NCBI GenBank assembly: GCA_004284765.1
Contig: NQJD01000002.1
Coordinates: 60,001 to 92,000, forward strand
Reading direction: 5' to 3'
DNA from: Candidatus Electronema aureum
Lineage (GTDB): Bacteria > Desulfobacterota > Desulfobulbia > Desulfobulbales > Desulfobulbaceae
Length of the DNA stretch: 32,000 nucleotides
Each line of letters starts with the position of its first letter. Within the stretch, counting starts at the first letter, position 1. This document shows positions 1 through 32,000 of this stretch, piece by piece. A model generated the notes under the pieces. The model was not told the DNA's origin, searched no databases, and was given only the letters and a program-made list of their open reading frames with translations. The position numbers and the translations under genes are program-made.

Positions 1-125
1 ATGTCCTTTTGCTCATCAACACCATGCACACCTAGGAGCACCAGTAAGCCCGCGTCAATAGCACCGGTTTGACGGCCTGCCACTGTCACGCTGGCAGAAC
101 TGACCCGCTGTACCACAGCTCGCAT
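1..125 (-). CDS. dtd: D-aminoacyl-tRNA deacylase, N-terminal 41 codons (gene continues beyond the left edge)
   Basis: Not in the ORF track (too short in window). Minus-strand ATG at 123-125 with GGAGG about 7 nt upstream (rc of 133-137). Translation [41 protein letters not shown] matches the conserved Dtd N-terminus (QRV..ASV.V ... GLLVLLGV). Confidence 0.75.
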
Positions 126-188
126 ATCTTACCCTCCTCAGGTTGGATTTCAATTGTACGTTGAACAGCATAGCCTGATTTTTCCCGG

Positions 189-217
189 TTGGCAAGCAAG
201 GCAGGGTGTAGTATGGT
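189..217 (+). promoter_or_regulatory. Candidate sigma70-type promoter for metY (TTGGCA-N17-TATGGT)
   Basis: TTGGCA at 189-194 and TATGGT at 212-217, about 50 nt upstream of the metY ATG. It lies in a ~40-nt block that recurs upstream of the purH-like gene. Confidence 0.3.
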
Positions 218-267
218 TAGCAGGAGTTTAATTCATCGAGAACCTACCAGCACAAAAGGAAATAACC

Positions 268-1554
268 ATGAATCAGCACCGGTTTGAAACCCTCGCCCTG
301 CACGCTGGACACACGGTGGATCAAGAGACCCTTTCGAGGGCAGTGCCAGTCTATCGGACAAGCTCTTATCTGTTCAAAAACAGCCAGCACGCTGCTGATC
401 TCTTCGGACTCAAGGAGATGGGGAACATCTACACCCGGATCATGAATCCAACCCAAGATGTGCTGGAGAAACGAGTAGCTGCCATTGAAGGTGGGGCAGC
501 AGCCTTGGCATTAGCTTCCGGTACATCAGCAATCTTCTATTCCATCATCAATATCTGTGAAGCAGGTGATGAGGTGGTGGCTGCCAATAATCTGTACGGT
601 GGTACGTTCACCCAATTTGTTGCCATTCTACCTCAATTGGGCATCAAGGTACGCTTGGTTGATCCTAAAGACCCAGCAAACTTTAGCCAAGCAATCACGG
701 AGAACACCAAGGCCATCTTCTGCGAGACCATTGGCAACCCGCGCTTAGAAATGACCGACATCGAGGCGGTGGCAGCAGTTGCTCATCATCACCATCTGCC
801 CTTGATTGTTGATTCTACCTTTACTCCGCCTTGTCTGCTGCGTCCCTTTAACTACGGTGCAGATGTAGTAATTCATTCACTGACAAAATGGATGGGTGGT
901 CATGGCCTTGCTATCGGTGGTATCGTGGTTGATGGCGGAACCTTTGATTGGACTGATCCTAAATTCAGCCTTTATAATCAGCCTGACCCCAGCTATCATG
1001 GCTTACGGTTTGCCCATGACCTCGATGCAATGAATAAGATCGCCTTTGCCCTGCGAATGCGATTAGTTCCTTTACGCAATCTTGGTGCCTGCATTAGCCC
1101 AGACAATTGCGCTTTCTTCCTCCAAGGGATTGAAACGCTTTCTTTGCGCATGGAGCGACATTGCAGCAATGCGCTGGCAACGGCAACGTTTCTGCAAACG
1201 CATCCTCAGGTAGAATGGGTACGCTATCCGGGATTATTGGGCGAGGAGAACAGCGTAGCCCGCACGTATTTGAAGAACGGTTTTGGGGGGATGGTTGCCT
1301 TTGGCATCCGAGGCGGGCGAGAGGCAGGGAGGCGATTCATCGACAGTCTGCGGCTTATCTCTCACCTCGCTAATGTAGGCGATGCGAAATCATTAGCCAT
1401 TCATCCAGCCAGCACCACCCATTCCCAGCTTTCCACCGAGCAGTTAGCTGCTACTGGCCTGAGTGAATCTATGATCCGTTTGTCTGTTGGTATTGAGAAT
1501 ATTAATGATATCCTTGATGATATCGAGCAAGCATTAACAACCGAGGATAAGTAG
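268..1554 (+). CDS. metY: O-acetylhomoserine sulfhydrylase (PLP-dependent Cys/Met metabolism enzyme)
   Basis: 428-aa ORF. FETLALHAGH, GNIYTRIMNPT, VDSTFTPP and the PLP-lysine context HSLTKWMGGHG are typical of MetY/OAH sulfhydrylases. AAGGAAA lies upstream of the ATG. Confidence 0.93.
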   Translation: MNQHRFETLALHAGHTVDQETLSRAVPVYRTSSYLFKNSQHAADLFGLKEMGNIYTRIMNPTQDVLEKRVAAIEGGAAALALASGTSAIFYSIINICEAGDEVVAANNLYGGTFTQFVAILPQLGIKVRLVDPKDPANFSQAITENTKAIFCETIGNPRLEMTDIEAVAAVAHHHHLPLIVDSTFTPPCLLRPFNYGADVVIHSLTKWMGGHGLAIGGIVVDGGTFDWTDPKFSLYNQPDPSYHGLRFAHDLDAMNKIAFALRMRLVPLRNLGACISPDNCAFFLQGIETLSLRMERHCSNALATATFLQTHPQVEWVRYPGLLGEENSVARTYLKNGFGGMVAFGIRGGREAGRRFIDSLRLISHLANVGDAKSLAIHPASTTHSQLSTEQLAATGLSESMIRLSVGIENINDILDDIEQALTTEDK

Positions 1555-1727
1555 GGTCACGGTACGTTGTAACCCTACTTTGTGCAAGCTACCGGTTCAC
1601 CTCATGCTGTCTTCACCTCCAGCAGCCTGCCGCCTTAGCGGCATTGAGACCGCTCTACAGTGAACAAGGCGGCCTGCGGACATGCCGCTTCTGGAAGTCA
1701 GAACGGGATGTTGTTATTAAGCACAAT

Positions 1728-2141
1728 TCAAGCGCATCTACAGAGGCATTCTTTGACGTAATAATCATAGCGCCCGCCGCCGTCTTTAAAGTTAGTATAA
1801 CTTTCCGCAATCAAGCAGCCATTCTCCAAATGGCCTGTTAGCAGGCGTTCTGAAAAACCGGCATCAAAAACAGCGGTGAACGCCACAGCATCCAGAGAAG
1901 AAACACTGCTTGAGTAGCTGTGTCCAGACACGGCCCCCCAGTCACACGGATCTGGATGGCACGCACCGTAGGCATGGACGACAAGCCCTTTTCCGTCCAC
2001 AGCGATCTCGATTTTGACGATCCCTCCAGTTTGCTTGTCGCAGTTAATCCATGTGCCTACAAGCGGTTTGGAAGAGGGTGCCAGTGCTGCTCCGACAGAA
2101 ACTGTAGCTTGATCATGGGCACTTTTGAAATTGTCAGACAT
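1728..2141 (-). CDS. Hypothetical 137-aa protein (Cys/Trp-containing, probably beta-rich)
   Basis: Intact ORF with a strong AAGGAGG 7 nt upstream of the ATG at 2141. I recognise no family. Confidence 0.6.
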   Translation of the reverse strand: MSDNFKSAHDQATVSVGAALAPSSKPLVGTWINCDKQTGGIVKIEIAVDGKGLVVHAYGACHPDPCDWGAVSGHSYSSSVSSLDAVAFTAVFDAGFSERLLTGHLENGCLIAESYTNFKDGGGRYDYYVKECLCRCA

Positions 2142-2244
2142 GTTTCAGCCTCCTTTTTGGTTGAAGAAATAAAATAACGCTTCAGCATATTTACAAAAGG
2201 CTAACAAAGAATCCTTCAAAAGTCAATCATTATATCTTGTATGG

Positions 2245-3321
2245 TTACCCCTCCTTCACCTCCAGCACATCCACCAGCCTGCCGCCGTAGTCATTTCGCA
2301 CCATCTCCCACAGCCCGGCATAGTTGTTCACCCGGATTGCCAAAGAACTCAGGGCCGAGCCGCTGAAGCCGGGCAAGCTGTGTTCGCCGTTCTGCGTCAC
2401 GCTCACCTCTGCGCCTGCCGCGCCGCCCTCCTTCATGTCCAGCAGCGAGAACAGCAGCCGTTCCCCTTGGATATCCGCAACAACTTGGATGCGCAGCCTC
2501 GTGTCCTCAGTTGCCGAGCCGCCGGTCGCGTTGACATAGGCACTGGCTGCGCTGCCGGTGAGAATGCCGGTCTCCGGCGGATGCGGATGGCCGAAATTGC
2601 TCAGAGTCAGCGGCGTGCGCAGCATCCGCTCATAGATGCCGGTGCGCGGCGTGCCGTGCTTGGTGTAGCGGGTGGTGACAGCAATAGTGTACTCGTTGTT
2701 CCACGGATGCGCCTGCGCCGGAATCTCCGGCATGAGCATGATGGCACTGTTGGAGACGAGGTTCAGGCGGGTCTGCACGGCGCGACCGCCCGCCGTGCCT
2801 TCGATCACGCATTCGCCGCCGCCCAGCTCCGGGTCAAAGGCAAGGTCTTCGCCGGTGAGCTGAAGCACGCCGTCCGGGTTGAGCACATCAGGCAGCTTGA
2901 GCAGCGTGTCCTCAGCCGTGTTGATCAGCGGCAGTTTCTTGTCCCGCGACAAGCGTTCGAGCTGGGCCGCATGACGCACTTCGGCGACAAAGGGCGGCGA
3001 GGCATGGACGCGCACTTGCAGGCATTGGTCAACAGGCGGCGGCGCGTCGTCCGCGCTGTTCAGCCGGGCGGTGAAGGAGAGGGAGTAGGTGAAATTGTTC
3101 TCCTCAGTCACCTGCTCGCCGTTGATCAGGCTCTGGCGGACAACCTTGTTGCGCGTGGCGAGGATGGTGCGCAGCTCCTCCGCGCTGTAGTTAGGCAGCT
3201 CGGTGGCCATGCGGGCGGCCAGCTCTTGGGTGTCCACCACATTTCTCGGTAGGAAGACCATCTTGTACGAGCTGGGAGTGGTGAGCGCGTTGACTGCGGG
3301 CTGCCATTGAATCGTTGTCAT
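2245..3321 (-). CDS. HU-like DNA-binding N-terminal domain protein with Ig-like middle region (DUF4469-like by recollection) and a ~90-aa C-terminal domain
   Basis: ORF 2245-3342. I prefer the ATG at 3321 (MTTIQWQP...) because AGGAG lies 9 nt upstream and 3342 is a TTG. The N-terminus (VDTQELAARMATELPNYSAEELRTILATRNKVVRQSLINGEQVTEENNFTYSLSF) has the pattern of HU-fold proteins. GC is about 60-70% in sampled stretches. The C-terminal ~90 aa recur as a fragment at 28977-29250. Confidence 0.7.
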   Translation of the reverse strand: MTTIQWQPAVNALTTPSSYKMVFLPRNVVDTQELAARMATELPNYSAEELRTILATRNKVVRQSLINGEQVTEENNFTYSLSFTARLNSADDAPPPVDQCLQVRVHASPPFVAEVRHAAQLERLSRDKKLPLINTAEDTLLKLPDVLNPDGVLQLTGEDLAFDPELGGGECVIEGTAGGRAVQTRLNLVSNSAIMLMPEIPAQAHPWNNEYTIAVTTRYTKHGTPRTGIYERMLRTPLTLSNFGHPHPPETGILTGSAASAYVNATGGSATEDTRLRIQVVADIQGERLLFSLLDMKEGGAAGAEVSVTQNGEHSLPGFSGSALSSLAIRVNNYAGLWEMVRNDYGGRLVDVLEVKEG

Positions 3322-3424
3322 AGCCTGTCTCCTGATCTTCAAATGATTGAGATGACTGCATGAACCTTATTTCTGCGCAAGATACGGCGAGTTTGTTTCC
3401 CTGTCAACAGTTTTCTCCTGCCGC

Positions 3425-3600
3425 CGCATAATGAATGGCCGGGAAAAAGCACGCTCGTGCTCAGAAAAAACATAGTGTGTGCTCATTGGAAAACCATGCA
3501 CTATGTCGTACCGAAACCATGCTCGTGCTCGGAAAAAACATAGTGCTATGTCGTCCTACGGCATAGTGAATGGTTTTTCAGAAAGCACGAGGGTGGTTTT
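3425..3600. promoter_or_regulatory. Repeat-rich divergent intergenic region (imperfect tandem duplication plus inverted copies of an AGCACGAG/CTCGTGCT core)
   Basis: Palindrome AGCACGCTCGTGCT at 3448-3461. CTCGTGCT-CRG-A6-CATAGTG at 3454-3477 and 3522-3545. CTATGTCGT at 3501-3509 and 3546-3554. GCATARTGAATGG at 3426-3438 and 3561-3573. Inverted core AGCACGAG at 3584-3591. Confidence 0.6.
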
Positions 3601-3640
3601 TTGGGGAGCAGCGGGGAGGGCAGAAAACGACGGGCCGCTT

Positions 3641-3662
3641 TGCTATAATTTTTCTATTGACA
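3641..3662 (+). promoter_or_regulatory. Promoter-like elements upstream of the HExxH gene (extended -10 TGCTATAAT, then TTGACA)
   Basis: TGCTATAAT at 3641-3649 is a perfect extended -10. TTGACA lies at 3657-3662. Both are 100-130 nt upstream of the ATG at 3769. Confidence 0.3.
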
Positions 3663-3768
3663 GGGGAAGATATGTTCCAATAAACTGGTGAGTAGAGAAT
3701 GTTGCAGTTTTTCTATATACCATCATACTTACGCCGCAAGATTTCTTGTTAGGCACACGAGGATCAAA

Positions 3769-4359
3769 ATGGACACCGAGATTATTCGACGATTAAGAGC
3801 AGCTCTCCCGATGGTGCGTGAATGGATCGACCTCTTTGTGCAGGATCATGCGTCGCAGGCTCGCGCAATCAGCTCGTTGGATTTCAAGCGGCTGCCAGCC
3901 TTCTTCCATCAAGAGCTGCTTGAACAGACGAAAGTTGTGACAGTGGAACGTGTGCCCTTCCCGCCTCTCAGCAGATTTGGTCTCCCTGAGTTCGCTGCAT
4001 TTGAGCACTCCGTACTTGAGCAAACATGGGTTGGGGGCGTTACGTTTCAAGACACGATTTTCCTCAAAGTTGGCCAGCCATCCGAATCCGAGAGCCTGCA
4101 CTTTCATGAATTGGTCCATGTTGTGCAATGGAATCAACTCGATGCTGACAACTTCCTCCTAGCATACGCGATCGGACTGGTTCAGTTCGGATACAGAGAG
4201 AGTCCGTTGGAGCAGATGGCCTACTCACTGCAAGCACAGTTCGAGGAGGGATCACTTCAACCAACCCTTGCAACCGCAACCGAGATCGAGAAGCGCACTG
4301 AAGCTATCTGGGGACAAGTTGCACCAATCCTCGCTGCGGCAGCAGCGAGTGACACCTAA
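3769..4359 (+). CDS. HExxH metallopeptidase-like protein (HELVHVVQ motif, reminiscent of DUF4157-type domains)
   Basis: ORF 3688-4359. I prefer the ATG at 3769 (MDTEIIRR...) because GAGGA lies 7 nt upstream. Motif context: GVTFQDTIFL...SLHFHELVHVVQW. Confidence 0.6.
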   Translation: MDTEIIRRLRAALPMVREWIDLFVQDHASQARAISSLDFKRLPAFFHQELLEQTKVVTVERVPFPPLSRFGLPEFAAFEHSVLEQTWVGGVTFQDTIFLKVGQPSESESLHFHELVHVVQWNQLDADNFLLAYAIGLVQFGYRESPLEQMAYSLQAQFEEGSLQPTLATATEIEKRTEAIWGQVAPILAAAAASDT

Positions 4360-4444
4360 CACATTGAGCAGGTTGGGCAAACGGTTTTATCGTTTGCCCA
4401 CACTGAAGCATGACCTGCACATCTCCTGAGCAGAGAGGAGCCTG

Positions 4445-4867
4445 ATGCGTTCGCGTTCACTCCTGATTGAATACACAAGACCGTGGAAACTGCTCACGCT
4501 GCTGGCTGGCGTGTCGTTGATGATTGCTGGCGCGCTGGCTGACCTCGCCCCTGACTGGGATGTTCCCATCAGCCTCATCATGCCGTTCCTCACCTACTTG
4601 ACCGCCCCGTGGAGCATGAGAGTCGTTCTCCAGCGCAAGTGGAGGAAATTCCCTTTGATGCTGTTCTACACTTGGTTTACAGTGGACGGTGTCTATTGGC
4701 TGTATTGGCGTTTCAAGGCTCCTGAGGTTCTGGAGCTGATGCGGTATGACAACTTTATCACCTCGCTGCCCCTGTACGGCATCTGCGGCCTGATCTGGCT
4801 GTATCAGGGCAGTGTCAGCCAGTTCATCGCTGAAGTCAAAGCATTCACATTCAAAATGTCCAACTGA
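4445..4867 (+). CDS. Hypothetical integral membrane protein (140 aa, about 4 hydrophobic helices, Trp/Tyr-rich)
   Basis: Intact ORF with GAGGAG 6 nt upstream of the ATG. Hydrophobic segments include LLTLLAGVSLMIAGAL, ISLIMPFLTYL, FPLMLFYTWFTVDGVYWLYW and LPLYGICGLIWLY. Confidence 0.65.
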   Translation: MRSRSLLIEYTRPWKLLTLLAGVSLMIAGALADLAPDWDVPISLIMPFLTYLTAPWSMRVVLQRKWRKFPLMLFYTWFTVDGVYWLYWRFKAPEVLELMRYDNFITSLPLYGICGLIWLYQGSVSQFIAEVKAFTFKMSN

Positions 4868-4869
4868 GC

Positions 4870-4918
4870 GGCAAGGCAACCATCGCGCCTGGCAAGGCAA
4901 CCATCGCGCCTGGCAAGG
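4870..4918. repeat. 21-bp tandem repeat, 2.3 copies (GGCAAGGCAACCATCGCGCCT)
   Basis: Perfect units at 4870-4890 and 4891-4911, and a partial unit at 4912-4918, starting right after the stop codon of the 140-aa membrane protein. Confidence 0.9.
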
Positions 4919-5082
4919 AGCAGGCGTAATGAGCAGCGCAGCAATGCTACAAGCCAGCCTGCGGCTCTGTCAAATAAAAGACTGACGCTTATTCATCATC
5001 TATTCATCTTTCTTCTGTTATTGTATAAAGGTAATCAGCACGCATCGTGCATGAACACATCAACTAAAACAGGAGGAACATC

Positions 5083-5253
5083 ATGAAGAAAGTTATTATG
5101 GCGTTGACCTGGGGCGCAGTGTTTGCGGCAGCATTGACCGGAACTGGCTGTGTTCGGCACTGGGATGATGATCACGGTGAACGACATGAACGTTATGAAC
5201 ATCATGATGATGACAGACGCGGCGGGCATGAACGCTCCGAGCATCGTAGTTAG
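5083..5253 (+). CDS. Small secreted or lipoprotein-like peptide (56 aa) with a His/Asp/Glu/Arg-rich mature part
   Basis: Not in the ORF track (<60 aa). AGGAGG lies 7 nt upstream of the ATG at 5083. Sequence: MKKVIMALTWGAVFAAALTGTGCVRHWDDDHGERHERYEHHDDDRRGGHERSEHRS. It has a signal peptide ending in a lipobox-like LTGTG|C. The longer ORFs overlapping it on both strands look like shadows. Confidence 0.55.
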   Translation: MKKVIMALTWGAVFAAALTGTGCVRHWDDDHGERHERYEHHDDDRRGGHERSEHRS

Positions 5254-5452
5254 ATATGATGTGATCGCTGCTGCGGGGATGGTCGCGATGCAGATGCGGC
5301 GGATTGAGAGCTGGCAGGGTGCATCCCATTTGTTGCAACTTAGCCAGCATAAGCACCGTGCCTGCCTCTGTCAACAAAGAATAAAGCAAACCCCGGCATC
5401 TGTTTGCAGAAACATGCAAGAAGATGTCAGGGTTCTTTCCTGTTTGCGCAGT

Positions 5453-7252
5453 TCAGCCCTTAATCCGCACGTTGCTCTGCTTGCGCAGCCGAATGACCTT
5501 GGGTGTGATCTCGACTAGCTCGTCGTCGTTAATATAGGCGATGCAGTCTTCCAAGCTCATCTGGCGCGGCGGGGTAAGGATCACTGCCTCATCCGTACCA
5601 GATGCCCGCATGTTGGTCAACTTCTTGCCTTTAGCTGGGTTGACTACCATGTCTTCGCCTCGGCTGTTCTCGCCGATGATTTGACCAACGTACAACGGCT
5701 CGCCCGCACCAATGAAAAAGGTGCCGCGCTCCTGGAGATTGAACAGAGCATAGGCCACGCTGACGCAGTTCTCCTTGACGAGCAGTACGCCGTTCTGGCG
5801 GTTCTGAATCTCGCCAGCGTGCGGTCCCCATTCAGCAAAGACGTAGTTCATCACGCCCATACCACGGGTGTCAGTCATAAACTGGGAACGGTAGCCGAGC
5901 AAGCCACGAGTGGGTACTTTAAAGATCATCCGTGACATACCGTTATGCACTTTCATGTCGCTCATTACACCTTTCAGCCGCCCAAGCTTCTCAATCACCG
6001 CGCCTTGGTATTTCTCATCCACATCTACGGTCAGGGCTTCGTAAGGTTCTAAGGTCTTACCACCCTCCTGACGCATGATGACATGGGGACGGGTGACTTG
6101 AAACTCGTAGCCTTCACGCCGCATCTTTTCTATTAAGATCGACAGATGCAGCTCGCCACGGCCTGAAACCCGGAAGCCAACCCCTTCGGTAAGCGGTTCA
6201 GTATGCAAGGCCACGTCCGCCAAGGTTTCCCGGTTCAGACGTTCCTCAATATGCCGTGAAGTGACAAACTTGCCGTCCTGCCCAGCAAACGGTGAGTCGT
6301 TAGGAATGAAGTGCATCGAGATGGTCGGTGGATCAATCTCAATCAGCGGCAGCGGCTTGGGGTTATCAGGATCAGTGAAGGTCACGCCGACGGTAACATC
6401 ATCCATGCCTGCTATGGCAACGATATCGCCAGTGCCTGCGCTTTCGACTGGTACTTTCTCGCTGCCTGCAAAGGCAAATATCTTACTGATGCGCACCGGC
6501 TTGATCGAACCATCACGACGGGCTACGGCAATATTGTCATTCAGGCGAAGGGTGCCGTTCATCAACCGCCCGATACCCAACCTGCCAAGATAGAGCGAGT
6601 AGTCAATGGTGTTAATTTGGAGCTGAAGCGGAGCCTTGGGATCACCAGAAGGCGGCGGCACATGCTTGATGATCATCTCAGAGATCAGGTCCATGCCTTG
6701 ACCCGGCACGAGCGGCTCTTTGTAATCAGCGACCATGCAGGCTTGCTTGGCAGAACCATAGACCACCGGGAAATCAAGAGTGCTGTCCGGTGCTTCTAAG
6801 CGAACCAAGAGGTCGAACACCTCATCCACGGCCCACTCGCAGCGAGCGGCCTCTTTATCGATCTTATTGATCAGCACAAGAATGGGTAGATTGGCAGCAA
6901 GTGCCTTCTTAACAACAAAGAAAGTCTGCGGCATCGGGCCTTCTTGGGCATCAACGAGCAGCACTACGCCGTCTGCCATGCGCAGGACGCGCTCTACTTG
7001 GCCACCGAAATCCGCATGGCCGGGCGTATCAATGATATTTATTTTGTAATCTTTATAAATGTAAGAGCCGTTCTTCGCGGCGATAGTAATACCGCGCTCC
7101 CGCTCCAGGTCCATCGAATCCATCATCCGCTCGGCGACCTGCTGATTGTCGCGGAACATGCCGCTCTGGTGAAATAGCTTGTCAACAAGGGTGGTTTTGC
7201 CATGGTCAACGTGGGCAATGATGGCCACGTTTCTGATTTTGCTCTGATCCAT
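5453..7252 (-). CDS. typA: Translational GTPase TypA/BipA
   Basis: MDQSKIRNVAIIAHVDHGKTTLVD, DTPGHADFGG and NKID G-motifs; 599 aa from the ATG at 7252. The 71-codon upstream extension in the track ORF is not typA-like. Confidence 0.93.
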   Translation of the reverse strand: MDQSKIRNVAIIAHVDHGKTTLVDKLFHQSGMFRDNQQVAERMMDSMDLERERGITIAAKNGSYIYKDYKINIIDTPGHADFGGQVERVLRMADGVVLLVDAQEGPMPQTFFVVKKALAANLPILVLINKIDKEAARCEWAVDEVFDLLVRLEAPDSTLDFPVVYGSAKQACMVADYKEPLVPGQGMDLISEMIIKHVPPPSGDPKAPLQLQINTIDYSLYLGRLGIGRLMNGTLRLNDNIAVARRDGSIKPVRISKIFAFAGSEKVPVESAGTGDIVAIAGMDDVTVGVTFTDPDNPKPLPLIEIDPPTISMHFIPNDSPFAGQDGKFVTSRHIEERLNRETLADVALHTEPLTEGVGFRVSGRGELHLSILIEKMRREGYEFQVTRPHVIMRQEGGKTLEPYEALTVDVDEKYQGAVIEKLGRLKGVMSDMKVHNGMSRMIFKVPTRGLLGYRSQFMTDTRGMGVMNYVFAEWGPHAGEIQNRQNGVLLVKENCVSVAYALFNLQERGTFFIGAGEPLYVGQIIGENSRGEDMVVNPAKGKKLTNMRASGTDEAVILTPPRQMSLEDCIAYINDDELVEITPKVIRLRKQSNVRIKG

Positions 7253-7416
7253 TACTGCTCTGCAGCTCCTGTGAGAAAATGAAAAGGGGCGCAGCGTTGC
7301 GCCCAGCATTGGTGCAAAAAAGGCAGACTGTACAGCAGAAAGAACAAAAAGACAAGGGGATTGGTGGGAAGCGGCGTTTTGGGGGAATAGCCCCGCAGGT
7401 GGGATAGAACCCCGCT

Positions 7417-7860
7417 TCAGGGATAAAACGTGTTGTCGAGGATTTGTTCTAACGTGTAAGGACAACTGTCTGGCAATATTGATTCATCCACACCGATTTG
7501 CCTGACGATGCTGTCAACTGCATAGCTGTAGGCCCGTTCAGCGCAGGCAGCCAGATGCGCTTGCAGACTGGGGCTGTCACTTAAACACTCTGCAATTCTT
7601 CTGCGTTGTTCTCGCACAGTGAGTTTCCAGCCGCGTTCATTCTGTGCCAGTAATACATTGAGATAATTCAGCTTGAGCAGATGCGCTATCAATACCTCCA
7701 ACCTGCTTTGCAATTCTCTTTTTTCCCGTGCGCCCATGCTCTCAATTTCATCCGCCAAATGTTCAAAATCAAGCTCATCAGCGCATCGTTCACGGAGAAG
7801 TCGGGCATTGCGCATGGCCCAAGCGTAACTGTCTATTTCGTAGAGGCTTGTGCTGCTCAT
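7417..7860 (-). CDS. DUF29 family protein
   Basis: From the ATG at 7860: MSSTSLYEIDSYAWAMRNARLLRER...LDFEHLADEIESMGAREKRELQSRLEVLIAHLLK...SPSLQ...CPYTLEQILD. This follows the DUF29 consensus layout as I recall it. Confidence 0.7.
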   Translation of the reverse strand: MSSTSLYEIDSYAWAMRNARLLRERCADELDFEHLADEIESMGAREKRELQSRLEVLIAHLLKLNYLNVLLAQNERGWKLTVREQRRRIAECLSDSPSLQAHLAACAERAYSYAVDSIVRQIGVDESILPDSCPYTLEQILDNTFYP

Positions 7861-7906
7861 GGGATTCTCTTTGATCACTTTCCGGCGAAGTGGCAGTTTA
7901 GCTGGG

Positions 7907-9073
7907 CTATCTTGTATTTCTCGCCGTAACCAATAGAAACCTTGCCAGTGCTTCAGTTCTAACAATTAAAGCTTTAAGCTGCGAATTTGTAATTTTTATA
8001 TCAATGGAATGGGTGCCAGACTGAAAGAAACCAATAAATTTGACATGCGAATTTACGTCTTCGTTTAAAAATTCTGCGAATTTGCCGTGATTTATATTTC
8101 TGCAAACATATAACATGCGAGCCTTACGAGTTGGACGGCCTTTATCATAATGTGAAGGTTCTTTTGTCCATTCGTGAACTTTATCATCTGGAGCTATGCC
8201 ATGTAAGATATGTGTAATCATTTCCCTGAGAGAAACGACAACATGCCTATTTTTATCAGGGTTGCCTGATGTCAACGCTTTTTTGGCACCATGCAAAAGC
8301 TGCCGAATTTGTGGATGAAACCAGTCAAGCAATTCTTCAAGAGAGCATTCAATATCTTCTGTTATTTCAGATTCAATAGGTTCTGTTTGGTCGTCAGCAT
8401 CTTCATTGCCATCCCTTGAAATTGTTTCCAGCAAACGTGAACTTGTCAGCAACTCAATAGATGGTAATCTTGAAACAAATGGCGGAAAATTTGTAATTCT
8501 AATCTCGTTTGAATCGAATGACCTGACAAATGAATTATAATTTTCAGTTAAAACGCCAAGAGATTTAACAGCCTTCATCATCTCATTGGTGTTGTAAATG
8601 GAATTTTCTCTTAAAAAGAATTGAGCTGAATCTATACGTTCCTGAGCAAAAAGGGATATTTTTGAGATACTATCAACGTGTGAGTATAAAGCAGAATTTA
8701 CAGCATCTATTTTTAAACTGATACATTTTGCTGCCTTAGCGTCTGCTAACCAGCTACGATCTATAGATGCTGCTTCTATTTCAGCAAGGGATGCACTTCT
8801 TCCAGTAAGTTTATCTATATCCATTGCTGAACCTGAACAAAGATGTTTTACTGCCTTAGCGTCTGCTAACCAGCTACGATCTATAGATGCTGCTTCTATT
8901 TCAGCAAGGGATGCACTTCTTCCAGTAAGTTTCTCCGTATCTATTGCTGAACCAAGATGTTTTGTCGTCTCAATTTCTGCCAGCAAGCGATGACTTATGG
9001 ATGCTGCGGTTTCAGTAATATCAAATTCTTTGAATTTCTCTATACCAAAATGTTTTTTATACAAGTCTTCCAT
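7907..9073 (-). CDS. Hypothetical 388-aa protein with an internal 40-aa tandem duplication and an acidic linker
   Basis: ORF 7907-9091 (TTG). I prefer the ATG at 9073 (MEDLYKK...). Sampled stretches are about 32-42% GC. The C-terminal ~150 aa (RHVVVSLREMITHILHGIAPDDKVHEW...GRPTRKARMLYV) look globular, but I recognise no family. Confidence 0.65.
   Translation of the reverse strand: MEDLYKKHFGIEKFKEFDITETAASISHRLLAEIETTKHLGSAIDTEKLTGRSASLAEIEAASIDRSWLADAKAVKHLCSGSAMDIDKLTGRSASLAEIEAASIDRSWLADAKAAKCISLKIDAVNSALYSHVDSISKISLFAQERIDSAQFFLRENSIYNTNEMMKAVKSLGVLTENYNSFVRSFDSNEIRITNFPPFVSRLPSIELLTSSRLLETISRDGNEDADDQTEPIESEITEDIECSLEELLDWFHPQIRQLLHGAKKALTSGNPDKNRHVVVSLREMITHILHGIAPDDKVHEWTKEPSHYDKGRPTRKARMLYVCRNINHGKFAEFLNEDVNSHVKFIGFFQSGTHSIDIKITNSQLKALIVRTEALARFLLVTARNTR
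8731..8964. repeat. In-frame 120-bp tandem duplication inside the 388-aa gene
   Basis: 8731-8812 and 8851-8932 are identical over 82 bp. The flanks are similar with one 6-bp indel. The encoded units are KHLGSAIDTEKLTGRSASLAEIEAASIDRSWLADAKAV and KHLCSGSAMDIDKLTGRSASLAEIEAASIDRSWLADAKAA. Confidence 0.95.
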
Positions 9074-9442
9074 TGTTCGTCTGTCTCTCAATTGGTTTGT
9101 TTTTCAATATTGCCCTTAGCTATCATTCAACTATCTATAACAATATCCAGCAACTGACACTGCCATACAGATACCGCTTCTCTGATCAAAAAATTATGTC
9201 CTCGCTCCGTCAAGGAAAATTCTTCCAGCCTTTAGTGCTAAACGCCCCTGCCAAGGCACCCGCATAGGTTTTACCAAGGTATGAGCTTAGGAGTTCCTAT
9301 TAGATTAAGAAAAACCTAATAGGTCTTCATTTCCTCTGAAGGTACATGTAACCACAGGCCGATGCTTTACCCTGTTCTTACCAGAATAGAGCCTGATCTT
9401 GTTGTTTTCTATAAAAAGTCACGCTGATGGGATTGTACTTAG

Positions 9443-9802
9443 TCAGTCGAGTACAATCAGCAGCCAGACAACAGCAGCGTTGATCATGGCGATAAACACC
9501 GCCGCTGAAGCTAAGTCCTTGGCTTTGCCTGAGAGGGAGTGATGCTCCAAGCTAATGCGGTCAATGGCCGCTTCTACTGCCGTGTTGAGTACTTCCACGA
9601 TGAGAATCAGTAGCAGGCTGCCTATTAGCATGGCTCGCTCTACCCCACTCTGACCGAGGACAAAGGCAAGGGGGATGAGGACGCAAAACGAATAGATTTC
9701 CTGTCGGAAGGCAATCTCTTGCCAAGCAGCGACAAGACCGGCCAAAGACCAACCCAAGGCTTTACGGAGATGGCTTTTAGATGTTTTTTGAGAGTCGGGC
9801 AT
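9443..9802 (-). CDS. dgkA: Diacylglycerol kinase (prokaryotic DgkA family)
   Basis: From the ATG at 9802 (119 aa): AFRQE, EVLNTAVEAAIDRIS and AKDLASAAV are DgkA signature segments. The upstream extension in the track ORF is unlikely. Confidence 0.85.
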   Translation of the reverse strand: MPDSQKTSKSHLRKALGWSLAGLVAAWQEIAFRQEIYSFCVLIPLAFVLGQSGVERAMLIGSLLLILIVEVLNTAVEAAIDRISLEHHSLSGKAKDLASAAVFIAMINAAVVWLLIVLD

Positions 9803-9898
9803 GATCAAGGAGTGAGCTGAGGATATGACCCATATTAAAGAGGCTACGGGGAAATGTACAGCAATTTCTTTCAGAACTGAGGAAGCAGTTCTGAGCAA

Positions 9899-11239
9899 TC
9901 AGCATATCTGATCCGCTGCACAATGTACATTCTCCCTCCATTCTTTCAGCAAACCTAAGGCTACTTCCGCGCGGTATTCGCCTCGATTCCGCTTCCGCAT
10001 CTTCTTGGGTAAAGGCGGGAAGAGGCCGAAATTGACATTCGAGGGTTGGAAATGGGCTGGGTCGGTTTCGGTCAGATGACGAATCAACGCACCAAGAGCA
10101 GTTCCGGGCGGTGGCACAGCCATTGCCTGCCCCATAGCCAATCGTGCCGCATTGATGCCTGCAAGCAGCCCCATTGCCGCTGATTCCACATAACCTTCCA
10201 CTCCAGAAAGCTGTCCAGCAAGAAACAGGCCGGGCCGCTTCTTCATTTGTAGGGAATTGTCTAACAACGCCGGGGCACAGATGAAGGTATTACGATGGAT
10301 AGAACCAAGGCGAACAAACTCTGCTTGCTCTAAACCAGGAATGCTACGAAAGACCCGTTTCTGCTCGGCATAGGTTAGCTTGGTTTGAAAGCCGACTAAA
10401 TTATACGCGGTCTCATCGCGATTCTCAGCCCGGAGCTGCACCACCGCATGAGCTTCTTTGCCGGTTTCTGGATGAGCAAGGCCAACCGGCTTCATCGGCC
10501 CAAAACGCAGGGTATCTTTGCCTCGACTACACATCACCTCAATCGGTAAGCAACCTTCAAAATATTTCGGTTCTTCAAAAGCCTTCAGCGGCACGGTTTC
10601 TGCCGTCGATAGCAAATCGATGAAATGAGTGTATTGCTCTTCGTTCATCGGACAATTGAGATAATCTCCCGGTGTGTCATCATCCCAGCGCGATTTACGG
10701 TAGATTATTTCCCTATTGAGCGAATCCGCCGCTACAATCGGGGCGATGGCATCATAAAAGGCGAGATGCTTTTCCCCGGTGAGTTCGATCAAACTGGCGG
10801 TCATCGCCTCAGAAGTAAGTGGCCCAGTGGCGAGAATCACTGGCGTGTCTGTCTGCGGCAGTGTAGTAATTTCTTGTCGGATGACTGCGATACGGGGATG
10901 CTCTGCCATCACGTGGGAAATGTAAGCGGCAAACTGCTGGCGATCAACGGCCAAAGCCGAACCTGCCGGTACAGCCGTTGCTTCAGCTGCTCGTATGATC
11001 AACGAGTCTAACTGCCGCATTTCTTCCTTGAGCAGCCCCACGGCTGAGTCAGGCGCGTTTGAACGCAAGGAGTTAGAGCAAACCAGCTCTCCCAGCAGCT
11101 CTAACTCGTGCGCTGGGCTGAATTTGTTCGGCTTCATCTCGTATAATTCAACCGAGCAGCCGCGCTGTGCTGCTTGCCAAGCTGCTTCACAGCCTGCCAG
11201 TCCGCCGCCAATGATCTGAATCTTTGCTGACATATTCAT
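9899..11239 (-). CDS. trmFO: Methylenetetrahydrofolate--tRNA-(uracil-5-)-methyltransferase TrmFO
   Basis: IQIIGGGLAGCEAAWQ FAD-binding start, NSLRS, FAGQLSGVEGYVESAA and ~445 aa length. The start could be the ATG at 11239 or at 11233. Confidence 0.9.
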   Translation of the reverse strand: MNMSAKIQIIGGGLAGCEAAWQAAQRGCSVELYEMKPNKFSPAHELELLGELVCSNSLRSNAPDSAVGLLKEEMRQLDSLIIRAAEATAVPAGSALAVDRQQFAAYISHVMAEHPRIAVIRQEITTLPQTDTPVILATGPLTSEAMTASLIELTGEKHLAFYDAIAPIVAADSLNREIIYRKSRWDDDTPGDYLNCPMNEEQYTHFIDLLSTAETVPLKAFEEPKYFEGCLPIEVMCSRGKDTLRFGPMKPVGLAHPETGKEAHAVVQLRAENRDETAYNLVGFQTKLTYAEQKRVFRSIPGLEQAEFVRLGSIHRNTFICAPALLDNSLQMKKRPGLFLAGQLSGVEGYVESAAMGLLAGINAARLAMGQAMAVPPPGTALGALIRHLTETDPAHFQPSNVNFGLFPPLPKKMRKRNRGEYRAEVALGLLKEWRENVHCAADQIC

Positions 11240-11382
11240 TATCTCAAGGTATTGCTTAATTTTTAGACAGCTCAAGGGAAAACGGAACAGAGATGAAACG
11301 TGTTGACTTCAGGTGTGCTTTCTTGTTAGGATTGCAGATTTTTCCGAACACATTCTTTTTTCCCTCTGCTCGTTGGAACATC

Positions 11383-11946
11383 ATGGCAAATCCTGAACAT
11401 ACCCCAGAAATGGCATCATTAGACCGCCTGACGGTAGTCCTTTACCGCAGCGGATTATCCCTTTTTGCTCTCAGTTCGGCCTTAGAAGCTGCGGAATTGC
11501 TTTCCGGCGTAAGCATTCTGGGTCGATGGCACCTACCGCTCACAGCTGCTGGGGCAGCCATTGCCAGTGCCAATATTCATTTGTATGATCCCAGATTTCG
11601 TTGGTTTTTCCCGCTGATGAGCTGGCTCGGCCTAATCGTGCTGGCCTTTACTCTGCCGGTGCAGTCGCCAGAAATAGCCAAGCAGCTCTCGGTTTTCAGC
11701 TTGGCCTTCTTTTATGCAGGCGCGGGAATGTTTGCGGTGAAGGAATATTTCTGCTTCCGCATTCCCGGCCTACAGCTGATGCCGCTGCTGCTGGCCGGGG
11801 CGGTGTTGCTGCGCTGGTCGGGACTTGCTGCGGCGGAGGGAACATTTCTTGCTGTTGCAGCCCTGCTCTACCTGTGGCTTGCGTGGGCTAAATGGAGAAT
11901 GCCGCTCCATTTTGACATCGGTGATAAGAGCATGTACACGATGTGA
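11383..11946 (+). CDS. Integral membrane protein (DUF2301-like by recollection)
   Basis: I prefer the ATG at 11383 (MANPEHTPEM...). It has about 5 hydrophobic helices and KEYFCFRIPGLQL and LYDPRFRWFF segments. Confidence 0.6.
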   Translation: MANPEHTPEMASLDRLTVVLYRSGLSLFALSSALEAAELLSGVSILGRWHLPLTAAGAAIASANIHLYDPRFRWFFPLMSWLGLIVLAFTLPVQSPEIAKQLSVFSLAFFYAGAGMFAVKEYFCFRIPGLQLMPLLLAGAVLLRWSGLAAAEGTFLAVAALLYLWLAWAKWRMPLHFDIGDKSMYTM

Positions 11947-11967
11947 TCAACCACCACCGAGCTTTGT

Positions 11968-13458
11968 TCACTCCTCCCACTCTCGTTCATCTCGCGCCAG
12001 CAGAGCCACTGAAGCCACCGGCCCCCAACTACCCGCCGGATAGGGCTTAGGTGGCTCATTCGCCTTGGCCCAAGCGTCCTGAATCGAGTCAATCCACAGC
12101 CAAGAGCTTTCCACCTCGTCACGGTGAATGAAGAGAGCCTGATTGCCCTGCATGACCTCCAGAATCAGCCGCTCGTAAGCCCCGGCAATCCGCTCCTTGC
12201 TGAAGGCTTCGGAAAAGCTCAAGTCCAGCATGGTGCGCTGGAGACGCAGGCAGTCGCTGATGCCCGGCACTTTGTTGAGCATTTCGATTTCCACACCCTC
12301 ATCAGGCTGAAGGCGGATGATCAGCTTGTTGGCAGGCAGGCTGCGGTAAGAGTCGTAAAAGATGTTGTGCGGTAGGGGCTTGTAGTTGATCACCACTTCC
12401 GAACGCTTGCACGCCATCGCCTTGCCAGTGCGGAGATAGAACGGTACTCCAGCCCAACGCCAGTTGTCGATATCAACTCGGATGGCGACAAAGGTTTCCG
12501 TGGTTGAGGTGATATTCCCGCCCTTTTCATCCAGATAGCTGGGTACTGGTTTGCCCTTGATGAAGCCCGGCCCGTATTGGCCACGCACCACCCGCTTGTC
12601 GATATTTTTCGCGGTGATGGGCCGCAGTGCCTTCAGCACCTTGAGCTTCTCGTTGCGCAGGCTGTCGTCATGCAGATTGACTGGTGGCTCCATCGCCACG
12701 AGAGTCAAGATTTGCATAAGGTGATTCTGCACCATGTCACGCAGCTGGCCCGCCTGATCAAAATAACCCCAACGGCTGCCAATCCCCACCTCTTCCGCCA
12801 CCGTGATCTGGACATGATCAATGGTGTTATGATCCCAATTAGTGGTGAAGATCGAGTTGGCAAAGCGCAGGGCAAGCAGATTCATGACCGTTTCTTTGCC
12901 TAAGTAATGGTCGATGCGGTAAACTTGCTTCTCGTTGAATACCTTGGCAACAAGGTCGTTTATCTCAATGGACGAAGCCAAGTTACGACCGATGGGCTTC
13001 TCCAGCACCACCCTTGTGTTCGGCGTGACTAACCCGGCATGTTCTAACCCAGTGCAGATCGGGCCGAAGAGCGACGGAGCCACAGAGAAATAGCTGACAA
13101 AGACCCGCTGCTGCGGATTCACCGCGCCTGCCAAGCGTTTGTACTCCTCCGGTGCATCGAGATTGATCAGCACGTAGCGCATCCGGGCCAGCAGCCGTTC
13201 CGTGATTACCGCCTCTACTTCCTCATGAACAAAGGTCTGGAGCTTAGTCCGCACTTCCGTCAGAAAAGCCTCTTGGCTCAGTTCGTGGCGGGCCACGCCG
13301 ATGACGCGGGTCTCTGGGTGAAGCAGAGTTGCCTTTTCAAGCTGATAGAGTGAGGGCAGCAAATTGCGCTGCGATAAATCACCCAACACCCCAAAGATGG
13401 TGAAGTCGCAGGGTGTTCTTTCCACGTTGACATTGCAGGACGTGTTGTCGGAGATCAT
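11968..13458 (-). CDS. zwf: Glucose-6-phosphate 1-dehydrogenase
   Basis: IFGVLGDLSQRNLLPSLYQL (NADP site), EKPIGRNL and RIDHYLGKE motifs. The ATG at 13456-13458 overlaps the glgP stop (ATGA). Confidence 0.93.
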   Translation of the reverse strand: MISDNTSCNVNVERTPCDFTIFGVLGDLSQRNLLPSLYQLEKATLLHPETRVIGVARHELSQEAFLTEVRTKLQTFVHEEVEAVITERLLARMRYVLINLDAPEEYKRLAGAVNPQQRVFVSYFSVAPSLFGPICTGLEHAGLVTPNTRVVLEKPIGRNLASSIEINDLVAKVFNEKQVYRIDHYLGKETVMNLLALRFANSIFTTNWDHNTIDHVQITVAEEVGIGSRWGYFDQAGQLRDMVQNHLMQILTLVAMEPPVNLHDDSLRNEKLKVLKALRPITAKNIDKRVVRGQYGPGFIKGKPVPSYLDEKGGNITSTTETFVAIRVDIDNWRWAGVPFYLRTGKAMACKRSEVVINYKPLPHNIFYDSYRSLPANKLIIRLQPDEGVEIEMLNKVPGISDCLRLQRTMLDLSFSEAFSKERIAGAYERLILEVMQGNQALFIHRDEVESSWLWIDSIQDAWAKANEPPKPYPAGSWGPVASVALLARDEREWEE

Positions 13459-15980
13459 GCTTGTTCTCCGCTGTCTTTCGAGTGAAAAAGAATTCCATCT
13501 TCTGGCAGTTCCTGCCATTTCAACTCGACCGGGCAGGGCTGCACGTCCCAAACCTTGCGGCTGTACTCCAAAATAGAGCGGTCGGAGGAGAACTTGCCCA
13601 TCCGGGCGGTATTGAGAATCGACATTCTGGTCCAGCTTTTTTTGTCCTCAAACAGCCTGCTCACTCGGTCTTGGCAGTCAATGTAATCCTGATAATCGGC
13701 CAAAAGCATGTAACGATCATCATAAAGCAGCGAATCAACGATCGACTTGAACAGTTCGCGGTCGCCGGAGCTGAAATGGCCACAGCGAATCAACTCAATC
13801 GCCGCCCGCAGGCTTTCGTTGTTTTGATAATAGTCCATCGGTCGATAGCCTTTCTGCCGTAGTTCCATAATTTGTTCCACGGTCAAGCCGAAAAGGAAGA
13901 AGTTTTCTTGGCCAACCTCCTGCCGGATTTCCACATTTGCTCCGTCCAAGGTGCCGATGGTCAAAGCACCGTTCATGGAAAATTTCATGTTGCCAGTACC
14001 AGAGGCTTCCATACCTGCCTGAGAAATCTGCTCGGAGAGATTCGCCATTGGATAGACTATATGGCCAATTTTAACGCTGTAGTTAGGAATGAAGAAAATC
14101 TTGATCTGGTCGCGTACCGCTGGGTCGTTGTTGATCACTTGAGCGACCGAGTTGATCAGTTTAATGATTCGCTTGGCCATGAAATAGCCGGGTGCAGCCT
14201 TACCACCAAAAACAAAGAGCCGAGGCGTGATGCGCAGGCTTGGATTGGCTTTAATCCGACTGTAGAGGGTGATAATGTGGAGAATGTTTAGATGCTGCCG
14301 CTTGTATTCGTGAATGCGTTTAACCTGCACGTCAAACATAACTGAGGGATCAACGCAAATGTTATCACGGCACTCCATCAGCTCGGCAAAATCGCGCTTA
14401 TTCTCTTCCTTGACTTTGCGCCATGCCTCTTGAAACGCCGCATCATCGGCTAATGGTTCTAATCGCCGCAGTTCCTCCAAATTGGTCAGCCATTTTTCGC
14501 CAATAGCCTCAGTAATCAGCTGGGTCAGGCGCGGATTGCTGACGGCAATCCAGCGGCGGGGAGTCACGCCGTTGGTGACATTGCGAATTTTTCCTGGATA
14601 CATCGCGTCCCAGTCGGCCAAGGTGTGCTTGCGCAGCAAATTAGTGTGCAAGGCCGCCACTCCGTTGATGACTTTCGCGCCCATGCAGGCCAGATTAACC
14701 ATCCGCACATAGCGCGGCCCGGTCTCGTCAATCACCGACATGCGCTGCAACCTTCCGTCATCACCGGGATATTTGATCCGTACTTCGTCGAGGAAACAGC
14801 GATTCAGCTCGTAGATAATCTCCAAATGCCGAGGCAAGAGGCTGCCGAACAAATCTAACGGCCATTTCTCCATCGCCTCTGGCAGCAGAGTGTGGTTGGT
14901 GTAGCAGAGGGTCTTGCGGGTGATTTTCCACGCCTCATCCCAATCATAGAGATGGATATCAACCAGCAGGCGCATCAGCTCCGGCACTGCCACTGCCGGG
15001 TGGGTGTCGTTGAGCTGGCCCTGAAAATGCTCATAAAAATTGTGCAAGCTGCTATGCCGGGACAGATGCAGGCGAATCATGTCTTGGAGCGAGCAGGAAA
15101 CTAAGAAAAACTGCTGCTGGAGCCGTAGCTGTTTACCCTCGATTTGCTCATCGCTGGGATACAGTATCTTGGTGATCGCCTCGGCCTTGAGCTTGTCCGC
15201 CACTGCGCTGTAATAATCGCCGGTATTGAATTCGCTGAAATCAAAGGAGGTATGTGACTCTGTGCTCCAAAGACGCAGATAGTTGACCGTATTGACTTTA
15301 TAGCCGGGAATGGGGGTGTCATAGGGTACGCCCATGATCACTCGCGTCGGCCGCCAGCGAATCCGCCGGATGCCCTTCTCAGTGTGATAGATTTCCGTGC
15401 GTCCACCAAAGCTGACTTCGCAAGCCATGACCGGTTTCTTGATTTCCCAAGGATTGCCCTGATGCAGCCAGCGGTCGCTGAACTCCTTCTGCCAACCGTT
15501 AACGATCTTTTGGTTGAACATACCGTATTCGTAACGAATGCCGTAACCAATAGCTGGAATCTGGAGCGAGGAGAGCGAATCAAGATAGCAGACCGCTAAC
15601 CTACCCAAACCGCCACTGCCTAAGCCTGGCTCTTCCTCGTGATTGATGATTTCTTTCAGATTCAGCCCGGTTTCGGCTGCTGCTTGGGCAAAATCCTCAT
15701 ACAGGCCGAGGTTAACTAAATTGTTGTGCAGATGCGGGCCAGTGAGAAATTCCGCTGACAGGTAGCAGACAATCTTAGGGTCTTTCTCCAGCAGCTTTTC
15801 AACCGAATTAACAAAGAAATGCTGCATCCGGTCGCGCAGGGTGTAGGAGACGGCTAAATAATAATCGTTCAAGCTGGCACTGCGCGAGGTCACGCCTTGC
15901 CGACAAAACAGGTTGTAGGCAAAGGCCCGCTTGAGCTTATTGATGCGCCGGTTCCGCTCGTCAGGGGACATGTCAGTCAT
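13455..15980 (-). CDS. glgP: Glycogen/alpha-glucan phosphorylase
   Basis: 841 aa. EASGTGNMKFSMNGALTIGTLDGANVE (PLP-lysine region), RIHEYKRQ and LGNGGLGRLA-like GLGSGGLGRLAVC motifs. Confidence 0.95.
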   Translation of the reverse strand: MTDMSPDERNRRINKLKRAFAYNLFCRQGVTSRSASLNDYYLAVSYTLRDRMQHFFVNSVEKLLEKDPKIVCYLSAEFLTGPHLHNNLVNLGLYEDFAQAAAETGLNLKEIINHEEEPGLGSGGLGRLAVCYLDSLSSLQIPAIGYGIRYEYGMFNQKIVNGWQKEFSDRWLHQGNPWEIKKPVMACEVSFGGRTEIYHTEKGIRRIRWRPTRVIMGVPYDTPIPGYKVNTVNYLRLWSTESHTSFDFSEFNTGDYYSAVADKLKAEAITKILYPSDEQIEGKQLRLQQQFFLVSCSLQDMIRLHLSRHSSLHNFYEHFQGQLNDTHPAVAVPELMRLLVDIHLYDWDEAWKITRKTLCYTNHTLLPEAMEKWPLDLFGSLLPRHLEIIYELNRCFLDEVRIKYPGDDGRLQRMSVIDETGPRYVRMVNLACMGAKVINGVAALHTNLLRKHTLADWDAMYPGKIRNVTNGVTPRRWIAVSNPRLTQLITEAIGEKWLTNLEELRRLEPLADDAAFQEAWRKVKEENKRDFAELMECRDNICVDPSVMFDVQVKRIHEYKRQHLNILHIITLYSRIKANPSLRITPRLFVFGGKAAPGYFMAKRIIKLINSVAQVINNDPAVRDQIKIFFIPNYSVKIGHIVYPMANLSEQISQAGMEASGTGNMKFSMNGALTIGTLDGANVEIRQEVGQENFFLFGLTVEQIMELRQKGYRPMDYYQNNESLRAAIELIRCGHFSSGDRELFKSIVDSLLYDDRYMLLADYQDYIDCQDRVSRLFEDKKSWTRMSILNTARMGKFSSDRSILEYSRKVWDVQPCPVELKWQELPEDGILFHSKDSGEQA

Positions 15981-16140
15981 GGGTAGGCTCCGTTCAAAGA
16001 TTCATCTGCTGCTGTCAGGTTTACCGCATCAGGAGCAGAACTGCAATCTGTTCTGGGGTAAATACGTTCAAGCACGGATGTTAAGGGCGTAGGGTCGCGG
16101 CGGCGTGCCGTGACCCCAGCGAACGGATGATGCAGGAGAT

Positions 16141-17430
16141 CTAATGCTTAAATGCGCGGCAGCCAGTGAACATCATCGCTGCCTGTGGATTGGCTTCGTT
16201 ACAGGCTTCAATAGAAGCATAATCTCGCATCGAACCACCTGCCTGCAAGATAGCGGTGATGCCCTCGCGGATACCTACATCTGCTGCATCACGGAAGGGA
16301 AAAAAAGCATCTGAGATCATCACTGAACCGGGCAGCCCGGCTCGGTCGTTCTTCACTTTCGCATCAATCTCTGCCTTATCTGCAGCCGCCCGTTTACCTT
16401 GCTCCACTTCAAGAGCCATATCAGCATAGGGAATGCCGAAGCGATCAAAGCAGGTAATATCAGCGTATTTGATATAGGCCTTCTGCACAGCAATTTCTGC
16501 CACGCCGACTCGATCTTGTTCACCAGTGCCAATGCCAACCGTGCAGCCGTCTTTCACATAAATGACTGAATTAGACGTAACTCCATGTTCTACAGCCCAG
16601 CCGAAGATCATGTCGTCTAACTCCTGCTGCGTTGGTTGACGTTCACAGAGATATTCTTTACCCTTCCACGTCGCCACCGCTGGTTTTAAATCAGCAGCAG
16701 AGCGAATGGCGTTCACCGCAGACTGCTGGACAATGATGCCGCCGTCTATGAGTGATTTGAAATCAACAAATCGATATCGCTCAAAGTCTGCCAATCGTTT
16801 AATACCATCCATACGAATAACGCGCAAGTTCTTTGCCTTAGCAAGAATCGCCAAGGTGCCTTCTTCAAACTCCGGCGCACAAACTACTTCCAGATAATTC
16901 TGACTCATCAATTCGGCGGTGGCTTTGTCTAATGGTCTATTGACAACTACAGCACCCCCGAAAGCGGCAATGCGATCAGCGCGGTTGGCTCGATTGTAGG
17001 CATCAGCTAAGGTTGCACCGATGGCTGCACCACAGGGGTTGTTATGCTTGAGGATCACCGCTGCTGGTTTATCCATCAAATATTTAATGATGTTCAGGCC
17101 ATTGTCCACATCTGTCAGGTTGATCTTGCCTGGATGCTTGCCCACTTGCAGCATGTCCTCTACCTTGATGCCGCTGACTAAGGCATTACCTGGCTCAATA
17201 AATTTGCAATCACCGAGCAGCAAATTGCCATTGACCAGCTCATACAAGGCTGCTTCCTGATCCGGGTTTTCGCCGTAACGCAGGCCTCGTTCGTCAACAG
17301 TGCCGTCTTCCATAGGAATTGCCCACGTCCGTTTGCGATAGATCAAGGTCTGGTCGCCAAAGGAAAGAGTCATCTCCATCGGGAAAGAATCACCGAGGAT
17401 GGTGGTGTACATTTTTTTCAAATCGCTCAT
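16141..17430 (-). CDS. purH: AICAR formyltransferase-type PurH lacking the N-terminal IMP cyclohydrolase (MGS-like) domain
   Basis: 429 aa. GLRYGENPDQEAALY, LKHNNPCGAA, VIAPEF-like VCAPEFEEG and GGSMRD motifs belong to the AICARFT domain. That domain starts by about residue 45, so there is no room for an IMPCH domain. GGAG lies 8 nt upstream of the ATG. Confidence 0.85.
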   Translation of the reverse strand: MSDLKKMYTTILGDSFPMEMTLSFGDQTLIYRKRTWAIPMEDGTVDERGLRYGENPDQEAALYELVNGNLLLGDCKFIEPGNALVSGIKVEDMLQVGKHPGKINLTDVDNGLNIIKYLMDKPAAVILKHNNPCGAAIGATLADAYNRANRADRIAAFGGAVVVNRPLDKATAELMSQNYLEVVCAPEFEEGTLAILAKAKNLRVIRMDGIKRLADFERYRFVDFKSLIDGGIIVQQSAVNAIRSAADLKPAVATWKGKEYLCERQPTQQELDDMIFGWAVEHGVTSNSVIYVKDGCTVGIGTGEQDRVGVAEIAVQKAYIKYADITCFDRFGIPYADMALEVEQGKRAAADKAEIDAKVKNDRAGLPGSVMISDAFFPFRDAADVGIREGITAILQAGGSMRDYASIEACNEANPQAAMMFTGCRAFKH

Positions 17431-17498
17431 GAAATACTCCGATTTTTTGTGAAATTATCGTTCTGAAGGGTTGTCGGCAGCTGTCAGTAAAAGTTCAA

Positions 17499-17527
17499 AA
17501 TATACTCTGCGCTGCCCATCTTGCCAA
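17499..17527 (-). promoter_or_regulatory. Candidate sigma70-type promoter for the purH-like gene (TTGGCA-N17-TATATT)
   Basis: On the minus strand, TTGGCA is the rc of 17522-17527 and TATATT the rc of 17499-17504, with a 17-nt spacer. It sits about 70 nt upstream of the ATG. Confidence 0.4.
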
Positions 17528-17681
17528 CCCGGAAAAAATCAGGTTCAGCGTTGTTGTTTCTTGCTTTTGGTAATCACCCCCCAGCAGTGATTTTCTCTGT
17601 CTCAGTCACCTGTAAAAAAAAATAGCCCAAATTTTAGGTAGTGGGTTACCATCCGTTGATGTTTATTTTTTTGGATATATT

Positions 17682-17797
17682 TAGGACTTACGCAGTTGAA
17701 ACGAGAAATTCAACTATTACAGCAAGTTGTCTTTTTGCCGCATAAATCGCCAGTTGAATAAAATCAACAAGTTGGCAATGGAACTGCGTAACTCCTA
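17682..17797 (+). mobile_element. MITE-like element, family A, copy 1 (~116 bp)
   Basis: Terminal inverted repeats TAGGACTTACGCAGTT / AACTGCGTAACTCCTA. The same termini occur on the adjacent IS remnant. Near-identical copies lie at 18913-19044 and 20614-20729. Confidence 0.75.
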
Positions 17798-17811
17798 TCC
17801 TAAATAAAATA

Positions 17812-18336
17812 AAAGATGGCCTGACCAAGAATGATCACTTCCGCTCCATGCTACAAACAGCCCGCCAGCGCGGATTTCAGCCTGAGTTTGTCCTTTTTGA
17901 CAGTTGATACGCCAGCTTGAAGAATCTCAAGCTTATCCGTTCGTTGGGCTGGCAGTGGCTGACTCGCTTGGAACATAATCGCCATGTTGATCCAAACAGA
18001 ACGGGAAATATCTTGCTTAATCAGGTCGATATCTCTCAGTCGGGCCGTTCTGTTCATCTCAAAGGCTACGGCATGATCAAGGTATTCAAGATCGTCAGAA
18101 CGGATACTGACATTGAATACTGGGCCAGCAGTGACCTCAATATGAGCGATCTCATGCGGCTCAAATATGCTGAATTATCTTGGATGATTGAAACGTACCA
18201 TCGCGGAGTTAAACAATTTTGCGGGATTGAACGCTGTCAGGCCCGGTCAGAAAACGCGCAACGCAATTACATCGAACTGGCAATACGGGCTTTTCTCCGC
18301 ATTGAATATCATTGTTTTGTCAAAGGAATTTCTTAG
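17812..18336 (+). pseudogene. DDE transposase, C-terminal portion with an in-frame TGA
   Basis: KDGLTKNDHFRSMLQTARQRGFQPEFVLFDS*YASLKNLKLIRSLGWQWLTRLEHNR...SWMIETYHRGVKQFCGIERCQARS. The FDSWY Trp codon is TGA at 17905-17907. The C-terminal IE..H...K signature is that of IS4/IS701-type DDE enzymes. Confidence 0.7.
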
Positions 18337-18425
18337 TTCGAGGCAAAGACTGCCATCATCCGTGACGCTGTTCGGGCGTATTTGACGAAACCGATTTATA
18401 CGCTTGAGCCTATCAATCTTCATGC

Positions 18426-18457
18426 AACTGCTTAACTTCTATAGGAATTACGCAGTT
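18426..18457. repeat. Directly abutted IS termini (IRR AACTGCTTAACTTCTA | IRL TAGGAATTACGCAGTT)
   Basis: This is a 32-bp imperfect palindrome centred on 18441/18442. The right half is followed by an RBS (AGGAGG) and the transposase ATG at 18483. Confidence 0.7.
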
Positions 18458-18482
18458 GGTAAAAATCAGTTAACCTAGGAGG

Positions 18483-18795
18483 ATGAATAAATCCAAAGTA
18501 AGTGATTACGATTATGCCGATTTTTCAATCGGCACTCAGCGAGTTTACAGCAGCGCAGAAGCGGAGCGGGTCAGTCCTGAGCAAGAGAACGGGCCTGCGC
18601 ATGATGCCTATACCCGCCATCTCCACCGGCTTTTCCCGACGACTGAACGTTAGATAAATTTTACAGCCGCAAGATTTAGCTGGTGACTCGGCATTGGTCA
18701 GGAAAGCATAAACGGGTTGTGTCAGGCATTAATCTTGTCACGATGTTGTGGACTGACGGTGAACGACATATTCCTGTAGACTGCCGTATCTATAA
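18483..18795 (+). pseudogene. DDE transposase, N-terminal portion (premature stop, internal deletion, frame change)
   Basis: MNKSKVSDYDYADFSIGTQRVYSSAEAERVSPEQENGPAHDAYTRHLHRL... stops at 18651-18653. A second frame encodes VSGINLVTMLWTDGERHIPVDCRIYN (18719-18795). In an intact copy this would continue into KDGLTKN at 17812. Confidence 0.6.
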
Positions 18796-18908
18796 TAGAC
18801 CTCTTGCGTAAGCCACAACTTGAGTAAGGGCGAAAAATCTTTCGCCCTTACATCGCACACATGCTTGGTGCAGCCGCTGTGCGCAGGGGCTGTTATGCAA
18901 GAGGTCTA
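18796..18908. mobile_element. MITE-like element, family B (113 bp), nested at the broken end of the IS remnant
   Basis: 16-nt terminal inverted repeats TAGACCTCTTGCGTAA / TTATGCAAGAGGTCTA (1 mismatch). Flanking 4-bp direct repeat ATAA (18792-18795 and 18909-18912). Internal perfect 12-bp-stem hairpin GTAAGGGCGAAA-aatc-TTTCGCCCTTAC (18824-18851). Confidence 0.65.
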
Positions 18909-18912
18909 ATAA

Positions 18913-19044
18913 TAGGAGTTATGCAGTTCGAGAGTTATGCAGTTCGATTGCCAACCCTTTGATTTTATTTAACTGGCGATTTATGCGGCAAAAAGACAAC
19001 TTGCTGTAATAGTTGAACTTCTCGTTTCAACTGCGTAAGTCCTA
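18913..19044 (-). mobile_element. MITE-like element, family A, copy 2 (inverted relative to copy 1, with a ~16-bp internal duplication)
   Basis: It is the reverse complement of copy 1 apart from a few substitutions and a duplicated AGTTATGCAGTTCG segment (18917-18946). Confidence 0.75.
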
Positions 19045-19102
19045 TTCCGAAAAATCCGCACCGAAAATCTCCTTGACCTCAACCTTTTCCCTCGTTGAGG
19101 TT

Positions 19103-20300
19103 TCAAACAGCAGATGATGCCACTGCTGCCGTCTGCTCTTCATGCCAGTATTGATTTTTGACCGGCACGCCGAGATCGGCTTCAATCAGCCGTCGTCGCA
19201 CCTCAAAGAGCCTTTCCATAAGCTTTGCTTCAAATTTTGCATAAGCCGCTGCGTCAGCGACACGGTTCGCCACCACGCCCAGCAGCTCCGTGATCGCATT
19301 GCCGACAGAATTCTGGCTGATGGTGACAATCAGCTTGCCTGCATCGTTGCGGTAAATGAGCTGCTTGAACGCTGGCTGCCAGCGGATAGCATTTGCGTAT
19401 TCCGCATTTTTGCTACAGCATTCACGAACTTTTTTTGCAGTCTTGAGAAAATCATTATTGAACAGCAGTACCTGCTCAACTTGTTCTGGGAAATAAACAT
19501 TATCAGGAATGGATGAATTTCTGACAGACACCTGACCAAAGAAGGTTCGGTAAAAATCAAGGAACCCTTTCAGGATCATGTCGTATTCCCCCCAGAAGCG
19601 AATGTCATGCAATGCAGCTTCTCCGTCGATAATTTCCCAGCTTGGCAGCCCGCAAGGATACCCGGTCAAAGCAATTTTTGCTGATTCTGCGTCAGTCGCC
19701 TTCAGGATTTTTAAATCGAGTGCTTTGTCAAAAAATTCCCGATACACATGCGGAATATGCGATTCAAAGAGGCTGTGCTAACCGCCGTCGGTCAAATTCG
19801 GATTGCTCAGATCAGCCAGTTTGGCCTGCCGCAGCTCCTCTTTGCTGAAGACGATGAAGTGATTGTGCATCATGCGGATGCTTGGCACGCCTGGAGATGT
19901 CAGCGGCCATGTCGCATCCAAGCTAGCTTCACCGGCTAAGATCAATGCCTCTTCTGGGACCAGGATACTGCTCAAGCATGTAGGAGATGATGATCTGATT
20001 CATCCTGTTCCAAACATTTTTGACATTGTCAGGTAGCTGCGTGCGGCGAACCGGTCGTCCAAGAGGATCAAAAATGCATTCTGAGGTATTGTAAATGATG
20101 GATGCGTCAAATTCTCTGCTGTGCCCCAACGCCTTGCGATACAGCAGAAGATTCTCCGGGCTGATCAGCAGGCCGTTGTTCTGCACCAGATCATTGAGAT
20201 TCTCTTTGCTGTTGAAAAACTCGTTTGGTTTCAGCCCCTCCGGGACTTTCAGCGGAATTGGTCTGTACGGGGTGATGATCTCACGCGGGATTATTTTCAT
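19103..20300 (-). pseudogene. Disrupted gene of unknown function (three ORF pieces: 123 aa, 65 aa, 214 aa)
   Basis: ORFs 19929-20300, 19778-19975 and 19103-19747 are contiguous on the minus strand. The first two are in different frames and overlap. The last two share a frame and are separated only by TAG at 19778-19780 (..NLTDGG*HSLFESHIPHVYREFF..). Confidence 0.55.
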
Positions 20301-20613
20301 GTTCTTTCCTTGTTGCGCTTTGAATTATAAAAGAAAAATCTAAAATAAATATAGCAGAATGAATGTCATCCTGATGCATCGCTGCTATACATACAAAACT
20401 TTTGACAAGGCGGATATGTTTGACACTTGTTCAACCCGTAACCGCTATAAAATAAACCGTAAAAATCAGTATTATTGCAGCTGCACATCAAACGAACATC
20501 AAGCCGAATCTTTTTTTAACGCAATATTAATGTTAATCACAAGATTTCTTAACGTACCCTCTGTTTTACACGAATGTAAAATAAATAATATTAATTGTAA
20601 GATTCAGTATTAT

Positions 20614-20729
20614 TAGAACTTACGCGGTTTGATTGCCAACTAGTTGATTTTATTCAACTGGCAATTTGTGCGGTAAAAAGAAAACTTGCTGTAATAGTTG
20701 AACCTTTCGTTTCAACTGCGTAAGTCCTA
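20614..20729 (-). mobile_element. MITE-like element, family A, copy 3 (same orientation as copy 2)
   Basis: TAGAACTTACGCGGTT ... AACTGCGTAAGTCCTA. The interior aligns with copies 1 and 2, with scattered substitutions. Confidence 0.7.
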
Positions 20730-20912
20730 ATATAATACAATGGAAGAAATACCACCCGAAACAAGGGCGAAGAGGGAGAGGCCGCTGCGGTCGAGCGGTG
20801 CTATTTTTGGGGCATGATGAGGCGTTGCCATGATCTTACGGCAAGCGGATAAAGGGATGGTTGCAGGAAAAACCCGCAATCCTAACAAGAAAGTCTGCTG
20901 GAATTCAACGGC

Positions 20913-22541
20913 TCATTTGAGCTGCTTGAGCTGCCGGAAAAAATCATTGCCTTTGTTGTCCACGAGCACAAAGGCGGGGAAATCCTCCACCTCAATCCGC
21001 CAGACCGCCTCCATGCCCAGCTCGGCGTAATCGATGCATTCCACCCGCCGGATGCACTCCTGCGCCAGCAGCGCGGCAGGCCCGCCGATGGAGCCAAGGT
21101 AGAAGCCGCCGTTCTCCCGGCACGCCTGCGTTACCTGCGGCGAACGATTGCCCTTGGCGATCATCACCAGCGAGCCGCCTTGCTTTTGCAGCAGGTCAAC
21201 GTAGTCGTCCATGCGGCCTGCCGTAGTCGGGCCGAAAGAGCCGGAAGCCATGCCCGGCGGAGTTTTGGCCGGGCCAGCGCAATAGACCGGATGCCGCTTC
21301 AGGTAGTCCGGCAAAGGCCGCCCTTGGTCAAGCAGCTCCTTCCATTTGGCATGGGCGATGTCCCGCCCGACTATCACTGGGCCATTGAGCAGCACTCTGG
21401 CCGCAACCGGCAGCTTGTCCAACTGGGCAAGGACTGCCACCATGCCTTGGCTGAGGTCAATCCGCACCGCGCCTTCATCCTTCTTTCCTCGCAGATAAGC
21501 CGGAATCAGTCTGCCCGGCTCATGGTCAAGCTGCTCGATCCAAATGCCGCTGCGGTCGATCTTCGCCTTCAGGTTGCGGTCGGCGGCGCAGGACACGCCC
21601 AAGCCAATTGGACAGGAAGCCCCGTGGCGCGGCAGGCGGATCACCCGCACGTCATGGGCGAAATGCCTGCCCCCGAACTGCGCGCCAATGCCGCAGCGTC
21701 GCGCTTCCTCCAACAATTCTCGCTCAAGCTCAAGATCGCGGAAGGCTTGGCCGTGCTGATTGCCCGCTGTCGGCAGCGTGTCGAGATATTTTGCGCTGGC
21801 TAACTTGACTACCTTCAAGGTCGCTTCCGCACTCGTTCCGCCAATGACGAATGCGAGATGATACGGCGGGCAGGCAGCGGTGCCGAGCGTCTTCATCTTC
21901 TCTGTCAGAAAGCGTTTCAATGCCGACGAGTTGAGCACGGCCTTGGTCTCTTGGTAAAGGAAGGTCTTGTTCGCGCTGCCGCCGCCCTTGGCCATGAAGA
22001 GAAAGCGGTACTCGCTGCCCGGTACGGCCTCGATTTCGATCCGGGCAGGCAGGTTGTTGCCGGTGTTCGTCTCCTCGAACATGCTCAGGGCGGCGGTCTG
22101 CGAATAGCGCAGATTCTCCTCGGCGTAAGCGGCTGCGATACCTGCGGAGAGCCAAGCCGTGTCATCGCCACCAGTCCATATCTGCTGGCCTTTTTTGGCC
22201 ACAACAATGGCCGTGCCCGTGTCCTGACAAAGCGGCAGCACGCCTTGCGCGCTGATCTCAGCGTTGCGGAGCAAAGCCAGAGCCACGGCCCGGTCGTTGT
22301 CCGAGGCCGAAGGGTCGTCGAGGATAGCAGCGCACTGCCGGTTGTGTTCAGGCCGAAGGAAGAAGGAAACCTCACGGAAAGCGGCACGGGCCAGCACGCG
22401 CAGGGCTTCTGGGGCGATTTTCAGGATTTCCGTGTCAGCAAACGGCTCTGCGCTGATGTGGCGGGCCGGGCCGCTCAGGAGACGGTATTTGGTCAGGTCG
22501 TCGCCAAGGGGGAAGAGGGGGGAATATGCAGGAGCAGGCAT
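20913..22541 (-). CDS. Class I (Fe-S) fumarate hydratase, fused alpha/beta type
   Basis: 542 aa. [27 protein letters not shown] and a C-terminal beta-domain ([15 protein letters not shown]-like KGNRS) are typical of FumA/FumB-type enzymes. Confidence 0.9.
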
Positions 22542-22649
22542 GGTGTGATGGCAATCTGTTCGGAGATTGTTGGAAAAAAAATTCGCAGGAGGATGCGGCG
22601 GAAGTTCATAGCCTCCTATGAAGTGGACACATAGGTTCCTCGGAGGCGG

Positions 22650-23924
22650 CTAGGCAGCCATCACCTGCCACCGCTTCCAGAAGTCTGGGAAAGACTTGGC
22701 CACGCATTCTTCACCGTGAATCCGCACATCGGGAACCCGCAGTCCAGCCACAGCAAAGCACATCGCGATACGGTGATCCTCATATGTGGCGATATCCGCG
22801 CCGTGCAGGTCTTCACCGCCCTGCCCGTGAATGATCATCCGATCATGTTCTTCTTCGGCCTTAACCCCCAGCTTACGTAGCTCATTGACCATCACGGACA
22901 GCCGGTCGCATTCTTTAATCCGCAGATGAGCGATGTTGCTGATCACCGTGGTACCGTGGGCAAAGGCGGCAACCACAGCCAAGGTCGGGGCGACATCTGG
23001 CATGTTGCCCATGTCTGCCTCGATCGCCCGTAGTTGCTGCGGCCCCTGTATCGTAATGCCGCCTTGCGCCCTGCTGATCTCGCAACCCATGCGGGCGAGC
23101 AGTTGCACCAAGCCGGTATCACCCTGCAACGAAGGGGTTGGCACATTGGCTACTGTCACCTTGCCGCCTGTGACCGCTGCTGCTGCCCAGAAATAGGAGG
23201 CACCGGAAGCATCACCTTCTACAGAGTAGCGCGTACCTTTGTAACATCCCTGCGGAATACGGAAGTCGGCCAGCGAGGGCGCAGTTTCGACCAAGATGCC
23301 GAAGTCCGCCATAACTGCCAAGGTCATCTCGACATAAGGCTTTGACAGCACTTCGCCCTGCACGGTCAGCTCGGCAAACTGCTTGGCATACGGCGCAACT
23401 AAAAGCAGCGAAGACAGATACTGACTGGATTTGCCTTCTGGTAGCACGGTCTTACCTCCAGCAAGGCCATCCGCGTCAATGCGCAAAGGCGGGCAGCCGG
23501 TTCCAGCCTCGCTGCTGATCTGCACCTGCCAGCCTTGAAGGGCTTGCATCAGCGGGGCAATAGGCCGTTGCGCCATGCGCTCGCCGCCGGTGATGCGGAA
23601 ACGCCCGTGGCCAAGGGCCGCCACCGAGGTGAGGAAGCGGGTGGCAGTGCCGTTGTTACCAAGAAAAATATCCTGCGCCGGAGTCTGTACCTTGCCAGCG
23701 CAGCCGCGCACTGTCCACGCTGCTGGATTCGTGTCGTCAATGGCAATACCCATCTGACGCAGGGCGGTCATGGTGTAGTGGGTGTCCTCACTGGCTAACG
23801 GGCCAAGAAGGACGGATTCACCTTTCGCCAAAGCTGCTGCGATCAAGGCGCGTTGCGTAAGGCTTTTGGAGCCGGGGACGTGAACGACAGCATCAAGGGA
23901 TGGTACGGGATTGATTTCGATCAT
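22650..23924 (-). CDS. aroA: 3-phosphoshikimate 1-carboxyvinyltransferase (EPSP synthase)
   Basis: 424 aa. VPGSKSLTQRALI, LGNNGTATRFL, IKECDRL and YEDHRIAMCFAV motifs. Confidence 0.93.
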   Translation of the reverse strand: MIEINPVPSLDAVVHVPGSKSLTQRALIAAALAKGESVLLGPLASEDTHYTMTALRQMGIAIDDTNPAAWTVRGCAGKVQTPAQDIFLGNNGTATRFLTSVAALGHGRFRITGGERMAQRPIAPLMQALQGWQVQISSEAGTGCPPLRIDADGLAGGKTVLPEGKSSQYLSSLLLVAPYAKQFAELTVQGEVLSKPYVEMTLAVMADFGILVETAPSLADFRIPQGCYKGTRYSVEGDASGASYFWAAAAVTGGKVTVANVPTPSLQGDTGLVQLLARMGCEISRAQGGITIQGPQQLRAIEADMGNMPDVAPTLAVVAAFAHGTTVISNIAHLRIKECDRLSVMVNELRKLGVKAEEEHDRMIIHGQGGEDLHGADIATYEDHRIAMCFAVAGLRVPDVRIHGEECVAKSFPDFWKRWQVMAA

Positions 23925-24156
23925 TATGTTTCATTCAACTTGTTGTTTATTGCATCCAGTTAATAGTAGGCTAACCCAAGTTGTGAGTTATAGCATGATT
24001 TTTCCGATGCCGTCAGCCAATATGAACATCAATACTTTCAGCTCAAAGCATTGATGAGTAACGGCATGTATATGTGCTGAATGCAGATTCGATGCGCTTT
24101 CGGAAAAACTGAGTTCCCGCTGCAACAAATTGCAGGCTGCAAGGGAAAAAGGGACT

Positions 24157-24777
24157 TTATGCCAAGCTCCTGAGTGCGGCACGGATCAGCTCGCTCACCG
24201 TCATGGTAGCGGCCTTGTCTGGATCAGTCTGCTGCACGGTGCGCAGGGCCTGCCAAGCAGTTTCCTGCGGATAGCCGAGGTTCATCAGGGCTGAGGCCGC
24301 ATCGTGCAGGGCAAAGCCCTCGACGCGGGGCGGCGCGTTGGCTTTGGTCGGCAGCGGGCCAATCTCCCCGGCAAAGGCGGGCATCTTCTCAGCCAGCTCC
24401 ATGCAAAGGCGCTCGGCTGTTTTCTTGCCCACGCCGGGCAGGGTGGTCAGGCGTTTGCTATCCTTTAGGCTAATTGCGCTGCATAGCGCAGCAGGCTCCA
24501 AGCCCGACAGGATGGCGAGAGCCAGCTTTGGCCCTACGCCAGAGACCGTGTTCAGGAGGAGGAAGAGCCGCTTCTCGCTGCTGTCCGGGAAGCCGTAGAG
24601 GGTGATGGCATCCTCGCGCACGCTGGTGTGAATGTGGAGCGCAACCTTCTCGCCCGGCGGTGGCAGACTGTCGCTGGTGCGGGTGGAGATATGAATCTCG
24701 TAACCCACCCCTTGCACGTCAATGATAGCGACAGCAGGGTCTTTGCTGAGGAGGAGGCCAGAGAGGTAGGCGATCAT
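24157..24777 (-). CDS. ruvA: Holliday junction branch migration complex subunit RuvA
   Basis: MIAYLSGLL...VIDVQGVGYEIHIS, two HhH segments (LLNTVSGVGPKLALAIL, LTTLPGVGKKTAERL) and a C-terminal domain III. Its ATG overlaps the stop of the upstream ORF (ATGA at 24774-24777). Confidence 0.92.
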   Translation of the reverse strand: MIAYLSGLLLSKDPAVAIIDVQGVGYEIHISTRTSDSLPPPGEKVALHIHTSVREDAITLYGFPDSSEKRLFLLLNTVSGVGPKLALAILSGLEPAALCSAISLKDSKRLTTLPGVGKKTAERLCMELAEKMPAFAGEIGPLPTKANAPPRVEGFALHDAASALMNLGYPQETAWQALRTVQQTDPDKAATMTVSELIRAALRSLA

Positions 24778-25577
24778 TTCACGTTGTTTTTGTACAAATC
24801 TGCATTGGTGGAATCAATCAGCGCGGTGATGCTGTTGACGATGTTCTCGTAGGATTTCTTGCGTACTTCATCATCCTTCACATCTTCCGCGAGCCGCTGC
24901 GCCATGACGATATGATCATTGATGACCGGCTGGGTGAAATAGCGGTTGAGCTGGTTAAGCGACAGCTTGTGAACATCAAGGAAGGTTGTGGTGATATACG
25001 CGCTGATGCCGCCGCCGATGGCGGAAATAGCTGCGCCTGCGGCAACATGGTTGGCACCGTCTGCGGAAAGGATGAAACTGCCGCCCCAGAACATGAAGCC
25101 CATGCCAGCGCACATGGAGAGGATGGCGAAGAAGAATGACAGCGAGGCGCGAATTCTTGTTTCTTGCTGATACTTTTCAATCTGCTTACTGTAGAGATTG
25201 AAGAGATTTCCCAGGATGATAGCCTTTTGATTCTCCTCTATAATCTTGCTGATACTTTCAGCTTTCTCCTGCAATCCTTCATGGGATTTATACAATATTG
25301 ATATTGTCTTTTTTATCTCTTCCGGGGTTGTGCTGTATGCTTTCTTTTCAGCTTCTTCTATTTTCTCGTTTGAATCAAAAAAAGTAGCTATTGAATATGA
25401 ACTGAATAATATTGGAGCAAATATCACCAGAAGACTAAGCCAACCTTGTTTTATTTCAACCGTAACTTGTTTTATCTCAGGAGCTACTACCGCCAGGGCA
25501 GCTGCGATAAATAAAAGCAAACTAATAATAAATACGACTAATATATACTTCTTGTAGACTTTTAATGATCCAATCAT
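24774..25577 (-). CDS. Polytopic membrane protein (267 aa: 2 TM, coiled coil, 2 Gly/Ala-rich TM, soluble tail); candidate membrane effector or toxin
   Basis: Intact ORF with ATGA overlaps at both ends. Hydrophobic helices: YILVVFIISLLLFIAAALAVV, WLSLLVIFAPILFSSYSIATFF, SLSFFFAILSMCAGMGFMFWGG and AAGAAISAIGGGISAYITTTF. There is a K/E-rich stretch between them. GC changes sharply near 25150. Confidence 0.7.
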   Translation of the reverse strand: MIGSLKVYKKYILVVFIISLLLFIAAALAVVAPEIKQVTVEIKQGWLSLLVIFAPILFSSYSIATFFDSNEKIEEAEKKAYSTTPEEIKKTISILYKSHEGLQEKAESISKIIEENQKAIILGNLFNLYSKQIEKYQQETRIRASLSFFFAILSMCAGMGFMFWGGSFILSADGANHVAAGAAISAIGGGISAYITTTFLDVHKLSLNQLNRYFTQPVINDHIVMAQRLAEDVKDDEVRKKSYENIVNSITALIDSTNADLYKNNVK

Positions 25578-25789
25578 TGTGCTTGGTTCGTTTTTATATC
25601 TTTTGCCTGATGATTATTAGAACGAGAAAAAAGCTCGCACTCCCGCAAGTAGTTATAACGCTGCATATCCATCACAACAAATCTCGCTTCGCCACGCACC
25701 GTGATGATTGCCTCACAATCACCGGAAAGACATTTCTCAATGGCGGCGACACCTTCTGTTCTTAGCTGGCTGGCGGTTATGCTGTTCAT
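25574..25789 (-). CDS. Phd/YefM-like antitoxin-family protein (71 aa)
   Basis: MNSITASQLRTEGVAAIEKCLSGDCEAIITVRGEARFVVMDMQRYNYLRECE follows the Phd/YefM N-terminal pattern (..I.as.lr....i......e.viit.rG....Vvm....Y..L.E.E). Its stop overlaps the start of the 267-aa ORF. Confidence 0.6.
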   Translation of the reverse strand: MNSITASQLRTEGVAAIEKCLSGDCEAIITVRGEARFVVMDMQRYNYLRECELFSRSNNHQAKDIKTNQAQ

Positions 25790-25989
25790 ATCTTCCCTCG
25801 TTTTTTCTCGCTCCGAAACACGGTTAACATGTACGACTGTAAATCAGTTCCCTGCCGCAAGCAAGCGGAAAAGCCGCCCTCACCCCGCCTGCCGCTCCAA
25901 TCTGCACAAAACCCTTTACGCCGCAGCGTTTGCTGGTAAGATAGCACCATTCGACATTATTTCAACCACTCTGCACAAGGAGAATCATC

Positions 25990-27459
25990 ATGTCTAACTA
26001 TTTTAACAGTCTGCCCCTGCGCCTTCAGCTTGACGAGCTGGGCCGCTGCCGCTTCATGCAGGCTGCCGAGTTCAACGGCGTGGAAGCCCTGAAGGGCAAG
26101 AAGATCGTTATTGTCGGCTGCGGCGCACAAGGACTCAATCAAGGTCTGAACCTGCGCGACAGCGGCTTGGATGTGTCCTACACCCTGCGCGACGCGGCCA
26201 TTGCCAGCAAGCGTCTGTCCTGGCAGCGGGCCACGGAGAACGGCTTCAAGGTCGGGACATATCAGGAGATGCTGCCGAGTGCTGATCTGGTCATCAACCT
26301 GACCCCAGACAAGCAGCATTCCAACGTGATCAAGGCGGTGATGCCGCTGATGAAGGAGAACGCCTGCCTCTCCTACTCGCACGGCTTCAACATTATTGAA
26401 GAGGGGATGCAGATCCGCAAGGACATCACCGTAATCATGGTTGCGCCCAAATCGCCGGGCACTGAGGTGCGGCAGGAGTACCTGCGCGGCTTCGGCGTGC
26501 CGACCCTGTTGGCTGTGCACCGCGAAAACGACCCGCTCGGTATGGGCTGGGACATTGCCAAGGCCTACGCCGCAGGCACAGGCGGCGACCGCGCAGGCTG
26601 CTTGGAGTCCTCCTTTGTCGCCGAGGTGAAGTCTGACCTGATGGGCGAGCAGACCATTCTCTGCGGCATGTTGCAGACCGGCTCACTGCTCTGCTTTGAG
26701 CGGATGATCGAGCTGGGCATGGACGCGCGTTATGCTGTAAAGCTCATTCAAAACGGCTGGGAGACCATCACCGAGGCACTCAAGCACGGCGGCATCACCA
26801 ACATGATGGACCGGCTGTCCAATCCGGCCAAACTGCGGGCTTTCCATCTTGCTGACGAGCTGAAGCGCATTCTCAGGCCGCTCTTCTGCAAGCACATGGA
26901 TGACATCATGTCCGGCAATTTCTCCACGACTATGATGCAGGACTGGGCAAATGACGATGCCAACCTGCTCACATGGCGCAAGGCCACTGGCGAGACCGCT
27001 TTTGAGAAGACAGCAGCAGCAGACACAGCTATTAGCGAGCAGGAATACTTTGATAAAGGCATCCTGATGGTGGCCATGGTCAAAGCAGGCGTGGAATTAG
27101 CCTTCAACACCATGGTCTCTTCCGGCATCAAGGAGGAGTCTGCCTACTACGAATCCCTGCACGAACTGCCGCTGATCGCCAACCTGATCACCCGCAAGAA
27201 GCTGTACGAAATGAACGTGGTGATCTCCGACACCGCAGAATATGGCTGCTATCTCTTCAACCATGCCGCCTATCCCCTGCTCCAAGGCTTTATGCAGACT
27301 GTTGGGGCAGATGTGATCGGCAAGGGCTTGGATGTGAAGGACAACTCTGTCAGCAACAAGGAACTGATCGAAGTCAACCGCATCATCCGCAGCACCGGCG
27401 TAGAGACTGTCGGCGCAACCCTGCGCGGCTACATGAGTGCAATGAAGGCGATTATCTAA
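25990..27459 (+). CDS. ilvC: Ketol-acid reductoisomerase, class II (long form)
   Basis: 489 aa. [23 protein letters not shown]...[31 protein letters not shown] is near-collinear with the enterobacterial-type IlvC. AAGGAG RBS present. Confidence 0.95.
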
Positions 27460-27473
27460 GAATTGCTTGCCGC
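27385..27473 (+). repeat. Direct repeat copy 1: ilvC 3' end plus ~13 nt downstream
   Basis: The last 75 nt of ilvC match 28198-28272 with 9 mismatches. Weaker similarity with one indel continues about 13 nt past the stop codons. Confidence 0.85.
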
Positions 27474-27477
27474 ACTC

Positions 27478-27505
27478 GTAGGTTCACGGCATGCCGTGAA
27501 CCTAC
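27478..27505. repeat. Perfect 28-bp palindrome GTAGGTTCACGGCATGCCGTGAACCTAC
   Basis: The sequence is self-complementary over all 28 nt. It lies 19 nt after the ilvC stop, just inside the left boundary of the inserted segment, with no U-tract after it. Confidence 0.9.
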
Positions 27506-27556
27506 GGGTCGCCAACTACAGTTGCCCAAGTCGAATAGATCATCCATATTCCCGCC

Positions 27557-28036
27557 ATGAAAAGAACGATATACATCGAAACGAGCGTCATCAGCTACTT
27601 GGCTGCCGAAATGTCAGAAAATATCAGGATAAGCAGTCACCAGCTTGTCACACATGCTTTCTGGAAAACGCTCCCGAATTATAATGTTTTTATTTCAGAC
27701 ACTGTTGTCATGGAAGCATCGTGTGGCGATGCAGGGAAGGTGCAACGTCGGCTTTGGGAAATCCGTGACTTTTCTGTTCTTGACACAGACGCTAAGACTC
27801 AAGAGTTGGCAAAGTCGCTTATCAGGGAAAAGGCTGTTCCTGAAAAATGCCCGGAAGATGCAGTTCATATTGCTGTAGCGGCAGCACACGATATCGAATT
27901 TATCGTCACTTGGAACTTCAAACACATCAACAATCCGTTCATGATGCGCAAAATAAGCAGTGTTGTAACGAATCATGGCTGCTCCATGCCCGTAATCTGT
28001 TCACCAGAAGAATTCATGGAGGCGGAGCATGATTGA
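27557..28036 (+). CDS. PIN-like domain protein (VapC-like toxin candidate)
   Basis: 159 aa. N-terminal IYIETSVISYL and C-terminal EDAVHIAVAAAHDIEFIVTWNFKHI match the acidic-residue layout of PIN-fold nucleases as I recall it. It overlaps the next ORF by 8 nt. Confidence 0.55.
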   Translation: MKRTIYIETSVISYLAAEMSENIRISSHQLVTHAFWKTLPNYNVFISDTVVMEASCGDAGKVQRRLWEIRDFSVLDTDAKTQELAKSLIREKAVPEKCPEDAVHIAVAAAHDIEFIVTWNFKHINNPFMMRKISSVVTNHGCSMPVICSPEEFMEAEHD

Positions 28037-28217
28037 TCCGATCATAGAGGAAGTCAGAAAGTATCGGGATGAACACGCCCGTAGATTCAACTACAATTTA
28101 GACATGATTTGCGAAGACCTGCGCAGTCGGCACGCCCAGAATGTGGATCGGCTGAAAGAGATAAGAACAGTCGGCAAGACTGATGCGCTGGATGCTTATC
28201 CGCAGCACCGGCATTGA
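28029..28217 (+). CDS. Small 62-aa partner ORF of the PIN-like gene (possible antitoxin); 3' end runs into the ilvC repeat
   Basis: MIDPIIEEVRKYRDEHARRFNYNLDMICEDLRSRHAQNVDRLKEIR... The start overlaps the PIN stop (ATGATTGA). The last 7 codons (AYPQHRH) read repeat copy 2 out of frame, so the C-terminus may not be native. Confidence 0.45.
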   Translation: MIDPIIEEVRKYRDEHARRFNYNLDMICEDLRSRHAQNVDRLKEIRTVGKTDALDAYPQHRH

Positions 28218-28285
28218 GACTGTCGGTGCGACCTTGCGTGGCTACATGAGCGCGATGAAGGCGATTATCTGAGGTTGGTTGCCGG
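28198..28285 (+). pseudogene. Direct repeat copy 2: orphan ilvC 3' fragment (last 24 codons plus stop)
   Basis: In the ilvC frame it encodes [27 protein letters not shown], against [27 protein letters not shown] in the intact gene. There is no upstream ilvC coding sequence. Confidence 0.85.
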
Positions 28286-28313
28286 GAATAACTATCTATA
28301 GATGTAAGAAATC

Positions 28314-28838
28314 ATGCGAACCTTACCGCCTTACAGCACCATTATGGGAGCTAATGATGTTTCTCACTTCCTTCATACTGTTGAGGAGCGAAAAAATGAG
28401 AAAGTACCACTCGATCAGTTCTACAGGGAAACAGAGACGGAAAAGAAACGGATGTGGACTCTAATCAATCCAGGTTTATTGCTCTCACAAGCCTATATCT
28501 ATTTTGTTTATGGTCAAGAGAAAGGTCTTCTGGATGGATTTGACATAAGTAATTTTTTTTCGCAAATTACTGTCAACTACTCAGGTTACAGCGACCTCCC
28601 TGAGAGAGAAAAGAGCAAACTTATCAGACGACGACTACGAAACTCTATCGCACACTGTAGATATGACATTGAGATTCGTACTACTGATGGTGAAATCAAC
28701 AAAGATGGTGATATAGTGTTTGTATTCACCGATGAGAAACATGATAAATCTGACAAGATCAAGTTTGAGATGAATCTTCCAACCTTTGGCAATATAGTTG
28801 AAGGTGCTGGTGCTCACATATTAAACGCATTGAGATGA
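28314..28838 (+). CDS. Hypothetical 174-aa protein with an HEPN-like R-x4-H motif (RNSIAH)
   Basis: Intact ORF, about 38% GC in a sampled stretch. LIRRRLRNSIAHCRY (RNSIAH at 28638-28655) resembles the RN..AH catalytic motif of Abi2/AbiD-type and other HEPN RNases. The start is uncertain (28314 or 28344) and there is no clear RBS. Confidence 0.4.
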   Translation: MRTLPPYSTIMGANDVSHFLHTVEERKNEKVPLDQFYRETETEKKRMWTLINPGLLLSQAYIYFVYGQEKGLLDGFDISNFFSQITVNYSGYSDLPEREKSKLIRRRLRNSIAHCRYDIEIRTTDGEINKDGDIVFVFTDEKHDKSDKIKFEMNLPTFGNIVEGAGAHILNALR

Positions 28839-28976
28839 CTGAGAAAAATATCGTATCCAAGCAGTAACGTAAGTTAGGGTTCTGGCATACCTCCTAACTT
28901 ACCACAGGTGATCTCAAGCTAAACAAGTCCGCTTGAGCGCAACGAAAGCGGAAAACAGCTTTCGCTACGCTTAATC

Positions 28977-29250
28977 TCACCCCATCTTCACGTCCAGCAC
29001 ATCCACCAGCCTGCCGTCATACTCATTGACGACCAGCGTCTTCAAGGCGGCGTAGTTGTTCACCTTGATGCTCAGGCTGCTCACTGCCGAGCCGCTGAAG
29101 CCGGGCAGCACAAATTCCCCGTTTCCGGTGGCCGGGACGATCATGCCCTGCGCGCCGCCGTCCTGCATGTCAATCAGCTTGAAGGCGAGAATGTCATCCT
29201 GCACGTTGTGCTCGACCTGCACCCGCAGCCGCGTGTCCGCCGTCAGGCTG
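28977..29250 (-). pseudogene. C-terminal fragment of a paralogue of the 2245-3321 gene
   Basis: (GSLTA)DTRLRVQVEHNVQDDILAFKLIDMQDGGAQGMIVPATGNGEFVLPGFSGSAVSSLSIKVNNYAALKTLVVNEYDGRLVDVLDVKMG aligns with ..EDTRLRIQVVADIQGERLLFSLLDMKEGGAAGAEVSVTQNGEHSLPGFSGSALSSLAIRVNNYAGLWEMVRNDYGGRLVDVLEVKEG. Homology starts abruptly near 29245, and a TAA lies just upstream in that frame. Confidence 0.75.
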
Positions 29251-29361
29251 CCTTAGCGTGTCCAGAACGAACTGGCTGACGCTCTTCCGCGCTGCGGCGG
29301 CCTGCTGTTTCAGTAGAGCCGCGAGCTGCTCGTCAACGCTCTGTATGGATAGTGATGCCAT
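29194..29361 (-). CDS. Ribbon-helix-helix (CopG/Arc-type) antitoxin-like protein with a non-native C-terminal tail
   Basis: GAGGAG lies 8 nt upstream of the ATG at 29361. MASLSIQSVDEQLAALLKQQAAAARKSVSQFVLDTL has the beta-strand/helix/helix layout of RHH antitoxins. The remaining 19 codons read the paralogue fragment out of frame. Confidence 0.5.
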   Translation of the reverse strand: MASLSIQSVDEQLAALLKQQAAAARKSVSQFVLDTLRQPDGGHAAAGAGRAQRAG

Positions 29362-29628
29362 AATATGCTCCTCAGATATGATATGCTTTCGGGACAAGCA
29401 GGGGCGGCCCCCTGTGGCCGCCTTGTCATGTGAAGGGCGGAACCCGCGCACCGCCTCGTCTAACTTCCGTATCAACAGGCCGGTGAGCACCTTCGGATAG
29501 AAGAAGGTCGATTTGTGCAGCATGATATTGCCGCTGTCTGCTACCTTCAGCACGTGCGCCACTTTGGTTGGATTGAGGCCAAGCTGCTTCTGAATCAGGC
29601 TTGTCCCCATCTTCCTCAGCCATTCCAC
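29362..29628 (-). CDS. Uncertain small ORF coupled to the ATPase gene (possible HTH-like segment)
   Basis: A GTG at 29628 overlaps the ATPase stop (GTGGAATGGCTGA). It encodes ..MGTSLIQKQLGLNPTKVAHVLKVADSGNIMLHK.. and runs in frame, with no stop, into the RHH ORF. Coding status is unproven. Confidence 0.3.
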
Positions 29629-32000
29629 TCTCCCGGCAAGGCGAAGGGCCGAAATTTCTCCTGCATTCCTTCCTCTGCGCTGTGCAGCAGAGCGCGATGC
29701 TGACCTAATTTGCTGGCAGCGGGCGAGTCAATAAGCGCGATGGAATCCTCGCTGCTCATCTGCAAGACAACCCGCAGTTCAAATTCCCGCACAGACTGCC
29801 GCGAGAGACGGCGGTTCAGGTTGCCGTTGGTGTCGCACCAGATGATGCTGTGAATGCCAACTTCCGGGCTTTCTTTCAAAATTTCGGCGAACTGCTTGCC
29901 AAGCTCATTATCAGCAGAAGAATAACTGTCTCCCGGTTCCAGATCGCGGGCGCGATGCAGGCCGTAGATGACAAAATAGATGGTTGGCTTTTGCTGCAAA
30001 TCATCTTCATGCTCAAGACGCTGCTTCACTTCCTCGGCAAGAAAGTTGACAATTCCAGCAAAATGCCGACGTTTTCCGTAATGCGCTTGCTGCGCCAGGC
30101 TTTCCGCCAGCACCTTGAGCACATCGCTGTGCGGATCATCGGCGGAGCTGAAATCAATCAGGTAAAAAACTGCTGATTCTTTCCGGTGTTGTGCAGCCAA
30201 GGTCAGCAGGCTGGTTGCAATCATGCCTTTAGCCGCTTCATCGTCTTGCCCGACAATCGCCAGATTGCTGCCGCTTTGCCGCCGGAACTGCGCCACAGTC
30301 GCCTCTTTGATGGCAATCGGCTCGCCCAGCCAAGCGGAAAAACGTTTCAGCGGCGCGGTAGTTGGAGGATGCAGCAGGCGCGTTGCCTTCAAAAACAATC
30401 TGGCTTTGCGGGAAAGCGAAATTTTGCTGCCGGGCCAGAGCATTAATCTTGTCCAAATATTGATCCCGCTCCTCATCAGGCAGCCATGCGACTTGAAACG
30501 GATTGTTGCCTTCAACCAAGCCGTTTGCCGCATTATAGATCGCCTCGCCGGGCCGGGAAAGCAGCCGCGCAGCCGCGTTGTCATCGCTCAGAATCAGGCG
30601 GGAATCCGTTTCGCTGCATTGCAAGGCAATTCTGACCGCCATTTGATCAATGGTGCTGCGAGCTAAGGTGTAGGTTCCGGCCAAAGTCTGCGAACCCAAG
30701 ATGATATGAACGCCGAAGGCCCGGCCTTGACGCACCAAGCGGTCTAAAATTTGCGAGACCTTGGCAGCGACCGGATCATCTTCTGTGAAAAATTCCTGAA
30801 ATTCATCCACAAGCAGGATGATGCGCGGCATGATCTGGCTGGTTTTCCGGCGGTAATTTTTCAAATCGGCAACTTCCGCCTTGCGGAAGAGGTCGCCGCG
30901 CCGCTTCAGCAAGGCATCTAAATCTTGCAGAACGCTCAGGCCAAACTCGCGTTCGCTTTCAATGGCGATTACCCGCGCATGAGGCAGAGCATGTGCGGCA
31001 TAGGTTTTGAACTCCACGCCTTTCTTGAAGTCAATCAGGTAGAACTGCACTTCATCAGGGCTGTAGGTGAGCGCCAAATTGACGATGAGGACATGCAGTA
31101 GCGTTGATTTGCCGGAGCCTATTTTGCCAGCAATCAGCGCGTGATGGGATGTTCCTTTGCCCAGCTCAAGAAATTGCACCCGGTTTGCGCCCACCGGGCC
31201 AAGCGGAATGCGGATTTCCTCGGCAGTGCTGCCGCGCTGCCATGCTTCGGGGCTTAGTCCAGCCTTTTCCAAGATTTTTGCAAAGGGAACTTCCACCCGC
31301 ATTGCTGCCACTGCCGCTTTGCCGACCTGACTGATGATGGTGTTGAAATATTCCTGCGCTGGCGGTTCATCCAGCGAGAGCAGGCATTTAAAGTCACGTG
31401 CCCCCCATATTAGCTGATTTTCATTTTCATACGAATGGAAAACTCTAGTATGTCGTCCAATATTTCTGATATCAAATCTATGCGGCATATTTTTTTCACG
31501 ATCGCAAATAATGATGGTGTAGATGCCGCAGCGCGGACCATTTTGGAGAATGCTGATCAAACGGCGCACTGCATCTTCGCTGAAGTTGGCTGGAAAATCA
31601 TTGATGATCAGGAAACGGTACGGTTCCGTCAGCTCGCCTGCATAGGAGTTGAATTCCTCAATGGTTTTGTAAGTGTTGCGCAAATATTTCTGAATGACAT
31701 TCTCAATATGCTCAGTCAGCTCGCCAAGCCGCTGCTCGATATGTCGCGGCTCTGACCATGCTTTTGTTGTGACCAAAGATTCATCGTAATCCGCCAGATG
31801 CAGAAATGCGGCGGCATTTTGACCAAGACCGACAGGATCAATAAAGGTGAAGCGCAGTTTTCCCGGCGGAATTGATGCGGTCAGGCGCAGCAGGAGGGAT
31901 TGAAGCTGCTTGGCGATGAGGTTTCTTTCCTCTCCGTTTATCGAGAAGAGAATTCCTTGCTCAGAAGGAAAGGGCAGCAGAGCGGGCATGGAAAACTGAC
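29616..32000 (-). pseudogene. Multi-domain FtsK/SpoIIIE-family ATPase (EssC/EccC-like triple P-loop architecture), frameshifted and 5'-truncated by the window edge
   Basis: ORFs 30238-31989 and 29616-30584 overlap in frames offset by 1 nt, with the sense switching near 30355-30390 (..QIVFEGNAPA / LLHPPTTAPLKRFSAWLGEPIAIKE..). The middle domain has Walker A GKIGSGKS (31105-31128) and Walker B ILLVDEFQ (about 30796-30816). The flanking domains are degenerate (INGEERN; VGQDDEAAKG). The frame stays open upstream of 31989 to the window end. Confidence 0.7.

Follow-up and report, generated by a model that had tools for sequence, protein, structure and literature searches.

Organization of the Locus

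The window, which is the whole stretch of 32,000 nucleotides of Candidatus Electronema aureum DNA analysed here, carries on its minus strand a chain of three genes encoding a 71-aa antitoxin-like protein, a 267-aa membrane protein and RuvA. The features of the locus are listed below by window position.

25790-25915, minus strand: conserved non-coding block upstream of the antitoxin gene (blastn, alignment A4)
25574-25789, minus strand: 71-aa ORF, the antitoxin stump
25631-25789, minus strand: stump aa 1-53, Phd/YefM N-terminal dimerisation and DNA-binding domain as predicted from PF02604, AlphaFold and Foldseek
25574-25630, minus strand: antitoxin tail, aa 54-71 plus stop codon, AT-rich, at the putative deletion junction
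24774-25577, minus strand: 267-aa ORF, the membrane gene
25374-25577, minus strand: membrane gene aa 1-68, hypervariable, AT-rich, two hydrophobic helices (hydropathy)
25206-25373, minus strand: membrane gene aa 69-124, Lys/Glu-rich helical, coiled-coil-like linker (alignment A1, AlphaFold)
24774-25205, minus strand: membrane gene aa 125-267 plus stop codon, constant C-terminal module (PF20712 match)
24157-24777, minus strand: ruvA, 206 aa, full length (TIGR00084, E 1.6e-60; RuvA_N, HHH_5, RuvA_C)
23925-24156, no strand: ruvA-aroA spacer, 232 bp (no Rfam match)

An earlier reading of this DNA from its letters alone, referred to below as the sequence-only reading, had described three minus-strand ORFs chained by ATGA overlaps, with the same boundaries. 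Both junctions indeed read TCAT on the plus strand, hence ATGA in the coding direction. The same three genes were returned by independent gene calls on identical Logan contigs, and both small genes have many homologues and dN/dS values well below 1; the 71-aa and 267-aa genes are real. The ATGA overlap alone is weak evidence, since a 54-aa ORF at 25786-25950, which is absent from the independent gene calls, also ends in such an overlap with the antitoxin start. In the window the neighbourhood of the cluster comprises ilvC, the Phd stump, ruvA and aroA.

The composition flip reported inside the 267-aa gene was reproduced, with a GC content of 31.7% at 25381-25440 compared to 55.0% at 24961-25020; over 25150-25650 it is 35.1%. 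GC3 is 0.20-0.40 in codons 1-120 of the membrane gene versus 0.57-0.73 in codons 121-267, and in the antitoxin gene it is 0.57 for aa 1-53 versus 0.16 for the tail. As the GC3 flip is present in all cable-bacterial copies of the membrane gene examined, it is no marker of local recombination. The AT-rich 5′ half persists in these copies although the hosts are GC-rich. The 4-nt overlap of the membrane gene with ruvA is found likewise in the Electrothrix loci L018-L020 and, being common to Electrothrix, is old. Both observations speak against a recent recombination of the membrane gene in front of ruvA.

The spacer between ruvA and aroA has the length given before, with a measured GC content of 40.9%, and contains one weak terminator-like hairpin (24056-24027) that is not above chance in the promoter/terminator scan; an Rfam scan of the whole window detected no RNA family anywhere. 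The lack of ruvB behind ruvA had been noted as a departure from the normal order. Judged by ORF size and sequence only, six out of nine unrelated metagenomic ruvA loci also have no RuvB-like ORF directly downstream, so that this arrangement is not unusual; these loci are distant (identity ≤50%) and not usable for cable-bacterial synteny.

The 71-aa Protein

The first protein was said to have the layout of a Phd/YefM antitoxin, and it does so on the combined evidence of profile and fold. Its PF02604 match (aa 1-50, E 1.6e-4) scores 21.8 bits, which is below the gathering score of 29.8, and its homologues carry precomputed PF02604 matches. The AlphaFold model shows the element order beta-alpha-alpha-beta-beta-alpha, fitting the Phd/YefM N-domain. 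In a Foldseek search of the PDB with this model, 49 of the 50 listed matches were Phd/YefM-type antitoxin chains, including those of the RelJ and PfiAT complexes; the top matches, with a probability of 0.99 and an E of about 1e-2, were operator-bound Phd, YefM and a Phd truncated at residue 57. Comparison with other truncated copies yielded a dN/dS of 0.14-0.26 for aa 1-53, a range obtained from only 53 codons. As modelled, the stump is a folded DNA-binding domain.

Phd/YefM antitoxins bind their toxin via the C-terminus, as seen in the YefM-YoeB and Phd-Doc structures. In the alignment, this conserved toxin-binding C-terminus of the family is absent from the window copy. Following RECEL, the family consensus is 'EAALxxxxADxxAGxxIxESVDxHIxR', in place of which the window has 'FSRSNNHQAKDIKTNQAQ' (alignments A2, A6). 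The protein thus diverges after aa 53 into an unrelated tail of 18 aa, and pLDDT is below 50 for aa 63-71.

The Cognate Toxin and the Upstream Region

Full-length relatives of the antitoxin comprise 83-87 aa and are followed by an overlapping gene for a YafQ/RelE-like toxin of 91-96 aa. In the unrelated metagenome loci L022-L027, Phd homologues of 83-84 aa precede overlapping ORFs of 93-96 aa, which are 57-65% identical to the 91-aa ORF behind Phd in Electronema sp. JC. Along their entire length the toxin ORFs match both RelE_StbE and YafQ (TIGR00053, E 1e-8 to 2e-6), all of them below the curated cut-offs. The intact order pbpC, 83-aa Phd, 91-aa toxin, membrane gene is found in the sister loci L044 and L013, and a YafQ/RelE-like toxin is also present in the sister locus L002. 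Going by gene order and profile matches, the cognate partner of the window antitoxin family is this overlapping 91-96-aa toxin.

Within the window, neither the ORF list nor the profile scan contained a RelE-, YoeB- or Doc-like ORF. DNA homology to the relatives stops at 25617-25631 (at 25631 for L013, by blastn) and sets in again at 25372-25034, the exact points differing between relatives. The truncated copies in L012, L021 and L028 have the same junction sequence as the window stump, that of L012 carrying in addition a premature stop near codon 50. Other truncations were found in L041, with a Phd of 81 aa, and in L001, where a stump of 19 aa is left. Read from these breakpoints, the toxin gene and the toxin-binding tail of the antitoxin have been deleted in the window lineage.

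Upstream of the antitoxin, the blastn matches to L001, L012 and L013 begin at 25877. Alignment A4 contains, in six loci, a stretch of largely invariant columns (window sequence 'GCTTTTCCGCTTGCTTGCGGCAGGGAACTGATTTACAGTCGTAC') and an invariant TTGGAG, which in the relatives is located at the 3′ end of pbpC. The block probably holds the promoter/operator of the toxin-antitoxin module, a role assigned by inference since the promoter scan called nothing inside it. Ahead of this promoter/operator, within the block, there is what looks like the last bases and the terminator hairpin of pbpC, the upstream gene in the sister genomes. A Shine-Dalgarno-like GAGGGA precedes the antitoxin ATG. A repeat search upstream of the antitoxin detected no inverted-repeat operator, and the sites called by the promoter/terminator scan did not outnumber those in shuffled sequence. 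Accompanying observations are a terminator-like hairpin at 25649-25634, which is probably due to chance, and a promoter-like site inside the membrane gene (25180-25153, minus strand), of a kind that is not above chance.

Two short stretches bear on the order of the genes. About 20 nt behind the membrane-gene stop in L001 and L013 may be a remnant of the ruvA 5′ end, and about 12-24 nt at window 25897-25915 may be a remnant of the pbpC 3′ end. These weak hints suggest an ancestral order pbpC-Phd-toxin-membrane gene-ruvA, which might have been broken later on different sides in the different lineages.

The 267-aa Membrane Protein

The proposed layout of the second protein was recovered. Three helices pass the hydropathy cut-off, namely TM1 (about aa 11-33), TM2 (about aa 45-67) and TM3 (about aa 144-166). 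A fourth one, rich in Gly and Ala (about aa 176-198), falls short of it; it lies inside the PF20712 match, and the AlphaFold model shows it as a helix that forms a hairpin with TM3. For the linker region the model has helices at residues 43-82, 85-98 and 103-171. Among the families suggested by the sequence-only reading, that of the TRADD-N-associated two-helix proteins proved to be the right one: PF20712 matches aa 143-210 with 25.2 bits (cut-off 24.3) and is matched by all 73 of 73 homologues, the best with an E of 3e-11. The two adjacent membrane helices of PF20712 correspond to TM3 and TM4. The module is C-terminal in all 725 representative proteins, and family members include fusions to Endonuclease_NS and to 8xMP.

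The constant module is made up, in this order, of 'LFNLYSKQIEKYQ', a two-helix membrane hairpin (PF20712, window 24948-25151) and a highly conserved tail, 'FLDVHKLSLxQLNRYFxQPVINDHIxMAQRLA'. With a dN/dS of 0.08-0.16, the module is by this measure under strong purifying selection. The linker (aa 69-124) is 86% identical to that of L001, the locus with the closest relative of the membrane gene, with a dN/dS of 0.09. It is AT-rich, and alignment A1 shows that its length differs across the family, some relatives having lost part of it. Residues 1-68 show an identity of about 20% even to L001, the remainder of which is about 87-91% identical, and this region has no DNA homology to any fetched locus. 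The homology breakpoints in the gene are nested, at codons 69, 105, 125 and 182. A kinship of the window N-terminus with the Electrothrix proteins P0010 and P0014, all of which start with MIG, was considered and rejected, as the identity is only about 20%.

Searching the PDB and BFVD with the AlphaFold model (pLDDT 82) gave nothing significant. The best structural neighbours were TolQ/ExbB (E 0.06, TM-score about 0.3); further down the list came BAR domains and alpha-pore-forming toxins. PADLOC returned only coiled-coil noise; its RTasSLATT model hit one of the 73 members with an E of 0.005, which is at chance level. The suggestion of a SLATT protein found no support in the profile searches, as the 267-aa protein matches none of the SLATT Pfam families at E values up to 1, and none is among the 25 families commonest across the 73 homologues. 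No TRADD-N Pfam match was detected in the 267-aa protein, its window neighbours, or the neighbours and longer family members scanned, neighbour coverage being partial. A search of a literature library found no paper on the PF20712 family. The TRADD-N source papers describe TRADD-N systems, the PF20712 module being absent from their main text, and the family of the 267-aa protein has been placed in conflict systems (PMC8195603).

Distribution of the Membrane Gene

In Electrothrix the order is ruvC-DUF2809-(...)-membrane gene, followed by ruvA or recC, without Phd. Other Electronema genomes have pbpC on one side of the membrane gene and an MFS or CobD gene on the other, so that in all the 3′ end of the membrane gene abuts four different genes, namely ruvA, recC, MFS and cobD. 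The gene also occurs without Phd in Vibrio, Shewanella, Sulfurovum and other genera, tblastn detecting Phd at none of nine non-cable genome loci. The homologue of V. cholerae (L045; 63% identity over 71% of the query) is a single-gene cassette between VCR repeats of about 127 nt; several cassettes away there is an unrelated Phd-ParE cassette. In V. splendidus (L047) the homologue lies in a row of small genes beside a fragment of a tyrosine recombinase, possibly an integron integrase, and the neighbours of other homologues include AbiE, TIR, AAA_15 and GmrSD genes. Plasmid and phage collections yielded no tblastn match to the 267-aa protein. Judged by these contexts, the membrane gene is one that moves horizontally as a single unit.

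Phd, whole or as a stump, adjoins the membrane gene in nine Electronema-type loci, and a stump is adjacent to it in the window, L012, L021, L028 and L041. The spacing is a 4-nt overlap in the window and elsewhere a 14-nt overlap or gaps of 24, 85 and 137 nt. Since no Electrothrix or non-cable locus has Phd, and L001 keeps 19 aa of it, the survey of neighbourhoods showed that the pair is not conserved. The overlap with ruvA is common to Electrothrix; other Electronema genomes have the membrane gene in the pbpC context, and outside the cable bacteria it has no ruv linkage.

Interpretation of the Cluster

We consider it probable, with good confidence, that the cluster is a historical juxtaposition and contains no toxin-antitoxin pair. 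The membrane gene encodes a PF20712 protein composed of a constant C-terminal module and a variable N-terminus, here with two extra membrane helices. The constant module would consist of a cytoplasmic helical stalk, the Gly/Ala-rich two-helix membrane hairpin and the very conserved tail of about 65 aa. Mobile on its own, as an integron cassette in Vibrio and among defence genes elsewhere, the gene has resided in the ruv cluster of cable bacteria for a long time. In the Electronema lineage, a type II module of the Phd/YefM-YafQ/RelE kind is located just upstream of it. A deletion in the window lineage probably left only the DNA-binding domain of 53 aa, to which a junk tail was added as it became fused, by chance, to the start of the membrane gene. 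The stump might still bind its old operator and so set transcription into the membrane gene and ruvA. The membrane protein could oligomerise and serve in a conflict system, as effector or as membrane anchor, with the variable N-terminus giving specificity.

An alternative departs from this explanation only in the step of transcriptional control: the 71-aa ORF might be a non-functional pseudogene remnant that is still open, the membrane gene and ruvA using a promoter of their own. The loss of the toxin-binding part, the poorly conserved tail of low pLDDT, the early stop in L012 and the loss of nearly the whole gene in L001 fit such decay, and the site at 25180-25153, though not above chance, could be that promoter. 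Against it stand the low dN/dS of aa 1-53 among truncated copies with the same junction, the Shine-Dalgarno-like motif and the largely invariant upstream block in six loci. We regard this alternative as possible, if somewhat doubtful.

A joint scenario goes further than the historical juxtaposition. In it, a constant PF20712 effector or anchor with a swapped or diversified N-terminal specificity segment would have been domesticated in the ruv cluster of the multicellular cable bacteria, and in Ca. Electronema aureum the Phd stump would have been co-opted as repressor of the promoter of the membrane gene and ruvA. The N-termini of only about 20% identity in copies that are otherwise about 90% identical, the nested breakpoints and the AT-rich 5′ half of every cable-bacterial copy would fit such a swapped segment; taken as a whole, the scenario is unlikely. 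Slightly less likely still is that the membrane protein is a domesticated partner of RuvA, RuvC or RecC which, for example, tethers repair complexes to the membrane, the stump being irrelevant. The position in several Electrothrix assemblies, with ruvC on one side and ruvA or recC on the other, the ruvA overlap in both Electrothrix and Ca. Electronema aureum and the strong selection on the module would agree with such a role, which is opposed by the pbpC-MFS/CobD location in other Electronema genomes, by the variety of genes at the 3′ end, and by the integron-cassette or defence-island context without ruv linkage outside the cable bacteria.

The original proposal, that the 71-aa Phd-like protein is the non-canonical antitoxin of a 267-aa membrane effector in a toxin-antitoxin or abortive-infection module expressed with ruvA, is in our view very improbable: the adjacency of stump and membrane gene in five loci and of any Phd in nine, the ATGA overlap, the purifying selection on the stump N-domain and the assignment of the membrane family to conflict systems speak for it, but the conserved partner of the antitoxin family is a YafQ/RelE-like toxin, the toxin-binding C-terminus is missing and its replacement tails vary in length and sequence among relatives, the spacing is not conserved, the closest relative of the membrane gene retains just 19 aa of Phd, and the membrane gene persists without any adjacent Phd in Electrothrix and every non-cable homologue.

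Had the original proposal been true, the locus would represent a new class of toxin-antitoxin system with a Phd-type antitoxin and a membrane toxin. Ordinary decay of a toxin-antitoxin module beside an unrelated gene means that this claim is to be dropped, and the two proteins are members of known families, PF20712 and Phd/YefM. Read as a historical juxtaposition, the locus is a clear example of how toxin loss leaves a conserved antitoxin DNA-binding stump before housekeeping genes; if the stump has been co-opted, a former regulator of an addiction module controls a repair gene. The locus also draws attention to a widely transferred membrane-protein family with 725 representative clusters, including Vibrio integron cassettes, the traits of which are a C-terminal module that stays constant, an N-terminus that changes fast and a split codon composition. 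Given the strong purifying selection that acts on it within the ruv cluster of cable bacteria, the membrane gene is a reasonable candidate for functional work.

Comparison with Known Systems

The nearest named relatives are the PF20712 proteins (CyanoTRADDas_TM; 'TRADD-N-associated membrane domain-containing protein' at NCBI), a name that NCBI and UniRef already use for its close homologues in Electronema, Electrothrix, Vibrio and Photobacterium. The window protein is the stand-alone form of this family, plus two extra hypervariable N-terminal membrane helices. SLATT two-helix domains are predicted to form pores in response to nucleotides (Burroughs et al. 2015, as summarised in PMC7159879). 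A two-helix membrane hairpin with flanking cytoplasmic helices is common to both, and homologues of the 267-aa protein are likewise found among defence genes; unlike in SLATT systems, there is no nucleotide-signal enzyme (SMODS, SLOG, TIR and similar) nearby in the window, and a TIR gene adjoins only a single distant homologue, that of L005.

The V. cholerae homologue is a cassette of a Vibrio chromosomal (super)integron, whereas the window gene is not of this kind: no attC site is possible there, because the stop codon of the membrane gene overlaps the ruvA start, and the scanned parts of the window contained no integrase. With respect to the yebC-ruvC-ruvA-ruvB cluster, L029 represents the canonical empty site (ftsJ-yebC-ruvC-ruvA-ruvB). 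The window retains an intact ruvA, and Electrothrix has ftsJ-yebC-ruvC upstream as in L029. Cable bacteria differ by the insertion of DUF2809, the membrane gene and sometimes PDDEXK_9/Rpn-like genes between ruvC and ruvA, and the window also by lacking ruvC and ruvB, with ruvA followed by aroA.

The stump shares its N-terminal fold with the Phd/YefM type II antitoxins (Phd-Doc, YefM-YoeB and those paired with RelE/YafQ), albeit with a weak profile match, and differs from them in lacking both the C-terminal toxin-binding segment and a toxin gene. Its best structural matches include the Phd N-domain and Phd 1-57, an experimental truncation, both of which it resembles.

Organization and base composition of the region upstream of ruvA

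In the sequence-only reading, three minus-strand ORFs were described as joined by ATGA start/stop overlaps, and both junctions were found, at 25574-25577 and 24774-24777:

25574-25789, minus strand: 71-aa ORF (Phd/YefM-like)
24774-25577, minus strand: 267-aa ORF, referred to as the membrane gene
24157-24777, minus strand: ruvA, 206 aa

The same gene calls were obtained on Logan contigs of identical layout. The 71-aa protein shows 100% identity to a Candidatus Electronema aureum protein, and the window accordingly derives from a cable bacterium. A 54-aa ORF (25786-25950, minus strand), which covers a conserved non-coding block and whose stop overlaps the start of the antitoxin gene in the form ATGA, is missing from independent gene calls; it is probably spurious and illustrates how readily such overlaps come about. 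The absence of ruvB behind ruvA had been taken as unusual, which proved not to be so: six of nine unrelated ruvA loci likewise carry no RuvB-like ORF directly behind the gene (the only criteria being ORF size and sequence). Neither ruvB nor ruvC was detected among the window ORFs scanned.

The composition flip reported inside the membrane gene was confirmed, with a GC content of 31.7% at 25381-25440 compared to 55.0% at 24961-25020; values of 35.1% and 40.9% were obtained for 25150-25650 and for the 232-bp spacer between ruvA and aroA. Synonymous positions show the flip as well: GC3 of the membrane gene is 0.20-0.40 in codons 1-120 and 0.57-0.73 in codons 121-267. The 71-aa gene shows a GC3 of 0.57 over aa 1-53 and of 0.16 in its tail, and ruvA one of 0.76.

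A predicted antitoxin stump and its cognate toxin

The Phd/YefM layout ascribed to the 71-aa protein was borne out. Residues 1-50 match PhdYeFM_antitox of Pfam (E = 1.6e-4, below the gathering score). Secondary-structure elements follow the order beta-alpha-alpha-beta-beta-alpha in the AlphaFold model (23 homologues, pLDDT 69), and 49 of the 50 listed Foldseek PDB matches are Phd/YefM-type antitoxin chains, so that the layout is real. Among these matches are operator-bound Phd, Phd cut at residue 57, RelJ and YefM-YoeB; a probability of 0.99 and an E value of about 1e-2 were reached by the best. Full-length relatives comprise 83-87 aa with the common C-terminus RECELEAALxxxxADxxAGxxIxESVDxHIxR. 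The 71-aa protein is truncated: it tracks them up to RECEL (aa 53), after which comes an unrelated AT-rich 18-aa tail. In the YefM-YoeB and Phd-Doc structures, it is the C-terminal segment of the antitoxin that binds the toxin. The stump still looks constrained, since dN/dS for aa 1-53 is 0.14-0.26 among truncated copies (only 53 codons) and a non-coding block of 45 nt upstream of the antitoxin is mostly invariant in six loci; it may have been kept as a putative operator-binding repressor.

Comparison of the window with related loci by blastn yielded two homology blocks:

25877 to ~25617-25631: first block, upstream region and Phd aa 1-53
25372, 25264, 25205 or 25034 (start differing between relatives) to 24763-24773: second block, membrane-gene core

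The ~245 bp between them (32% GC) had no match in the related loci. The deletion affecting antitoxin and toxin is old, since the truncated copies in three further Electronema-type loci (L012, L021, L028) share the first ~16 nt past the antitoxin breakpoint with the window. Other, independent truncations were observed in L041 (81 aa, C-terminus partly kept) and in L001, the locus of the closest relative of the membrane gene (only 19 aa left).

Each full-length antitoxin homologue looked up, in unrelated metagenome contexts, is followed by an overlapping ORF of 93-96 aa. These ORFs are 57-65% identical to the 91-aa ORF found, in Electronema sp. JC (L013) and in the Electronema-type locus L044, to overlap a Phd gene that is intact (83 aa). 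L044 reads pbpC - Phd(83) - toxin(91) - membrane gene(254) - cobD; an 80-aa ORF in Electronema sp. TJ (L002) represents most of the same toxin. The toxin ORFs align full length to the YafQ-family model TIGR00053 (E = 1e-8 to 2e-6) and to RelE/StbE models, and weakly to the Pfam models YafQ, HigB and ParE and to the H. pylori HP0894/HP0892 structures, in all cases below curated cut-offs. As the ORF overlapping full-length Phd matches YafQ/RelE models, antitoxins of this family are predicted to have a small RelE-superfamily protein, and not the membrane protein, as their cognate toxin. The proposal that the 71-aa protein acts as antitoxin of a membrane effector was consequently not upheld, the partner of its family being a soluble RelE-type toxin, deleted here.

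The membrane gene: constant 3′ end and variable 5′ end

TRADD-N-associated 2TM proteins were among the families proposed for comparison with the 267-aa protein, and this guess proved correct, as aa 143-210 score above the Pfam gathering score for PF20712 (CyanoTRADDas_TM), which was matched by 73/73 aligned family members; SLATT was not among the 25 most-matched families across these members. The 118 close homologues, named 'TRADD-N-associated membrane domain-containing protein' by NCBI, derive from Electrothrix, Electronema, Vibrio, Shewanella, Photobacterium, Acidobacteriota and Bacteroidetes. An exhaustive search yielded 725 representative clusters (184 at E <= 1e-10); the conserved part (query aa ~104-257) is C-terminal in all 725 representatives and the N-termini differ greatly in length. 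In P0145 (542 aa) and P0153 (639 aa), two proteins from the cluster search, the PF20712 module lies behind Endonuclease_NS (DNA/RNA non-specific endonuclease, E = 4e-32) or an 8xMP membrane domain, and the N-terminal regions of several other 400-485-aa members gave no Pfam match. The AlphaFold model of the 267-aa protein (pLDDT 82) is all-helical, with two N-terminal membrane helices, a helix 103-171 running from the Lys/Glu-rich region through TM3, a tight turn, a helix 175-232 leading from TM4 into the conserved tail, and a final helix; structure searches with it revealed no significant neighbour. A literature search retrieved no paper on the PF20712 family itself. Papers on TRADD-N assign such modules to conflict systems of multicellular bacteria.

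The gene had been called a mosaic. Its GC3 values support the flip, but the pattern is not peculiar to this locus: in all seven cable-bacterial copies tested (window, L001, L002, L003, L012, L015, L028) an AT-rich 5′ half of ~120 codons, with GC3 at 0.1-0.4, precedes a 3′ half of host-like GC3 (0.6-0.8), flanking genes being at ~0.7. Purifying selection on the module of aa 125-267 is strong, with dN/dS at 0.08-0.16. For the linker (aa 69-124), conservation is limited to L001, and AT-rich synonymous sites persist even there (dN/dS 0.09). Over the first 68 aa, identity to L001 drops to ~20%, compared to ~87-91% for the remainder, and homology breakpoints against different relatives are nested (codons 69, 105, 125, 182). 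In Electronema sp. JC (L013 5265-6270), the 5′ two-thirds have been swapped for a 236-aa ORF that is AT-rich, unrelated, and brings membrane helices and a coiled coil of its own, reducing the original gene to codons 175-267. L044, otherwise 93-94% identical, retains an intact 254-aa gene (2423-3187). These comparisons indicate that a variable 5′ end joined to a constant 3′ end is a family-wide pattern, for which segment replacement or diversifying selection may be the source.

Other elements in the window

Just past ilvC, an AT-rich stretch (27557-28838, plus strand, 44-46% GC) contains a 159-aa PIN-domain ORF (PF01850, E = 8e-7), an overlapping 62-aa ORF that matches no family, and an ORF of 174 aa whose HEPN match (pEK499_p136, E = 1e-4) stays below threshold; it may represent a further small toxin-antitoxin or defence islet. 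A low-GC island (38-43%) occupies 7400-9500 on the minus strand, and no Argonaute/PIWI gene was seen among the window ORFs scanned. The features are:

7417-7965, minus strand: DUF29 protein, 182 aa (low-GC island)
7907-9091, minus strand: 394-aa protein with predicted pPIWI-associated nuclease domain (pP_pnuc_1, E = 1e-25)
17917-18336, plus strand: DDE_Tnp_1 transposase fragment, 139 aa
29194-29628, minus strand: 144-aa ORF with FitA-like ribbon-helix-helix antitoxin domain
30238-31989, minus strand: FtsK/SpoIIIE-family protein, 583 aa

The last three suggest more mobile-element debris.

Genomic settings of the membrane gene

Outside the cable bacteria, no Phd homologue was found beside the membrane gene in the loci examined. 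Neighbours there include AbiEi/AbiEii and TIR (Sulfurovum), AAA_15 (Bacteroidetes), GmrSD (Marinomonas) and DUF7946/7947 (Shewanella). The V. cholerae homologue (L045 1-3409, GCA_024218035) is a single superintegron cassette between ~127-nt VCR repeats (conserved 43-nt core present five times, of which four are full ~127-nt VCR copies; 'TAACAAACGCCTCAAGAGGGACTGTCAACGCG'), which set apart Phd-ParE, DUF3709, a 174-aa ORF and the membrane gene; this unrelated Phd-ParE cassette lies several cassettes off. In V. splendidus (L047), the gene stands in a row of small genes beside a tyrosine-recombinase fragment, possibly an integron integrase. It was absent from the plasmid and phage collections searched. 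The homologues are conserved membrane proteins without antitoxin partners, an outcome by which the proposed functional pairing of the 71-aa and 267-aa proteins fails the refuting condition set for it.

In Electrothrix the membrane gene belongs to the ruv cluster, in two arrangements: ftsJ - yebC - ruvC - DUF2809 - AAA/PDDEXK_9 - two small ORFs - membrane gene - ruvA, where the membrane gene overlaps ruvA by 4 nt as in the window, and yebC - ruvC - DUF2809 - membrane gene - recC. One Electrothrix locus (L018 2499-5004, GCA_003704795) carries, between ruvC and the membrane gene, DUF2809, an AAA-ATPase_like + PDDEXK_9 protein of 534 aa, and two ORFs of 67 and 116 aa; the 116-aa ORF resembles the C-terminal part of recombination-promoting nucleases of the Rpn family (TIGR01784, E = 1e-6). 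In other Electronema-type genomes the membrane gene is flanked by pbpC and the Phd module on one side and by an MFS gene or cobD on the other. In the window, the left flank of this pbpC/Phd arrangement meets the right flank (ruvA) of the Electrothrix ruv arrangement; on the left flank, ~25897-25915 resembles the very 3′ end of pbpC together with its terminator.

In the best-supported account, cable bacteria have had a PF20712 gene embedded beside ruvA since ancient times; a Phd-YafQ/RelE module decayed and left the stump, which the deletion fused onto the start of the membrane gene; and, as a third part, we infer read-through from the old toxin-antitoxin promoter, possibly still regulated by the stump. 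In cable bacteria, the interval from ruvC to ruvA appears to be a hot spot for insertions. The canonical cluster ftsJ-yebC-ruvC-ruvA-ruvB (L029) represents the uninterrupted site.
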